DNA of 64,000 nucleotides from Candidatus Bathyarchaeia archaeon. GTDB lineage: Archaea; Thermoproteota; Bathyarchaeia; Bathyarchaeales; Bathycorpusculaceae. Each line of letters begins with the position of its first letter. Positions within the stretch are counted from its first letter, which is position 1. The position numbers and the translations under genes are program-made. Below are positions 1 through 64,000 of the stretch, piece after piece. Location of the stretch: the NCBI GenBank assembly GCA_038883855.1, contig JAVZLH010000005.1, positions 1 to 64,000 on the forward strand, in the 5' to 3' direction. A model generated the notes under the pieces. That model saw only the letters and a program-made list of their open reading frames with translations, was not told the DNA's origin and ran no database searches.

Positions 1-561
1 ATTGAGAGCCTCTCAAACAGGGATTACGGCGAATTTAGTAAGGAGCTGCGTAAAATAAGCTCAGAAATTTCTTGGGGAATCCCCTTGAGAAAGGTGATAA
101 TTGATTTTGTTAAGCGAACACGCAGTTGGATAACGCAGATCATCATGTTTCTACTTGTTGAAACGATAGATGTTGGTGGTGGAACAATAGCCATGATTGA
201 GTCTTTGGCAAGGTTCAACAATTTAACTCAGGAGGTTGAGAAGGAAAAGAAAATGGCAGTGCGCCCATACATAATGATGCCGTATTTTGCCGCGATCCTT
301 CTTGTGGCAACAACAACCATGATGATAGGCTTCACTTCAGGCACTTTAAACGTGACAGAAATTGGTCAAAAAAGGGATTTAGGACCAATAATAATAATAT
401 TTGTCACCTCAGCCATTTTCCACAGTTACTTGATTGGTATAGTGGCAGGCAAGATAAGCGAAGAATCTATAGCTGCGGGTTTCAAACACGCGTCAATTCT
501 TGTCATAATCGCCGTTGTAGCCGCCAAAGTGGTGCCTATGTTTGTGAAGTTCGGCGCCTAA
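1..561 (+). CDS. Type II secretion system F family (TadC/FlaJ-like) pilus platform protein, 3' part (5' end lies outside the window)
   Basis: Frame is open from base 1 (IESLSNRDYGEFSKELRKISSEISWGIPL...). Contains the T2SSF motif 'ETIDVGGG...ESLARF' and three C-terminal TM helices; lies upstream of pilin genes. Confidence 0.85.
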   Translation: MESLSNRDYGEFSKELRKISSEISWGIPLRKVIIDFVKRTRSWITQIIMFLLVETIDVGGGTIAMIESLARFNNLTQEVEKEKKMAVRPYIMMPYFAAILLVATTTMMIGFTSGTLNVTEIGQKRDLGPIIIIFVTSAIFHSYLIGIVAGKISEESIAAGFKHASILVIIAVVAAKVVPMFVKFGA

Positions 562-575
562 AAGAGGGGGGGAGA

Positions 576-1412
576 ATGAAGGTCAGCCGTCCAGAGAGGA
601 TTAAGCTGAAAAGGGATAAAAATGGTGTTAGTCCAGCAATTTCAACGGTTATAATGACTGCGGCAACAGTGGTGCTTGTGTTGGTTGCAAGCCAGTACGC
701 CTACCGTATTATGGAACAAAATAAAGGAGCAGCGGAATTTGCTACCGCGAAGAAGGCTATGCTAACGCTTGATGACTCAATAGAGTATGTCGCAGATAAG
801 CCGCAAACTTCAAGGTCAACACAGTTTACGGCAAATTACGGAAGAATAGAGCTGATACCTAATGCATTGAACCTAACAATGACGGTAAATGTAGCCAACA
901 ACTCTACGTCTTATTCCACCACATTTGGATTGATTAAATATAGTATTAGCACTGCTTATGTCAACTATGGAGGCGATTATAGAGAGTACATTTTGGGAGA
1001 CGAGAAAGTAATAGTCACTCGCGGAACCGAAGATCTTGGGCAAATAGTTGTTGAACAAAAATCCGGCTTGGTAAGTGTCATTTTAAGTTATAGAGTTTAT
1101 GCAGCGAAAACCTATGAAACTGTCTCTCTTGGGCAGAATGTTACTTATGTGGATGTAAGGATTATAAAAATTGAAGTTCAAAGGGCTTCAGCCTATGCAG
1201 GGGAACTCGATATTATAGCAAGGTGTGTGGATCGTTCAGCTATATTTTCCCACGTGTTTGATGTACCAAGTGATGGAATCACAGCAACCGTAAGCGCCAA
1301 AATTGGTGAAAGCCCGATGGATTCGTGGACGAGTGCGCCGTTAAGGAAGGGCATTGTAGTTTTTAATTTCATCGTTTCCGTTGTTAGCATAAGCGTGTAT
1401 GGGGGGAGATAA
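576..1412 (+). CDS. Archaeal type IV pilin-like protein (class III signal peptide)
   Basis: KRDKNG/VSPAISTVIMTAATVVLVL matches the [KR]xxG/xSPxI prepilin cleavage motif followed by a hydrophobic helix. Confidence 0.8.
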   Translation: MKVSRPERIKLKRDKNGVSPAISTVIMTAATVVLVLVASQYAYRIMEQNKGAAEFATAKKAMLTLDDSIEYVADKPQTSRSTQFTANYGRIELIPNALNLTMTVNVANNSTSYSTTFGLIKYSISTAYVNYGGDYREYILGDEKVIVTRGTEDLGQIVVEQKSGLVSVILSYRVYAAKTYETVSLGQNVTYVDVRIIKIEVQRASAYAGELDIIARCVDRSAIFSHVFDVPSDGITATVSAKIGESPMDSWTSAPLRKGIVVFNFIVSVVSISVYGGR

Positions 1413-1456
1413 CGTCGCCATCTCCAACGATAAGTCATCTAATTTGCACTGTAGCA

Positions 1457-1885
1457 TTGTTGTTGTTGATCTTCGTTTTGCCCATAGCCTATTTTCCCAT
1501 CATAGATAATGTTCAAGCTTATATGATGACAAAAGAGTTAAAAGAGGTTGCCGATTACGCAGCTAATACTTTTGAGAATTTATATCTTCTTTCAAGAAAT
1601 TCCTCTGGCGGCTATGTTCTTTTTAAAAAAGAGTTGAAAATTCCTCGAATGATTAAAGATTCATTTTATACTATTGAGATCGTGAGCAACGCCACTTATC
1701 ATGCCTTGGGTATACGCACTTATGTTAGTGATAAAAGGCAAATTAATGCGGATTCTTGGCTTATTAGGGGATTAAAGGTTGCTGGCCTACGGACTGTAAA
1801 TAGCAGTTATAGCGAACTGGTTTTCGCGTGTTGTGAGTGTAGGGGTGGAGAGGTGTTTGTGTGGTTCTCACTTGATAGTGTATAG
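1457..1885 (+). CDS. Small secreted/membrane-anchored pilus-locus protein (true start probably near 1409-1415)
   Basis: N-terminal hydrophobic helix; the frame is open upstream (SPSPTISHLICTVAL) to the G-rich SD at about 1401-1408; sits within the pilin operon. Confidence 0.6.
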   Translation: MLLLIFVLPIAYFPIIDNVQAYMMTKELKEVADYAANTFENLYLLSRNSSGGYVLFKKELKIPRMIKDSFYTIEIVSNATYHALGIRTYVSDKRQINADSWLIRGLKVAGLRTVNSSYSELVFACCECRGGEVFVWFSLDSV

Positions 1886-1924
1886 TAAGACTTAATACAT
1901 ACTTAATATAAATATAGAATATAG

Positions 1925-3091
1925 GTGAACCAAATGAACCCAGTCTTTGACCACATCTTTGCAATGATCGTCGTAGGCGCGTTATTCATTACCACAGTTG
2001 TCATTACGCCGCAAATAAACGCTGGAAACTTAAAAGCTGTTGAGCAACAACAGTTGAGAAACATAGCCTTAAATTTGTTCAACGCCATGCTTTTAGACGC
2101 TGGATACCCTGTTAACTGGGGTTCAAAAGTTAATGGAACCTACTACTTCCATCCAAACGTTGTGGAAAGGTTTGGTTTAGCAAGCTACATTGACCCCACA
2201 CTTTATGTGTTAGATCCAGATAAAATCCAAAGATTGAATAAAGATAATCCGCTGGGATACTTGCCTTATGAGTATTTAAAAGACATCTTAAACCTACAAG
2301 GATACGGATTTAGCTTCCGGTTGATTCCACCCTTCAACGTGACAAATGTTGATGGAACAAAAATTAACGAAACCAATACACCGTTAAAGTATGTAAATTC
2401 AACAACGTTAATGTACGCCATAAAAGTTTCACATCTAGATGGGAGCCCCATACCCAATGCTTTTGTGGATGGATTTATTTTCCATTCGAAGGGTAAGGAC
2501 TTCAGGCTTGGACCCATCAGCTCCACTGTAACGAATGCTTCTGGAATTTGTTCACAATTCATTAATTTGGCGTTGGCGTCTCCGGATTATGTAATAGTGA
2601 TTTTGAGGATTTCGGTGGCTGACGTGGCTGCAATATTGGTGACTATGGGAAAGGATGCGTCTGTCTACGTCGCAGACATAAACGTTGTAGGAGATACTGT
2701 AGTGTTAACAAAGGCTAAAAATCCATCAAACGAGAATGTTTGGGTGGTTAGCGCCTATGTCTATACAACGGATGGGAAAACAATATCACTCTATAATGGT
2801 ACGCAAAACGACCACTTTAACACGGGAGAGTCGGGTAAGTTTGCGCTTTGGAGCAAAACCTTCGATGGATTGCGGGAGCTTAACCCAGCAATATTGATCT
2901 TCGATTTTTCAGCTGTTGAAAAAGGGCGCAGAGAGATTGTTGTGGCTGGTCCCTTTAGGAACTTGTTGAGCTATAACGTGTTTGGATATGGCGATGAAAT
3001 TCCAGTTGGCGGCGGTGCCGTCAAACTTCAGAGGAATGTCATAATTGAAAATATGATTTACACGGCTGAACTTTGGCTTTGGAAAAAGTGA
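1925..3091 (+). CDS. Pilus-associated membrane-anchored protein (minor pilin-like)
   Basis: N-terminal TM helix, 'GYPVNWG...FGLA...LDPDKI' segment typical of archaeal pilus-locus accessory proteins, many NxS/T sequons. Confidence 0.6.
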   Translation: MNQMNPVFDHIFAMIVVGALFITTVVITPQINAGNLKAVEQQQLRNIALNLFNAMLLDAGYPVNWGSKVNGTYYFHPNVVERFGLASYIDPTLYVLDPDKIQRLNKDNPLGYLPYEYLKDILNLQGYGFSFRLIPPFNVTNVDGTKINETNTPLKYVNSTTLMYAIKVSHLDGSPIPNAFVDGFIFHSKGKDFRLGPISSTVTNASGICSQFINLALASPDYVIVILRISVADVAAILVTMGKDASVYVADINVVGDTVVLTKAKNPSNENVWVVSAYVYTTDGKTISLYNGTQNDHFNTGESGKFALWSKTFDGLRELNPAILIFDFSAVEKGRREIVVAGPFRNLLSYNVFGYGDEIPVGGGAVKLQRNVIIENMIYTAELWLWKK

Positions 3092-3092
3092 G

Positions 3093-3557
3093 TTGAAAAT
3101 GTGGAAAAACAGAAAAGGGCAGATGCGCGTCGTTGAGACAATACTAGCATCTTTGGTTATCATGGTCACTATAACTTTTGTCAACGGCGCCATGATTCCC
3201 CCCTATAGCCCCCGTTACGAGGCAATGGAGCTGGAAAAACTAGGATACAACGTCCTACACAATTTGGAGACTCGTGGAATTTTAACCGGTTATGTTTACG
3301 ATTCGGACGTGGCTCGAGGGCAAAGCCTCCTCAGATCAGCGTTGATGGTTTCTCTCCTCCCAGACATCTACTTTAACCTCACCATTTATCGGCTTGACGA
3401 GTTTGGCGAGCTTCATGTAGAAGGACAAAGCATAGTTTATGGTGAACCTGAAGCCTTCGAGAATCCAAGCTTAGTTTCTACAGTAACATATGTTTTGGCA
3501 AGCTCTGGAGCCTATTATGACCCTAGAATATTGATTTTACAACTTACAAGGAGGTAA
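3093..3557 (+). CDS. Minor type IV pilin-like protein
   Basis: KNRKG/QMRVVETILASLVIMV is a class III signal peptide of the G/Q type. Confidence 0.75.
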   Translation: MKMWKNRKGQMRVVETILASLVIMVTITFVNGAMIPPYSPRYEAMELEKLGYNVLHNLETRGILTGYVYDSDVARGQSLLRSALMVSLLPDIYFNLTIYRLDEFGELHVEGQSIVYGEPEAFENPSLVSTVTYVLASSGAYYDPRILILQLTRR

Positions 3558-3563
3558 ACCATT

Positions 3564-5735
3564 TTGCATCTCTTGAAGAAAACTCACAGGCGAAACAAAT
3601 TTGCGGGAGAAAAACGTGGACAGTTCATCATTATCGCAGCATTGATGATAGCTATAATGATTGTTTCTCTAAGCATTGTGATGTACAGCACCGTGTCTTA
3701 TTACCAATATGAAAGCTGGGAGGAATACATGGGCATAGTTGATAATGTAATGGCTGGCTCCAAACAAGTGCAAGTGTCACTGCTGGCTAACTATACAAAA
3801 AACTTTTACGAAAATGGTTTTGCCGACAAAGGTGTTGTTAGCGACATGCTTCTACGGTGGGCCACCGACTTGTACAGGGCTTTTCCAAGCTATGGATTAA
3901 ACGTCTCATTTTCTGAACACCCTACATTGATAACCATCGGGTCTTACAAACGATATGTTAACGACTTCATAAAGTGTTACTGGAATTATCCAGAGGGCTT
4001 ATCCAGCGTCTGTGCTGAGGTCAAGGTTGACGCTTTAAGATTTGGACTTTACGGATACAATACCAGCGCGTTATATTACCTCTACGCAAGAGTGAACATT
4101 TCATACATTAATGAAAGCCCGAATGAAATAAAAAATGTTAACGTTACAGTTATCCAGGAAAATGGTCCAGCGACGGATTTAACATGGGCCAATTTTGAAG
4201 TCTTGAGGTTTGACCCTGTTGTAGGCGACTGGAGAACTGTGGATTTAGTGCAGAAAGATACCAAGGATATGATGACAAGTGCTGGCACATATATGCTGGA
4301 GTTTTCCAATCCAAGCGCTGTCCCAAAGCCTTACTACAAGTGGCTTTTAATAACAGTCCGAGACGATAGAGGGATTTATGTTAGACTGTCCACGTACACC
4401 TTCATAGAGTTTGATGTTGAAAGGGCTACGCCAACCAGCCAAATGACAACAAGCGCGGATGAAATTTACACCTTAGAATGCGGTATTGGAGGCCACTGGT
4501 ACTGGAATGGAAAAGAGCTTAACGTTACAAGCGAGGGTTCTGCTATCATGCCTCCTTTTCCACCGATACCCATCAAACAGTTCAGAGTTAACGTTACTGA
4601 AACTGGCTCCAGCGGTCCGCTTGTTGCGTCGCTATGTCAGTATGAAATTTGGGATAAAGTGAACTGGCACGAAAAGATAATTGAAGTTCCCAGAGGCTTG
4701 GCAGATCCATGGGCTAGTTTTAACGCCTCCAGCCGCATAGTGTTTCAGGTGAAGTTTCCGCAGCTTACAATACAGAGGCAAAAAGTACGTATACATTGGC
4801 TGGATGATTTAGACGCGGAGCCATATCAGTGGCCAAGCGACTTAACCTATGATTCAGCATCTTTCACGGCAAACACAAACAAATATCGTGTAGAGTTCAT
4901 AGGTGTTGGACATACCCAGTCGTCGACATACCCATACGACTATTATGGCGTTGCAGCCCTTGTAATGATAAACCCAGGCAATGGATTATGTTTTGGACCA
5001 TGGAACCTCCATGCCTTTGGAGTTTCGGGCGGCTCCTTGGGGGCGTGGAGACCTTATGGGCAATGGCAAATAAAATATTGGTACGGAAACTCAGATAAAA
5101 GGGCTGTTGTTCGCCTCATCGCCACTTTAAACTCCACGCAAGTTCAAAATAGATATAACCCTTCAAGTGGACCAAGAAGCAACTATTATGACACATACGC
5201 TTTCGTATTTATAACGGCTAATGTAAAATACCTTCAGCTAAACGTGCACATTTACTGGAAACAAGCGCAGACTGACGACGGTTTGTGGTTTGCATCAATC
5301 ATGGGAAAAGGAGACCCTCAATACTACGCTTTCTTAAACTACACAACTGGTAGCGTCGCCGGACCTTATACATACAACTATGTTTACCGACAGCACCGTG
5401 AATACCGATACCCTAGTTATTGGGCGGCCCACTGGAATGACGCGTTTGGAAGAGGCTTAATCTTTAACGAGAAAAGCCTTCAAAGTCTTAGGAGCATAGA
5501 TCCCTCCAGAACAAGATTTTCAGTAACTGAAGCAGCTACGGGTGGTGCAAATCAAGGGTCAATAGAATTTGAGGCTGTAAACTGCCAAGAAGACGCGTAT
5601 ACGACGTATGCTGGTCTAAATTATAGTTATGCTCTTGCTATGTGGATGTATAGTGGAGGCGGCTACACGGAAGTCAACAATTACTATTACATGTTTCTAG
5701 AATCTTATGCCCCAATAATTAGGCTGCGTGAATAA
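3564..5735 (+). CDS. Large (723 aa) pilin-like protein, candidate adhesin
   Basis: EKRG/QFIIIAALMIAIMIVSLS class III signal peptide followed by a long Tyr/Trp/Gly-rich beta-type extracellular region. Confidence 0.7.
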   Translation: MHLLKKTHRRNKFAGEKRGQFIIIAALMIAIMIVSLSIVMYSTVSYYQYESWEEYMGIVDNVMAGSKQVQVSLLANYTKNFYENGFADKGVVSDMLLRWATDLYRAFPSYGLNVSFSEHPTLITIGSYKRYVNDFIKCYWNYPEGLSSVCAEVKVDALRFGLYGYNTSALYYLYARVNISYINESPNEIKNVNVTVIQENGPATDLTWANFEVLRFDPVVGDWRTVDLVQKDTKDMMTSAGTYMLEFSNPSAVPKPYYKWLLITVRDDRGIYVRLSTYTFIEFDVERATPTSQMTTSADEIYTLECGIGGHWYWNGKELNVTSEGSAIMPPFPPIPIKQFRVNVTETGSSGPLVASLCQYEIWDKVNWHEKIIEVPRGLADPWASFNASSRIVFQVKFPQLTIQRQKVRIHWLDDLDAEPYQWPSDLTYDSASFTANTNKYRVEFIGVGHTQSSTYPYDYYGVAALVMINPGNGLCFGPWNLHAFGVSGGSLGAWRPYGQWQIKYWYGNSDKRAVVRLIATLNSTQVQNRYNPSSGPRSNYYDTYAFVFITANVKYLQLNVHIYWKQAQTDDGLWFASIMGKGDPQYYAFLNYTTGSVAGPYTYNYVYRQHREYRYPSYWAAHWNDAFGRGLIFNEKSLQSLRSIDPSRTRFSVTEAATGGANQGSIEFEAVNCQEDAYTTYAGLNYSYALAMWMYSGGGYTEVNNYYYMFLESYAPIIRLRE

Positions 5736-7193
5736 ATGATGAAAAATCTAACGATAACAGCCATTGCAATTTTGCTTGTTTTCACCGCGTTTTCAACGCT
5801 TGCATATTCACAAACAACTTACACAATCATAATAACGGTGAAGGATAGCGACGGCAGACCAGTCAGCGGCGCAAGCGTAAGGGTAACCACCAAATATGGG
5901 CCGGATGACTATAGGGACGCCGCTTTCCCGCCATACTGCACGAACACTTCGGGTATGGTAGTTTACGAGAACGTGTATTCGGTGGATGGCTTAGTCCATG
6001 TAGTGGTTTCAAAGAATGGAGTAGAACTTGCAAGCGGCGATTACACGCTTACACTGGCAAGAACCTCTATCACAATTGTCTGCCAAAGCCTAGCAACTTT
6101 AACAGTTTACACCAAAGACAGCAGCAACCAACCCCTTAAAAACGCTGCAGTGATGTTAACTTGGCAAAGTTTAGACGACGTACAATGGGATACCAGCCAA
6201 ACCACAGACGAACAAGGAAAGGCAGCTTTTCCTCAAATGAGCTACTGGACTTATCAAGTGCAAATCCTGTGGCAAGGTTTGATAGTACACGAAGGCACTT
6301 TCAGCTTTTCAGACACAACACGAAACTACAACGCAATATGCAAAGTGCATAACCTAACAGTAAACGTCTTCGACGCTGCAAACAAGCCCTTAACAAACGC
6401 GAAGGTAACGATTAATAGAGGAGGATGGTACAGTACAAAATACACCAGCGGAGGTTCTGTTGTTTTCCAGCAACTTCCAGAAGCCAACTACACAATCCAA
6501 ACGCAGTATGAAATTTACACCAACACCACAACTATCAGCCTTTCCAACACCAAAACGGTCACTATAAAACTTAATTTTATAGCAGCATCAACATGCAGAG
6601 TCGCCGTAAAAGCCGTATGGAGCGACAATAAACCTATAAACAACGCTGAAATGAAAGTGACAAACAGCGAGGGCTATACAGTTTACAGCGGCACAACCAA
6701 CGCAACTGGCTATTGCCTCATCCAACTATTAGAGGGAACATACACATTCACAGTTTCAAAAGAACAAGCCACGCAAACACAAACCGTCACGATAACAAGC
6801 CAAACAACCGTAACAATAACCATCGACACAAGTTATAGAATATCCAGAGTAAGAGTTGAAATATACAAAGACAACGCATACGCCAGTGAAGTGTTCATCG
6901 AAATCTACAAAGACGGACAACTGGTAAATAACACTCTGGCACCCAATGGAGAGGCCGCCTTTAACCTCCCAGACGGAACATACACATTCATAGCAAAACT
7001 ACAAGATCAAAAACAGGAAAAAACAGTCACCGTAAACCAAGACATGACGATTCCAATAGTTATTGGAACAACCATAGACCCCGCGGCGACATACCTATTG
7101 TTATCATCAACGGCTTTCGCAATAATTATCGCAATAGTTGTTAAACTAAAACGTAAAGCTGAAAGCAAACCTCCTAGAATAATCCTTCAATAA
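5736..7193 (+). CDS. Cell-surface protein with tandem carboxypeptidase-regulatory-like (Ig-like beta-sandwich) repeats and C-terminal TM anchor
   Basis: Sec signal peptide; about 5 repeats of 'xVxDxxGxPxxxAxV...TxxxG...LPxGTYT'; C-terminal TM helix followed by a basic tail. Confidence 0.8.
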   Translation: MMKNLTITAIAILLVFTAFSTLAYSQTTYTIIITVKDSDGRPVSGASVRVTTKYGPDDYRDAAFPPYCTNTSGMVVYENVYSVDGLVHVVVSKNGVELASGDYTLTLARTSITIVCQSLATLTVYTKDSSNQPLKNAAVMLTWQSLDDVQWDTSQTTDEQGKAAFPQMSYWTYQVQILWQGLIVHEGTFSFSDTTRNYNAICKVHNLTVNVFDAANKPLTNAKVTINRGGWYSTKYTSGGSVVFQQLPEANYTIQTQYEIYTNTTTISLSNTKTVTIKLNFIAASTCRVAVKAVWSDNKPINNAEMKVTNSEGYTVYSGTTNATGYCLIQLLEGTYTFTVSKEQATQTQTVTITSQTTVTITIDTSYRISRVRVEIYKDNAYASEVFIEIYKDGQLVNNTLAPNGEAAFNLPDGTYTFIAKLQDQKQEKTVTVNQDMTIPIVIGTTIDPAATYLLLSSTAFAIIIAIVVKLKRKAESKPPRIILQ

Positions 7194-7282
7194 ATATAAA
7201 CTAACTTACTGAAAATTTGGATTTTAAGTTCATAGAAGTTAAATAAGTAATCTTCAGATTTCATAAACAGCAAGGTGAAAAC

Positions 7283-7723
7283 GTGACAGCCAAAAATATG
7301 TTAAAAACCAAAAGAGCGATATCACCCATACTGGCTACGCTCCTATTAATAGTTATAGCCGTCGCAGCTATAGCTGTAACTTACGCTTGGGTAATGACAT
7401 ATATGAGCGGCGCAGGACAACAGGCAGGCACAAGAATAAGGTTCGACTCAATAAGCATCAACGCTGCATCAGACGAAGTAACGCTCTACGTTAGAAACTG
7501 GGGCACAGAACCCGCAGTCGTGGACATAGTCTATATTAATGGAGCAAATGTTACAGGAGCGGTCACCACTGAGGCATTGCCACAAACAATTCCCGTTGAC
7601 GGAGTGTTGCTGATAAAAGTGAACGGCACTGCGGCGGGAATAGATTTCATTGCAAACACGTGGTACACGATCAAAGTTGCGGGACCAGCAACTTACTGTC
7701 AAGAACAAGCGAAAGCCGCATAA
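7283..7723 (+). CDS. Probable major archaeal type IV pilin
   Basis: KTKRA/ISPILATLLLIVIAVAA...YAW, plus 'LYVRNWG...IVYING' typical of archaeal pilins; has its own upstream intergenic region and a GGTGA SD. Confidence 0.9.
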   Translation: MTAKNMLKTKRAISPILATLLLIVIAVAAIAVTYAWVMTYMSGAGQQAGTRIRFDSISINAASDEVTLYVRNWGTEPAVVDIVYINGANVTGAVTTEALPQTIPVDGVLLIKVNGTAAGIDFIANTWYTIKVAGPATYCQEQAKAA

Positions 7724-7828
7724 AAGCTAGTGTACCCTTCATTTTATAAACAGTAAAGCACTATTTTTAGGTTAAATAAAACTAACTTTTTATCCTTCCT
7801 AGAACAGACCATTGAGTAAGGTGGAAAA

Positions 7829-8626
7829 TTGCATCAAATATTTGCCATTGCACGCACAGCCTTATGCATAGCCTTCTTTTTTTATGCCTCTTGGAGCGAT
7901 TACAAAACCCGTGAAGTGAGCAACAAAGTTTGGATTCTCTTGGCCCCACCAGCCTTTATACTAACCATAATTGACTTGTTTTTTGACGGAAACTTAGAGC
8001 AACTACTTCTCTACGGCTTATGCTTTGGTTTGACATCGGCTTTCGCCATAATACTTTTTTACTCTGGAGGCTTCGGCGGCGCTGACTCAAAAGCCCTAAT
8101 GTGCTTGGCGCTTGCCCTACCATTCTACCCAGAAATATTCCAACCATTGACCGGGACGCCGTCGCCAATCTCACAGATCTTTTTTCCAATAACCATCTTT
8201 AGCAACGCTGTTCTGTTTGCAGCCGCAACAGCAATCTACCTTTTATTTTACAACATCGTTTGGCGTTGGAGAACTGGCAAAAGGCTTTTTGAAGGTTATG
8301 AAGAAGCATCTCTCGGCAAAAAAATTCTTGTTATGTTGACTGGGTACAAAATCTCCATTGACAAACTGAAAAGCAAGTGGCACATTTACCCTATGGAGAA
8401 CTTAGAAGAAAACACATCCAAAAGAACGCTTCTACTCACGCCCAAAGACGAAGTAAGAGAAGCAATAGTTCAAAAGCTAGAAAAGGCTGTTGAAGAGAGA
8501 AAAATTGACAACAGTTTTTGGGCGACGCCAGGATTGCCCATGCTGATTTTCATAACGGTGGGTTTAATCCTAGCCTTAATCTTAGATAACATTGTCTGGC
8601 TTTGCATTCGCTTACTTATTGGATAA
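7829..8626 (+). CDS. pibD: Prepilin/preflagellin peptidase (A24 family, PibD/FlaK-like)
   Basis: Catalytic motifs 'SDYKTREV' and 'GGFGGADSK'; C-terminal 'WATPGLPMLIFI'. Confidence 0.9.
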   Translation: MHQIFAIARTALCIAFFFYASWSDYKTREVSNKVWILLAPPAFILTIIDLFFDGNLEQLLLYGLCFGLTSAFAIILFYSGGFGGADSKALMCLALALPFYPEIFQPLTGTPSPISQIFFPITIFSNAVLFAAATAIYLLFYNIVWRWRTGKRLFEGYEEASLGKKILVMLTGYKISIDKLKSKWHIYPMENLEENTSKRTLLLTPKDEVREAIVQKLEKAVEERKIDNSFWATPGLPMLIFITVGLILALILDNIVWLCIRLLIG

Positions 8627-8635
8627 ACTTGCTGT

Positions 8636-8908
8636 TTAGCGATAGTTAGACTGCTTCTGCCCTTTAGAGTATAAAATTGCAGCTATCAGCAACAACAGCG
8701 ACGCGACGACGATTAACGGAAAAGCATAATCTTGGTATGGATAATATGTGCCAGCTATTCCCTCTGTTACAGCCTCATAAGAATAGCAAAAGGCACTTAA
8801 AATATAGAGCACTATAGACAGTATAATCAATGAAATTTCAGTTTTAAACTTCACAGTTTTATCCCCAACGTTCTTGTCAACGAAGTTAACCCTATACGTA
8901 AGAACCAA
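8636..8908 (-). CDS. Small two-TM hypothetical membrane protein (start may be the internal GTG of VKFKTE)
   Basis: Two hydrophobic helices separated by 'YYPYQDYA'; fills the gap between the peptidase and pfkB. Confidence 0.55.
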   Translation of the reverse strand: MVLTYRVNFVDKNVGDKTVKFKTEISLIILSIVLYILSAFCYSYEAVTEGIAGTYYPYQDYAFPLIVVASLLLLIAAILYSKGQKQSNYR

Positions 8909-8969
8909 CTAAAATACTTTATGAAAAATGCTATCTGCATGTGAAAATATTGTGCTTAGGTGAACATGT

Positions 8970-10079
8970 TTGTTTATTGAACTTTCTAATAAACTGAAAA
9001 CATTCTTAGAAGGTGAAGCCATTAAAATAAGCGTTGTTGTCATGCCCGACTTTTTCACCGACCGCTTGGTAACATTTCCAAGCGACCCTAAAAATTTCAT
9101 AAAGCAACTCAACGATGTAGTGGGGAGGAAGGGCGGGAGCATTGACGGAATATCGCAAACGGAGCTTAGAGGCGGAAATGCCGTAAACACAGCCGCCGCC
9201 CTCGCCGCCTTAGGCGTTGAAGTCATTCCAATAATATGTACAAACAAGCTTGGAGAGCATATGGTTAAGTTCTATCTTAGAAGGTGGAAGGTGGATTTTT
9301 CCCATGTCAAAATTTTTGAAAAACCATCCTTGACAACAGCCTTAGAATTTAAAACCGAAAGCGGCAAAGCAAACGTAATGCTCAGAGATGTCGGCAGCCT
9401 CGCAGATTTTGGGCCACAATGCCTAGATGAAGAGGACTTTGAGGCAGTTGAAAACGCAGATTACATTTGTGTTTTTGACTGGGCTGGAACTAGACACTTC
9501 GGCACAGGACTAGCAAGAACCGTTTTTAAGTATGTAAAGGAGAAGGGGAAAGGCGAAACCTATTATGACACAGCCGACCCGACCCAAAACAAGGAGAAGA
9601 TTCCAGAACTTGTGAAAGATGTTTTGCAAAGTCGATACGTTGATGTGCTAAGCGTAAATGAGAATGAGGCTCACCGTTACGCATCACAATTAAGCGACAA
9701 AATAAAGAAGTTGGAAGGAAAAATTAGCTTTGAGGAGTTGGCGAAAGAGGCGGCGCGTATCCTTGCAAAAAACTTGTCTGCAAGGATTGATTTGCATGCA
9801 ACAAGCTTCGCTGCCACCTTCACAAGAAAGGAGGAAACGGGCATTCCATCCTTTAAAGTGCCAGTTTTAAGAGCCACTGGAGCTGGAGACGCTTGGAATG
9901 CTGGAAACATTGTTGGGGATGCTTGTGGGCTTTCAGACGATTGTAGGCTGATGTTGGCAAACGCCGTCGCAGCCTATTACATATCAAATCCAGACGGTCT
10001 GCATCCTACACGGAGGAAACTCATAAAATTCCTTGAAAAAATGAGGGGGAAGCATGTTTTGACAGCAAACTTTGAATAG
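8970..10079 (+). CDS. PfkB/ribokinase family carbohydrate kinase
   Basis: 'GGNAVNTAAALAALG', 'NENEA' and 'ATGAGDAWNAG' PfkB signatures. Confidence 0.9.
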   Translation: MFIELSNKLKTFLEGEAIKISVVVMPDFFTDRLVTFPSDPKNFIKQLNDVVGRKGGSIDGISQTELRGGNAVNTAAALAALGVEVIPIICTNKLGEHMVKFYLRRWKVDFSHVKIFEKPSLTTALEFKTESGKANVMLRDVGSLADFGPQCLDEEDFEAVENADYICVFDWAGTRHFGTGLARTVFKYVKEKGKGETYYDTADPTQNKEKIPELVKDVLQSRYVDVLSVNENEAHRYASQLSDKIKKLEGKISFEELAKEAARILAKNLSARIDLHATSFAATFTRKEETGIPSFKVPVLRATGAGDAWNAGNIVGDACGLSDDCRLMLANAVAAYYISNPDGLHPTRRKLIKFLEKMRGKHVLTANFE

Positions 10080-10144
10080 TTTTGTTAAATTATTTTAGGT
10101 GCTTTCGCACATTTAACAATAGCACAAATCACAGAGGCTTAAAA

Positions 10145-11500
10145 TTGTCAAAGCTCTTTGGCAGCTCTGGAGTGCGAGGTTGGGTTAACGTTGATTTAAC
10201 GCCATTATTAGCGGCGAAGATAGGGTTGGCGGTTACCACATTTTCCAAAGCCAAAAAGGTGTTTGTAGCACGGGACACGAGGGTTTCTGGTTTAATGCTT
10301 GAGGACGCGCTTGTCTCTGGACTTTTGGCTGGAGGCGCTGACGTTGACTGTTTTGGGGTTTTGCCAACTCCTGTTTTAGCGTATTTGACTAAATATCTGG
10401 GTACTGATGCTGGTGTGATGATAACCGCTTCTCATAACCCCCCACAATACAATGGAATTAAAGTTTTTGGCGGAGACAGCGCATCCTACAGTGAAGAAAG
10501 CCAATATGAAATTGAAAAAATTGTCAGGGAGGAAAGCTTTAGGCTTGTTGATTGGAAGGGTGTCGGTAAAGCGTCATTGAAAAATGAAAGCCGCTCCTAT
10601 ATTGATTTTCTAAAAAAGAATGTTAAGCTCGAAAGAGAAGGGCGCGTTGTTGTTGACTGCGGATGCGGAGCAACCTACAATCTTGCACCAAAAACCCTAG
10701 CAGAATTAGGATGTAAAGTAACAGCCATAAACGCGCAACCAGACGGTTTCTTCCCAGCGAGAAGCCCAGAGCCAGACTCTGAATCCCTAAAACCACTAGC
10801 AAGAATTGTGAAAGAACTAAACGCAGACTTAGGAATAGCCTACGATGGAGATGGGGACAGAGCAGCCTTCATAGACGAGAAGGGCAATTTTGTAAGTTTT
10901 GACCATGTTTTGGCAGCTTACGCAGCCTACGCTTCTAAGAAGGCAAGAGGAGGGACTGTTGTGACAAATGTAGAGGCTTCCATGTGCATAGAAAGAATGG
11001 TGGAAGCTCGTGGAGGTAATGTCATGCGAACTAAAGTAGGCGACATCTACATTACAGAAGCAATAAAAAGGCACGGCGCTGTCTTCGGCGGAGAGCCATG
11101 CGGGGCATGGGTGCATCCACACTTCCACTACTGTCCAGACGGAATATTGTCATCAGTTTTACTTCTAAAAGCCTTAGAAGACGAAGGGAAAAGGTTAACA
11201 GAGTTTGTTTCCGAAGTGCCTCTCTATCCGGTTGTTAGAAAGAATGTTGCTTGCAAAAATGAGGCAAAATACAAAGTTGTTGAAGAAGTAGGGGAGAAAC
11301 TGAAGGCTGTCTTCCCAGACTATAAAGAATATTCAAATATTGATGGTGTGCGGTTGGCGTTTAAGAATGGGTGGGTTCTTGTTAGGGCTTCTGGGACGGA
11401 GCCGCTTATAAGGTTGACTGCTGAAGGTGAATCAATGGAAACAGCTAAAGAAATAATGGAAAAGAGTTTGAAATTGGTTAGAAGAATTGTTGGAGGATAG
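10145..11500 (+). CDS. glmM: Phosphoglucosamine mutase
   Basis: 'LFGSSGVRG', 'TASHNPPQYNG', 'DGDGDR', 'RASGTEP'; adjacent to glmU. Start placed at the TTG at 10145. Confidence 0.9.
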   Translation: MSKLFGSSGVRGWVNVDLTPLLAAKIGLAVTTFSKAKKVFVARDTRVSGLMLEDALVSGLLAGGADVDCFGVLPTPVLAYLTKYLGTDAGVMITASHNPPQYNGIKVFGGDSASYSEESQYEIEKIVREESFRLVDWKGVGKASLKNESRSYIDFLKKNVKLEREGRVVVDCGCGATYNLAPKTLAELGCKVTAINAQPDGFFPARSPEPDSESLKPLARIVKELNADLGIAYDGDGDRAAFIDEKGNFVSFDHVLAAYAAYASKKARGGTVVTNVEASMCIERMVEARGGNVMRTKVGDIYITEAIKRHGAVFGGEPCGAWVHPHFHYCPDGILSSVLLLKALEDEGKRLTEFVSEVPLYPVVRKNVACKNEAKYKVVEEVGEKLKAVFPDYKEYSNIDGVRLAFKNGWVLVRASGTEPLIRLTAEGESMETAKEIMEKSLKLVRRIVGG

Positions 11501-11505
11501 AAAAG

Positions 11506-12786
11506 GTGAAAGCTGTTGTTTTAGCAGCAGGAGAAGGTGTAAGACTTCAACCAATCACGGCAACAAGACCTAAACACTTAATAAAGCTTGGCGGAAAGCC
11601 AATACTTGAACATTGTTTGGACGCTTTAAAAGCTGCTGGAATAAAAGAGGCGTTAATTGTTGTCCATTACATGAGTGAGAAGATTCGTAATTATTTTGGG
11701 GATGGAAAAAATTTTGGCTTAAAGATTAAGTATATTGAGCAAGATGCAGTTAAAGGAACAGGCAATGCTATAGGCGCCGCTGAGTCACACGTAAAAGGCG
11801 AGTTTTTAGTAGTTTATGGGGATCTGCTCTTTACATCTGAAGCAATTAAAAGCGTGATTACTCTTCATAAAAAGGAGAAGCCAGCCGCTTCCATGGCTGT
11901 TGTTCCCGTAGAGAAGACAGAACATTATGGTATAGTGGAACTTGATAAAGATAATCGCGTAAGGAGAATAGTTGAAAAACCAAGCCGAGGCGAAGCCCCT
12001 TCGAAATTGGCAAACGCTGGCATTTACGTACTCACAGAAGAGATTTTCGACAAAATAAAGGAGACAGCGGTGTCAGTTAGGGGAGAGCAGGAAATAACAG
12101 ACACAATGTCAATGATGTTGAAAGAAGAAATGCCAGTCTTAGCCACCCAAATCCCCGCTGACGATTGGATAGACATTGGTAGACCATGGGACTTGCTTGA
12201 AGCAAACCGCTGGGTCTTGACAAGAATGAAGCATGAAGTTTATGGGCTTGTGGAGGAAGGGGCACACCTCATCGGACCAGTAACGGTGGCTAATAACGCC
12301 CGAATACGCTCTGGAGCGTACATCGAAGGGCCAGCGTTTATAGACGAGAAAAGCGACATAGGGCCAAACTGTTACATACGCTCATGCACAAGTATAGGCA
12401 AAGAGGTTCGCATAGGAAACGCTTGCGAAATAAAAAACAGCATAATTATGGATAAGGCGCATATAGGACATTTATCCTATGTAGGCGATAGTGTTATAGG
12501 TGAAAACTGCAACCTCGGGGCGGGAACAATAACAGCAAACTATAGATTTGATGCTAACACAATTAAAATGATGGTTAAAGATAAGGTTGTGGACAGTGAA
12601 AGGAAGAAGTTGGGAGTCTTTTTGGGTGATAATGTAAAAACTGGAATAAACGCGCTTTTCATGCCAGGCGTGAAAGTTGGAGCTAAAACTTGGGTTGGTC
12701 CAAACGTCGTTGTAGAAAGGGATTTGCCGCCTAATACTGTTGTGCTGGTGCGTCAAAGCTTTGAGAAAAAAGAATTAAAATTCTAA
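11506..12786 (+). CDS. glmU: Bifunctional sugar-1-phosphate nucleotidylyltransferase/acetyltransferase (archaeal GlmU)
   Basis: 'LAAGEGVRL...PK' nucleotidyltransferase domain plus hexapeptide repeats 'HLSYVGDSVIG...GAGTITAN'. Confidence 0.92.
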   Translation: MKAVVLAAGEGVRLQPITATRPKHLIKLGGKPILEHCLDALKAAGIKEALIVVHYMSEKIRNYFGDGKNFGLKIKYIEQDAVKGTGNAIGAAESHVKGEFLVVYGDLLFTSEAIKSVITLHKKEKPAASMAVVPVEKTEHYGIVELDKDNRVRRIVEKPSRGEAPSKLANAGIYVLTEEIFDKIKETAVSVRGEQEITDTMSMMLKEEMPVLATQIPADDWIDIGRPWDLLEANRWVLTRMKHEVYGLVEEGAHLIGPVTVANNARIRSGAYIEGPAFIDEKSDIGPNCYIRSCTSIGKEVRIGNACEIKNSIIMDKAHIGHLSYVGDSVIGENCNLGAGTITANYRFDANTIKMMVKDKVVDSERKKLGVFLGDNVKTGINALFMPGVKVGAKTWVGPNVVVERDLPPNTVVLVRQSFEKKELKF

Positions 12787-12832
12787 GTTTGAACTCCGAA
12801 AGTGTTAATAGGTATTATTTCTTTTTGATGTA

Positions 12833-13363
12833 ATGTTGAAAGAAGAAAATTTGTTGGCGCTCTTGAAGGAATTGCTTCGCAATTCGAAAAGAAGCGATAG
12901 GGAACCTGCTAAGGCAATTGGTTTATCTCAACCAACAGTGACTAGGCTTAGGAAGAATATTGGGAAATACGTTAAAAGTTACACAATCGTTCCAGATTTA
13001 AGTAGAATCGGTTATGAAATTTTGGCAATAACCTTTGCAAAGGCAACCATTTACAACAAGAAAAGGGTTGACGAAAAACTCACACTTGCTAAAGAATGGC
13101 TTATGAAACATCCAAACGTAATTTTCGCCTCAGATGGAGAAGGTTTAGGAAAAGACGCCGTCATGATTTCGTTTCATAAAGATTATTCAAAATACGCAGA
13201 TTTTATGCGAGAGTTTGTTGTCGAACTCGCAGACTTTGTTAGCGACGTTCAATCATTCCTTGTGAGCTTAAAAACAGGAGTTATACTAAAGCCATTTAAT
13301 TTGACATATCTGGCTGACGACGTCCAAACTTTACAATCTGCCACCGAGAAAACGTTTATTTAA
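12833..13363 (+). CDS. Lrp/AsnC family transcriptional regulator
   Basis: N-terminal HTH 'NSKRSDRE..KAIGLSQPTVTR' and 'YTIVPDLSRIGYEI'. Confidence 0.85.
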   Translation: MLKEENLLALLKELLRNSKRSDREPAKAIGLSQPTVTRLRKNIGKYVKSYTIVPDLSRIGYEILAITFAKATIYNKKRVDEKLTLAKEWLMKHPNVIFASDGEGLGKDAVMISFHKDYSKYADFMREFVVELADFVSDVQSFLVSLKTGVILKPFNLTYLADDVQTLQSATEKTFI

Positions 13364-13413
13364 AATCCTAAATAGTGGTTCTACAATTCCATATGCAGGG
13401 TGGAGGTTTAAAA

Positions 13414-13836
13414 GTGTCTGTGGCGCAAAGAAGGTTCTTCACGGAAGTTGCAGCATTAGTGGATAAAAATGTGATGGTTACAACCACAACAGGGAAAACG
13501 TATAGCGGTTCATTGATTGGCATAAACCCTGACACGTTAAGTCTTTGTTTAGCAGACGCAAAGGATGAGGAAGGCAGAACATTGCACAGGGTGTTTTTAA
13601 ACGGTAGAGCGGTAGCCCAAATAATAAGTGTGGAAAAACCCTTTGACCTAAAAGCCTTGGCAGACCGTCTTGAGAAAGTCTTTCCAACAATGGTTAAACT
13701 TTACGAGGATAAAGGGTTCATATGGGTTATGGACAAGGTTAAGGTAACAGACAAAGGTGTGGTTGAAGGTTCAGGGCCAGCTGCCGAACGCGTACAAAAA
13801 GTTTACGAGCAATTCATTAGCGAAATTAAGGGTTAG
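13414..13836 (+). CDS. Sm-like archaeal protein SmAP3 (Lsm with C-terminal extension)
   Basis: Sm fold 'GKTYSGSLIG...LSLCLADA...FLNG' plus a C-terminal domain 'VMDKVKV...GVVEGSGPAAERV'; GGAGG SD before the GTG. Confidence 0.88.
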   Translation: MSVAQRRFFTEVAALVDKNVMVTTTTGKTYSGSLIGINPDTLSLCLADAKDEEGRTLHRVFLNGRAVAQIISVEKPFDLKALADRLEKVFPTMVKLYEDKGFIWVMDKVKVTDKGVVEGSGPAAERVQKVYEQFISEIKG

Positions 13837-14585
13837 ACAAACCAGCGGAATTGCTGCTCCTCTTTCTTCTTTTCTTCTCCAACTGTTCTAATTATCCCAA
13901 AAGATTCCAATATTTTCTTTGTCTCCTCAGCCGCAGCTTCCAGCCTTGACAAGTCAACATTCAATTTTAAATGTTTGCAAAGCGCTGACAGAGCGTAACG
14001 TGCCCCGTTGGCATCGGGATACATACCTTGAGTTTCGACCAAAAGCGAAAAACCTCTGAAACCTCTTAATCTACCAAGCCCTATTAACAGACCAGCAACA
14101 CCGAATATTTGTCCAACCATAACTTTTGTTCCGAGGCTCAAGGCTTCTTCTAAGGTTTCAGGGTCTGATGCGGCACAGTAAATTGTTGGAATTTCTTTTA
14201 TTTCGTCTTGTTTGTATCCTCCCAATGTTATTAGAAAGCGGCAACCTAGTTCTTGGGCTATGTCCAAAACATGTCCGCAAAGCTCATATTGCCCAAAAGT
14301 CGTTAGGGCTTGTGTGTTTCCATACCAGATAATTAAATCACGTCCACCATTTGAGCTTTTATAATAGTAGAGTTCGTTTATCGGAGAACGTGCACCACCA
14401 GTTTCTGTTGTCACCGCCAAATCTTGAAAGGATGCAGATGAGATTTCAGCAAAAAGCTTAGCCTTTAACTCACTAATCAGGTGTAAGGCTGCAATGTTAG
14501 CTATGAACCCAATACCTGGTAATCCTTCAATTAAAACCGGGTTTTTAAGTTTCGGTTTTTCGTAAATCTCGATTATGCATGTCAT
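13833..14585 (-). CDS. PAC2 family proteasome assembly chaperone
   Basis: 'LIEGLPGIGFIANIA', 'ITLGG', 'IFGVAGLL...LLVET...PD'. Confidence 0.88.
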   Translation of the reverse strand: MTCIIEIYEKPKLKNPVLIEGLPGIGFIANIAALHLISELKAKLFAEISSASFQDLAVTTETGGARSPINELYYYKSSNGGRDLIIWYGNTQALTTFGQYELCGHVLDIAQELGCRFLITLGGYKQDEIKEIPTIYCAASDPETLEEALSLGTKVMVGQIFGVAGLLIGLGRLRGFRGFSLLVETQGMYPDANGARYALSALCKHLKLNVDLSRLEAAAEETKKILESFGIIRTVGEEKKKEEQQFRWFV

Positions 14586-14658
14586 TTTTAATTTTCCCTT
14601 TTTGCGTGCATGTAATGTGAGAAAAAGGGTATAAGTGTGTTTAGGTTGAATTGTGCGG

Positions 14659-14871
14659 CTAGAATTTAGTGAGAAGGCCTAACAAGACGCTGGCAACTTT
14701 GTCAACCATCTTCCTAAAGCCTGTTGGCAGAGTTCGCAAATAGACAAGTTCAGCGTTCGGTATAGCCTTAGCCAATATTGAACCGCTCTCAGGTGGAACG
14801 AGAATGTCGCGTTTGCCATACAGTACCAAGGTAGGCGTCTTAATATGCGGTAGCCTATCATAAGTGTTAAA
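14659..14871 (-). pseudogene. Remnant of the C-terminus of an alpha/beta hydrolase
   Basis: A frame with no plausible N-terminal start reads FNTYDRLPHIKTPTLVLYGKRDILVPPESGSILAKAIPNAELVY; the N-terminal two-thirds and the catalytic His region are lost. Confidence 0.75.
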
Positions 14872-14981
14872 CCCGCTATGACATCAAGGAAAACTGTCCT
14901 TCGTATAAAGTTAATGTAAGTTACAATAAGCCTTAGAGGATAGTTTTATTAGGATTGGGTTTGTTGATTTTAAGTTTAGCC

Positions 14982-16583
14982 ATGAGTTTTGAGGTAAAAG
15001 AAAAAGATTTGCTTGCAAGAATTGGAAGGTTAAAAACCAAAAGCGGTACTGTTGAAACCCCGCTGCTTTTTCCAGTTATAAACCCAGTTATGCAACTCGT
15101 ACCGCCTAGAAGACTTCGTGAAGATTTTGGCTTCAAAGCCCTAATAACAAACGCATACATACTAAAGAAACATTTCCAAAATCAGCCCGCAGAAAAGGGA
15201 ATACACAAATTCTTGGATTATGATGGAGTTGTAATGACGGATTCAGGTGCCTACCAAATCCTCGTTTACGGCGGCATAGAAAACAGCCCAGAGGAAATCG
15301 TCAAATATCAAGAACAGATAGGCGCTGACATAGCTACAATTTTGGATTTGCCAACAGGCTGGAAGTTTTCAAGAGAACATGCAGAAAAAACGGTGAAAGA
15401 AACTCTAAGTCGGGCTAAACAGTTCTTCAACATAAAAACTAGAGATGATATTTTGTGGGTTGGTCCCGTTCAGGGTGGAAGACACCTGGACCTTGTGGCA
15501 TACTCAGCTGCTGAAATGGGAAAACTGCCATTCCACATTTATGCTCTGGGAAGCCCAACAGAGGTTATGGAACGCTACCGTTTTGATGTGTTAGTTGACA
15601 TGATAATGACGGCTAAAATGAATCTTCCGTTGGATAAACCGCTTCACCTTTTCGGGGCTGGTCATCCCTTCATGTTTTCTTTGGCTGTGGCTCTCGGATG
15701 CGACTTTTTCGATTCTGCAGCCTACGCCATATACGCCAGAGAAGACCGTTACATGACTGAAACTGGCACTTTAAGGCTAAAAGAACTTGAATATTTCCAG
15801 TGCCCATGTCAAAACTGCACAAGCAAAACGCCTAAACAAGTTTTGGAAATGCCAAAAGAAAAACGCCAAATCTTCCTCGCAGAACACAACCTTCACGTTT
15901 GCATTTCAGAGCTAAACCGCATAAAACAAGCCATAAAAGATGGGCGTTTATGGGAACATTTGGAAGTGAGGGCGCGTGGACACCCAACGCTGCTTCAAGC
16001 CCTAAAAAAATTGAAGAAATACAGCGATTTCATCGAAAAGCACAGTCCAGCAACAAAAAACAGCGGACTATTTTTCTTTGACTCTCTTGGGCTTATCAGA
16101 CCAGAGGTTGTGAGGCATAAGCGAAAACTCACAGAGAGATATACGCCTCCAAAAGATGCGGAGGTTCTTTTGCTTATGCCGCAAACCCAAAGCAAACCCT
16201 TTCACAAAGCAAAAGAATTTAGGAAAAACAAAAAGCTGCTCGAAAAAATGTTAAAAACAGACTTAGGCAAGGTTCACGTGTGTTTTTACGCTGCTCCTTT
16301 CGGTGTTGTTCCAATAGAGCTTGACGAGGTCTATCCGCTTTCACAGCATGAAACTGTGTTTCCACTTGACATGGAAACAATAATGCATGTATCTAACGAT
16401 ATCACGGAATACATTAACCGAACAAGTTACAAGACAATAATGCTTATCAATGACCCAGAAAAATGGAACAACACAGTTTTAAAAGCATGCAGGAAAGCTT
16501 GCAAACAAAAAGGTATCAAGTTCAAAGCTGGAAACATGAAAAGTTTAGGCTCTTCCAAGGAAACAACTTATAGCAATTTCTGA
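14982..16583 (+). CDS. tgtA: Archaeal tRNA-guanine(15) transglycosylase
   Basis: 'ITNAYI', 'MTDSGAYQ', 'HLFGAGHP', 'FDSAAYA', Zn site 'CPCQNC...HNL'. Confidence 0.95.
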   Translation: MSFEVKEKDLLARIGRLKTKSGTVETPLLFPVINPVMQLVPPRRLREDFGFKALITNAYILKKHFQNQPAEKGIHKFLDYDGVVMTDSGAYQILVYGGIENSPEEIVKYQEQIGADIATILDLPTGWKFSREHAEKTVKETLSRAKQFFNIKTRDDILWVGPVQGGRHLDLVAYSAAEMGKLPFHIYALGSPTEVMERYRFDVLVDMIMTAKMNLPLDKPLHLFGAGHPFMFSLAVALGCDFFDSAAYAIYAREDRYMTETGTLRLKELEYFQCPCQNCTSKTPKQVLEMPKEKRQIFLAEHNLHVCISELNRIKQAIKDGRLWEHLEVRARGHPTLLQALKKLKKYSDFIEKHSPATKNSGLFFFDSLGLIRPEVVRHKRKLTERYTPPKDAEVLLLMPQTQSKPFHKAKEFRKNKKLLEKMLKTDLGKVHVCFYAAPFGVVPIELDEVYPLSQHETVFPLDMETIMHVSNDITEYINRTSYKTIMLINDPEKWNNTVLKACRKACKQKGIKFKAGNMKSLGSSKETTYSNF

Positions 16584-16615
16584 ACAACTTTTCATAAAAT
16601 CATGAGTGAATTAAA

Positions 16616-17221
16616 GTGATTCGCGCAGACCTACATGTTCACACAACACATTCATTTGACGCGTTAATCCATCCAAAAACCCTAGTGGACCAGCTCTACG
16701 CACATCCGTTTATTAAAGCCATAGCCGTGACAGACCACAACACAGTCGAAGGCTACTACAAAGTGTGCGAATTAGCCGCCCCATACAAAGACATTTTAAT
16801 AATTCCAGGAGTTGAAGTAGCCACCACCGAAGGAGATTTAATAGTTTTAGGCGTTGCGGAACTGCCGCCTGAACCATGGACTGTTCAAAACGTAATAGAT
16901 TTCACAAGAGAAAAAGACGGCGTAGTCATAGCCGCACACCCTTACAGAATTTATGGCTTGGGTGACGCTGTTAAAAAATACAATGTAGACGCCATAGAAG
17001 TCCTAAATGGCGCTTCGCCACCATATACAAACAAAAAAGCTGAAAACTTAGCTAGGGAGTTGAGGTTGCCGGGCGTTGCTGGTAGCGACGCCCACACGGT
17101 AAGTGAGTTGTGGACTGTTTACACGGAAATTCAAGCCTCCTTAGACGTTAACGAAGTTTTAAAGACCATAAAAATGGGGTTGATTAAGGCTTCTCCGATT
17201 AGAAGGTCAATACATTTTTAA
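16616..17221 (+). CDS. PHP domain metal-dependent phosphoesterase
   Basis: 'DLHVHT', 'AVTDHN', 'AAHPY', 'GSDAH'. Confidence 0.9.
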   Translation: MIRADLHVHTTHSFDALIHPKTLVDQLYAHPFIKAIAVTDHNTVEGYYKVCELAAPYKDILIIPGVEVATTEGDLIVLGVAELPPEPWTVQNVIDFTREKDGVVIAAHPYRIYGLGDAVKKYNVDAIEVLNGASPPYTNKKAENLARELRLPGVAGSDAHTVSELWTVYTEIQASLDVNEVLKTIKMGLIKASPIRRSIHF

Positions 17222-17262
17222 AAGAGCAAAATGCATGATTAGGATTAGTGTAAAATAGTGAA

Positions 17263-18528
17263 GTGAGTCCATTGAAAATTAGGTTTTTAGGCGGAACCCG
17301 CGAGGTTGGAAGAATCGCGATAGCGGTGAACACGGAAAAAACGCAGGTGCTGCTTGACTACGGTGTCATGCTGAACCACGAACCAGGTTTTCCTATGCAT
17401 ATACCACCAAAAGAAGTTGATGCTATGGTGCTAACCCACAGTCACCTTGATCACTCGGGGGCAGCGCCCATTTTCTACGTCCACGACAAAAAACCCTTAT
17501 ACACAAATAAACTGAACCTGGAGTTAACCCAACTTTTAATTTCAGATTTCATCCACTTATCGGGTTATTATTTGCCATTCGAATATTTGGAACTGAGGTC
17601 CATGGCTAGAAGCATAAAGCATGTGGACTTCGGTGCTGAAGAGGAAATCGGAGACGTGAAACTTCAGTTCTTCAACGCTGGACACATACCTGGAAGCGCG
17701 CAAATAATCGCTGAGGCAGAAGGTAAAAGGGTGCTTTACACAGGCGACTTCAACACTATCGACACGAGACTTTTGAAAGGCGCCAAAATGGACTATGGCG
17801 ACCTAGACGCCGTTATAATTGAAAGCACCTACGCCGACGAAGACCATACAGAACGTTCAGAACTGGAAAAACGCCTAGTAAACGAAGCCACAGAAATTGT
17901 GGAAAGAGGCGGTACGGTTCTAATACCGGCCTTCGGAGTTGGAAGATCCCAAGAAATCGCGTGTGTTTTAGCCGCCCACCATTTTGAATACCCAGTCGCC
18001 ATAGATGGAATGGCACGCGAAGCAAGCAGGATAATGATGAATTACCAGCAGTTTCTCGGAGACCCTAAACTTTTCATGGACGCCATACATTCCGTCGACT
18101 GGGTTGAAGGCTGGAGAGACCGTAGAAAAGTGATAAAGAGGCCGGGAGTAATAATCGCTCCGGCTGGAATGCTTAAGGGCGGTCCGGCGGTTTTTTATAC
18201 ATCAAAAGTTGGTAAAAAAGCGAACAACGCAATTTTTCTGGTGAGTTATCAGATTCCTGGCACGCCTGGGAGGGAGCTGTTAGAGAAGGGTATATGTGTT
18301 ATTGACGGTAAGATGAGAAAGGTTAAGGCACGTGTGGAACATTTCGATTTTTCATCCCACTGCGGGGCGACGGAACTTAGGGAAGCAGTTAAAAGCCTTG
18401 GTGGAAAACCAAAGGTTTATGTTGTTCATGGCGCAGAGGGAAACTGTGAACTTTTCGCTAAGTGGATAAGGGAAGAATTAGGCTTAGAGGCTTCAGCTCC
18501 AAAAGCCGGGGACACCGTTGAGGTTTAG
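17263..18528 (+). CDS. Beta-CASP family metallo-beta-lactamase ribonuclease
   Basis: 'THSHLDHSG', 'AGHIPGS', 'YTGD', 'ESTY', 'GRSQE', 'FSSH', 'VVHG'; lacks the KH domains of aCPSF1. Confidence 0.9.
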   Translation: MSPLKIRFLGGTREVGRIAIAVNTEKTQVLLDYGVMLNHEPGFPMHIPPKEVDAMVLTHSHLDHSGAAPIFYVHDKKPLYTNKLNLELTQLLISDFIHLSGYYLPFEYLELRSMARSIKHVDFGAEEEIGDVKLQFFNAGHIPGSAQIIAEAEGKRVLYTGDFNTIDTRLLKGAKMDYGDLDAVIIESTYADEDHTERSELEKRLVNEATEIVERGGTVLIPAFGVGRSQEIACVLAAHHFEYPVAIDGMAREASRIMMNYQQFLGDPKLFMDAIHSVDWVEGWRDRRKVIKRPGVIIAPAGMLKGGPAVFYTSKVGKKANNAIFLVSYQIPGTPGRELLEKGICVIDGKMRKVKARVEHFDFSSHCGATELREAVKSLGGKPKVYVVHGAEGNCELFAKWIREELGLEASAPKAGDTVEV

Positions 18529-18535
18529 AGGAATT

Positions 18536-19087
18536 ATGCATATTGGAATTTTACGCATAGGTCAAGTAGACCAGCAAGTAATAAGCAGAATACTAGAAAA
18601 CTTGCGCATGGCTTTCCCTGAAGCTACATGCACGTTAATTGATGAAATATTACCAATACCCGAGGAAGCTTTGAACAGCGCAAGGCAACAGTACCACTCA
18701 GACTACATACTAAACAAAATCCGCGTTTACGCCGAGAAACAAAAAGACTTCGACAAAATTTTGGGGATAATCGACGCTGACATATTCGTGCCAAACTTAA
18801 ATTTTGTGTTCGGAGAAGCGGAATGCCCTGGGAAAGCGGCTTTGATAAGTTTGCGGAGGCTTAGACCAGAATATTACGGAAGCCCTCCAAAAAATGAACT
18901 TTTTATAGAAAGAGGTGCAAAGGAGGCTTTACATGAGCTTGGACACACTTTTGGTTTGAGACATTGCTCTAACCCTTTTTGCGTTATGTATTTCTCCAAT
19001 TCGATTTTCGAAACTGACAGGAAACAAAGCTTATTCTGCAACAAATGCGTCATAAAACTTGAAAAAGCCTTAGAAAATCTTGGGTGA
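18536..19087 (+). CDS. amzA: Archaemetzincin Zn-dependent metalloprotease
   Basis: 'HELGHTFGLRHC...CVM...FCNKC' and 'LNFVFGEA'. Confidence 0.92.
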   Translation: MHIGILRIGQVDQQVISRILENLRMAFPEATCTLIDEILPIPEEALNSARQQYHSDYILNKIRVYAEKQKDFDKILGIIDADIFVPNLNFVFGEAECPGKAALISLRRLRPEYYGSPPKNELFIERGAKEALHELGHTFGLRHCSNPFCVMYFSNSIFETDRKQSLFCNKCVIKLEKALENLG

Positions 19088-19919
19088 AAAGGCTTTGAGT
19101 GAGAAGTTTAAGGCAAGGCCGGTCCATTTGGCGCCAGTTTTGGCAAGCCTACTTTTTGGTGTTTTCTGCGCTTTTTTGATTTCAACCTCTTCTATGGAGA
19201 CGTATAAGATTACCCCGTTCCAAGAAGATGTTTTCTTCGGGTCTTTCGGTAACGCCCTTTATTTCGTTATTCTCGTCGGCGTTGGCGCATCGCTGCTATA
19301 TCTCCTTATAAAACGGGGAAACCGTAAATTGATTAACTTGATTACGGGATTTGCTTTAACAATAGCTGTTTTCATGCTATGTGTTGTTTATTTACTCGCA
19401 GCGCTTTCAAGAATCGCCTTCCCATACCTGGAAGTTTTAACCTTAACTTTGTCTCTAATACTAACCGTGTCTTCAAGCCTCGTAATATTCCGATTTGGCG
19501 GCAAGGTTTGCGATATTCTAATCATTCTTTTAGGAGGAGCCCTAGGAACATTTTTGGGAGTTTCAATACAGACACTAAGCACCATAACGATTCTGGTTTT
19601 TCTGGCAGTTTATGACGCCTTCACAGTCTATTACGGGCCTGTTGGAAAAATGGCTCGCATAGGACTTGAGCAATTCCGTGGATTAAGTTACTCCTTTAGA
19701 GGCATTCAAATGGGGCTTGGTGATCTGACATTTTATTCTATGCTTTCTGGGCACATGTTTCTAAACTTCGGCTTTACACCATGCATAGCCTCTATTCTCG
19801 GAGTCCTGCTTGGGTGTTTGTTGGTTTTTAAGATACTTGAGAAGAAGGGAATGTTTCCTGGACTTCCATTTCCTGTGCTATTCGGTTTGGCCTTTGGTTT
19901 TCTCGCTTCGCTTTTATGA
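19080..19919 (+). CDS. Presenilin-like intramembrane aspartyl protease
   Basis: About 9 TM helices, 'AVYDAF', 'MGLGDL' (GxGD), PAL-like 'PGLP'. Confidence 0.85.
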   Translation: MGEKALSEKFKARPVHLAPVLASLLFGVFCAFLISTSSMETYKITPFQEDVFFGSFGNALYFVILVGVGASLLYLLIKRGNRKLINLITGFALTIAVFMLCVVYLLAALSRIAFPYLEVLTLTLSLILTVSSSLVIFRFGGKVCDILIILLGGALGTFLGVSIQTLSTITILVFLAVYDAFTVYYGPVGKMARIGLEQFRGLSYSFRGIQMGLGDLTFYSMLSGHMFLNFGFTPCIASILGVLLGCLLVFKILEKKGMFPGLPFPVLFGLAFGFLASLL

Positions 19920-20093
19920 GCTTGACAGAACCAAGCGTGTGGAGTTAACGTCAACTTCCACAATTTTGCTGTTTTTGAACTCCTTAGATTTTCCAAGCAC
20001 GTCTTTTACTATTACCTTGTCGCTTTCCACTTTGGCATAAACTACGTCTTTGAAAACGGTTTTTCCGTTAAGGATTACATTGAACTCGCACAT
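19914..20093 (-). CDS. CooT family nickel-binding protein (59 aa, not in the ORF track)
   Basis: Translates as MCEFNVILNGKTVFKDVVYAKVESDKVIVKDVLGKSKEFKNSKIVEVDVNSTRLVLSSS; the MCE start and 'DVLG' match CooT. Confidence 0.85.
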   Translation of the reverse strand: MCEFNVILNGKTVFKDVVYAKVESDKVIVKDVLGKSKEFKNSKIVEVDVNSTRLVLSSS

Positions 20094-20176
20094 TCTTCAT
20101 CACATCAACATTAACATACAAACTATTATAAAACTGTTTAGAAACAAGGCGTGTATTCAACAAAAAGTAAAAGAAT

Positions 20177-20902
20177 TTATTTTCTGAATTTTTGCAGTCT
20201 TTCTAACAGTTCCTTATCGCCCTCGTAATCTCCAGCACATGTTGCAATTACACCGTCTACAAGACCGTCCAGCTTTTCCGCATATTCCTCAACACGATCC
20301 ATAGTTGTTGTGACAGGCCATCCTATCATCTTCACGGTTTCTGCGTTTCTAGGTGTTCCCACTAGGAAGTACGTGTATATAGGCTTGTTTAGACGTTTAC
20401 ATTCCTTAGCTACCTGTTCCATGGTTGGAAAGGATTTGTCTTCAAGCCTCATGAAGAAGATGAAGTCCCAAGCATCTTTCGCCCGCGCAACAGTCTCCTC
20501 CACTGAACGACGTGCCGTGAGCAAACAGCCTAACTTAAGGTTCTTTAAACGCACTGTTGTACGCAGGAAATCTCGAGCTTCCTCAGAAGACTTCAACATT
20601 TTGATTGGTTCTCCATATTTAGGCACATCGCCCATGGTAAGCACAAGCCCGTCAAGACCTATGGCGTCCGCCGCTAAAGCTAAGCCTCCCACTTCAACTG
20701 GTCCCTTGTAGTGCAGTATGAATATGGGTATTACTATTTTCTCCGGGTATTTGGTTTTGAGTACACAGCTTATGGCTGTGCCGCTGGGGGCGGGTATGCC
20801 TGCAGCGCTGTCTGTGACATTCCAGCCATCAACTAAATCTTTGACTTCTTCGGCAAGTTTCAGAAATTTTCTTGTTGGAACGAATTCGTGTAATATTTTC
20901 AT
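20177..20902 (-). CDS. Methylenetetrahydrofolate reductase-like (MetF-type FAD TIM barrel) protein
   Basis: 'WNVTDSAAGIP', 'IPIF..H', 'GLDGLVLTMGD' resemble the MTHFR N-terminal motifs; short and divergent. Confidence 0.55.
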   Translation of the reverse strand: MKILHEFVPTRKFLKLAEEVKDLVDGWNVTDSAAGIPAPSGTAISCVLKTKYPEKIVIPIFILHYKGPVEVGGLALAADAIGLDGLVLTMGDVPKYGEPIKMLKSSEEARDFLRTTVRLKNLKLGCLLTARRSVEETVARAKDAWDFIFFMRLEDKSFPTMEQVAKECKRLNKPIYTYFLVGTPRNAETVKMIGWPVTTTMDRVEEYAEKLDGLVDGVIATCAGDYEGDKELLERLQKFRK

Positions 20903-21046
20903 TTAACATCCCGAGTGGAGAGTGTTTGCTAGAATTAAAAAATCTTTTGCATGCGATCTCTCGGATTTTATGTGTAGTTTTGTTCTACACAAACTTTCTT
21001 ATCTTACCACAAGGCTGGAAAGTTTTGATTAGACATGTAAGAGACT

Positions 21047-21373
21047 ATGTCATCAATAATAACAACATTCATTGTGATTAGCGGCTACTTTACAACAACC
21101 GAAGGTGACAGCAAACTTGTCAATTTAACATGCAAATTATACAATGAGGAAGGTTATGCCTTAGCTAAAAACATGAGCATTTTCTGCGAAAACCTCGGAA
21201 GTTGGATTCCAATTAACGAATACGACAACCTTTCCATAGTGGACTATGGGAATGGAACATTGGCAGAGAAGGAAATTGCGTATGTTCCATTAGAAACAGT
21301 GCATGTTTTGGTAAAAGTTCACAATGTGCGTGACATACTTGTTCAAGCAGAATCTTTTTGCAACGAGCCCTAG
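21047..21373 (+). pseudogene. Orphan extracellular domain fragment, likely truncated pilin-like gene
   Basis: Sequon-rich beta domain ('VNLTC..YNEEG.A...W...DYGNGT...V.V...R.I.V') with no signal peptide; resembles a segment of the 723-aa pilin-like protein. Confidence 0.4.
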
Positions 21374-21446
21374 CAAGCATTCTGATTTTCGAGTTGCTTA
21401 AATATACAGCATTCTTACTTTTAAGAGTGGCAGCGAGGCTTCCAAA

Positions 21447-22136
21447 ATGGTTGAGAGAGACTCATGGCGCCATCTTTTTACACTATTAAAATTGGCTGAG
21501 ATGGGCGCTCATCGTAGAACAGCCAAAATATCCACAGAATATCTAGCTAGAAAACTAGGCCTCTCTCAGCAAACAGCCTCGCGCTGCATGATTGAATTAA
21601 CAAATAAGGGGTGGATTGAGCGCACCATAACGCCTGAAGGGAGCCTAATAAAAATAACAAACGTTGGCGTTAAAGAACTCCAAAAACTCTATTCAAAGTT
21701 GCGCTTTCTAATGGAAGCCACCTATCCGCCGTCCATAACATTGGAAGGCGTAGTTTTCGCAGGATTAGGCGAAGGGGCTTACTACGTTTCAAAGGAGCAA
21801 TACAGAAAGCAGTTTATAGAAAAACTAGGTTTTGACCCATATCCTGGAACCCTAAACATTAAACTTGCAACAGATTACGACCTTAAAACCCGCTCGGAGC
21901 TTGAAGCCTACCCAGCCATCGAAGTGGAGGGTTTCAAAAATCAAGACCGAACCTATGGACCAGTGAAATGCTACCCAGCCATAATTGAGAACAAGGTTAA
22001 AGGCGCCATAATCTCGGCTTTAAGAACCCACTATGATGCTTCAGTCGTAGAGCTTATAGCCCCAGTTCACCTTCGGAAACACCTAAACCTCAAAGATGGG
22101 CATAAAGTGAAAGTTGAAGTCTTAACGCTTCCATGA
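21447..22136 (+). CDS. ribK: CTP-dependent riboflavin kinase with N-terminal HTH (RbkR type)
   Basis: HTH 'LGLSQQTASR' plus 'GLGEGAYY', 'PYPGTLN', 'RTHY...ELIAP'. Confidence 0.93.
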   Translation: MVERDSWRHLFTLLKLAEMGAHRRTAKISTEYLARKLGLSQQTASRCMIELTNKGWIERTITPEGSLIKITNVGVKELQKLYSKLRFLMEATYPPSITLEGVVFAGLGEGAYYVSKEQYRKQFIEKLGFDPYPGTLNIKLATDYDLKTRSELEAYPAIEVEGFKNQDRTYGPVKCYPAIIENKVKGAIISALRTHYDASVVELIAPVHLRKHLNLKDGHKVKVEVLTLP

Positions 22137-22149
22137 TTGCGATTTAAAT

Positions 22150-22725
22150 CTGAAATGAGTGAACATAATAAACCTTGCGAAGTTTTGTCTACGCCTAAAA
22201 ACCAAAACATATCCGATCAAAAGTCCACAACCAAACCGCCCAAGTGAACAAATTATCCGCCTCATGTCCAGCACTCATCATCAGCCAAAAAAGGGAGTAC
22301 ATCAAAGCGCCAACTATTGACTGGCCAAAAGCATAGCGAACATAAATTGTGCATGCTCCAAGCATGCCGAAGATAGCGCCTGAAGCTCCAACCGACGGCA
22401 GAGCAAACGGTCCAAACAGCAGCGTTAGGAGGTTTCCGACTGGTCCGCTTGGGAAGTATATGATTAAGTATTCGTGGATTTTGAACACTTCCTCTGCTCG
22501 AAGCCCGAAGATTAGTAGGAAAAGCATGTTGCCAAAAGGTGTAGGATGTCGGTGTGGATGAACATGGCCGTGAAAAGTTGCCAGTAAAACCCTTTCATAA
22601 CAAGATGGTTCACTTGTCCATACTGCAAAATATATCATAGCTCGTTTCCATTAAGTCTCCGCTTAAAACTGAAGTGTAAACGTAAACCGCTACATTCAAC
22701 AAAACAATAAGGTAGGTTTAGCATA
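22150..22725 (-). pseudogene. Rhomboid intramembrane serine protease, multiply frameshifted
   Basis: Pieces 'LLNVAVYVYTSVLSG', 'FGNMLFLLIFG', 'SVGASGAIFG' lie in different frames, with deletions. Ends are approximate. Confidence 0.8.
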
Positions 22726-22751
22726 AACCTTAGAAGCTGAAAACGTTAAAC

Positions 22752-23219
22752 TTACCTTCTAAAATCTTCAATAATCTTCTGCTTAATCTTCGAAGAACTG
22801 TCCAACTCATCCTCACTAAACTTTCCAATCCTAATAACCTTTATCTTTAAACCATGCTCCTCCAAATACTTCTTCACAGTTTTCTCCATACCATCTTGGT
22901 CGTATCCAACGGCAATTATGTCTGGCTTTATTTTTTCAATAACTCCTCCAATGTCAAAGCTTTCATACCCAAGAATGGCTTCGTCAACAACCTTTAAAGA
23001 TTCCACGAGTGCTCTGCGCTGGTTTTCCGGCATTATCGGCTTCTTACCTTTTCGGCTCTCAACTGTGCTGTCTCTAGCCACAATAACTATGAGCTCAGCA
23101 TCTTTCCCGCCAGCCTTCTTCGCCTCTTCCAAAAACCTCACGTGTCCAAGATGCAGAAGGTCAAATACTCCAGAAGCCAAAACTATCTTTCTCTTCCGCT
23201 CTTTTTCTTCACCGGCCAT
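22752..23219 (-). CDS. ribL: Archaeal FAD synthase (cytidylyltransferase family)
   Basis: 'SGVFDLLHLGH', 'VARD', 'KPDIIAVGYDQ', 'SSSKIK'; near ribK. Confidence 0.85.
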   Translation of the reverse strand: MAGEEKERKRKIVLASGVFDLLHLGHVRFLEEAKKAGGKDAELIVIVARDSTVESRKGKKPIMPENQRRALVESLKVVDEAILGYESFDIGGVIEKIKPDIIAVGYDQDGMEKTVKKYLEEHGLKIKVIRIGKFSEDELDSSSKIKQKIIEDFRR

Positions 23220-23470
23220 TCAAACTTCACCGCACCAAGCAGTCTTAAAGCATCTAATAAACCTTCGCAGTAAGCAACCGCAGCTAAGCTAACTTCAAAC
23301 CGCATCTTCTCCCTATAATATTTTGCGTCATCTAAATAGGCTTTAGCACACTCAATAACTTTCTCGATGTTTTCCAAATCCACATTTAGGGGTTTGTCAA
23401 CAGTTTTGATTTCTTTAAGAACTTGTTCTGCAGAATCCACATAATTCGAGACAAGCTCCTCAAGACTCAT
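23183..23470 (-). CDS. DUF357 domain protein
   Basis: 'AYLDDAKYY...SLAAVAYCEGLLDALRLLG'; typical neighbour of dph5. Confidence 0.85.
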   Translation of the reverse strand: MSLEELVSNYVDSAEQVLKEIKTVDKPLNVDLENIEKVIECAKAYLDDAKYYREKMRFEVSLAAVAYCEGLLDALRLLGAVKFEWPVKKKSGRER

Positions 23471-24267
23471 TCAACAGCCTCCCTTATTTTCGGCGGAGCC
23501 CTTGCAAAGGCTATTAGAGCTTCAGCCTCCATAAAATGAAGCTTTCCAAGGAATATGAGGCTGTAAGGCGGCTCTCCAAAATTGTAATTTAGCAGCTCGT
23601 TTATTGTTGAAGCTTTAACTATAGGTGCGTTGCTTCCAGCTCTCGCTATGCCAACAGCAAACGTGGCTGAGGTAATTATGCCCTTCCTCTTTTCTTTCTC
23701 AATTTTTAATAAGGCTTCTAAAGCTTCGCGGATGCTTAAATAACGCTTTTCTTCAGCCTTTATGTCAAGCAAACAAAGCGTGTGAAGCCCAAGCCGCCTA
23801 TTATTGGCTATAACCTTGTAAGGCGTTAATGGCTTGGTTTCTTCTGGAAACGGTATAGTAACGCTTTTACCAAACTTGTAACTGTGCAAGCCAGACAAGC
23901 CGACAACAGCAGAAATTATGGATGCACCGTGAACAATACGCGTCTTTATTCCACGTTTTTCAGCCTCTAACCTTAGGGCAATATGCGTAGTAGCTACAAG
24001 CGGGTCGCCTGGAACAAGCAAAACAACCTTGCCTTTGTTTGCAGCTTCTAGGATGACTTTTCCACTTTCTTCCTCTAACTCTCTCCGCGAAACGACATTA
24101 AGCTTCTTACCCGAAATCTCTTCAAAACGCTCCCTTGAAAATTCTGGCAGCAAACTCGTGTAAAATTCTGCGAAAACAACAGCTGCATCCCTTACCTCTT
24201 TTAAGCCACGCAAACTTATCCCAAACTCGTCATGCAATCCCAAACCAACAAAAACAACTTCACCCAA
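23467..24267 (-). CDS. dph5: Diphthine synthase
   Basis: 'FVGLGL', 'EFYTS', 'PGDPLVATTH', 'YKFGKSVT', 'LHTLCLLD'. Confidence 0.95.
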   Translation of the reverse strand: MGEVVFVGLGLHDEFGISLRGLKEVRDAAVVFAEFYTSLLPEFSRERFEEISGKKLNVVSRRELEEESGKVILEAANKGKVVLLVPGDPLVATTHIALRLEAEKRGIKTRIVHGASIISAVVGLSGLHSYKFGKSVTIPFPEETKPLTPYKVIANNRRLGLHTLCLLDIKAEEKRYLSIREALEALLKIEKEKRKGIITSATFAVGIARAGSNAPIVKASTINELLNYNFGEPPYSLIFLGKLHFMEAEALIAFARAPPKIREAVE

Positions 24268-24377
24268 CGCTTCCCCCCCATCAATCAAAATAGAAGACTA
24301 ACCATAGAACCATTTAACTTTTCACAAAGCTAAATTTATTAAACCGCAATTCAATGCATATCTACGAAAACCAACGA

Positions 24378-24514
24378 GGGCCCGTAGCTCAGTAAGGTAG
24401 AGCGGCGGACCAAACCGCTGCGCGGGATGGGTTGAGGCTCTTAACCCGTAGGTCCCGGGTTCAAACTTGAAAGGGCTAATGCCTTTCAAGGAACAATTCC
24501 CGGCGGGCCCGCCA
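24378..24514 (+). tRNA. tRNA-Lys(CTT) with two non-canonical introns (30/31: 24409-24436; 58/59: 24465-24496)
   Basis: Acceptor stem GGGCCCG/CGGGCCC-G-CCA; after splicing the anticodon arm is GCGGG-CT-CTT-AA-CCCGT; both introns form bulge-helix-bulge motifs. Confidence 0.92.
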
Positions 24515-24535
24515 TTCAGAACCTACGGTTCTGAA
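24515..24535 (+). terminator. Perfect 9-bp hairpin immediately after tRNA-Lys
   Basis: TTCAGAACC-TAC-GGTTCTGAA. Whether it acts as a terminator or processing signal is inferred. Confidence 0.4.
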
Positions 24536-24834
24536 ACCAGCATGTTCATAAGCGTCTATTAGGCTTCGGGTTAAGGTTCTGTAAAGGTTTAAGCCGTATT
24601 TTCAGGCTTTTTCTAGCAGTGTTAAAGTGAAAGTGTTAGAAAATAAATAAATAATGGAAGCCTTCTCCTTTCTCCCCTTCTTTTAGAACAGATGGTTGAA
24701 TCTTATAAAACGCTTGCTATCTCAGTCAATATATATCCTTCATCAAAATATGCCACAACGCACAATTATTTCATCTACGGAAACTTTGCTTTATAGGTTG
24801 CCAGAGCAATTGTTCTTTACGGGGGAGGCTTAAT

Positions 24835-24960
24835 ATGTTTGAGGAAATGGCTTCCGACGCTGCCAAAATGCTAATAATCCTTTTCTGGATAGTAGTTGCC
24901 GCCCTAATGATTTGGGGAGCACTTTGGGTGCGTAATGCAAAAAATTCGAAGGCAAAGTAA
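24835..24960 (+). CDS. Small single-TM protein (41 aa, not in the ORF track)
   Basis: GGGGGAGG SD followed by MFEEMASDAAKMLIILFWIVVAALMIWGALWVRNAKNSKAK: acidic N-terminus, TM helix, basic C-terminus. Confidence 0.6.
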   Translation: MFEEMASDAAKMLIILFWIVVAALMIWGALWVRNAKNSKAK

Positions 24961-24978
24961 CCTAGGTAATTATTTACT

Positions 24979-25514
24979 TTAATAGCAAAACACGAAATGA
25001 CCAGATGTTGCCGTTATTAATTCGGGTTCCCTTTCTTTACATATTTTCTCTGCAAATGAGCATCTGGGGTGAAAACGGTAACCAAGAGGAATTTTTATGA
25101 CTGATGGTACTTCACCTTTAAGTTCTATCGCTTTTCTTTTGCGTTCCGGGTTTGGAACTGGTATGGCTGAAAGCAATGCTTGGGTGTACGGATGCAGTGG
25201 ATTTGAAAAATTCTTCTTTTTCGCCCATCTTCACAATTTTTCCGAGGCACATTATCGCGATTCTATCTGAAATGTATTTGGCAACAGCCCAAATCATGTG
25301 TTATGAATAGATAGGTGAGTTGCAATTCCCTTTTAAGATCTAACATTAAATCGATTATTGTTGTTCTCAACGAAACATCTATCATGGAAACTGGTTCATC
25401 TGCTACAATAAATTCAGGGTCTAAAATTAAGGATCTTGCCATCGCCACCAGTTGCCTTTGTCCTCCATTTAGTTGGTGCGGATACAATTCTACAAACTTT
25501 TCTGGAGGCGTCAA
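24979..25514 (-). pseudogene. Oligopeptide ABC transporter ATPase (OppF/DppF), 3' fragment with frameshifts
   Basis: 'YPHQLNGGQRQ', 'IVADEPVSMIDVS', 'FITHDL', then 'GEVPS...G.RFHPRC' in another frame; Walker A missing. Confidence 0.88.
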
Positions 25515-25779
25515 ACTTTCCCGTCTTCAGAAACGGTCCAAGAAGTTGCCAATGCAGGAACTATGTCTTCGGCCGCACCAGTGGCACCAGCACGATATTC
25601 AACCAGTCCGAACCCAAAGCTTGGATGATCTCCCATACAAAGTGGTCATAAGCCCTTGCAGGGTCTAAGCAAAATTCAACGGAATCTGTCGTTCCCATAA
25701 TCAATATTTTTCAGGTGGTCGCAGCAAGTAAGTAATAACCAGCAACATCCATTCTACTAATAGCTTTAGTACCTTTCAT
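25515..25779 (-). pseudogene. Oligopeptide ABC substrate-binding protein (family 5), 5' fragment
   Basis: GGTGA SD and MKGTKAISRM..., then across frameshifts 'LIMGTTDSVEFCLDPARAYDHFVWEII...GLVEY...IVPALATSWTVSEDGKV'. Confidence 0.8.
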
Positions 25780-25932
25780 TATTTCACCGTTAGTTATCAA
25801 TTAGAATGATGTGAATATAAAAATTTAGGGCTAAAAAGGTATGTCTCTTTTAAAATATGGCCGAGACACTAGAGAAAACGCTACGAAACGCATAAATCTG
25901 ATTTTCTATTCTTTAAAATTCTTGCTGAACGG

Positions 25933-26086
25933 CGGGCGGTAGCTCAGCTTGGTAGAGCTTCCGAGCTTGCTGGCAAAACCAGCAAACGGAGACGCTGTAG
26001 ACGCCTGCCCATGGTGGGCGCCAACCAGCCTACCAAGCGCACACGCGGAAACCGGAGTGTCGCAGGTTCAAATCCTGCCCGCCCGA
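25933..26086 (+). tRNA. tRNA-Tyr(GTA) with two introns (30/31: 25964-25993; 37/38: 26001-26050)
   Basis: C1-G72 acceptor stem CGGGCGG/CCGCCCG and A73 (archaeal Tyr identity); spliced anticodon arm TCCGG-CT-GTA-GA-CCGGA; T arm GCAGG-TTCAAAT-CCTGC; CCA not encoded. Confidence 0.9.
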
Positions 26087-26377
26087 CTAAATTTTGTTAA
26101 TGTTTTTGGTGAACTGAAGTAATATATGCTAATTAAAAATTCTCTTAACACTCCATTTCGTTTTTATTTAATTTAACTGTTAAACATAAGCGATTGATTC
26201 TTCAGGAAAGCATCCTTTATTTAAATCTTCAAAATATGAATATTGGCGATTTATTTTCTAAATTAACCGAAAAACTATGGAATACGCACGAATTGCATTT
26301 AATTTTTGAAGTATTTTTCACAAAAACTTTTATATTTGGATTTCTTGTGAATATGAATAATTAGATAAGGTGCTTCC

Positions 26378-26611
26378 ATGGAACCAAGTAAGAAACCATT
26401 AAACGTATTAATTAAACAGTTGAACGCCAACATCGCTGTTGTACTGAAAAACGGCTGCGAGTATAAAGGTAAAATGATTAAGTGCGATGGTCACATGAAC
26501 ATTCTTTTGGAAGGAGCAACAGAATGCAAGGACGACCAGCTAATCACCAATTATGGAAACGTTTTGCTGCGAGGCAACAACATTCTCTATATAATGTTAA
26601 ACATGCATTAA
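26378..26611 (+). CDS. Sm-like (Lsm/SmAP) RNA-binding protein
   Basis: 'LKNG.EY.G....D.HMNILL..A.E...YG.VLLRGNNI'. Confidence 0.93.
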   Translation: MEPSKKPLNVLIKQLNANIAVVLKNGCEYKGKMIKCDGHMNILLEGATECKDDQLITNYGNVLLRGNNILYIMLNMH

Positions 26612-27507
26612 ACGGTGAACGTGTTGGCTTCTCCAGTCACATACATCAAGGCTTTGTTAAACTCGGTTTTCAACACGTGTTTACGTTCAAAAAATTGCAG
26701 GACATTCATCACATCCCGCATAAGGAGTTGTTGGGCGTTTGGATGCTCCTTGGTAACGTATTGAGGCCAATCAATTATCAAAACATGCATGTCCGGCTTC
26801 AAGATAATGTTGTATTCGCTTAAATCCGCGTGGATGACACCGGCTTTTAAGTATGCCTTTCGAACATTGCGCAGTATTTCCTCCAAAACCTTCTTTGGAG
26901 CTGGAATTTCTTTCCATTCGGCTAATTCTGCACCTTCAATCATCCCCATAACTATTGCGTGGCGGTTTTGGCTTATGGGTTTTGGAACAGCCACACTGCA
27001 CGGAAAAACTATTTTTAAAGCTTGAAACTCCCTTTCCGCCGCAAGTCTTGATTGGTAAAGCCAACTGGCTTTTTCAGTTGTGTATCCTCTTTTCCTTTTG
27101 GTTTGGCGGAAGCTTATCCGCCCCAACCTATGGAATTTTACGGCTATTCTTTCGCCTTTAGGGTCTAAAGCATCGTAAACGTCAGCTTCCTTGCCAACTC
27201 CCAACGGTTTTCCGAAAGCTTCGAGGACTCCAGTTTTGACGAGGGCGTTTATGGCTAGGCAATCGTATCCAGCATAGTTCAGCGTATAGCCGACGTAGGC
27301 TCCCTTAGTTTTGCGGATAAGCCCCATTTTGTGAAGGCGGCTTAACCTAAAATCCGTTTCTTCCATGCTAAATTTGGAAAATTTCGCAATAACCTCCTTT
27401 GGGACAAACTCGTACTGGCTCATTGAAGCCTCTATAACCTGCAGTACCCTGATGTCTTCGTTCTCCAATTTACGAAACACTTGGACTGCGATTTCTGCTG
27501 AGGACAT
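26608..27507 (-). CDS. rio2: RIO2 family serine/threonine kinase
   Basis: N-terminal wHTH, 'GVGKEADVY', 'KFHRLGRISF', 'IHADLSEYNI', 'IIDWPQ'. Confidence 0.93.
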   Translation of the reverse strand: MSSAEIAVQVFRKLENEDIRVLQVIEASMSQYEFVPKEVIAKFSKFSMEETDFRLSRLHKMGLIRKTKGAYVGYTLNYAGYDCLAINALVKTGVLEAFGKPLGVGKEADVYDALDPKGERIAVKFHRLGRISFRQTKRKRGYTTEKASWLYQSRLAAEREFQALKIVFPCSVAVPKPISQNRHAIVMGMIEGAELAEWKEIPAPKKVLEEILRNVRKAYLKAGVIHADLSEYNIILKPDMHVLIIDWPQYVTKEHPNAQQLLMRDVMNVLQFFERKHVLKTEFNKALMYVTGEANTFTV

Positions 27508-27575
27508 AGCTACATTAAAAAGGCTTGCTTTGCTAATTAATGTTAACTTGTAAAGCAATCTTGGAGTAAAAGCCT

Positions 27576-28649
27576 ATGGAAGACAAGATATTGATGACTT
27601 TTCACGAAAAATTTAGCCAGTATGATTTGGGCGAGGCCCACCCATTCAGAGGAGACAGGTTCACCAATGCGATAAAGTTTTTTGAAGCTCAAGGCTTGTT
27701 TAACCTTCCACAACTAACAGTTAGGGAGCCCAAGCCCGCTTCAAAGGAAGATTTGATGAGAGTTCATGAGGAAAGCTATGTTAACTTGATTTACCGCTTG
27801 GCAAAGGAAAACAAGCCCTACGACATTGAAACGCCAGTTTCTCTAACAATTCTCGAGGCTGCATTACTTATTGTTGGCGGGGCAATTGAATGCGGCAAAG
27901 CAGTTTTTAACGGGGAGGTAAAGAGGGCGGTTTCCCTTGGAGGCGGATATCATCATGCTGGAAGGGCTTATGGCGGCGGATTCTGCCTCTTCAACGACAT
28001 CGCAGTTTTAATCGAATATTTACGGGCCAAGCATGGAGTTAAGCGGTTTCTGGTTTTGGACTATGACGTGCATTTTGGGAACGGGACGAGCGACATATAC
28101 TACCGTGACCCAACAGTGCTTTTCATCTCCCTACACCAAGACCCCCACACAATCTATCCAAGAACAGGGTTCACTTGGCAAATTGGAGAAAGGGCTGGTG
28201 AAGGCTATAATGTTAATGTGCCTCTCCCGCCTGGAACAGGTGACAGCACGTATCTTTATGCCCTGAGAGAGATTTTTGTTCCTTTGGCCGCGGAGTTTAG
28301 GCCAGAAATAATTGTTGCAAATGGTGGAAGTGACCCGCATTTTGCAGACATACTCGGTGATTTGGGCTTAACTGTTAAAGGCTTTTTTTCAATATCAAGT
28401 TTAATTAGAGAAACTGCGGAGAAGACTTGCGGTGGAAGGCTTGTTTTGATGCCTGGAAGCGGTTACAACCCGAAAGTTTTGCCGCCTTGCTGGTATGCGC
28501 TTGTAGCTGGCGTTGTTGGCTTAAAGGAGATAAGCGTTACAGAGCCTTATGCTCCGCCAGTTGAACCGCCGAGCTGCAGAAAAAAGGTTGAGGACACCAT
28601 CGGCGAGTTGAAGAGGTTGTTGAAGGAAAAATGGACTTGTTTTAAATGA
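27576..28649 (+). CDS. Histone deacetylase/AcuC family Zn-dependent deacetylase
   Basis: 'GGGYHHAG', 'GGFCLFND', 'DYDVHFGNG', 'GSDPH', 'GSGY'. Confidence 0.92.
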   Translation: MEDKILMTFHEKFSQYDLGEAHPFRGDRFTNAIKFFEAQGLFNLPQLTVREPKPASKEDLMRVHEESYVNLIYRLAKENKPYDIETPVSLTILEAALLIVGGAIECGKAVFNGEVKRAVSLGGGYHHAGRAYGGGFCLFNDIAVLIEYLRAKHGVKRFLVLDYDVHFGNGTSDIYYRDPTVLFISLHQDPHTIYPRTGFTWQIGERAGEGYNVNVPLPPGTGDSTYLYALREIFVPLAAEFRPEIIVANGGSDPHFADILGDLGLTVKGFFSISSLIRETAEKTCGGRLVLMPGSGYNPKVLPPCWYALVAGVVGLKEISVTEPYAPPVEPPSCRKKVEDTIGELKRLLKEKWTCFK

Positions 28650-28657
28650 AGCCTTGA

Positions 28658-28999
28658 CTATTTTGTTTCTTTCGGTTTTGCTATGACTGCTGTTCCGTAG
28701 GCTGCAAAGACTGTAGCTGTTCCTTGAAGTATGTCGCTTGTCTCGAAGTCCGCGCCGATAACAGCGTTAGCACCCATCTTTCTTGCGTTTTCAACAAGCC
28801 TCCTCAAAGACTCTTGCCTAGCCTTTTCGCATTCTGACGTGTATGCAGTTACTTCTCCTCCGAAAATTCCTTCAATACCAGCAACTATTTTTCCGCCAAC
28901 CCCTCTGGTTCGTACCGTTAAGCCGTGAACTGGACCCAAAACCTTAACGATTTCGTATCCAGGCAGTTCTGGAGTTGTAACCACAATTACTTCGCTCAT
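28658..28999 (-). CDS. YbjQ/UPF0145 family protein
   Basis: 'VTTPELPGYEI...GGEVTAYT...GANAVIG...AYGTAV'. Confidence 0.9.
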   Translation of the reverse strand: MSEVIVVTTPELPGYEIVKVLGPVHGLTVRTRGVGGKIVAGIEGIFGGEVTAYTSECEKARQESLRRLVENARKMGANAVIGADFETSDILQGTATVFAAYGTAVIAKPKETK

Positions 29000-29063
29000 C
29001 CATTACACCCAAGATGCTTAATAACTGAGGGCGCTAATTTAAGTTACCGCGTGACAACAAAGG

Positions 29064-29928
29064 TTGCCTCAAATGGAAAATCTGGATAAAATTCGGGAAC
29101 AGTTTCCTATAACACGGAATAAAGTGTTTTTGAACCATGCAGCGCATTCTCCGCTTCCAAAGCCGGTCGCCGACGCAATTAACAAGCACATTTATGAGTC
29201 TTCTAATTTTTGGAGACATCAAGCGAATGGAAAGACTATGGAAAACCTTTGTTTGCAAAGCTAATCAACGCAAAAACAGAGGAAATAGCCCTCGTCGAAA
29301 ACACGGAGCCTACCTCATCGTGGACGCCATACAATCCGCTGGCGCCATACCAATAGACGTTAAAAAAGACGACGTGGACTTCTTAGCAACCGCCTGTTAC
29401 AAGTGGCTTCTAAGCCCGCCGGGAGCAGGCTACCTTTACGTTAAAGAGGAGCTTATTGAAAGGTTTGAGCCGCCTTTTGTTGGTTGGGCAAGCGTTAAAC
29501 AAGAAATTTTTGACACCATAGATTTTTGGGACATTTGGAGTTTGAAGCTTGCGGATACTGCAAGCCGTTTTGAAATAGGTTCGCCGAGTTTCATAAGTTT
29601 TGTAGGCGCAAAAGAAGCCTTAAAAATGCTGTTGAATTTCGGTATAGAAAACGTTGAAAGAAGGATAATTAACCTCACCGACCATCTTATAGAGACTGTT
29701 AAGGGATTAGGGCTGGAACTTCAAACACCAGAGGAGAGACAATATCGCAGCGGCATAGTCAACTTCAAAATAGACAAGCCCCGAGAAATAACGAGGAGAC
29801 TTGTGGAAAAGTGCATAATTGTTTCGGCGAGGGCGCATGGAATAAGGGTTTCACCCCACTTCTACAACACAAAAGAAGAAATTGACAAGCTTGTAGAAGA
29901 AGTTAGAAAGAGCATAGCCAAGACATAA
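29064..29928 (+). pseudogene. Class V aminotransferase/cysteine desulfurase-like gene with frameshift and internal deletion
   Basis: 'FLNHAAHSPLP', then 'FAKLINAKTEEIALVENT' in a second frame, joined directly to 'HGAYLIVDAIQS...ACYKWLLSPPGAG...RVSPHFYN' in a third. Confidence 0.85.
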
Positions 29929-29932
29929 CAAG

Positions 29933-32389
29933 TTAGTATTCGCTGATGAAACTTATTTCTGGAAAGTTTTTAACTTGCCTGCCATTTCCCTTCTCAGAAA
30001 GAATCTCCAACATTGCAATTTTGCACGTTCCAATTATGTCCTCTTTGTTCTCGCTTATTATATTTGCATACTTGCTCTTGCCAGCATAAATCCTCAACTT
30101 CTTAATTACGGCGTTTAATGGTTTCCGTTTCTCCGCCTTCTCACGCCTAACCTCATTTATCACAGCCACAACCAAGTCCCCATCCCGCTCAGCCTCCTCG
30201 TCAATCCTTTCCGCTTCCGGCTTTGGCCAAGATGTTAGTTGTAAACTTTTTTGTCTAACAACATCAGCGTAAAGGTTTTGATAAATTTCCTCAGTTATGT
30301 GCGGCGTTATTGGAGCCAGCAACTGCAGTATTCTGTAGAGAACAGTGTAAAGGGTGAACTGGGCTGCTTTCCGTTTTTCTTTTCCGTAAACTTCTGGCTT
30401 GTAGAGTCTATCCTTAACAGCTTCAATATATTGATCGCAGAAAATGTGCCAAGCAAAATTGCGTACCTCTTCCAAAGCAATGTTAAATTGACATTTTTCT
30501 AAGGCTTCTGTAACTTTCTGCGTCATCTTCTCCATCTTACTTAAAATCCACTTATCCAAAAGCTGCAATTCGCCTTTTTCGTCCACCTTATAATCTTTCA
30601 GTTGAGTGCCAACAAATTTAGCAGCGTTCCAAAGTTTAGTCAAAAACCTTCGCCCATACTCAACATCTGGCCAGCGAAACGGAATATCTGAACCTGTTGC
30701 CCCACCAGATGCAGCCCATTGTCTAGCAGCGTCTGTTCCGTACTTGTCCAGCACTTCTGGGGCTGCAACATAGTTTTTTAGCGATTTGCTCATTTTTCTA
30801 CCGTCTGAACCTAAAACCATGCCATTAATGAGGCAGCTTTTGAATGGTTTCTCATCAAATAATGCGAGGTGCCTAACCACCAGATAGTAAGCCCATGTTC
30901 TAATTATGTCAACTCCAGAAGGATGCAAATCCGCTGGAAAAAGCCTCCTCCAGTCTTTTCTGTCAGGCCATCCAGCGTGCACAGCACATGATATGGATGA
31001 GTCCATCCACGTGTCAAAAACATCCTTTTCTGGAACGAATTCTTTGCCGCCGCACTTCGGACATTCGCTTATTTTGGGCTTTTCCAGTTTCGGATCCACT
31101 GGAACCCATTCCTCTTTAGCCACTATAATTTCGCCGCAGTTTTTACAATACCATACTGGTATGGGTGTTCCGAAAACGCGTTGGCGGCTTATCACCCAGT
31201 CCCAGTCCAGGGAGCGCGCCCAGTCTATTAGGCGAGTTTTCATGTGCTCAGGATACCAGACAATTTCGTTGGCTGCCTTCTCAACCTTGTCTGTTAGGAT
31301 TCGGGTTTTCATAAACCATTGGGGAAGCTCCAGAATTTCAATGGGAGTTTCGCATCTGTCGCAGACGCCTATCTCTTGGCTAATTTTTTCAGTTTTCTCC
31401 AAAAGCCCCGCAGCCTTCAAATCTTCCACTATAGCCTTCTTTGCCTCTTCTATAGTTAAGCCAGCGTATTTTCCGCCATCACAAGTTATTTTGCCCTCTT
31501 CGGTTAAAAGCGCTATCACTGGAAGCTTATGCCTAATCACAGTTTTCACGTCTTCCTTGTCTCCGTAAGTGCATATCATGACCACACCTGTACCAAAGGA
31601 AGGGTCGACACCCTCGTCTGGGATTATTTCAACCGTTCTGTTGACGAGTGGGACTTTTATTTTTCTGCCAATGTGCTTGTTGAATCTGTCGTCTGCGGGG
31701 TTTACTGCTACGGCAACACATGCTGGTATGAATTCTGGACGTGTTGTAGCTATGAGTAAATGTTCGCTGCTTCCTTCCAAAGGAAACTTGATGTAGTGAA
31801 GCGTGCCCTCCCTCTCCTCGTAATCCACTTCAGCGTCTGCAATCGCCGTTTCACAGCGGGGACACCAGTTGACTGGATGCTTGCCTCGGTACATGAAACC
31901 CTTATTATATAGAATTATGAAACTCAGTTGCGTGCGTCTCCAATAATCAGGGTCCATAGTGCGATATTCGGTTGTCCAGTCAACGCTGCAGCCTAGGCGC
32001 ATTACGCCTTCCTTCATCATGGCAATGTATTTTTCAACAAGCTTCTCGCACAACTTTCGAAACTTGTCAGGCGGCACATCCCTTTTCTTAATTTTGTTTT
32101 CCCTTTCCACCTGCACTTCAATGCCTAACCCGTGGCAGTCCCAGCCCTGTGGAAAATAAACGTTAAAGCCCCTCATGCGCTTGTAGCGGGCGACAATGTC
32201 AAAGTATGTCCAGTTGAGGACATTTCCCATGTGAAACTCGCCTGAAGGATAAGGCGGAGGCGTATCAATGCTGAAAGTTGGACGCTTATTATCTTCCCAG
32301 TCAAAACGGTAAACACCCATCTCTTCCCAAAGCTTCTGCCACTTACGCTCAATGGCTATAACATCAAACTCTTTAGGCAAAGGCTTCAT
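29933..32389 (-). CDS. valS: Valine--tRNA ligase
   Basis: 'DTPPPYPSGEFHMGN', 'VNWCPRCETAIADAEV', 'WVISRQR', 'KMSKS'. Confidence 0.97.
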   Translation of the reverse strand: MKPLPKEFDVIAIERKWQKLWEEMGVYRFDWEDNKRPTFSIDTPPPYPSGEFHMGNVLNWTYFDIVARYKRMRGFNVYFPQGWDCHGLGIEVQVERENKIKKRDVPPDKFRKLCEKLVEKYIAMMKEGVMRLGCSVDWTTEYRTMDPDYWRRTQLSFIILYNKGFMYRGKHPVNWCPRCETAIADAEVDYEEREGTLHYIKFPLEGSSEHLLIATTRPEFIPACVAVAVNPADDRFNKHIGRKIKVPLVNRTVEIIPDEGVDPSFGTGVVMICTYGDKEDVKTVIRHKLPVIALLTEEGKITCDGGKYAGLTIEEAKKAIVEDLKAAGLLEKTEKISQEIGVCDRCETPIEILELPQWFMKTRILTDKVEKAANEIVWYPEHMKTRLIDWARSLDWDWVISRQRVFGTPIPVWYCKNCGEIIVAKEEWVPVDPKLEKPKISECPKCGGKEFVPEKDVFDTWMDSSISCAVHAGWPDRKDWRRLFPADLHPSGVDIIRTWAYYLVVRHLALFDEKPFKSCLINGMVLGSDGRKMSKSLKNYVAAPEVLDKYGTDAARQWAASGGATGSDIPFRWPDVEYGRRFLTKLWNAAKFVGTQLKDYKVDEKGELQLLDKWILSKMEKMTQKVTEALEKCQFNIALEEVRNFAWHIFCDQYIEAVKDRLYKPEVYGKEKRKAAQFTLYTVLYRILQLLAPITPHITEEIYQNLYADVVRQKSLQLTSWPKPEAERIDEEAERDGDLVVAVINEVRREKAEKRKPLNAVIKKLRIYAGKSKYANIISENKEDIIGTCKIAMLEILSEKGNGRQVKNFPEISFISEY

Positions 32390-32462
32390 AATGCAACATC
32401 CTAAACATGCTCTGATTTTAGGAAAAATAAATATACAACTAAATAACAATTGCTCTCAACAG

Positions 32463-32560
32463 GGTTTAGGGGAGCTGGGCGGTGACCCGGCTGAGAGGAC
32501 GGCTGAATCGCCGTCGACCCTTAGAACCTGATCCAGGTAATGCTGGCGGAGGGAAAAACC
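32463..32560 (+). ncRNA. TPP (thi-box) riboswitch
   Basis: P1 GGTTT/AAACC; AGGGG-AGCTGGG..CCCGGCTGAGA; P3a GACGGC/GCCGTC; ACCC..GAACCTGATCCAGGTAATGCTGGCGGAGGGA follows the TPP consensus; directly upstream of thiT. Confidence 0.93.
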
Positions 32561-33094
32561 ATGAACGAAAAAAAGGAATCTAAAATTAGTTCTCCAACTA
32601 AAATAATAGCCGAAGTCGTCTCCTTTGTTGCCCTTGCAACAGCGTTAAGCTACGTTAAGGTTTTCAGTCTTCCAGAGGGAGGCTCGGTGACAGCTGGCTC
32701 TATGGTTCCTATTCTTTGGCTTGCTTTAAGAAGAGGACCAAAAATCGGATTATTTGCAGCAGCAGTTTATGGTCTGGTGCAGCTTGCCATTGAACCCTTC
32801 ATATTTCATCCGGTTCAGGTGCTTCTTGACTATCCAATAGCTTTTGGTGCGCTTGGATTAGCTGGGTTTTTCCAAAATCGTCCCTTCGTAGGTGTTAATG
32901 TTGGCATTTGGAGCAGGTTCCTAGCACACTTTGTCTCCGGCGTAGTTTTCTTTGCTGACTACGCTCCTGAGGGAATGCATCCGACGATTTATTCAGCAAT
33001 ATACAATGGAAGTTACATATTGCCAGAGCTTGCAATAAGCATTTACATAATTTACCTATTGCAAGAAAGTAAATTGCTCAAAATGTTTCTCTAA
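32561..33094 (+). CDS. thiT: ECF-type thiamine transporter S component
   Basis: 'LPEGGSVT..SMVP...RRG', 'HPVQVLLDY', 'HFVSGVVFF..YAPEG..YS..YNGSY'. The real start is the ATG at 32561; the upstream ATG lies inside the aptamer. Confidence 0.92.
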   Translation: MNEKKESKISSPTKIIAEVVSFVALATALSYVKVFSLPEGGSVTAGSMVPILWLALRRGPKIGLFAAAVYGLVQLAIEPFIFHPVQVLLDYPIAFGALGLAGFFQNRPFVGVNVGIWSRFLAHFVSGVVFFADYAPEGMHPTIYSAIYNGSYILPELAISIYIIYLLQESKLLKMFL

Positions 33095-33107
33095 GAGCGG
33101 ACAAGGC

Positions 33108-33821
33108 ATGACTAAGTTAAAGACGGGAATTAGTGGCTTTGACGATTTAATAGGTGGCGGTATCGAGTCTGGCTCACGAAATATCCTTTATGGACCGCCT
33201 GGAACTGGGAAAACGGTCTTTGCTATGCAGTTTCTTTGGCAAGGATTGCAAGAAGGAGAAATTGTTGCTTATGATGTTATGGATAAACCGTTTCCCCGTT
33301 TAATCGCCTACTTTAAGTCTTTCGGTTGGGACATTGAACCCTACATTGAAAGGGGCAAGTTCATAGCCATACAAGCCTTCCCACACTTTGAACCGTACCC
33401 AAAGGACCCGCGAGTCATCTATTTCAGCCTAGAAGATTTTGAGGAGATGAAACGTATTGATAGATTGATTTCGGAAAGGGGAGTTACACGGTTTGCTGCC
33501 GGAGACTTTAGTGAGCAATTATTCGCTTTATATGATTTAAAGTATATGGAGCCTGTTGAGGATTGGACTATTAACTGGTGCCACTATGACAACATTGTTA
33601 ATATTGACATAATGACGACAGCAACACAAAAGGATTTAGCGACGCAGCGGGCTACAGACCTCGACCTAAACAAGGCTCACAACATTTTCCTTTTTAGATT
33701 CAACGAGGAAAAATGTAGAAGAGAATTAAGGATAGTTAAGATGGAGGGGTGCGAGCACCCGCTTGAGTGGATTCCATTCAAGATAACAAATAAGGGCATT
33801 GAACTGATAAGGAAAGAATAG
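33108..33821 (+). CDS. Single-domain KaiC/RAD55-like ATPase (divergent)
   Basis: 'KTGISGFDDLIGGG', Walker A 'GPPGTGKT', C-terminal 'RELRIVKMEG..H...PFKITNKGI'. Confidence 0.8.
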   Translation: MTKLKTGISGFDDLIGGGIESGSRNILYGPPGTGKTVFAMQFLWQGLQEGEIVAYDVMDKPFPRLIAYFKSFGWDIEPYIERGKFIAIQAFPHFEPYPKDPRVIYFSLEDFEEMKRIDRLISERGVTRFAAGDFSEQLFALYDLKYMEPVEDWTINWCHYDNIVNIDIMTTATQKDLATQRATDLDLNKAHNIFLFRFNEEKCRRELRIVKMEGCEHPLEWIPFKITNKGIELIRKE

Positions 33822-33841
33822 CTGTAGGTTATGCATGTAAA

Positions 33842-34852
33842 ATGGGAAAACTCGCAACAGAAGACCTTAAAAAACTTCTGAAATGCATAAGGGAAAATTC
33901 ACGAGTTATTGTGCCACCTATGCCGGGCTTTGACTCTGGAGTACACTTTGTCAACAGCGAATATCTTGTTGTTTCAACTGACCCATGCATTGGTGTACCG
34001 CAAAAATGGTTTGGATGGCTCCTAATCCATTACGCAGCCTCTGACGTGGCATTGTTCGGTGCAAAACCGCAATTTTGCACAGTAAACCTCTTGGGTCCAC
34101 CTTCAACGAAACCAGAAATTTTCTACGAGGTTATGGAGCAAGTTTGCGGGGCGGCGGATGAGCTTAACATGGCTGTTGTAACCGGGCACACCGGAACTTA
34201 TGAGGGTTTGTTGACGCTTGTTGGAGTCTGCACAGCGTATGGCGTTGTAGATAAGGAAAGGCTGAGGACTCCGGCTGGCGCCAAACCAGGAGACTATATC
34301 TTATGCACTAAAGCCGTTGGTTTGGAAATTGCCGTAAACTTTGCGCTGACCCATACTTCACTTGCTGAGAAACTTTTGGGAACAGATGAAACAAAGAGGC
34401 TTTCAGAACTTGTTTACATGCAGAGTTGCGTTAAAGAAGCTTTGTTGCTTTCAGAGATTGAAGGAGTTCACGCCATGCATGATGCCACTGAAGGCGGATT
34501 AATCGCAGCTTTAAACGAGATGGCTGAGACTTCGGGAACGGGATTCAAGATAGAGTTTGAGAAAATTCCAGTAAATGAGGAAGCGCAAACCCTAAGCCGA
34601 TGTTTCAATTTGACAGATGAGCAGACATTGGCTATGTCTTCAACAGGCACAATTATAGCTGCTGTCAGTCCAAATGCGAAGGATAAAGTTGAAGAAGAAT
34701 TGCGCAAAAATGGCGTGGAAGCGAGTTTTCTGGGAGTTTTCACGAAGGACAAACAGCGCATTCTTGTAAAAAATGGAAAAGAACTAAGTTTTCCACGTAA
34801 AGCGGAAGACCCCTACGAAAAAATATTGGCAGGAAAATCTTTGACGGTTTAA
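33842..34852 (+). CDS. AIR synthase-related (HypE/ThiL-like) protein
   Basis: 'MGKL', 'VSTDP', 'ASDVA..GAKP', 'GHT', 'MHDATEGG'. Confidence 0.85.
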   Translation: MGKLATEDLKKLLKCIRENSRVIVPPMPGFDSGVHFVNSEYLVVSTDPCIGVPQKWFGWLLIHYAASDVALFGAKPQFCTVNLLGPPSTKPEIFYEVMEQVCGAADELNMAVVTGHTGTYEGLLTLVGVCTAYGVVDKERLRTPAGAKPGDYILCTKAVGLEIAVNFALTHTSLAEKLLGTDETKRLSELVYMQSCVKEALLLSEIEGVHAMHDATEGGLIAALNEMAETSGTGFKIEFEKIPVNEEAQTLSRCFNLTDEQTLAMSSTGTIIAAVSPNAKDKVEEELRKNGVEASFLGVFTKDKQRILVKNGKELSFPRKAEDPYEKILAGKSLTV

Positions 34853-34862
34853 AACGGATTAT

Positions 34863-35648
34863 TTAAGAACTTTCTAAGCTAACCCTTTCTGGAGCAGTGT
34901 AAACGTTCATGCATTTTCCGCGCACAAACCCTATTAAGGTTATGTTTGCTTTTTTGGCTATTTCTATCCCAGAGTCTAGGGCTGCAGCCAAAGAGGCAAC
35001 TATCGGCAGTCCCACTTTTGCTGCCTTGAAAACCATATCGCCTGTTAAGCGTCCACTTATAGCGAGAAAGCATTCTGAAAAATTAACCTTTGAAAATGCG
35101 CCTATACCTATGGCTTTGTCTACGGCGTTGTGGCGACCAACATCTTCAGCAAACGCCAAAAGAGCCCCGTCGCTTTTATATAGGGCTGCAACATGCACCC
35201 CGCCCGTTTTTCTAAAAGTTTCCGCTATAAAGTTTAGGTTGTTCACGCATTTTTGAACCGTTTCAGCTTTGACTTTTATGTCCGCCCTAATTTTTGGAAG
35301 TTTTGTGGATGGCTGGTGTGGACCGCCGCAAGCTGAAAGTATTATGCGAGACATCTTCTGTAAAAGTTTTAATCTGTTTTCTATGTTGACTTCTGGTTTC
35401 AGCTTGATTTGGTATACACCTTCTTCTTTGAAGTTTATTTCCGCGATTTCTTCAGTTGAGTTTATGACGCCTTCTGTTAGCAGATGCCCCACAGCAAGTT
35501 CTTTCAGGTTTGTTGGCAAGCAGAAGACGGTTGCATATCGGGTTCTGTTTAGGAATATGTGAAGCGGTTTTTCCTCCGCAATGTAATCCCTTACTTTTTC
35601 TGCCTTTTTGGCATCTGTGTCAATTCTAACTATTTCAACCTCACGTAT
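34863..35648 (-). CDS. fdhD: Formate dehydrogenase accessory sulfurtransferase FdhD (start likely ATA at 35648)
   Basis: 'EEKPLHIFLN...P..LKELAVG.L.TEG', 'TGGVH.A', 'EDVGRHNAVDK', 'SGR'; the conserved N-terminus lies upstream of the listed TTG. Confidence 0.9.
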   Translation of the reverse strand: MREVEIVRIDTDAKKAEKVRDYIAEEKPLHIFLNRTRYATVFCLPTNLKELAVGHLLTEGVINSTEEIAEINFKEEGVYQIKLKPEVNIENRLKLLQKMSRIILSACGGPHQPSTKLPKIRADIKVKAETVQKCVNNLNFIAETFRKTGGVHVAALYKSDGALLAFAEDVGRHNAVDKAIGIGAFSKVNFSECFLAISGRLTGDMVFKAAKVGLPIVASLAAALDSGIEIAKKANITLIGFVRGKCMNVYTAPERVSLESS

Positions 35649-35662
35649 TTTGGATGCCCCCT

Positions 35663-36565
35663 CTATTTTTTCAGTTCGGAAAGAACAAAGTTGACGATTT
35701 CGTCTGCAATCTTAACTTTTGTAACAGACTGCAGCCCTCTCCATCCTGGTTGGCTGTTAACCTCAACTATTACTGGACCCTTTGGACTTTCGAGTATGTC
35801 TACGCCCGCTACTTTGCAGCCTATTAGCTTTGCTGATTTCACAGCAAGTTCCTCAAGTTCACCGCTTAGGCTTATGGGCTGTGGGCGAGCGCCTTGGCTG
35901 TAATTGGTTTTCCAACTGTTTGCCACTCTCCGCATGGCTGCAACCACGCGGTCGCCTATGACGAAGGCGCGGATGTCTGAAAAACCGTGGGGAACAAATT
36001 CTTGTAGGTAGATTACGCCGTGATAGAACGTTATGGAGCGGAATACTGTATGGGCGACTTCAGGGTCTGTGACGCGTGTTGCGCCTATGCCTCTTGACCC
36101 GAAAAGGGGTTTAACAACAACATCTCCGCCAAGTTCGTTGAAAGCCTTTAAGGCTTCTTCAACGTTTTCGGTTACGGCTGTGCGTGGAACTGGAATGCCG
36201 TTGTCTTCTAGAATTGCGAGAATATCATATTTGTCGACGCAGTGTTCTATAGCTTCTGGAGGATTTATGACGAGTAAGCCAAGTCTTTCAAGCCTATAAA
36301 GCATATCCATTCTGAAAACTATTTCTTCCAGCGAACCGCGCCCAATTGGACGAATTATCAACGCATCTAAACCTTCCAGAATGTCTACGTCGGCAACTTT
36401 TGCGTATGGTTTGTAGCCGATGCGCGCGACCAAATAGGGAAAACTGAAGCAGATATACGGAATTTTGCGTTTTTCCAAGGCGTTTTGAAGTTGCGTGGAA
36501 CTCCAAGAGTTCCTATTTCGCGTTGCAATCCCTATTTTCAAACAGAAACCTTCTGTGTTCCTCAA
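35663..36565 (-). CDS. RimK family ATP-grasp alpha-L-glutamate ligase (MptN/Orf5-like)
   Basis: 'VPRT', 'KPLFGSRGIG', 'YLQEF', 'DIRAFVIG', 'WKTN', 'EVNSQPGW'; near mch/fwd. Confidence 0.88.
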   Translation of the reverse strand: MRNTEGFCLKIGIATRNRNSWSSTQLQNALEKRKIPYICFSFPYLVARIGYKPYAKVADVDILEGLDALIIRPIGRGSLEEIVFRMDMLYRLERLGLLVINPPEAIEHCVDKYDILAILEDNGIPVPRTAVTENVEEALKAFNELGGDVVVKPLFGSRGIGATRVTDPEVAHTVFRSITFYHGVIYLQEFVPHGFSDIRAFVIGDRVVAAMRRVANSWKTNYSQGARPQPISLSGELEELAVKSAKLIGCKVAGVDILESPKGPVIVEVNSQPGWRGLQSVTKVKIADEIVNFVLSELKK

Positions 36566-36606
36566 TTTTGAGAGAGATGCTAACTGAACCGTGTTCTTAA
36601 AGTTTC

Positions 36607-37551
36607 CTAAAACTTGTGGATGAAAGGAATCAACTGCTCCGCATTTTCATATTTCCTAGAAAGTTCAAAATCCAGATAGGCGCCGCAAACGTTGAAGTAT
36701 GGCGGCCCTTTTCGAGAAAACAGAGTTAAGACTTTTCCTTTATGATTAATTTTGTAGCCTTCCGTGCATGGCTCGTGTCCTCTTATCAGGATTTTAACGT
36801 TGAATCTCTCTAATGCCTCGTTCGTTATTTTTTCTCCAAAGAGTTTTCCTGCTCCTCTAGGCGAGGCGCAAACCTCTTCAACCATTTCGTTTGGGTCGCT
36901 CCAAAGCATCTCCTCAAGAAAACTCTGTTTTGGGTGCTTTACGTGAGCGTATGCTAAATCCTCTAATGTTTTTGCTTGCGACGGTGGTCCCCCATGGATT
37001 ATTAGGCACAGTTCCCTAACAAGCACCGCATTGTAAAGATGTTTAAATAACTCGCGGACTTTAATGTAAGCAACGTTCCAATTTTCGCCAAACCTAATCT
37101 GAAATTGGTAGGGCAAATCGTGAGGTGAAGCCATGAGGTCTTCTGGACCCTCGTGGTTTCCCCGCATGAGAATTACTTGTTGTGGGAACAGAAGTTTGAG
37201 TTTTAGAACTGTGTAGTAAACTTCTGCTGAATAAGCGCCTCTGTCGCCGTAGTCGCCTAGAAAGATTAGAAAAGCCTGCCTGTTTTTGCTCATTTTTTGT
37301 AGGAAAATGCTGTCTTTCAGTATGTCGATCAGGCTTTCGATGTCGCCGTGAAAGTCGCTGGCTACAAGGGCTTCGCCGACGGGTTCGAGTTTGACGAGTC
37401 TTCCCTCAACTGTAAAGTTTCCAACCCTACCATTTTCGCCGCTGAGCATTTCTGTGGCTTTGTCAACAACTTCTCCAAACTGGTTATGCTGAATTTCTAA
37501 AGCCTCTTTGACAATTTGGTTCAGGAGCGACTGCAAATTTACCCCCTTCAA
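36607..37551 (-). CDS. PPP family Ser/Thr protein phosphatase
   Basis: 'SDFHGD', 'GDYGDRG', 'RGNHE', 'HGG', 'LWSDP', 'SPRG', 'IRGHE', 'TLFS'. Confidence 0.9.
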   Translation of the reverse strand: MKGVNLQSLLNQIVKEALEIQHNQFGEVVDKATEMLSGENGRVGNFTVEGRLVKLEPVGEALVASDFHGDIESLIDILKDSIFLQKMSKNRQAFLIFLGDYGDRGAYSAEVYYTVLKLKLLFPQQVILMRGNHEGPEDLMASPHDLPYQFQIRFGENWNVAYIKVRELFKHLYNAVLVRELCLIIHGGPPSQAKTLEDLAYAHVKHPKQSFLEEMLWSDPNEMVEEVCASPRGAGKLFGEKITNEALERFNVKILIRGHEPCTEGYKINHKGKVLTLFSRKGPPYFNVCGAYLDFELSRKYENAEQLIPFIHKF

Positions 37552-38832
37552 CTATTGAATTTGAACCCTTTTTCCCGTAAAATCAAAAATGTTCCTTTCT
37601 ATAGTAGTTTCGCAGCTTCGAATTTTCTCCTCGGTTTCGCTGATAGCTCGCTCAACAGCGTTTGCTTCAGAATTCACAACATCAATTCTCTTTTCCAATT
37701 CTTCAAGATGCGCTTGCAAAATTGACAAGTTGTGCTTTGCCTCTTCAATGCTTGCCGAAGTGAAAAGCTGCTTTTTCTGTAAAGCTAAGTTCACGCACTT
37801 CCGCTGAAGGTCTGCCAAAGAGTTTTTGTTGAGGATGTTGTCTATTTCTTGTTCAGACTTCCGCCTTTTGTCTGGTTTTAGGCTTACTTTTTCCTCAGAA
37901 ATCGCACGCTTCAATTTTTGAAGAATGTCCCTCAACAGCGGATAATTTTCCTTTTCAGCGACAAGAGCGTTGAAAGGATTCATTATATACTCCTCTAATT
38001 TTTTCAGTTCGTCTTGTGTTAAACCGCTCCCACCGCCATGAAGTGACAGAGCTTGGAGCTTTATGAATGGTTTTTGCAAGTGCTGAAGCGCATGCCTAAC
38101 CTTAGTGTTTAAGGCTTCAATCTCCATGTCTAGCTGGCTTAGTTGGCTTAAACTGCCCTCATTTTTTAAACTTGCAATCTTATGCTGTTTATCTGAAATT
38201 GCCCTCTCCAACGAAGCCTTTTCAGCCTCAACCTTCAATTTTTTCGCTTTCAAGTCTTCTAGCTGTTTCTGGAGAACAGCAAGCTTTTCTATTAGTTGGA
38301 AGGTTTCCTCCAAAGTTTTTGTTTTGACATACTCTTTTGTTAGAAAATTGGTCAATTCCTTTAGAGAAATCTTTGACTTTTCAAAAACTGCGAGGAATTT
38401 TCTTCTATCAAGGATGAAGAAAGGCGATATTCGTGGAAACCAGCTTCGCACATCAACCTCTGTAACCAAAAACACTTCTTGGATTTCTTGAGTAAAATCT
38501 CTTAGACTGTCATAGAAAACTTGTTCTGGAACCTTAATCTGTTTAAACCTATCCAAAAAGATACGCGCAAGCTTATTCAAGGCTCTTGCCCTACCATAGG
38601 TTTTCATGTTTCGCTTTTCAATCTCTTTCGCGCTGTTATCAAGAAGCATTTGACTGGCTTCCGAAAGAGTTCTTATTGCCTTTTGCATCTCGTCAAGCAG
38701 CTTCTCAGCCTTAGCGTGAACCGGAACAAAAATTGAGCCAGTTTCACGTTCAAGCCAGCTTTTGATTTCGCTTGCAGAGATTTTTGCAGCTTCAAACAAG
38801 TTTACATCCCAATAAAAATGTGTAGAGGTCAT
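37552..38832 (-). CDS. Long coiled-coil hypothetical protein
   Basis: Heptad-rich E/K/L sequence with no ATPase motifs; abuts the phosphatase gene. Confidence 0.7.
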   Translation of the reverse strand: MTSTHFYWDVNLFEAAKISASEIKSWLERETGSIFVPVHAKAEKLLDEMQKAIRTLSEASQMLLDNSAKEIEKRNMKTYGRARALNKLARIFLDRFKQIKVPEQVFYDSLRDFTQEIQEVFLVTEVDVRSWFPRISPFFILDRRKFLAVFEKSKISLKELTNFLTKEYVKTKTLEETFQLIEKLAVLQKQLEDLKAKKLKVEAEKASLERAISDKQHKIASLKNEGSLSQLSQLDMEIEALNTKVRHALQHLQKPFIKLQALSLHGGGSGLTQDELKKLEEYIMNPFNALVAEKENYPLLRDILQKLKRAISEEKVSLKPDKRRKSEQEIDNILNKNSLADLQRKCVNLALQKKQLFTSASIEEAKHNLSILQAHLEELEKRIDVVNSEANAVERAISETEEKIRSCETTIERNIFDFTGKRVQIQ

Positions 38833-38855
38833 ATTTATTTTTCAAACTTATCGAA

Positions 38856-38893
38856 TTTACTCATTATTGAGTAGAAACTTATATATGAGTAAA
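38856..38893. promoter_or_regulatory. Inverted-repeat operator candidate around the TATA box of a divergent promoter
   Basis: TTTACTCAT (38856-64) / ATGAGTAAA (38885-93), an inner TACTCA-TTAT-TGAGTA, and a further TGAGTA at 38914; they flank GAAACTTATATA (BRE/TATA). Confidence 0.5.
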
Positions 38894-38922
38894 ACCAACA
38901 ACGCCCTACAAAGTGAGTAATA

Positions 38923-39564
38923 ATGAATACAGCTGAAAATTCCAAAAAAATAGTTTTCATTGCGCTTATGACAGCGCTAGGAAATGTTATGTTTATCATT
39001 TCACAGACAATTTTTAAGACGACTCAAATAGCCCTAGACCTATCCCATATTGGAACTTTAATTGCAGCAGTTTACGGAGGTCCATTAGTAGGTTTAGTTA
39101 CTGGTCTTCTTGTAGGGATAGGACCTGGAATCTATTTTGGATACATAGGAGGAAGCCTGGGACTGCTTGGAGCCATAGGCTTGCCGATAGGGAAAGCGAT
39201 GACCGGGGTTGCAGTAGGTTATTTGGCGAAAATGTTTAAAGTGGAAAATTCAAAATACTCTTCTTGGAAAATGACAGTTGCAACTTTGGTTGGATACATT
39301 CCAGAATGCACCTACACACTGTTCTTCTTTCAAGTTCTTGTCACCGTACTGCTTCCAGATGTCGCCGCATATTTCACATCCATTTTCGGCTCAATGTGGG
39401 TGCTGGCACTCTCTATTCTAGCCAAAGCATGGATTGAGATTGCCCTTCTAGGGTTTTTCATGGGGGCTCTCATTGGAAATAATGGCTTTAACGAATTTGT
39501 AAGTCGTGTGTTCGCAAAACCTTATGCAATTCCAAAAATCCAAACAAAAGACAAAGTAGACTAA
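38923..39564 (+). CDS. ECF transporter S component, unknown substrate
   Basis: 'KIVFIALMTAL', 'LDLSHI..LIAAVYGGP..GLVTG'; about 6 TM helices. Confidence 0.75.
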   Translation: MNTAENSKKIVFIALMTALGNVMFIISQTIFKTTQIALDLSHIGTLIAAVYGGPLVGLVTGLLVGIGPGIYFGYIGGSLGLLGAIGLPIGKAMTGVAVGYLAKMFKVENSKYSSWKMTVATLVGYIPECTYTLFFFQVLVTVLLPDVAAYFTSIFGSMWVLALSILAKAWIEIALLGFFMGALIGNNGFNEFVSRVFAKPYAIPKIQTKDKVD

Positions 39565-40523
39565 AACCCTAAAGACTTCAGCAATATTTCACTATTGATT
39601 TCTCCGGTTTTAAAGGTTCTGCCGCTCCGCACATTGTTTACAATGACTACCGCTGGAGCGAACAAGTTTGGGTCAATCTTGTAGAAGTTGCATTCTGCTT
39701 TTTGGAAGATTTCTATGAACGGACGCCCGTAATCCTTTGAGGCTTTTGATGGAGCATTCTCCAAAATCCTCCTCAGCTCATCCTCATTTTCATAGTCAAC
39801 GACATAGTAGGTTATTCCGCCATATAGAATTACATCGTTTGTCCTCGCCATGGCTTGGGCAAATTTTGGATGCACCGGCGAGATTGGGGCGCATCCCCAA
39901 GCGTAAAGAATCGTTTTTGGATCTAAGCCAACTTTGCTAAGTTTGTGCACTCCAGTCTCGACTATTCTGCCCGAAACCTGCGTTGAGCCTGCGATACTGG
40001 TTGTTGGTGTTAAAATTATGGCTAGATTTTCTATTGCGACTTTGCAGTCTTTTGCTAAGCGTTCCATTAGCGTTTCCGACGGACGCTTATCAGTTTCCAA
40101 AACCATAACAGCCTTTTCAGAATCATCCCTGTAGCCTATCTCCTCGTAAATTGCTTTTGGCTTCAAAGATAGTGCTCTTGCTGGTCCAGACCCCATCGCA
40201 AAGTAGTCGGCTTCTTTTATTTGCCAGCCTGCAAACTGCGAGCCTAAAGTGGATATTGCCGGGTGGTCGGTGTAGACAAATATTGCGGGTAATTCGAGCT
40301 CGCCGTATTTTCTCCTGGTTATTCTTGCCTTTCCACACCCGCCCATGCAAATTTCAGTGATTATTTTTCCAGCTTCGAATCCGCCTTTAGCGTTTATCCC
40401 AGCATCAACAACTGTTGCGCCAGAACTGGTTTTTTCAACCTTCACTCCATAATAATCAGCTTTTTCGCATAATTTTTCCAAAAGGTTCCATGCGAGGCGG
40501 TTCACGCTTAAACCGTTTCTCAA
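39561..40523 (-). CDS. mch: Methenyltetrahydromethanopterin cyclohydrolase
   Basis: 'LSVN', 'LGSQFAGW', 'MGSGPARAL', 'QVSGRIVETG', 'TND.ILYGG', 'FYKIDPNLFAPA'. Confidence 0.96.
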   Translation of the reverse strand: MRNGLSVNRLAWNLLEKLCEKADYYGVKVEKTSSGATVVDAGINAKGGFEAGKIITEICMGGCGKARITRRKYGELELPAIFVYTDHPAISTLGSQFAGWQIKEADYFAMGSGPARALSLKPKAIYEEIGYRDDSEKAVMVLETDKRPSETLMERLAKDCKVAIENLAIILTPTTSIAGSTQVSGRIVETGVHKLSKVGLDPKTILYAWGCAPISPVHPKFAQAMARTNDVILYGGITYYVVDYENEDELRRILENAPSKASKDYGRPFIEIFQKAECNFYKIDPNLFAPAVVIVNNVRSGRTFKTGEINSEILLKSLGF

Positions 40524-40548
40524 GATGGAAGCCTTCTCCTTCTAGCGG

Positions 40549-41376
40549 TTATTTGAGGAATCTTTCATAGTGGCTTAGGTGGGGGTTTTTCTCTTTCGAA
40601 ATATAAAGTTTACCTTGCCCGTTTTCAGTTAAGTCGCCTATAAACAGGTAGAAGGGGGTTTCCACCACCTCGCCCTCTTCAACCTTAACCCTCTTTTTTA
40701 AACTGTCTATGGTGAAAGTCGGCATAACAGACTCCATGAAGCCGCTGACAATTATTGTGCCATCTTTCATACAAGCGCCAGCCCTATCCCCGCAGTTCCC
40801 TTGAACGTAGATAGTTCCTTTATGCATGCGAAAACCAACAAATTGACCAGCATTACCGTAAATTTTTATTATACCCTTCCTCATGTGGTTACCCACATCG
40901 TTTCCAACATCGCCGTGAACAACTATTTTCCCTCCGCTAATTCCTTCCGTGCTTCCGCGGTATGGCGCACCCAAATAGCCATCAGCATTCCCATAGATTT
41001 CTATTGTGCCGCCTTTCATCATGGAACCCGCCCACCCGCCAACATTGCCATGCACAGTTATTTTTCCACCCTTCATTTCTTCGCCTAGGTGCATGCCAAC
41101 ATTTCCATAAATTTTTATTTCTCCACTTTTCATGCCTGCGCCTATTTTTCTAACCTTGCTTAAATCACCCTTTATCGTTATAGCTTCGCCTTCGGACGGA
41201 TTTGTTTCTCGTGTTTCTTCAATTTTGAAAAGCTCGCCGATGGTTTTCTGCTTGTTTCCTTCCCAAACCTTTAGCCCAGCTATCTCTTCAGGCTTTTTCT
41301 CAGCGAAAACGTTTGGGTTTATACACTCGGCGATTATTGGAAATTTAAACTCGCGTTTTGGGTATAGGCTTATCAT
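40549..41376 (-). CDS. fwdC: Formylmethanofuran dehydrogenase subunit C
   Basis: GxxMxxG beta-helix repeats, 'LGAPYRG', 'GDLTENGQGKL'. Confidence 0.95.
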   Translation of the reverse strand: MISLYPKREFKFPIIAECINPNVFAEKKPEEIAGLKVWEGNKQKTIGELFKIEETRETNPSEGEAITIKGDLSKVRKIGAGMKSGEIKIYGNVGMHLGEEMKGGKITVHGNVGGWAGSMMKGGTIEIYGNADGYLGAPYRGSTEGISGGKIVVHGDVGNDVGNHMRKGIIKIYGNAGQFVGFRMHKGTIYVQGNCGDRAGACMKDGTIIVSGFMESVMPTFTIDSLKKRVKVEEGEVVETPFYLFIGDLTENGQGKLYISKEKNPHLSHYERFLK

Positions 41377-43067
41377 TATACATCAGCCTTTACAGTTATT
41401 GGACGCGAAACCTCAAGATAATGTTCTGTAACAGGATAATTCTCGTATTCAACGGTCCAATACTCCTTAAACCTTCTCTTCATCTCTTCAGTTATCTTCG
41501 CTTGCTCAGATGTTTTCACATCCAGCCAAATAGTTGCGCCTTTTGCGTTTTTTATTACTTCGCCGTTTTTAACAACAACCTCTCCGCTTTTAATGGTGTA
41601 GGCGGCTCGTTTAAACGCCTTTCTCAAAGCCTTATACTTTTTTGACTGATCGGTTGTTTCAGGGTTAAAGTTGTATATGGCCATGTCAGCGTCCGCGCCC
41701 ACGCCCAAATGACCTTTAGTTTCAAGCCCCAAGGCTTTTGCTTGTCCAGCCCTTGTCATTATGGCAATTTCATAAAAGGTTAGCTCACGGTCTATTGACG
41801 GAAGTAGGCTCTTGCTTCTTGCGCGCGGATGAATCTTTTTCAGAGTTTTTTCCCGTGCTTTTTTACTCATGAGCCAAGCGACAATCTTCGGGTAGGCGGT
41901 GAAAGGACCCGCATTTGGGTGGTCTGTTGTTAAGAAAATTTTCCACGGGTCTTTGATTAATAGGGCTAGTTCTAAGCCTATCGACCATTGGACAGCGTGG
42001 ACATAGCTTTTTCGGCGGTAATGGAAAGGCACTATCCCACTGCTCGTCTCAGTTTCCACATCGTGGTTAACCCACTTGTTTCCGCTGAGTTTGTAAAGGT
42101 CAAATTGGAAAGGTCCATCCGCAGTCATAGTCGTTGTGTCCGTGAATATTACTTGACCCATATCCATGGTTAAATGGGAATGCGCGTTAACGTAGTTGGC
42201 GATGTCTTCGGCTCCAGACTCGAATGTTCTCCAGTCGTCGCCTTTGAAGGCGGAAAATTGACAGTGGGTTATGTGAATTGCTGGTTTGCCTTCTTCCGCC
42301 AAATCCTCAACGCATTTCAAAGTTTCCAGTGTCGTTATGTAGTTTCCAGGTTTTCCAAGGTTGTTTGTGTGAACGTGAATTGTGTGGGGCAGATTTAGGA
42401 GTTTATTAACTTTGCATAATCCGCGAATTATTTCGCGGGGGGTTATGCAGAAATATGGAACTTGATCGTCTAGGCTTGCGACGTTGCGGCCGAAACCCCA
42501 GGCCTCCAATCCCCCGGGGTTAACAAGTTTTATGGCATATCCTTTAGTTGAGGTTAGCATCCAAGCTACGTGCCTAGCGCATTCCTCGATGTTTCCTTCC
42601 CTCAAATATTCTAGGACAAACCACCAGTCGCCTATAAGGGGGTAACTAGCCTTATCAATTATGGGAGTGTCGTTAAACTCTTCGTGAGTGTGCTTAGCCT
42701 CTAAAGGCGGCATGGCAGGGTCCATAACTGTTGTGTAACCCATTCTTGCATAACGATATCCAGTTGTAAATGTGGATGGAATAGAGTAACCTACTCCAGA
42801 ACGTGTTATCGGCGTTTTATGCTCATAATCCCTAAAGTGGTCTTCCGGTCTCAGAAGCCTTCCACTGTTCACTTTTCCACCGGCGATATGAGAGTGTATG
42901 TCAACTCCGCCGGGCATAACAACCATCCCAGAAGCATCTATTGTCTTTGCTCTAAACTCATCGACTTTTCCGACGATCTTTCCATCTTTTACAGCAATGT
43001 CCATTTTTTCTCCGTCAACGCCGTTAAGCGGGTCATAAACTAGACCGTTCTTTATTAGAAGCTCCAT
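41376..43067 (-). CDS. fwdA: Formylmethanofuran dehydrogenase subunit A
   Basis: 'PGGVDIHSHIAG', 'KLVNPGG', 'HVHTNNLG', 'TTMTADGP', 'TTDHPNAGPF'. Confidence 0.96.
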   Translation of the reverse strand: MELLIKNGLVYDPLNGVDGEKMDIAVKDGKIVGKVDEFRAKTIDASGMVVMPGGVDIHSHIAGGKVNSGRLLRPEDHFRDYEHKTPITRSGVGYSIPSTFTTGYRYARMGYTTVMDPAMPPLEAKHTHEEFNDTPIIDKASYPLIGDWWFVLEYLREGNIEECARHVAWMLTSTKGYAIKLVNPGGLEAWGFGRNVASLDDQVPYFCITPREIIRGLCKVNKLLNLPHTIHVHTNNLGKPGNYITTLETLKCVEDLAEEGKPAIHITHCQFSAFKGDDWRTFESGAEDIANYVNAHSHLTMDMGQVIFTDTTTMTADGPFQFDLYKLSGNKWVNHDVETETSSGIVPFHYRRKSYVHAVQWSIGLELALLIKDPWKIFLTTDHPNAGPFTAYPKIVAWLMSKKAREKTLKKIHPRARSKSLLPSIDRELTFYEIAIMTRAGQAKALGLETKGHLGVGADADMAIYNFNPETTDQSKKYKALRKAFKRAAYTIKSGEVVVKNGEVIKNAKGATIWLDVKTSEQAKITEEMKRRFKEYWTVEYENYPVTEHYLEVSRPITVKADV

Positions 43068-44528
43068 TCAGTCTTCCTCCGTTTCTTTTCCGCTCTTTTT
43101 CTTTATCTTTCGGACTTCGGCGAGGATTTCCCTCAAAATTTCCTCGTCCGGAGATATTCCGGGAGGTGGGTCAACAACTTTCTTTAGTGGAATGGGCACG
43201 TGGTCCATGCGGTAAGCTGTTCCGCTGGCTTCAATTCCAACAAAGGCTGAGGGGATAACTACGTCTGCCATCTGGGCTGTAGCGTTCATGTGGGGGTCTA
43301 TCACTATCAGCGGATTTTCAACAAGATGTTTGACAGCCTCTTTTGGAAAGGTTGCCACCGGGTCTGAAGCAACAACTAAGGCTGCGTCTGACTCCTTACG
43401 TAAAAGCACGTCTACAACGGATGTTTCTCCAGGGTTATATCGAGGGTAACCAAGCGAAAAGTCAACTGCATATGGGTAGCCTGTCTGCCACGTGGAAACA
43501 GTGTTCGCGCCCGTAACGTTAAAGTGTCCCCTCATGGGCATTATGATGAATTTTGTATACATGTTTAAGTCACGGACTAGGGAAAGCGCAGCATCTATAT
43601 TCTTAAGTTTGCCACCGCTCATTGTTAAGCCGACGCCGAAAAACAAAGCTCCGAAGTCGCAGTTGACCATGGCGTCGGCAACTTCCTCAAGATATTCTAC
43701 TGGGACGCCGGCAACCTCGTCCACATCAAGTTCCTGATCACGAATCAAAGCCCTAAAAGCTTGGAGAAGCTCATAATCCTTGTTCGGCTCAACTTGAATG
43801 AAGTAATCAGCCATTTCCGCGGACTTCGTTTTTCTAACGTCAATAACTATGAGTTTTCTCCCTTCTCTGGGAATCGTCGGACAAACTTTTTCTTTGGGCG
43901 GTGAAAAAGATGGCTTTTTCTTTAGCACTAATCTTCTGATGGCGCTCTGAATTTTCTTTTTTCCAATTAAGGCTCTTATTTTGGCTACGTAGCCTCTCCA
44001 ATCGCTTTTTTCAAATCTTCCTTCAGAGAATACTGTGTACCTTTCAATGTGTCTTGGATGGGCGCTCCAAGGGTCGCTTCCCCAGTAGATAACTAGGTCT
44101 GCCCTATGCCTAATCTGTCCAAGAGTGCATGAGGGAATGCCAACTTCTTGAACACTCAAGAGCGAAGGACCATGGCAAACTACAGACGTGTTGTCAATCA
44201 CTCCGCCTACTTCCTCAGCTAACTCAAGTCCAACTCTTGTAGCCTCGCAGCTTGTTGAACTCCATCCGTATAGGATTGGATAGTTGGCTTGAGCTAGGAT
44301 TTCGGCGCCTTTCTCTATTGCTTCTTTAAGCGTAACTTTTACGAGTTCTCCGTTCTTTCTTATCATAGGCTTTAAAATTCTATGCTCTCCGCAGTAGCCC
44401 AAAAATTTCGATTCACACATGGCGCAGCCGTTCTTAACCTTCACTATCTTTCCTTTATCAATCGTTAACTCGATATCGTCGCATAGGCTTCCACAAACTG
44501 GACATGTTACGGCTTTAACTACTTGCAT
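43068..44528 (-). CDS. fwdB: Formylmethanofuran dehydrogenase subunit B (Cys form)
   Basis: 'CPVCGSLCDD', 'VCHGPS', 'AHPRH', 'MRGHFNVTG', 'GTAYRMD'. Confidence 0.95.
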   Translation of the reverse strand: MQVVKAVTCPVCGSLCDDIELTIDKGKIVKVKNGCAMCESKFLGYCGEHRILKPMIRKNGELVKVTLKEAIEKGAEILAQANYPILYGWSSTSCEATRVGLELAEEVGGVIDNTSVVCHGPSLLSVQEVGIPSCTLGQIRHRADLVIYWGSDPWSAHPRHIERYTVFSEGRFEKSDWRGYVAKIRALIGKKKIQSAIRRLVLKKKPSFSPPKEKVCPTIPREGRKLIVIDVRKTKSAEMADYFIQVEPNKDYELLQAFRALIRDQELDVDEVAGVPVEYLEEVADAMVNCDFGALFFGVGLTMSGGKLKNIDAALSLVRDLNMYTKFIIMPMRGHFNVTGANTVSTWQTGYPYAVDFSLGYPRYNPGETSVVDVLLRKESDAALVVASDPVATFPKEAVKHLVENPLIVIDPHMNATAQMADVVIPSAFVGIEASGTAYRMDHVPIPLKKVVDPPPGISPDEEILREILAEVRKIKKKSGKETEED

Positions 44529-44937
44529 ATGCTTCCTTCCCAAACTGTGTTTTAAGAAGTTCTGTAAGGCTTAAGATGGGCTTATCTGGGGCAGGCTCAA
44601 CTTCTGCTGGAATCCCCTTAAAGGACGGCGTGCCTATGCCGTTGGTTTCAGGGTTAACAACAACATTTGCCCATGGACCATAAGGAATATAGATTATTCC
44701 TGGATGGGGGGCTCTAAGGGATTTCAGAGCTTTCACAACAACCGAGCCATAACTCGTTGAAACCAAAACGTTTGTTCCATCTTTAACTTTAAGCTTTTTA
44801 AGGTCTTCTGGGTCCATGTGGCAGACGGAAACGCTTTCCATATACTCCTTTGATATTTTCCCCCTTTCTTTTCCAACGCCCTGCTCTATTGTCCTCCCGG
44901 TGACCAACGTAACTTTAAGTTTGTGACGCTCCTCCAT
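44515..44937 (-). CDS. fwdD: Formylmethanofuran dehydrogenase subunit D
   Basis: 'TGRTIEQG', 'IPYGPWAN', 'GTPSFKG'. Confidence 0.95.
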   Translation of the reverse strand: MEERHKLKVTLVTGRTIEQGVGKERGKISKEYMESVSVCHMDPEDLKKLKVKDGTNVLVSTSYGSVVVKALKSLRAPHPGIIYIPYGPWANVVVNPETNGIGTPSFKGIPAEVEPAPDKPILSLTELLKTQFGKEAYASS

Positions 44938-45054
44938 CAGTTAAACCTCAAATTTTAAGGTTGTACGCTGAACCACACATGGCCTTAACCGTATTTGGAA
45001 AACTAGTAACATTTTAACCTTACTAATTGTTTAGCCGCGATTAATCAAGAACTT

Positions 45055-46322
45055 TTACCTTTCCTTCCATCGAGTCACAATCGAACCTAATACTATGAAG
45101 ATGACAGCAAGCACTGCAATAACAGCCATGTTCACATACACTCCCTCAGCATATTTATAAATCATCGCGCTTCTGAGCGCGCTTCTGAGAAATATGTTAA
45201 TGGAAGTACTCTGGAGATGGATTGTATATAGCTTGGCATTATTTCTATTGGAAAGTAAGTTCCAGATAGAAACATCATGGGAAAAGCGATGGCGTTTCCG
45301 AGGGCGGAAGCAGCTTCCACATCCTTAACCAACCCAGACAGCAACATACCCATTCCAGAAAACATGACGGAACCTAAAAAGATAAGAGTAATACATGGAA
45401 TGTCGGGTATAACTTGCACATTGAAAACTATCCAGCCAATAGCTAGCATGAAAGCGGTCAGCATCAGATTTAAAATGGTTTGGCTAAGAACATTGCCGAG
45501 CACCCAGTCCATTTTTGAGAGAGGCGTTATTGAAAGCCGTTTTATTACGCCTCGCCTCTTAAACTCTGTCGTGTTCGCTGTTAACCCAATTATTCCATTA
45601 GTCATGATGAAAGCGGCGGTTATGCCGGGGACATAATAGTCTACAGTTCTGAAGTGGCTGTCGGCTATTGATTCCTCGGTAAATTCGATGATATTTTCGG
45701 CTCTTATCAGTTGGTAGTTAACGGCGTTTGCAACGTTCATCACAATGCTTTTGACTATGGCTGAAGACTGGTCTGCAGCGTCCAGAATTATGGTTAGAGA
45801 AGCCCGCGTGTATGGAAGGGTCTCGTTGTATTGGCTCATCAAAAATAAGCCTTGCTGAAAAATAGTTTTCTCATTTTCGTTTAGGTATGGTTCAATCACA
45901 TAGTAGGTTGTGTTTAATGTGTTGTAGGATATGCCAACACGAACTTTCCATGCGCCATTCAGCAAATCCTCTTGAAAGCCTTCCGAAATCATTAACACTC
46001 GGACATATCCGCCGAATGGACCTAACGCGTGTCTGGCGTAATCTTTAACATCAACATCTAGGGGCACTTCTGTTATCGCAAAGGTTTTTGTCAAGTTTAA
46101 GGCGTCTATGAAAGCTTTTGAAAGATCTGTTGGTTTTCCTTCCGCTGTTATGTCAAAGTTTTGGATGAACAGGCGGTAGGTTGCTGCACTTCCGCTGCCG
46201 CTGAATATAGCTCCAAAAACCAGCAGTAGCAAAACTGGGAAGAGTATGCTGAAGAATACGCCAGAGCGGCTTCTAATCCAGTTCTTCGTGACGGCTTTAA
46301 ATATTAAAATTGGCTTTCTCAT
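45055..46322 (-). pseudogene. ABC-2 type permease, frameshifted near the 3' end
   Basis: 'FPMMFLSGTYFP...LPLTYFSE' is followed by a stop; the last TM helix 'LRSAMIYKYAEGVYVNMAVIAVLAVIFIVLGSIVTRWKER' continues in another frame after the tandem repeat CTCAGAAGCGCG x2. Confidence 0.8.
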
Positions 46323-47251
46323 TTCAGTTCACCCTCCTCTGTTATTCTTCCTCCAACAACTTTGAGGAAAACATCCTCAATCGTCGGAGTTTGTATCTCG
46401 ACTTCGCTTTCCACTTTCAATTTTGTTAATGTTGAGAAGATATTCTACATTTCCTTGACATCGTTAACTTTTACGAAAACATCGCCGCCATGGTTTAACG
46501 TTACATCACCATAAGCGTTTTGGAGGGTTTCTGCAAGCTTCTTTCCTCCACCTCTTATAATCAGAACTTTAAGCCCACCATATTGGGAGATTAACTCCTG
46601 CGGGGAACCCATGGCGACAATCTTCCCCTTATTTATTATAGCGATTCTGTCGGCTAGAACCTGGGCTTCTTCCATGTAATGGGTTGACAAAAAAACTGTT
46701 TTACCTAAACCCTTCAAATTCTTGATAACTTCCCAAACTTCCCTTCTCGCCTTAGGGTCGAGACCAGTTGTAGGCTCATCTAAGAAAACAAATCCTGAAT
46801 CGTTAACGAGAGCCGCGGCAACACCAACCCTCTGTTTTAACCCGCCAGACAAGTTTTCAAATTTCTCGTTCGTTTTATCTTCCAAGTCGAGAAGCTTTAT
46901 AACTTCAAGCGAATCCAGTCGCTTTTCGTACATGCCTCCGATCAAATCTATGTTCTCCTTAACTGTCAGTTTCTCCAAACAACTGAAATCTTGCGGTAAA
47001 ACACCTATTCGCCGTTTAATCTCCTTTACATCCTCTCTTTTTGTCACGTCATAGCCTAAAACTTTAGCAGAACCACTTGTTAAGGGCCTTATACATTCTA
47101 GGATTTCAACAGTTGTTGTTTTTCCAGCTCCGTTTGGACCTAAAAAGGCGAAGATTTCGCCTTCGTAAACTTCGAAGGAAATGTCGTTAACAGCCCTTAA
47201 GTTCCCATATTTTTTAACGAGAGATTCAACTTCTATAACAACGTTTCCCAT
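46319..47251 (-). pseudogene. ABC-2 type ATP-binding protein with in-frame TAG at 46445-46447
   Basis: 'GPNGAGKT', 'LSGG', 'LDEPTTGLD', 'STHYMEEA'; after the TAG the frame continues 'NIFSTLTKLKVESEVEIQTPTIEDVFLKVVGGRITEEGELK' to a TGA overlapping the permease ATG. Confidence 0.8.
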
Positions 47252-47353
47252 ATAAACTCCAGCCAAAGCGCCATCATTTTGGCATTGCCTAATTTAAAGT
47301 TTATGCAAAGTGAAGATAAGAATAGTTAGTTACGTGAGAAAGAAGAATTAGCG

Positions 47354-48319
47354 TTAGGGCCGGAACCCGCTCAGGATGTTTAACGCTATGGCGGTTGCTA
47401 TTATATCTGCTGTAGTACCAGGATTTAATAAGCTGCCGGACTTCCTCAGTAGCGCGTCAAATTCGCGCAGCTTCTCCCTGCCTGTTGGAGTTGTGAGCCC
47501 ACCTAGCTTCATGACTTCTTCAGCCATGAATGAGACTTCGCGGGCTTTTCCGATGCCGACCTTTCTTGCAATGAAAGTATCTGGGTATTTTGCCAAAACT
47601 TTTAGGAAAGTGTGGACTATAGCCGTGTTTAGGTTTCCATTTTTCTTTATTTCTTCCACTAAGTTTGGATAGGCAAAATCAAATGTTACTGGGTAATTGT
47701 TCACCCACTCGGAACAAACTGTGTCGTAGCTTGCGGCTATTTGAAAAACTTGGTAGAGCGAAACCTTTTCATTGACTATTCTGCTTGTTGAGTCTGGACT
47801 GTTAATGTCAAGATCTGGAGCTTTTCCAAGCCCGCTTGGATTGGCAATTTTTATTGCTTCGTAAACCGCAACAGCATCTTCCGGGGTTGTCGCTTCCACA
47901 GCGAGCTTCAAGTTTTTCCTAAGTTCAGAAAGTTTAAAAATAAATTTCTCATAAGTAGGGGTCATTCCAGCAGCAGCCGCAATTGGAACAAGCAAAATAA
48001 CCGTGCCAAGCAAAGTATTGCCTCCGCTTTGCCAAGCGTTAATGTCTGCAACACAATCGCGTATAATGCTTCCTAAACCAACATCGCTTAGACTTATTTC
48101 TCCATGGGAAACGGCGATTCCCCTTTCTGCAGCAAGCCTAAAATGCGGCGCAGCAGCCACAGCTGAAGCCAAAAAATGCATGTGATTAGTGCCTTCAAAG
48201 CCAGCAACAAAATTCACGTTGCCAGGCTTGTCAGCGCCCACCTCGAAAAGAATCGCCAATTCCAGACACTGTGAAATATGTTCAGCTTTATCACATTGTA
48301 AACTACGCAATTTCAGCAC
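47354..48319 (-). CDS. citG: CitG family (triphosphoribosyl-dephospho-CoA synthase-like) protein
   Basis: 'EVGADKPGNV', 'NTLLG', 'DTFIARK', 'NPGTTAD'. Confidence 0.88.
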   Translation of the reverse strand: MLKLRSLQCDKAEHISQCLELAILFEVGADKPGNVNFVAGFEGTNHMHFLASAVAAAPHFRLAAERGIAVSHGEISLSDVGLGSIIRDCVADINAWQSGGNTLLGTVILLVPIAAAAGMTPTYEKFIFKLSELRKNLKLAVEATTPEDAVAVYEAIKIANPSGLGKAPDLDINSPDSTSRIVNEKVSLYQVFQIAASYDTVCSEWVNNYPVTFDFAYPNLVEEIKKNGNLNTAIVHTFLKVLAKYPDTFIARKVGIGKAREVSFMAEEVMKLGGLTTPTGREKLREFDALLRKSGSLLNPGTTADIIATAIALNILSGFRP

Positions 48320-48396
48320 CTTTTATTATTGTTTTGATGGAAAACCTTATAAATGTTGTGTAAAAAACTACATAGCAATTACCAAAAATACATAAG

Positions 48397-49353
48397 ATGA
48401 GACAAATGAAAATATCGGCACAAGAAATAGCTTTGGCCGCTATCTTCGCAGCTTTATCATGGGTTGTTTCAGAATTTGTTCCCGGAATCCCGATAATAGG
48501 CGCTTCTGGCTCGAGAATCAGTTTTGACGCTGCTTTAGCACCAATTTACGGTGTGATAATAGGCCCTTATCTAGGTTTTTTTGCAGCGTTAATAGGAGGA
48601 TTAGCTGCTGCTGGAAGCCTATTTACAATTTTAACATCTTTTTGCACAGGCATTTCAGCGTTCGTGGCAGGGATGTTAACGAAACAGAACGATAAGGGTG
48701 GAAAATTTAGAGGGTGGATTTTCTCAGCTATTGTCATCACTTTGCTTCTCGTTGGATGGTATTCTACAGAAGTTGGACGGATTGCGTATTTCTATCCCAT
48801 TCCACACATAGCAGGTTTGTTAATAGTGTTAGTTGCAAGAGGATGGATTGCAAACAATATGCAAAAAGAGGAAAATGTTTCTGCACAAAAGCAGTTTAAT
48901 TCACAATCCTTTGGTTGGGGAGCAATCTGCCTAATCATCGGAACCGTATGCTACTTTGCATTCCTAGATTTAGCAAACATTACAGGGAACTTGATGGTCC
49001 TTGGAGTTCTCCCATTTCTGGCCTACGCGATGTTAATTGTTGGAGCTTTTTCCATCATCTACGGAATCTTCAGCTGGATTAAGCCGGGTTTTGTAACGGC
49101 CGTGGCTTTGGCTTGTTATTGCGGTATAATTGCAGACCACATGCTTGGAAATTTGATATTTCTCAGCATGATAGGTGTTGTTGCTCCGCCATTACAAGAT
49201 GCACCAAGCGAGGTTATAGCAGGCATTTTCATGTCTGTCCTTCCAGTATCGGTTGTGGAAAGAACGCTTTTTACGGCTATTGCCACAACTATTGGAATAG
49301 CGCTTTTGCCTACTTTACGTAAAACTGGTCTTTTACAACGAAAGACACAATAG
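48397..49353 (+). CDS. Extended ECF transporter S component
   Basis: 'EIALAAIFAAL...APIYGVIIGPYLG' N-terminus and 'VERTLFTAIAT.IG' C-terminus; longer than usual, with extra TM helices. Confidence 0.7.
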   Translation: MRQMKISAQEIALAAIFAALSWVVSEFVPGIPIIGASGSRISFDAALAPIYGVIIGPYLGFFAALIGGLAAAGSLFTILTSFCTGISAFVAGMLTKQNDKGGKFRGWIFSAIVITLLLVGWYSTEVGRIAYFYPIPHIAGLLIVLVARGWIANNMQKEENVSAQKQFNSQSFGWGAICLIIGTVCYFAFLDLANITGNLMVLGVLPFLAYAMLIVGAFSIIYGIFSWIKPGFVTAVALACYCGIIADHMLGNLIFLSMIGVVAPPLQDAPSEVIAGIFMSVLPVSVVERTLFTAIATTIGIALLPTLRKTGLLQRKTQ

Positions 49354-49384
49354 AACATTCAACGCCATTTTAAAATGATGGCTT

Positions 49385-50404
49385 ATGAGGAAGTTTAGAG
49401 AAGGAGACCTCATAAAATCCGTTGAGGACATAATCTTTGACGTTAAGGGATTGGTCCATCCGCCAAACAAAGTGATTGCCTTTCCACGTTTTATTCCAGA
49501 TTTTAGAGGAAATCGCTACTTCAAAGATGTGAGTTATAGAAAAGTTTACGGCCTATCGGAGCGCTTTGAATTTCTGAAGCAAAATCACCCCAATTACATC
49601 GTTTATGATGATGTTTTTGACGAAACACTTTGCGAAATTCCAACATGTAATGTGAAACATCACTACAACCCAATAGAACGCCTAAGAGAACTAGGAAACA
49701 GCCAAGGTTTAGACGAACTAGAAAATGTCGCTTTAGAACTTTTCAAAGTCTTAAGAAACTCTGCAAATATTTCTTGGGGCAGTATGGGGATTTCAGGTTC
49801 ACTTTTGGTTAAGTTGCACACGCCCAACTCTGACATTGACCCTGTTGTTTATGGTTCTGAAAACTGTCGGAAGGTTTATGCAGTTTTGCGTGAACTTTTG
49901 AAGACTCAAGAGACTCCCTTCAAACCCTATAACCGAGAAGATTTGCGTGTTTTGTTCGATTTCCGTTCGAAAGACACTTTCATGAGTTTCGAGGATTTCG
50001 TCGCCGTCGAATCTAGGAAGGTTTTACAAGGCAAATTCATGGAGAGAGACTATTTCATACGTTTTGTGAAGGACTGGAACGAGATAGGTGAGAAGTATGG
50101 CGATGTATGCTACAAAAATTGTGGTTACATGAAGATTAAGGCCACTGTCATTGACGATTCTGAATCCATATTCACGCCGTGCACATACAAAATTGAAAAA
50201 GTAAAAATTGTTAAAGGACCAAAACTTCAGCCAGTAGAGGAGATAAGCTCCTTCAGAGGAAGGTTCTGTGAACAAGCAAAAAACGGCGAAACAGTTGTTG
50301 CGCAGGGAAAACTTGAGCACGTAGCTGACAAAAGGCAAAATCGCGAATACTTTAGGCTTCTTTTAGGCGGAAAAACCTCAGACTACATGGTTCTCAAACG
50401 ATAA
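49385..50404 (+). CDS. Predicted Pol-beta superfamily nucleotidyltransferase (COG1665-like), paralog A
   Basis: 'EGD...IFDVKGLVHPP', 'GISGSLL...SDIDPVVYG', C-terminal 'EQAKNGE.V...GKLE'. Confidence 0.8.
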   Translation: MRKFREGDLIKSVEDIIFDVKGLVHPPNKVIAFPRFIPDFRGNRYFKDVSYRKVYGLSERFEFLKQNHPNYIVYDDVFDETLCEIPTCNVKHHYNPIERLRELGNSQGLDELENVALELFKVLRNSANISWGSMGISGSLLVKLHTPNSDIDPVVYGSENCRKVYAVLRELLKTQETPFKPYNREDLRVLFDFRSKDTFMSFEDFVAVESRKVLQGKFMERDYFIRFVKDWNEIGEKYGDVCYKNCGYMKIKATVIDDSESIFTPCTYKIEKVKIVKGPKLQPVEEISSFRGRFCEQAKNGETVVAQGKLEHVADKRQNREYFRLLLGGKTSDYMVLKR

Positions 50405-50763
50405 CTGAAATAAGGAATCTCTTCTTTCACATCGACTGTGAAACCCAAATCTATTAGAAAGTCTTTAACTTTATGGGTATAAGCGGAATGGGCACCGTAT
50501 GAAACCCCAGCAAGCCCTACTCCACCAGCACACGAAATAATTTCGATTTCTGTCCCCTCAACTGAACGCTCTTCCAAAATGATTAAAACTGCAACATCGC
50601 TATTAACTCTGAAGAAATATTCCTCGCCTAAAATAATTCCTTTGGATGGTTCACGGCTTTCGCCAAACTTTTTGGCATAGAGGTTACCGAAGGCTTTGCT
50701 TAAGACTTCGAAAATGTTTTCGAGAGAGCCTTTAACAACACATTTTAGGTAATGAGATGGCAT
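50383..50763 (-). CDS. Hypothetical protein (DUF6054-like)
   Basis: 'EEYFFRVNSDV...IIS.AGG.G' pattern; 126 aa; co-oriented with paralogs B and C. Confidence 0.55.
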   Translation of the reverse strand: MPSHYLKCVVKGSLENIFEVLSKAFGNLYAKKFGESREPSKGIILGEEYFFRVNSDVAVLIILEERSVEGTEIEIISCAGGVGLAGVSYGAHSAYTHKVKDFLIDLGFTVDVKEEIPYFSYRLRTM

Positions 50764-50778
50764 GAAACATCCCCACTA

Positions 50779-51855
50779 TTATTTTGTTACATTTAGGCTT
50801 TTAATAACTTGCTCGTAATATCTTGGTCCATAGGTCAAGGTTATTTGATGGAAACTTCCGCGCTGGGTTTCTACTTCTTCAAGGTTGCCTTCAACATAGA
50901 TTTTTTCGTCTTTCCACGCTTGCATCCTAAACTCTTCAAGATAAGAAACGACCTGTTCGATGTTGTCTACTTTTGGGCTTTCCAAAAGCTCCAGAACTTC
51001 TATCTGATAAACCGAAGGCATGAAAGGACTTTCCACATCGTTTTTTACGCGTGCTAGGGCTTTGACCCATCCCTTCCAAACAACCCTTTTAATTTTTCCA
51101 TACTCGTTTTGGATTTCATTCCATTCCTTAACGGGTTCAAACTCAACTTTTACGGTTCGTTTTGAAAGCTTGTCGTGGAAAACTGCGTAAATGGTTTTTC
51201 TTTTCTGGTGCCAAACATACTCTTTTGGGCTTATGTTTTTGAAACGCCAAGTTTTTCCTCTAACTGGCTCGTCGCTTTCGAACTCGTTTTTCAATGGGGA
51301 ACTGCTGTCTTTGTATAATTCTTGCAGAGTTTCGCGTATTTTAGCTATGTTTTGCCTTCCATAAACAATTAGGTCAATGTCCGAGTATTTCGGGTGATAA
51401 AATCCATGCAATAAAGAGCCAAAAACGCCGAAGCCCCCCAAAGATAAGCCAACGCGTTCATTTACAATGTCAAGAACTTTTCGTGTGGAAGCCAACAGCT
51501 CGTCTTTTGGCTCTCTTTCGAAAAGTCTTTTGAGCTTCTCTTCTGGTTTTCGCGCTTCCACTATGTTGGAGCATTTGACGCCTATAACCTTTTTATTGAG
51601 TGGTTTATGGAAAATCATGTGTTGGGGATAATTCTTTTCCAGAAACTTCCAGCCTTCATCCTCGTAAAACTTGTAGAAAACGTGTTCGCCGTTTGTTCTG
51701 AAGGCTTTCGGGTTTGTTGAAGCGAATATTTCTGCTGATGCGTATTCGGCGTCGCAAATGTAACCCTCAGGCGGGTGGGCGTATCCGAAAACTCGGAAGA
51801 TTAAGCCTTCGCCGGTTACTATTGCATCTCGGTCTCTAAGCCTTAGAAAAGCCAA
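50779..51855 (-). CDS. Predicted nucleotidyltransferase (COG1665-like), paralog B
   Basis: 'DRD...[14 protein letters not shown]', 'GVFGSLL...SDIDLIVYG', 'MQAWKDE.I...GNLE'. Confidence 0.8.
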
Positions 51856-52871
51856 ATGTATTCTTCCTCATGGACTCCTGTTCCCACAACAACTTGACAG
51901 TGGCTTTCGCCTGTTTCAACGTTTTCGACATGTTCAAGCATGCCCGAAACACAAATTTTATCGCCTTTCTTTGCAACGTTTCTGTAGCATCCAATCATTG
52001 AAACTACTGTTTCTGGAGTTTCCTCTTTGGGCAGGTTTGAGGACTGATTGGAAGGCGTGTAGCCTTTAATTTTGTAGATTGCTGGCCGAAACATGGCTTC
52101 GCTGTCGTCCTTAACTGTGCAGATAAACTTAACGGGTTTAAGTGGTTTAAACTTGTAAATGCCATATTTAGAGCTTATTTCTTCTAGTTTGCGAACAGCG
52201 TTATACATGAAAATTTTGCCTTTAAAACGCCCCTTGAATTTTCTCGCGGCGTCCAAACGATTATTGAAGACGTAGCTTAACGTGCCAGCTTCAACAAGCT
52301 TCTGTATAGTTTGTTCTAGTTTTCGGAAGTTTCTTGAACCGTAAACCACTATGTCTATGTCAGACTCGATTGTGTGCATGTTCAAGGCAATGGAGCCGTG
52401 AACCCCAAAATCTTCGAATGGAATGTTTGACTCGCTGGAAAGCAAATTAATGAACTCCAAGGTTAACTTCTGCAAACTGTCCTTTCGTTTGCGTTTGGCG
52501 ATTAGATTTAGGCATTCTTTTGGAACGTAAACTTCTTTAATGGAGTTTAAGGGTGCGCTAATCACCTCTTTTTCCCTAAAAGGACAAAAATAAACGTAGT
52601 TTGGAAAGTTTTTCTTGAAGGTTTCAATGAACCTTTTATAGTTTTGTGCAGTATAAAGTTTCTCCGCGCGAAAAAGCTTCAATCGCCCTAAATTCCATGT
52701 TCTTTCAAGGTAATCGATCTGGAAAAGCGCCTTAAAACTTGACGGGATATATTTTAGGAATGCGAAAACGCGGTTTTCTGGATGTTCATATCCGAAAACG
52801 TTGAATATGAAGCCTTCTTTTGTTAGGAAGGTATCGCCGTCTACTGGAACCCATTGTTTGAGAGTCGTAAT
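51843..52871 (-). CDS. Predicted nucleotidyltransferase (COG1665-like), paralog C (start likely ATT at 52871)
   Basis: '[21 protein letters not shown]' lies upstream of the listed TTG; 'GVHGSIA...SDIDIVVYG'; 'NVAKKGD.I...GMLE'. Confidence 0.8.
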
Positions 52872-52965
52872 TGAACACCGCGATAGAGTGAAGATTTAGG
52901 ATGTTAAAAACCTATTGCCACGCAAAAGGCATAAGGCTTAAAATTCTATACTGAGAATAGGGCAT

Positions 52966-53451
52966 ATGCAAGTGAGCAGTTTGAGCGAACATTTACATCC
53001 ATATGTAGTTTTTCTTCCGCCAGAACAGAAAAGTAAAATATTAAGCGCCATATTCGGCTCAAAAGCCGCCGTTGACATACTGAAATTTTCGCTCGCTCAA
53101 GGAATTTCAAATAAAATCTATCAAAAAGACCTTGTTAGGAAACTTGCCTACTCAAACAAGACAATAATTGAAACGTTGAAATCCTTAACCACGCTTGGAA
53201 TTTTGGCGGAAGCCATGGAGAAAATGGAGAAAGAGGGACGAACAACATGGGTTAAGGCTTATCAGCTTTCGGACACTGGCAGATGGTTTGCTCTGCTGTT
53301 GGCGGAGGAAAAAGACTTGTCAGACGAAGAGAAGGCGGAAATACTGCAAAACATTTTCAGAAAGTATATTAAGTGGGTTAAAGACCTTTCCAAAAGGCTT
53401 AATGTAGATAAAAAAGTGTTAGAAAAAATCTTCAAAGAAGAAATAGTGTAG
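52966..53451 (+). CDS. Winged-helix DNA-binding protein (putative regulator)
   Basis: 'IYQKDLVRKLAYSNKTIIETLKSL...GIL...YQLSDTGRW' fits a wHTH pattern. Confidence 0.65.
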   Translation: MQVSSLSEHLHPYVVFLPPEQKSKILSAIFGSKAAVDILKFSLAQGISNKIYQKDLVRKLAYSNKTIIETLKSLTTLGILAEAMEKMEKEGRTTWVKAYQLSDTGRWFALLLAEEKDLSDEEKAEILQNIFRKYIKWVKDLSKRLNVDKKVLEKIFKEEIV

Positions 53452-53461
53452 AAGAGGTATA

Positions 53462-53992
53462 ATGTTGAAGACAAAAACAATTGCCGTGGTTGGAAGCAAG
53501 AGTTCAGGCAAGACAACAACGATAGAAGTTCTCACAAAGGGATTAACAAACCTAGGCTACAAAGTTGCTGCAGTCAAACACATTTCCGAGTCCAACTTCA
53601 CAATAGACACGGAGGGAAAGGACACTTGGAGGTTCGCCCAGTCTGGAGCAAAAACAATTGTCAGCGTATCATCTAAAGAAATAGCTGTAATAGAAAAAGT
53701 CAACGAAGAAATCCTACGATTAAAAGATATCCTCAAAAAATGTAGGGGGAACGACGTAATTTTCCTAGAGGGCTTCAGAAAACTTTTAGGCAAAAAAGGG
53801 GACATACCGAAAATTGTTGTTGTAAAATCTGGAGAAGAAGCCCGCGGAGCTACAGAACTGTTTAAGCCAATTTTGGTTTTTGCCGGCGTCAGTACAATTG
53901 AAAAACTTGATTTGGAAATCCCCTACGTGAATGTATTAGAAAACCCGGAAAAAATTGTGGGAATTGTTAAAGATTTCTTGAGAAAAAGTTAA
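53462..53992 (+). CDS. mobB: Molybdopterin-guanine dinucleotide biosynthesis protein B
   Basis: 'VVGSKSSGKTT', 'VKH', 'DTEGKDTWRFAQSGA', 'LEGF'. Confidence 0.92.
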   Translation: MLKTKTIAVVGSKSSGKTTTIEVLTKGLTNLGYKVAAVKHISESNFTIDTEGKDTWRFAQSGAKTIVSVSSKEIAVIEKVNEEILRLKDILKKCRGNDVIFLEGFRKLLGKKGDIPKIVVVKSGEEARGATELFKPILVFAGVSTIEKLDLEIPYVNVLENPEKIVGIVKDFLRKS

Positions 53993-54002
53993 AAAGGATT
54001 TT

Positions 54003-54089
54003 CTGGGTTGTGGGGTTTGGAGATATGTTTAGAGGGGGAGAAAGGAGAGTTTCAAAAAATAACATTTTTCTCCAAACCTTTCCACCCAG
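54003..54089. repeat. Long imperfect inverted repeat between convergent mobB and cdvC
   Basis: CTGGGT..TGG.GGTTTGGAGA.ATGTT pairs with AACAT...TCTCCAAACC...CCACCCAG, enclosing a purine/pyrimidine tract. Confidence 0.6.
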
Positions 54090-55268
54090 TTAGAGAGCCT
54101 TAAAGGCTTCAAACCACCTGTTGTAGAGGGCTAGCATGTCAAGCGAGACGCTTGGTTTTCTTTCCTCGAGTATCTGCCTGAAATCGTCCATTCTGAGGGG
54201 CCTCGGCTTCGCTGTTTTGTTGGTTGCTTGACCAGACTCGAAAAATTCTCCTATAAGCTTCAAGTGGGCTGACTGGCAGACGTCCCTTATGTCGCTTCCT
54301 GAGAAGCCTTCTGAAAGCCGTGCTAGTTCGTGAAGGTCAACATCTGGGGCGAGTTGAAGGTTGCTTGTGTAAAGTTTGAACATCATCAGGCGAGTGTGGT
54401 GGTCTGGAAGTGGCACCAAGATTCTCTTTTGGAACCTTCTGATGAAAGCCCAGTCCAGATCCCAAGGCTTATTTGTCGCTCCAATAACGTAAACGTGAAG
54501 TTTCTTCCCCTTGTCAACAATGCCATCCATCTCCTTCAAAAACTGGTTGCGGACACGAACCTCTCCGCCAACCTCGTTAGAATGTTTTCCCATTAGAGAA
54601 TCCAGCTCATCAATGAAAACTATTGCTGGCTTCCCCTCACTGGCAGACTTCCTAACTGAACCAAAAAGCCTGGCAACATTCTGCTCCGCTTCCCCGAGCC
54701 ACTTAGACATTATAGAAGCCGCATCAACAGAAATAAAAGTAGCATCTATCTCAGTGGCAACGGCAGCAGCCAGCAAAGTCTTCCCACATCCGGGAGGCCC
54801 GAACAAAAGTATGCCTCTGGGCCAGCCAAGCGGGAACAAGTCTGGTCTCTGAACTGGATAGACTATGGCTTCTTTCACAGCCCTTTTTGCTGATTCAAGC
54901 CCTATAACTTCTTCCCACTTAACATTTGGTTTTTCTGTCACTATTAACTCTTCATAACTTGATTTTTCATTTTGTGTTGCGGTTTCCTTTTCAGAACTTT
55001 TGTTAGCATTATCCATTTTTGGTTCGAAAGAGGCAACGGATCCTTGCAGCACCTTTATTCTCTCTTGGTAGGCGATCGCCCTTTGTATGTAAACTTTGTT
55101 TAGGCTGTATTCGGGATACAATTGAACAAGCCGCAAGAGGGTTTCTATCGCCTTTTGATACATAGTTATAGCCATGCCCTTTGCTCCTTGCTTATCCAAA
55201 CGGACTGCTTCTAGGGCATAGTTTGTGGCAGCTTTCTCAAGTTCTTGGGAGGCGCTCATAATTCTCAC
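54090..55268 (-). CDS. cdvC: Vps4/CdvC AAA+ ATPase
   Basis: N-terminal MIT domain 'ALEAVRLDKQG..AITMYQKAI', 'GWPRGILLFGPPGCGKT', 'FIDELD', 'GATNKPW', 'RRFQKRI'. Confidence 0.95.
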   Translation of the reverse strand: MRIMSASQELEKAATNYALEAVRLDKQGAKGMAITMYQKAIETLLRLVQLYPEYSLNKVYIQRAIAYQERIKVLQGSVASFEPKMDNANKSSEKETATQNEKSSYEELIVTEKPNVKWEEVIGLESAKRAVKEAIVYPVQRPDLFPLGWPRGILLFGPPGCGKTLLAAAVATEIDATFISVDAASIMSKWLGEAEQNVARLFGSVRKSASEGKPAIVFIDELDSLMGKHSNEVGGEVRVRNQFLKEMDGIVDKGKKLHVYVIGATNKPWDLDWAFIRRFQKRILVPLPDHHTRLMMFKLYTSNLQLAPDVDLHELARLSEGFSGSDIRDVCQSAHLKLIGEFFESGQATNKTAKPRPLRMDDFRQILEERKPSVSLDMLALYNRWFEAFKAL

Positions 55269-56167
55269 CTCGAACTCTTTTTCAACTCAATCTTTACTTT
55301 TCCCTTGGAAGCCAAACTTTCAAGAGCTTTTTCAACTTCTAAACGCGGAATCTTTAAATCATCCGAACAACGGGTTATGTCGATTTCACCATCACTTTTC
55401 CTAACATACTCGAGAAGCACATCTTCCAATGATGGCTTCTCAACTTTTAACGAAATTTCCTGAATCTCAGCCTTTTTATAAGAAAGGAGGGTTGTGGAGG
55501 GTTCTCTGCCAATTTCTTCAACCGTTTCAAATCCAGTTGCTTGCGAGTTGCTTGCCGCTAGGGCCACAAGTTCCTTCAGCGTTGTTGGTTCAGGCTCTTT
55601 TAACGGTTGAGCGGCGGGCGGTTCAGGAAGTTCTTCAGTTAACTTTTGTTCAAGGAATGAGGAAACCTCTTTTAGAATCTCTTCTCCTCCGGGCGTTTTC
55701 ATGCCAACCGGAATTACAGACTCGTTTGTTGTTATTTTTGTTGAATACAAAGTTTCGCTTATTGCTTCGTTAACCTTTTCTAGTTCTGAAGAAACATCTG
55801 GCAGAATTTGGAAAAGCTCTTGTGAAACCCCTTGAAGAAGTTTTAATGCTGGTTTAAGGTCGATGACTATGTCGCCTAATTCCTTTATTGTTTCAAGTCT
55901 TAGGATTACGCGTTCAATAGCTAACTCTACATTGTAAAGAAACTTTATTAATTTGCGGATTTCGGCAATTTCACTTGCGAATATTGCTGCTCTTTCTTTG
56001 TTGTTGTCCTTCAGCGAAGTTACACATGTTCGGAAAAGAATCTTGTCTCTTTCTTTAAGTCTAAAAGTGGCTTGCTCAATTTTGCTCTGTTGAAGTTTAA
56101 GTGTATGCATTGACTTGGTGACTATTTCGCGGAGTGGTGGAGGATTTGGACGAGTGAAGATTTTGAT
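55265..56167 (-). CDS. cdvB: ESCRT-III CdvB with C-terminal winged helix (start likely ATC at 56161 or 56167)
   Basis: Snf7-like core 'RAAIFASEIAEIRK...ERVILRLET', MIM2-like 'ELPEPP', wH 'LLEYVRKSDGEIDI..C...VEKALESL..KGKV'. Confidence 0.88.
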   Translation of the reverse strand: MKIFTRPNPPPLREIVTKSMHTLKLQQSKIEQATFRLKERDKILFRTCVTSLKDNNKERAAIFASEIAEIRKLIKFLYNVELAIERVILRLETIKELGDIVIDLKPALKLLQGVSQELFQILPDVSSELEKVNEAISETLYSTKITTNESVIPVGMKTPGGEEILKEVSSFLEQKLTEELPEPPAAQPLKEPEPTTLKELVALAASNSQATGFETVEEIGREPSTTLLSYKKAEIQEISLKVEKPSLEDVLLEYVRKSDGEIDITRCSDDLKIPRLEVEKALESLASKGKVKIELKKSSR

Positions 56168-56199
56168 TTTCCTCCCCTCCGCCCGCCACCATTTTTAGT

Positions 56200-56952
56200 T
56201 TAAATCCCTGCTTTGCCTATTTCCTTCACGTAAACGACAACCGGGGGTTCAGGAAGATCTGGAACATAGGGGTTATCTGACTTTGCCTCTTTTATCTCTG
56301 CTTCCCGAATTTCTGTTTTCTGCACTTCTGGCCCAGGTTCTTTTACACTATCATCACCCAACAGCATGTTTGAAAGCTTGTTTTTGGTGGTTTCTAAATC
56401 GCTTTTCTCCTTGTTAACGCGCTTAAGATTTTCTTGTATGATGTGGAAGGCTTTCTGGTAGGAGTCATCGTCGATTTTGCCTATTTCATGCTCGATTTCA
56501 AGGTTTACCAACGCGTAGTTAAGCATCTTAACCTCTTCATTGCATCTTACAATCTCCTTATCGATTTGCTCCATCAAGGTTCGTGTATCATTCTTAAGCT
56601 GTGTTAGTACCCCTTCAAAGCTGCTGTGAAGTTCTTGATAAAGTTCAGAGGAAATTTTATTTTTGTCTACCAAATCTTTGAGGACTTGGTCTTTCCTCCA
56701 TATTAAGGGTATTTGATCGCAGAGCACATTTGCTTTTGATTTAACTAATGATGTAAGTGTTACTTCTCCACCGTTAAATTGCAGATTTTCTAGGGAGTAT
56801 TTCGAAAATTTACCGTCAGTTTGTTCAATGAATGCGGCGTCTATCTTCCCGTTTGGTGTTACGGCGAAAGATGCTATTTTGCCCACTATACGGCCGTATT
56901 CGTCTTTAATTTCTTTCCCAACTGAAAAAAAGGGATTGGAGTTTTCTTGCAT
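56200..56952 (-). CDS. cdvA: Cell division protein CdvA
   Basis: PRC-barrel start 'GKEIKDEYGRIVG', coiled coil with 'LEIEHEIGKID...Y', C-terminal beta-strand 'PVVVYV'; located between two cdvB genes. Confidence 0.88.
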   Translation of the reverse strand: MQENSNPFFSVGKEIKDEYGRIVGKIASFAVTPNGKIDAAFIEQTDGKFSKYSLENLQFNGGEVTLTSLVKSKANVLCDQIPLIWRKDQVLKDLVDKNKISSELYQELHSSFEGVLTQLKNDTRTLMEQIDKEIVRCNEEVKMLNYALVNLEIEHEIGKIDDDSYQKAFHIIQENLKRVNKEKSDLETTKNKLSNMLLGDDSVKEPGPEVQKTEIREAEIKEAKSDNPYVPDLPEPPVVVYVKEIGKAGI

Positions 56953-56968
56953 GTTTTCTCCCCCAAGT

Positions 56969-57640
56969 TTAAGATGTTTCTGTTGATGATTTCTCGCTTA
57001 ATGGAGCTGTTGGGATGCTCGGTATTCCTGCTGGCAGTTCTGGGAACTTTTCTTTGATTCTTTGTTCTGCGACTGTTGCTGCTTCTGTGAGAATTTTCTG
57101 CGCGTCTTCGTTTACGGTGTCAAAGTTTATTGTCATTCCTGAGCTTTGCCCAGCTTCAATCATTATGCCACTCAATATATTGCCTATTTCGCCAAGCTCG
57201 TTTTCTGCCTCTGGAAAAACGCTTACAAGCCCCGCTCTTACGGTCCTTAAAACGCCAACCGCCGGACCCAATGTGGAGACAACGTCTCCAAGTTCTGACA
57301 CAGTTCGTAACCTTAACACGATTTGTTCAAGGGCAAGTCTCGCATTTATTATAAGTCTCTCCATTTTGCGAATTTCTGCCAATTCATTTGCAAAAACATT
57401 TGCACGGGCTGTGTCATGCTTTGTATAGGCATCGACAATCCTTGCAAATATTGCTTTATCTCTTTGGCTGAACCTTTCAGTCGCCTGATCCAGTTTCTGA
57501 ATTTGCAGTTCAATGCGTCTTATAGCAAAGTCTAGGCGTGGCTTTAAAGGTCCTGGTGGTCTGACTGCCTCCTTTATTCGTTCTGCGAGTGGTTGTTCGT
57601 CGCGTTTACTTTCCCATTTTTTACTAAACCTTTCTGACAT
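56969..57640 (-). CDS. ESCRT-III paralog (CdvB1/B2-like, no wH domain)
   Basis: 'RANVFANELAEIRK...LEQIVLRLRTV.ELGD', 'EDAQKILTEA', 'FPELP'; GGAGGT SD before the ATG at 57640. Confidence 0.9.
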   Translation of the reverse strand: MSERFSKKWESKRDEQPLAERIKEAVRPPGPLKPRLDFAIRRIELQIQKLDQATERFSQRDKAIFARIVDAYTKHDTARANVFANELAEIRKMERLIINARLALEQIVLRLRTVSELGDVVSTLGPAVGVLRTVRAGLVSVFPEAENELGEIGNILSGIMIEAGQSSGMTINFDTVNEDAQKILTEAATVAEQRIKEKFPELPAGIPSIPTAPLSEKSSTETS

Positions 57641-57697
57641 GGTAATACCTCCGCAAAAAGAGGTGTAGAAAACTATCTTATGCATTGTTAATATGCG

Positions 57698-57729
57698 GAG
57701 CTATACAAAGGGCTATAAGTAGAGCTATA
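57698..57729. promoter_or_regulatory. Three phased direct repeats G(A/G)GCTATA upstream of the cdv operon
   Basis: GAGCTATA at 57698, GGGCTATA at 57710, GAGCTATA at 57722 (12-bp period). Confidence 0.55.
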
Positions 57730-57869
57730 TGTCTAATTAAAAGCTGTTTTTAGCTTTAAGTGGAAAATTAAAAGACAATATTGCCTATTCTTCAGTAATA
57801 GACAAAAACTTGTAAGTTAGACTAAAAAGGAGGCTTATAACCAAATGCTAAGCAAAAGGTGAAAGGCAT

Positions 57870-58088
57870 ATGGGTGAAAGGTTAAAAGTGTTCGGGTTAG
57901 TGGCTCTCTTAGGATTCATAGCGGGGATAATAGCCCAATTAACATTTGATTACGTGATCCCAGCGCTCCTAGCGATATTACCTGAACTTGTTCAAATAAG
58001 ATTCCTAGTGTCAGGATTTGCAGGTGCTTGTCTCACGGTGCTTATGGTAAGCGTTTGGGCTTACATAACAGCATCCACAGAACGCTAA
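57870..58088 (+). CDS. Small two-TM membrane protein divergent from the cdv operon
   Basis: GGTGA SD, two Gly-rich TM helices, followed by a pyrimidine tract. Confidence 0.7.
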   Translation: MGERLKVFGLVALLGFIAGIIAQLTFDYVIPALLAILPELVQIRFLVSGFAGACLTVLMVSVWAYITASTER

Positions 58089-58291
58089 AGAGACCATTAC
58101 CGCCCTTCTCTTCTTTACCCCTAACACAAAATCTTAGTTTAGATGCTCATTTTTGGACTCGGGAGCGGAAAAAGCAATCACCCCCTAGAGACGTCAGTGT
58201 ACCTCGAAAAGGTAAGTAGTTAGTGAGATTATCGCCTCTAATACCCTACTTTAGTCGCAACACTCAAATTTTAGGGAAGACTAAAACTTAA

Positions 58292-59000
58292 GTGGACAAT
58301 GAAGAAATCGAGGTACGAGTACACGTAATGTGGATGACTTCTTTTTCCGCTTCTGAGTCCCGTCTAGGTGCATGGAAAAAATTAAAAGTTTATAAGCCAG
58401 TTTGCAGAACAGTGCAGAGATTTCTCCGAAACTTCAAAAAACCATGCCTCATAATACTTGTTTCATTCGTTCTTAGTATTATAGCGACTCTGGTTTTACA
58501 ATATGTAGAAAGTACTCAAATTAAGCAACTCACATTTACAGCTACAATAACTATCTCAGGAAATTAGGTTTGGTTCTCCATTCAAGGCTCTTATCGAAAG
58601 AAGCTATTTCGATTCTCTTGGAGATGTGTATGTCTACATGCATTCTCCATATGCTGATTATTGGAGCACATTCCAAGTTTGGATGTCTTTAGACAACTCC
58701 TCGTGGGAAAATGTTCCCTTTCTAGAAGCCCCAACTGATAATATAAGTAAAATGGCATATCTAGGATGCATAAATCTATATGACCCTCAATTGGTAATCT
58801 ACGTGAAGTACTATATTCCACCACAAACAATACTTCTTCCCTCTAATGTCACAAAGGAAGAGTTTTCAAATGTTTTTGCAAACGTTTGGGTTAAACGGCA
58901 TGCTACACCAGCGGATACTGTCCAGTGGATTGCGATTCTCTTTATGTTTTTTACAGGAATTGGGTTTATTTTAGACCTTTTCTTAAGAAAAGAATCCTGA
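58292..59000 (+). pseudogene. Split hypothetical membrane-anchored protein
   Basis: ORF 58292-58567 (TM helix) and ORF 58626-59000 (C-terminal TM) join through a single frameshift near 58555-58565; AT-rich. Confidence 0.35.
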
Positions 59001-59211
59001 CAATGTAACAATAAAAATTTTCTAACTGTTAGAAATTTCGATTGTTCGAAGCATAAACTCCATAGTTTTAACATATTAGTTCGTATATTCGTAAAACTTT
59101 ATTAGTTAGGGATAGTGTGTTATATCTTAGGTGATAATATGCCAGACCAAGATTCATATCTGATCAGACTATCTGAAGATCACCTCATCGTCCAAGAGTC
59201 TAAAGTGATCA

Positions 59212-59741
59212 TTAAAAGTTATTTGCATTTCGCATCTTTTTCGACTGGCATGTTTTGGTCACGTCAACTGTTTCTTTGTCTGTTAATGCATAAACCAAGT
59301 TTATGTCCTTGTTCACTCAATGGCGTACATGGACGGTTGGTTGATTCTTTTTTCAGTTGGGTCCACGTGAATCCAATGGTTGTTTAGGAAAATTTCAACC
59401 CAGAAATGGTCTCCAGCCGCTTTCTTCGACTTGTCTTTTAGGGGTGAACAGTCGACGACTATGCGGCTTTTGTAACCTTTTGCCAAGAGCAATCCGTTGT
59501 ATAATAACGCGAATTCTCCGCATCTTCCCTTTTCTTGACGAATTATTTCTATGGGGAGTTCAGCTCCGGGTTTTGGCAATTCTCCTTTAGTATATTGGAG
59601 GTGCCTGTGTTCCCATTCCAGCAGTTCCTTCCAATCTAAGTTTTCGATAGGGCCGTGCAAAACAGACCTTGCAAAATTGATAAGCTCAGTTTTATACTCC
59701 TGTTTTGCCATTTCCCCATAACGCTTCTTGTAAACCTCCAC
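59212..59741 (-). pseudogene. PNGase-like transglutaminase-fold protein with a 1-nt frameshift
   Basis: Triad motifs 'GRCGEF', 'DHFWVE', 'WIHVDP'; after 'QPSMYAIE-TG' the adjacent frame reads 'NKDINLVYALTDKETVDVTK'. Confidence 0.75.
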
Positions 59742-59876
59742 TATCCGCGGATATTTACTACTAGACCGCCTTATTAATAGGGTAATCCTCCATCTGCTTC
59801 TATTCTTTACTTTTGGAGGGGGATAAAACTTAATAATTGCTCCATCTCAGAGGGTTCTCTAAAATGCGGTGCGCCC

Positions 59877-61145
59877 ATGAAAAAAGAGAGTTCAAACCAG
59901 TGTGAGTTTAAGCCTACTTTGGGTTTGTTGGACGCCGTATCCATAAGTGTCGGCGCAATAATAGGTGCAGGCATATTTATTGTAGTAGGCATTACGGCGA
60001 AGGCGGCGGGTTCAGCTCTTATAGTTTCTATGCTTTTAGCCGCTGTTATCGCGGTTTTTACCGCGCTAAGTTTTGTTGAATTAACGGCTTGGCAACCCCG
60101 CGAAGGGAGCGTTTACGAATACACTTACCAGTTGATATCGCCGTTTTCTGGTTTTCTCACTGGATGGATGTGGATTGTATCTAACACTTTTGTTGGTGCA
60201 GCAGTTTCGCTGGGTTTCGCAAGTTACCTAACGGCTTTGTTTCCATTTTTACCAGTCAACTGGGTTGCTGCAATTCTCTGCATCACTTTTACGGTGTTGA
60301 ACTTTATCGGCGTCCGCCAAACAGCCATGCTCAACAACATTCTTGTTGCAACAAAGTTACTAATACTCGTGTTTTTCGTTGTCTACGGTTCGTTACACTT
60401 TAAAGTGGCAAACCTCACGCCCTTCATGCCATTCAATTTAGGCGTTTTTTACGGCGCCTTCTACATTTTCTTTGCCTACAGTGGCTTCGCAAGAGTAGCA
60501 GTCGTAGCAGAAGAAGTTAAAGACGCAAAGCGCAATGTTCCAAAGGCTATATTGCTGTCGCTGGCGATATCCGCCATAGTTTATGTTTTGGTCGGTTTTG
60601 TGGCTGTTGGACTGGTGGGAGCTTATGAACTCGCAAGGTCAAGTTCGCCGTTGGCTGATGCCATCAGCGTAACAAACAACATTTTTGCGCGTTACTTTGT
60701 TTCTGTCAGCGGGTTGCTTGCCACGGCAAGCGTATTGCTTTCAGCTATTTTGGGGGTTTCCCGCATGGCTTGTGCAATGGCTAGGAGAAGAGACCTTCCG
60801 GAGGCTCTGTGCAGACTGCATTCGAAATTTAACACACCTCATTACGCGATATGGGTTATTGGCTTATTAATGGTTTTACTTGTGTTGTTTGCGGATTTAG
60901 ATAAGGTTGTAGCCATAAGCACCTTCGCACTGCTATTTTACTATGCTTTAGCTAACATCTGCGCTTTCCGAGCAAGGACGCAGAGAAGGATGTATCCACG
61001 CATCATCCCAGTTCTTGGAGCATGCACATGTCTAGCTCTTTTAATATTCGCGTTTTTCGCTTCACCGCAGTCTTGGATAACGGGAAACATTTGCCTAGCA
61101 GTCGGTGCTCTTTACTATTTTGTTAAACAGAAACTTTTCAAATAA
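59877..61145 (+). CDS. APC superfamily amino acid permease
   Basis: 'GAIIGAGIF', 'FFAYSGF...AEEVKD', 'SRM..AMAR'; about 12 TM helices. Confidence 0.92.
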   Translation: MKKESSNQCEFKPTLGLLDAVSISVGAIIGAGIFIVVGITAKAAGSALIVSMLLAAVIAVFTALSFVELTAWQPREGSVYEYTYQLISPFSGFLTGWMWIVSNTFVGAAVSLGFASYLTALFPFLPVNWVAAILCITFTVLNFIGVRQTAMLNNILVATKLLILVFFVVYGSLHFKVANLTPFMPFNLGVFYGAFYIFFAYSGFARVAVVAEEVKDAKRNVPKAILLSLAISAIVYVLVGFVAVGLVGAYELARSSSPLADAISVTNNIFARYFVSVSGLLATASVLLSAILGVSRMACAMARRRDLPEALCRLHSKFNTPHYAIWVIGLLMVLLVLFADLDKVVAISTFALLFYYALANICAFRARTQRRMYPRIIPVLGACTCLALLIFAFFASPQSWITGNICLAVGALYYFVKQKLFK

Positions 61146-61164
61146 AGAAAGAAGCGTTAAGTAA

Positions 61165-63606
61165 TCATTTTGCTTTCTTTTTCAGCATGTTTTCAAGCAG
61201 TGGACGTAATTTCGCATTTTCAGCCTTAATTTTATCTTTTCCTAGAGCACGCATCTGCTCAGTCATTTCCTTAACTATTTCTGCAAACTTAACGCCTTCA
61301 GCAGCGGAAACATACTCAACCCTAAACCTTTCATGGCTTAAACCCAGCTTATGTAGCATTGGCGCTAAAGCATCCATTCTGGCTTTCATCTTCCAGTTTC
61401 CACTAATATAGTGACAGTCGTAAGGCAAGTGGCATGCTGCAACCAAAACCATTCCAGCGCCAAGCCTAAGCGCTTCTAATACGAAGTCGCGGTCAACCCT
61501 TCCAGAACACATAACACGAATGGGTCTTATGGTTGGCGGATACTCAAACCTGCTTGTTCCAGCCAAATCCGCGCCCGCATAGCTGCACCAGTTGCAGAGG
61601 AAAGCCAAAATTTTGTCTTCAGGGTCTTTTTCCAAAGCAGCCCTTATCTGCGCCATTATTTGGGCGTCTGTGAAATGCATCTGTGTTATAGCGTCTGCTG
61701 GACATTCAGCCACACATGTTCCGCATCCGTGGCACATGGCTGTTATAACTTCTGCTGGCTTCTTTTCCTCTGCCCTTATGGCTCCATATGGACAGCGTTC
61801 AGCGCAGATTCCACATTTGACTGAAACGTTTCTGCATTTGCTTGGGTCCACAACCGCTATTATGGGTTCAATCTTCCATTTCGTTTTTGAAAGCACTGTT
61901 GCGGCTCTTGCCGCTGCACCGGAGCCTTGCGAAACGCTGTAGGGTATGTCCTTTGGCGCTTGACATGAGCCAGCTAGGAACACGCCGTCTGTCGGCGCGT
62001 CTAAAGGTTTAAGCTTTGGGTGGCTTTCCATGAAGAAGCCTTCTGCGCCTCGTGTTAAGTTGAGGATTCGCGCTATTTCCTCTGAGCCTTTCTTGGGTAT
62101 GGCGGCTGTTGCCAAAACAACCATTTCGGCTTCAACTTCCATTGGTTGTCCAAGCGTCATGTCTTCAGCGTGTATAATCAAGTTCTTTGTTTCTGGAATT
62201 TCTAAAACGCGGCTTACGCGTCCGCGGATAAAGTTTACGCCGAGTTCTCTTGCTCTGTGGTAGAATTCTTCAAAGCCTTTGAAGTTAGTTCGCATGTCCA
62301 TGTAGAAAACGTAAACCTCCACATCTTCCTTGTATTTCTCCTTAAGTTGGACAGCGTGCTTCAAAGTGTACATGCAGCAGAAATTGGAGCAGTATGGATA
62401 CTTGTTTGTGTCCCGTGAGCCAACACATTGTATAAAGGCTACGCTGTGGGGTTTCTGCCCGTCGGAAGCCCTTACAACTTTTCCACCAGTTGGACCGGCG
62501 GCAAGTATAAGCCTCTCAAATTCTAGGGAGGTTATGACGTTTTGGTATTTGCCATAACCATAAAGCTGGTTATCGTAGGGCAGATAAATATCATAGCCTG
62601 TTGCAACGATTATTGCGCCGACTTCAAGTTCGATTTCTTCGGGTTGCTGCTCAAAGTTTATGGCTTGTCGTGCTCCACAAGCGTCAACGCACTTGTAACA
62701 TTCGATGCAGTAATCACGATTTATGGTGTAGACAAGCGGCACAGCTTGGTCGAAGGGAACAGATATAGCCTTTCTAACGCCTAAATTCATGTCCCATTCG
62801 TTGGGATACTCGATTGGACAAGCATCTTTACATTCGCCGCAGCCCGTGCAGTTTTCCGCGATAACATAACGTGGGTTTTTTCTAATTTTAACCTTGAAGT
62901 TTCCTATAAACCCGCTGACGCTTAACAAATCTGCATAAGAAATTATTTCGATGTTCGGGTGTCTTCCAACATCAACCATCTTTGGACCTTCAATGCATAT
63001 GGAACAGTCAAGGGTTGGAAAAGTCTTGTCAAGCTGCGCCATGTGTCCGCCTATGCTTTCGCTTTTCTCTAACAGATAAACTTTGAAGCCCATCTCAGCC
63101 AAGTCAAGAGCGGCGTTCATTCCAGCAATTCCGCCGCCTATGACAAGCGCCTTGTTGATTACTGGAACTTCTATTGTTTGGAGAGGCATTAGGAGCCTAG
63201 CCTTCGCAACAGCCATCTTAATGAGGTCTTTGGCTTTTTCCGTTGCCTCCTTCGGAGTGCTTGGATGACACCATGAAGAGAATTCGCGGATGTTCGCCAT
63301 CTCAAAAAGGAATGGGTTTAAACCAACATCCGAAACCGTCCGCCTAAAAGTTGGCTCGTGCATGCGCGGTGAACAAGCAGCGACAACCACGCGGTTCAGC
63401 CTATGCTCTTTTATCGCCTTTCTAATTTCCTCTTGCCCCGGGTCTGCACATGTGTAGCGGTTGTCTTTAACATAAACAACATCTGGCAAAGTTTTAGCGT
63501 ATTCAACAAGCTCTTTTATGTCTAAAACGCCAGCTATGTTTAAGCCGCAGTGGCAGATGAAAACTCCTATCCGCAGTTCTTGATTTTCACCTTGTTTTTG
63601 ACTCAT
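61165..63606 (-). CDS. hdrA: Heterodisulfide reductase subunit A fused to MvhD
   Basis: 'CHCGLNI', 'ACSPRMHE', 'GGGIAG', 'LDKTFPTLDC', 'QCVGSRD', 'CSNFCC', then MvhD 'CNWCSYAGAD...MCSGRV...DCHY'. Confidence 0.95.
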   Translation of the reverse strand: MSQKQGENQELRIGVFICHCGLNIAGVLDIKELVEYAKTLPDVVYVKDNRYTCADPGQEEIRKAIKEHRLNRVVVAACSPRMHEPTFRRTVSDVGLNPFLFEMANIREFSSWCHPSTPKEATEKAKDLIKMAVAKARLLMPLQTIEVPVINKALVIGGGIAGMNAALDLAEMGFKVYLLEKSESIGGHMAQLDKTFPTLDCSICIEGPKMVDVGRHPNIEIISYADLLSVSGFIGNFKVKIRKNPRYVIAENCTGCGECKDACPIEYPNEWDMNLGVRKAISVPFDQAVPLVYTINRDYCIECYKCVDACGARQAINFEQQPEEIELEVGAIIVATGYDIYLPYDNQLYGYGKYQNVITSLEFERLILAAGPTGGKVVRASDGQKPHSVAFIQCVGSRDTNKYPYCSNFCCMYTLKHAVQLKEKYKEDVEVYVFYMDMRTNFKGFEEFYHRARELGVNFIRGRVSRVLEIPETKNLIIHAEDMTLGQPMEVEAEMVVLATAAIPKKGSEEIARILNLTRGAEGFFMESHPKLKPLDAPTDGVFLAGSCQAPKDIPYSVSQGSGAAARAATVLSKTKWKIEPIIAVVDPSKCRNVSVKCGICAERCPYGAIRAEEKKPAEVITAMCHGCGTCVAECPADAITQMHFTDAQIMAQIRAALEKDPEDKILAFLCNWCSYAGADLAGTSRFEYPPTIRPIRVMCSGRVDRDFVLEALRLGAGMVLVAACHLPYDCHYISGNWKMKARMDALAPMLHKLGLSHERFRVEYVSAAEGVKFAEIVKEMTEQMRALGKDKIKAENAKLRPLLENMLKKKAK

Positions 63607-64000
63607 ACGTACGCGGACCTCCACTTCAATCTTCTTTCAACAGTTTCCTTCGTTTTCCGAGAGCCTTTAGCCTTCAACTCCTTAGAAATTTCAATAGGCG
63701 AAGCCAGTCGCTCTAAGGCTTTGTTCCATGCTCCAGAGCGGACGGGCGTATGCCTTATCCTTGTTCTTTTGAGTTCTAAAGCCTCCTCAACTGGACAGAC
63801 AACTTTGCAAGCGCCACAGTAGATGCAGAACAACTCGTTAACGTGAACCTTCTTATCCTCGTCAGAAAGGTATAGGGCGCCAGTTATTGGGCAAACGTCT
63901 AGGCAGTCTGTGCACACTTCTGGACATTTTTCCGTGTGGATTAGGATTTTTCCGAAGAAGAACTTTCGCACATGTACGAGCCCTTTTGGACATTTAAACT
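63603..64000 (-). CDS. Polyferredoxin (4Fe-4S dicluster, FwdF/MvhB-like), 3' part (5' end lies outside the window)
   Basis: Frame is open to the window edge; 'CPEVCTDCLDVCP', 'CIYCGACKVVCP'; its stop overlaps the hdrA start. Confidence 0.8.
   Translation of the reverse strand, partial: FKCPKGLVHVRKFFFGKILIHTEKCPEVCTDCLDVCPITGALYLSDEDKKVHVNELFCIYCGACKVVCPVEEALELKRTRIRHTPVRSGAWNKALERLASPIEISKELKAKGSRKTKETVERRLKWRSAYV

Follow-up and report, generated by a model that had tools for sequence, protein, structure and literature searches.

How can a TPP riboswitch control a gene whose start codon follows the last base of the aptamer, a distance that leaves no space for an expression platform? The question is raised by a locus in a 64,000-nt stretch of DNA (the window) from a Bathyarchaeia MAG, DNA of which occurs in runs labelled hot-spring metagenome. 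A sequence-only reading had proposed that an aptamer directly ahead of thiT carries the Shine-Dalgarno (SD) sequence within its own fold and acts as a direct translational OFF switch. That reading took the host to be a TACK archaeon, as supported by the ThiT relatives, whose records are titled as Bathyarchaeia.

The aptamer and its conservation

A cmscan search matched positions 32458-32572 of the + strand to RF00059 (TPP) over the entire model (positions 1-105 of 105), with a score of 73.8 bits (E 1.2e-12) against a gathering score of 54.3 bits, in agreement with the full TPP consensus claimed from the letters. This is the only Rfam match above gathering score within the window, and a search of the 1.11-Mb genome returned it as the sole TPP match, again at 73.8 bits. 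The conserved motifs CUGAGA (32491-96), ACCUGAU (32526-32) and GCGGAGGGA (32546-54) are present, the pyrophosphate-arm motif ACCUGAU...GCG.AGGGA being complete. According to the crystal-structure literature, the bases of these motifs contact TPP, and the aptamer is predicted to bind this ligand. Helix names follow the thiM literature and are assumed to apply here (Table 1). P1 is short, with 5 bp of which 2 are G-C pairs, and its 3' strand AAACC ends one base before ATG 32561, exactly where it had been placed. The downstream gene is indeed thiT: its TIGR02357 score exceeds the equivalog cut-off of 108.45 bits.

Table 1. Positions of the aptamer, its parts and the neighbouring genes in the window.
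Feature	Position	Strand	Basis
Purine-rich BRE-like run preceding the candidate TATA box	32420-27	+	read from sequence
Candidate archaeal TATA box TAAATATA	32428..32435	+	read from sequence
TPP riboswitch aptamer, putatively the entire 5' leader	32458..32560	+	RF00059 73.8 bits; P2-P5 compensatory changes, 55 relatives
P1 5' strand GGUUU	32463..32467	+	cmscan alignment
Pyrimidine-sensor arm	32468..32521	+	cmscan alignment
P2	32468-71 with 32518-21	+	cmscan alignment
P3	32474-78 with 32487-91	+	cmscan alignment
P3a	32498-502 with 32511-15	+	cmscan alignment
Pyrophosphate-sensor arm	32527..32552	+	cmscan alignment
P4, CCU(G) / (G)AGG	32527-30 with 32549-52	+	cmscan alignment
P5	32533-36 with 32543-46	+	cmscan alignment
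CG bulge between P5 and P4	32547-48	+	cmscan alignment
SD GGAGG, in CG bulge and P4 3' strand	32548..32552	+	genome SD signal, 16S tail complementarity
J4-1, GAA	32553-55	+	aptamer anatomy
P1 3' strand AAACC, last 5 nt of SD-to-start spacer	32556..32560	+	sequence and cmscan alignment
thiT, ECF S component for thiamine, 177 aa	32561..33094	+	PF09515 2e-47; TIGR02357 141 bits
KaiC/RadA-like P-loop gene	33108..33821	+	PF06745 5.5e-33
AIR-synthase-family gene	33842..34852	+	TIGR01379 90.8 bits

Alignment of 55 related sequences supports P2 to P5 by covariation. Standard pairs fill 90.3% of pair cells compared with 85.6% in shuffles; none of 500 shuffles attained the observed value, and two-sided changes are seen in 13 pairs. 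Pairing in P2-P5 is 91-100%, and of the 21 pairs in these helices 8 show changes in both partners. Such changes occur in the P2/P3/P3a arm (91-99.6% of cells paired) and number 12 in P5, where pairing reaches 100%, while the three pairs of P4 are invariant in all 55 sequences. Slid helix registers all score far below the true P2-P5 register, and RNAalifold independently recovers the same helices. P1 is retained by compensatory change in the closest relatives (GGUCU/AGACC, AGGGU/ACCCU). Across the 55 relatives it is paired, in a fixed register, in just 58% of cells, and it is not recovered by RNAalifold; its mean complementarity (3.8 bp) is only slightly above that of non-cognate pairings (3.5 bp), and many P1 non-pairs are flagged by cmscan in the distant relatives.

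Translation signals and folding of the leader

The Bathyarchaeia host uses SD-led initiation. Of 963 crude gene starts, 6.1% have GGAGG between -18 and -3, compared with 0.5-0.9% in control windows, and SD 4-mers accompany 39% of these starts against 10-12% of controls. Across the same set, GGAGG start positions peak at -15 to -12; the GGAGG of the window begins at -13 from ATG 32561. Its spacer of 8 nt is the one originally reported, but its placement in P4/J4-1 had to be amended: G32548 belongs to the CG bulge and GAGG to the 3' strand of P4, the cmscan alignment showing the first G in a G-G mismatch atop that helix. In a same-genus genome (G002) and a same-family genome (G010) the 16S rRNA 3' end reads ...GGAUCACCUCCU, with a terminal CCUCCU, and GGAGG is complementary to its ...CACCUCCU portion. 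Both position and sequence thus match the SD signal of the genome and the 16S tail of its relatives, and GGAGG is predicted to be used by the ribosome. The distance to ATG 32561 is 0 nt from P1 and 6 nt from GGGA. The claim that the SD is part of the sensor, with no separate expression platform, holds. The open reading frame list begins thiT at an in-frame ATG at 32540. This codon was rejected as a start because it lies within the L5 loop: the window has UAAUGC there, but many relatives have UAAUAC.

Upstream of the aptamer, a TATA-like box is preceded by a BRE-like run (Table 1). Many related loci share the block ...AGGAAAAATAAATATACAACTAAATAACAATT..., spaced equally far from the aptamer, and A+T content in 136 loci peaks at -44 to -26 from P2. 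No RNA run containing 31900-34900 was found. Archaeal TATA boxes lie about 26 nt from the transcript start; judged from the TATA-like box, transcription probably begins near 32458, a few bases 5' of P1. An mRNA starting just before P1 would make the aptamer the whole leader.

Folding energies were mainly computed at 37 C, although the host DNA comes from hot-spring-labelled runs. In this nearest-neighbour model, enforcing the aptamer pairs gives -39.8 kcal/mol compared with an MFE of -44.8, and a ligand energy of about 5 kcal/mol would tip the balance toward the aptamer; at 65 C the bare aptamer has -12.4 and the MFE -20.8. In the free ensemble at 37 C, G32549 and A32550 are more than 90% unpaired, G32548 58%, and G32551 and G32552 15% and 5%; the spacer 32553-58 is 88-100% unpaired and C32559-60 4%. 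The MFE structure fuses P3 and P3a into a single long hairpin. The RNAalifold consensus over the 55 sequences fails to recover it, and the long apo hairpin is therefore not claimed as a conserved anti-aptamer. A downstream anti-SD, UCUCC at 32592-96, pairs with GGAGG in longer folds. This candidate was dropped; its predicted partner shifts with the length folded, and the motif is present in only 5 of 71 direct-type thiT leaders.

Occurrence in Bathyarchaeia and proposed mechanism

TPP aptamers were detected in 93 of 151 sampled genomes of Bathyarchaeia and, among 131 genomes belonging to the remaining classes of the phylum, in 20, so that the notion of riboswitches as rare in archaea, with TPP examples mainly in Thermoplasmatales, fails for this lineage. 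A search of main texts for TPP riboswitches in Bathyarchaeia, TACK archaea or Thermoplasma found nothing relevant, and the Bathyarchaeia distribution may already have been published. The genes 3' of the class aptamers are thiT, thiW, thiC, an NCS1 permease gene, thiD (named by eye from sequence) and a binding-protein gene; in the window, the aptamer occupies the 5' leader position of a thiamine transport gene. By a crude first-start rule, which is biased toward near starts, the start codon falls within 15 nt of ...GGGA in 87 of 140 unique class aptamers with a downstream ORF. Restricting the count to thiT-linked aptamers gives 71 of 91, the commonest distance being 6 nt. The abutting design is thus conserved and is the majority form for thiT within Bathyarchaeia. 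Among the 87 direct-type aptamers the position is kept while the abutting codon varies (48 ATG, 23 GTG, 16 TTG), and thiT genes of relatives likewise have ATG, GTG or TTG at the position homologous to ATG 32561.

Platform-type aptamers carry a second SD of their own. Other archaea of the phylum have a thiM-like form, in which an anti-SD CUCCUUCU lies upstream of AGGAGGUG. In relatives with the aptamer 70-80 nt before thiC or the permease gene, a start codon still adjoins the aptamer. A relay through a short uORF was considered for this form and rejected as a general mechanism: a start codon at +2 to +11 is found in 18 of 44 platform-type aptamers, near the chance level of about 38%, and only 6 uORFs finish near the main start.

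The direct translational OFF switch remains the best reading of the locus in light of the genome-wide SD usage, the CCUCC of the relatives' 16S rRNA and the conserved abutting start. We put at roughly 75% the probability that thiT is controlled by a complete TPP riboswitch acting through "direct translation attenuation". GGAGG, the putative ribosome-binding site, belongs to the sensor: the CG bulge holds the leading G, and the remaining GAGG is the P4 3' strand. At low TPP, P4 and P1 would be open or breathing, and the CCUCC tail of the 30S subunit would pair with GGAGG, allowing ThiT to be made. Bound TPP would bridge both sensor arms and close P4, P5 and P1; the closed P4 and P1 would bury the SD together with the spacer as far as the last base ahead of AUG, blocking initiation and making the element an OFF switch.

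A more far-reaching proposal, tentative and in our estimate rather doubtful, is that in Bathyarchaeia the bare aptamer is the whole switch, the switching element having moved from P1 to the pyrophosphate-sensor arm in a minimal, nearly P1-less thermophilic TPP riboswitch. P1 would have eroded into the A-rich SD-to-start spacer in many lineages, as its 58% of paired cells might indicate, and TPP would gate ribosome access to an SD formed by the CG bulge and P4 strand, its nucleotides being identical with those that sense the pyrophosphate of the ligand. If so, this would be the first widespread TACK riboswitch regulon, covering thiT, thiW, thiC, the NCS1 permease, thiD and the binding protein.

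Other explanations assign a different role to GGAGG or to the aptamer as a whole. TPP could repress without any SD if P1, folding beside the AUG, hid the start, GGAGG being merely the conserved CG.AGGGA core. AGGGA is invariant in all TPP aptamers regardless of mechanism, and the G completing GGAGG, present in 73 of 87 direct-type aptamers, also occurs in 32 of 53 platform-type ones with their second SD, a comparison confounded by relatedness; being frequent in either architecture, this G gives no clean evidence of selection for an SD. Many archaeal mRNAs, moreover, need no SD (PMC8241225). We nevertheless consider such a mechanism unlikely: the genome has a clear SD signal at exactly the distance of GGAGG, the 16S tail of relatives is complementary to it, and many relatives that retain the abutting start codon have a weak P1 or none, making P1 alone a poor candidate for the occluding element.

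The aptamer might instead bind TPP and act mainly at the RNA level, through premature termination or faster decay of untranslated mRNA. Archaeal RNA polymerase can terminate at oligo-T without a hairpin, and mRNA that is not translated is often less stable, which makes some RNA-level effect likely as a secondary consequence. As the primary mode of control it appears improbable, given that the distance from aptamer to start codon is zero, that the + strand is A-rich and free of T runs over the initial 60 nt of thiT, and that no terminator-like site was found on the + strand of 32300-33200, the last in accord with the sequence-only reading. That the aptamer is a decaying relic, regulation of thiT having been lost, is suggested by nothing beyond the weak P1 of distant relatives and is very improbable in view of the 43 columns invariant in 55 sequences, all ligand-contact motifs among them, the compensatory changes in P3, P3a and P5, and the retention of aptamers before thiamine genes in so many genomes of the class.

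Known systems, origin of thiT and thiamine supply

Both the mechanism and archaeal TPP riboswitches have been described before, making the locus a further case of a known type. Rodionov et al. 2002 is reportedly reference 48 of Barrick and Breaker 2007. The passages of the latter paper on "direct translation attenuation" describe bacterial TPP riboswitches with the ribosome-binding site (RBS) buried in the aptamer core (PMC2258182), so the novelty of mechanism implied by the sequence-only reading was overstated. As in that class, the purine-rich 3' part of the aptamer serves, here by prediction, as the RBS, and no more than 15 nt separate the aptamer end from the start codon, with no expression platform (PMC2258182). 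Unlike it, the locus of the window is archaeal, with an archaeal ribosome, and its design is the majority thiT form of its class. The frequency of the RBS-in-aptamer design in Bathyarchaeia is what the present analysis adds to the known bacterial one.

Previously known archaeal TPP riboswitches were placed in Thermoplasmatales. They share with the window the aptamer class and its place ahead of thiamine transport genes, but the host studied here belongs to a different phylum. In the E. coli thiM riboswitch, a translational OFF switch, a separate SD is hidden by an expression-platform helix. That RNA (PMC2018614) has the same aptamer fold and the same kind of switching as postulated here, whereas the SD of the window is part of the aptamer. 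Knowledge of TPP riboswitches in archaea goes back to 2002 and is credited to Rodionov 2002 by McCown et al. 2017 (PMC5473149). By the account of archaeal riboswitches in a 2021 article, experimental determination of a natural archaeal riboswitch had at that time been achieved for the fluoride riboswitch of Thermococcus kodakarensis alone, and for no TPP riboswitch (PMC8241225); the fluoride element resembles the present candidate as a natural archaeal element thought to act on translation, and differs in ligand and fold. Firmicute thiT riboswitches, exemplified by Lactococcus lactis RSthiT (PMC8862789), involve the same ThiT family and aptamer class. Unlike the locus of the window, the bacterial thiT loci compared, 21 aptamer-bearing ones from the phylum of a Butyrivibrio genome, have the homology-aligned start 35-285 nt after the aptamer, with 0 of 21 within 15 nt.

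Joint acquisition of aptamer and thiT from bacteria, as had been suggested, gained no positive support. In an unrooted tree, a single split of weak support sets the archaeal ThiTs apart from 35 bacterial ThiTs drawn from one phylum plus one Coriobacteriia sequence. Lack of a root makes the direction of transfer unreadable and, together with the narrow bacterial sample, leaves no donor nameable. The same aptamer type also stands before the other genes listed above, and the aptamer may or may not have been transferred together with thiT.

The KaiC/RadA-like gene begins 13 nt after thiT, probably in the same operon, and in 16 of 33 related loci it separates thiT from the AIRS-like gene; the latter is 3' of thiT in 28 of the 33. 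Its TIGR01379 score is below the cut-off of 184 and roughly equal to its SelD and HypE scores; as the top match of the genome to the thiL model, it is the best candidate for a ThiL-like thiamine-monophosphate kinase. An ecfA-ecfA'-ecfT operon on contig C1 provides an ECF energizing module to power ThiT. Genes for de novo thiamine synthesis were not found in the 85% complete genome, and riboswitch-controlled ThiT is therefore probably the organism's main route to vitamin B1.

For all riboswitch classes together, McCown 2017 counted only 6 in Crenarchaeota and a single one each in Thaumarchaeota and Korarchaeota (PMC5473149). Against this total of 8, TPP aptamers in 93 of 151 Bathyarchaeia genomes revise the view that riboswitches are rare in TACK archaea. 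In the candidate described here, compact at about 105 nt, sensing and ribosome binding would share nucleotides, which would make it a clean system in which to ask whether RNA structure alone can gate the archaeal 30S subunit.

A TPP aptamer abutting the thiT start codon

Covariance-model analysis (cmscan, Rfam 15) returned a single match above a gathering score in the whole window: the TPP family RF00059, at 32458-32572 (+), spanning model positions 1-105 of 105 with 73.8 bits against a gathering score of 54.3 (E 1.2e-12). This confirms the full TPP aptamer proposed in the sequence-only reading. The thiT locus is the only TPP match in the entire assembly (1,109,576 bases, 24 contigs, 85% complete). 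The layout in the table combines the cmscan alignment with the raw sequence, and helices are named as in the thiM literature. The 3' strand of P1 ends at the base before the ATG, as had been described. Also as proposed, the Shine-Dalgarno (SD) sequence GGAGG lies inside the aptamer; it does not, however, sit in P4/J4-1 but is made up of the CG bulge and the 3' strand of P4. The G that completes GGAGG, opposite G32530, is flagged by cmscan as a non-pair.

Features of the thiT aptamer and start site
Feature	Position	Strand	Basis or remark
P1	GGUUU 32463-67 with AAACC 32556-60	+	cmscan alignment and sequence
P2	32468-71 with 32518-21	+	cmscan alignment and sequence
P3	32474-78 with 32487-91	+	cmscan alignment and sequence
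CUGAGA	32491-96	+	cmscan alignment and sequence
P3a	32498-502 with 32511-15	+	cmscan alignment and sequence
P4	CCU(G) 32527-30 with (G)AGG 32549-52	+	cmscan alignment and sequence
P5	32533-36 with 32543-46	+	cmscan alignment and sequence
CG bulge	32547-48	+	cmscan alignment and sequence
J4-1	GAA 32553-55	+	cmscan alignment and sequence
GGAGG (SD)	32548-52	+	8-nt spacer to ATG
thiT start ATG	32561	+	sequence

The adjoining ORF (32561-33094) encodes ThiT, matching PF09515 (E 2e-47) and the NCBIfam equivalog TIGR02357 (141 bits; cut-off 108). ORF calling opens this frame at an ATG at 32540, which was rejected as the start because it lies in the non-conserved loop L5. In relatives, ATG, GTG or TTG occupies the place of the proximal ATG, and ThiT homology starts at the same point. 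Two related loci (L012 and L025, from genomes G039 and G032) encode ThiT homologues with ~75 residues inserted between the positions corresponding to residues 108 and 110 of the window's protein, seen as two tblastn segments ~225 nt apart in one open frame.

No 16S gene was found in the window's assembly; in a same-genus genome (G002) and a same-family genome (G010) the 16S 3' end reads ...GGAUCACCUCCU. Initiation signals were surveyed in 963 non-overlapping ORFs of at least 120 codons, taking the first start codon of each (a crude rule). GGAGG was present within -18 to -3 in 6.1% of them, versus 0.5-0.9% in two upstream control windows, and four-base SD cores in 39% versus 10-12%. GGAGG starts concentrate at -15 to -12 (48 occurrences), and that of thiT begins at -13. 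The enrichment and this position indicate that SD-led initiation is normal for the organism and that the thiT SD lies at the usual distance. Farther upstream, a candidate archaeal TATA box, TAAATATA, is found at 32428-35, preceded by a BRE-like purine run. Many relatives have the surrounding block at an equal distance from their aptamers, and across 136 loci A+T content is highest between -44 and -26, counted from P2. Transcripts usually start ~26 nt from the TATA box, placing the predicted start near 32458, so the aptamer would constitute the whole leader.

Structural conservation and proposed mode of control

In an alignment of 55 aptamers (A1), the Rfam-derived structure gave 90.3% standard pairs versus 85.6% in shuffles, none of 500 shuffles scoring as high; 13 pairs show changes on both sides, and all slid registers score far lower. 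Compensatory changes are located in P3, P3a and P5, and P4 keeps its three pairs CCU/AGG, with the AGG of the SD among them, unchanged in all 55 sequences. P1 departs from this pattern. In the window and its nearest relatives, 5-7 bp are maintained by compensatory changes (GGUUU/AAACC, GGUCU/AGACC, AGGGU/ACCCU), but over all 55 sequences P1 is paired in only 58% of cells in a fixed register, and cmscan flags many non-pairs in distant relatives. RNAalifold recovers P2-P5 and not P1, and the mean pairing of P1 strands is scarcely longer for cognate than for non-cognate partners (3.8 versus 3.5 bp).

Direct attenuation of translation is the best reading of this arrangement. Binding of TPP would close P4, P5 and P1, enclosing the SD together with the spacer as far as the last base ahead of the AUG; ligand binding, the 5' end of the transcript and the consequence for ribosomes are each inferred here. 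Nearest-neighbour modelling at 37 C gives -39.8 kcal/mol for the RNA with aptamer pairs enforced versus -44.8 for the minimum free energy (MFE) structure; a ligand contribution of ~5 kcal/mol would be needed. In the free ensemble, G32549 and A32550 are >90% unpaired, G32548 is 58% unpaired and the spacer at 32553-58 is 88-100% unpaired, with G32551-52 and C32559-60 predicted to pair; the SD is thus mostly unpaired at three of its five positions, as is the greater part of the spacer. The alternative hairpin of the MFE structure was discarded as a conserved feature: it is not recovered as a consensus, and the proposed design does not depend on it. Control by attenuation of transcription is unlikely, because the + strand has no terminator-like site between 32300 and 33200, as the sequence-only reading had noted for the locus, and the first 60 nt of thiT are free of T runs.

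Distribution and architecture of TPP aptamers

RF00059 was found in 28 of the 41 nearest genomes (21 of 24 from the same family), in 93 of 151 from the class-wide sample (as many as four in one genome), and in 30 of 151 sampled across the phylum, where 20 of the 131 genomes from outside the class, in four families, were positive. The earlier premise that archaeal TPP riboswitches occur mainly in Thermoplasmatales therefore no longer holds for this lineage. McCown et al. (2017; PMC5473149) count six riboswitches of all classes in Crenarchaeota and one each in Thaumarchaeota and Korarchaeota, and credit archaeal TPP riboswitches to Rodionov 2002. According to Barrick and Breaker (2007; PMC2258182), some riboswitches bury the ribosome-binding site (RBS) in the aptamer core, most commonly those for TPP, preQ1 and SAM-I, and the purine-rich 3' region of the TPP aptamer substitutes for the RBS. 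With the bacterial design and archaeal TPP riboswitches both already described, the window's element belongs to a known type. The frequency of TPP riboswitches in Bathyarchaeia and the dominance of the platform-less form before thiT appear unreported in the literature covered by our limited search.

Loci from the nearest genomes, the ThiT relatives and the class sample were pooled and aptamers located by a regular expression, leaving out 17 loci unmatched by it and, from the class, nine hits that scored under the gathering threshold and two whose downstream sequence was too short. The resulting set comprised 141 unique aptamers; for 140 an ORF could be assigned downstream, and its label was checked by Pfam (ThiT by BLAST instead; ThiD named by eye).

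Genes downstream of unique aptamers
Downstream gene	Aptamers	Start <=15 nt after ...GGGA
ThiT	91	71
ThiW	14	7
Weak ECF-S-like membrane protein	14	4
ThiC	6	0
NCS1 permease	4	0
ThiD	1	0
Binding protein	1	0
Others	9	5
All	140	87

For thiT the modal distance from ...GGGA to the start is 6 nt. Loci with a long distance have a second SD: UUUUGGAGG is one example, found ahead of thiC and the permease, and another is the anti-SD/SD pair CUCCUUCU...AGGAGGUG ahead of a binding-protein gene outside the class but within the phylum. The occurrence of both forms indicates that these archaea have both translational designs known from bacteria. Bacterial thiT genes were surveyed in 101 genomes belonging to the same phylum as a Butyrivibrio genome; with five loci among the window ThiT's relatives added to 30 from this search, 35 had a callable ORF, 21 of them with a recognisable upstream aptamer. 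Unlike in most of the archaeal thiT loci, the homology-aligned start lies 35-285 nt past the aptamer in these 21, never within 15 nt; taking the most-upstream in-frame start instead, the distance is 3 nt in one locus and 5 nt in another, and two ORFs overlap the aptamer.

Several individual loci deserve mention. Among L176-L183, from other classes of the phylum, the aptamer precedes a solute-binding-protein gene with the classical anti-SD/SD platform or, in some, thiW, with a TTG 8 nt past the aptamer. In L010 (1600-1690) and L017 (minus strand), from G021 and G023, an NCS1 permease gene stands in thiT's place behind the same conserved promoter and aptamer, 76-78 nt downstream and with its own UUUUGGAGG. 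A frame of 25-26 codons runs from the old thiT start (ATG in one, ACG in the other) to a TAA overlapping the permease ATG, and in L010 part of the ThiT N-terminus, resembling SSPT, is still readable in it; the arrangement suggests that the gene was replaced while the riboswitch stayed in place. Relay through a uORF as a general mechanism is not supported: 18 of 44 platform-type aptamers (main start more than 15 nt downstream) have a start codon at +2 to +11, about the chance level. In L018 and L029 (G006 and G007) the aptamer lies 74-76 nt upstream of thiC, and a frame of 9 codons with the C-terminal sequence ...AFK(L/P)F-stop comes after it; a C/U-rich stretch in these two sequences could act as anti-SD for the second GGAGG.

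Origin of thiT and its genomic setting

Among species-representative genomes, relatives of the window's ThiT carry Bathyarchaeia or Bathyarchaeota titles at 45-88% identity, followed by Lachnospiraceae at 44-48%. Across the phylum, 12 of 151 sampled genomes have PF09515, almost all of them Bathyarchaeia; it also occurs in Bacillus, Lactococcus and Thermotoga among 14 control genomes. In a quick, unrooted IQ-TREE analysis of 57 archaeal riboswitch-linked ThiT sequences (from 80, at an 80% identity filter) and 35 bacterial ones, the two groups are parted by one split on a short branch (SH-aLRT 78). The result is compatible with a single ancient acquisition or with long residence in the class, and gives neither donor nor direction. 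The aptamer is not simply a passenger of thiT, because in these archaea it stands ahead of five further thiamine gene families as well. On both counts, the suggestion that the riboswitch was acquired with thiT from bacteria finds no positive support. Within the window's genus, one of the loci L004 and L005 encodes a ThiT 82% identical to the window's and the other one only 58% identical, on a different major branch of the tree, a sign that thiT may have been exchanged or replaced within Bathyarchaeia.

The genome contains an ecfA-ecfA'-ecfT operon, so ThiT can be energised. In this 85%-complete genome, tblastn with Bathyarchaeia queries found no ThiC, ThiD, ThiW or NCS1 permease; model hits were restricted to Rossmann-region fragments inside large proteins for Thi4 and to scores below cut-off for ThiE, and no thiamine pyrophosphokinase domain was found. 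At this completeness, the pattern suggests thiamine auxotrophy, with reliance on ThiT.

Upstream of thiT lies a divergent valine-tRNA ligase gene, a neighbour in 22 of 33 related loci (L030-L062). In a same-order genome, a match to the DUF3800-VI RNA (RF02915; 39.9 bits, gathering score 35) lies downstream of thiT (L022, 2094-2151). A 3.4-kb contig labelled Anaerolineae (L043) has a Bathyarchaeia-type aptamer, thiT (78% identity) and KaiC-like and AIR-synthase (AIRS)-like genes in the window's order; it is probably a mis-binned archaeal contig and not a bacterial copy. In the window, a KaiC-like P-loop gene follows thiT after 13 nt and an AIRS-family gene follows 20 nt past that (33108-34852 together). 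The top NCBIfam match of the AIRS-like product is thiL, at 90.8 bits, below the cut-off of 184 and about level with SelD and HypE; it is the genome's top match to the thiL model, and its closest solved relative by sequence is HypE. The AIRS-like gene comes after thiT in 28 of the 33 related loci, with the KaiC-like gene between them in 16. This conserved pairing suggests a salvage kinase, and the thiT-KaiC-like-AIRS-like set could be a thiamine-salvage kinase operon under riboswitch control.
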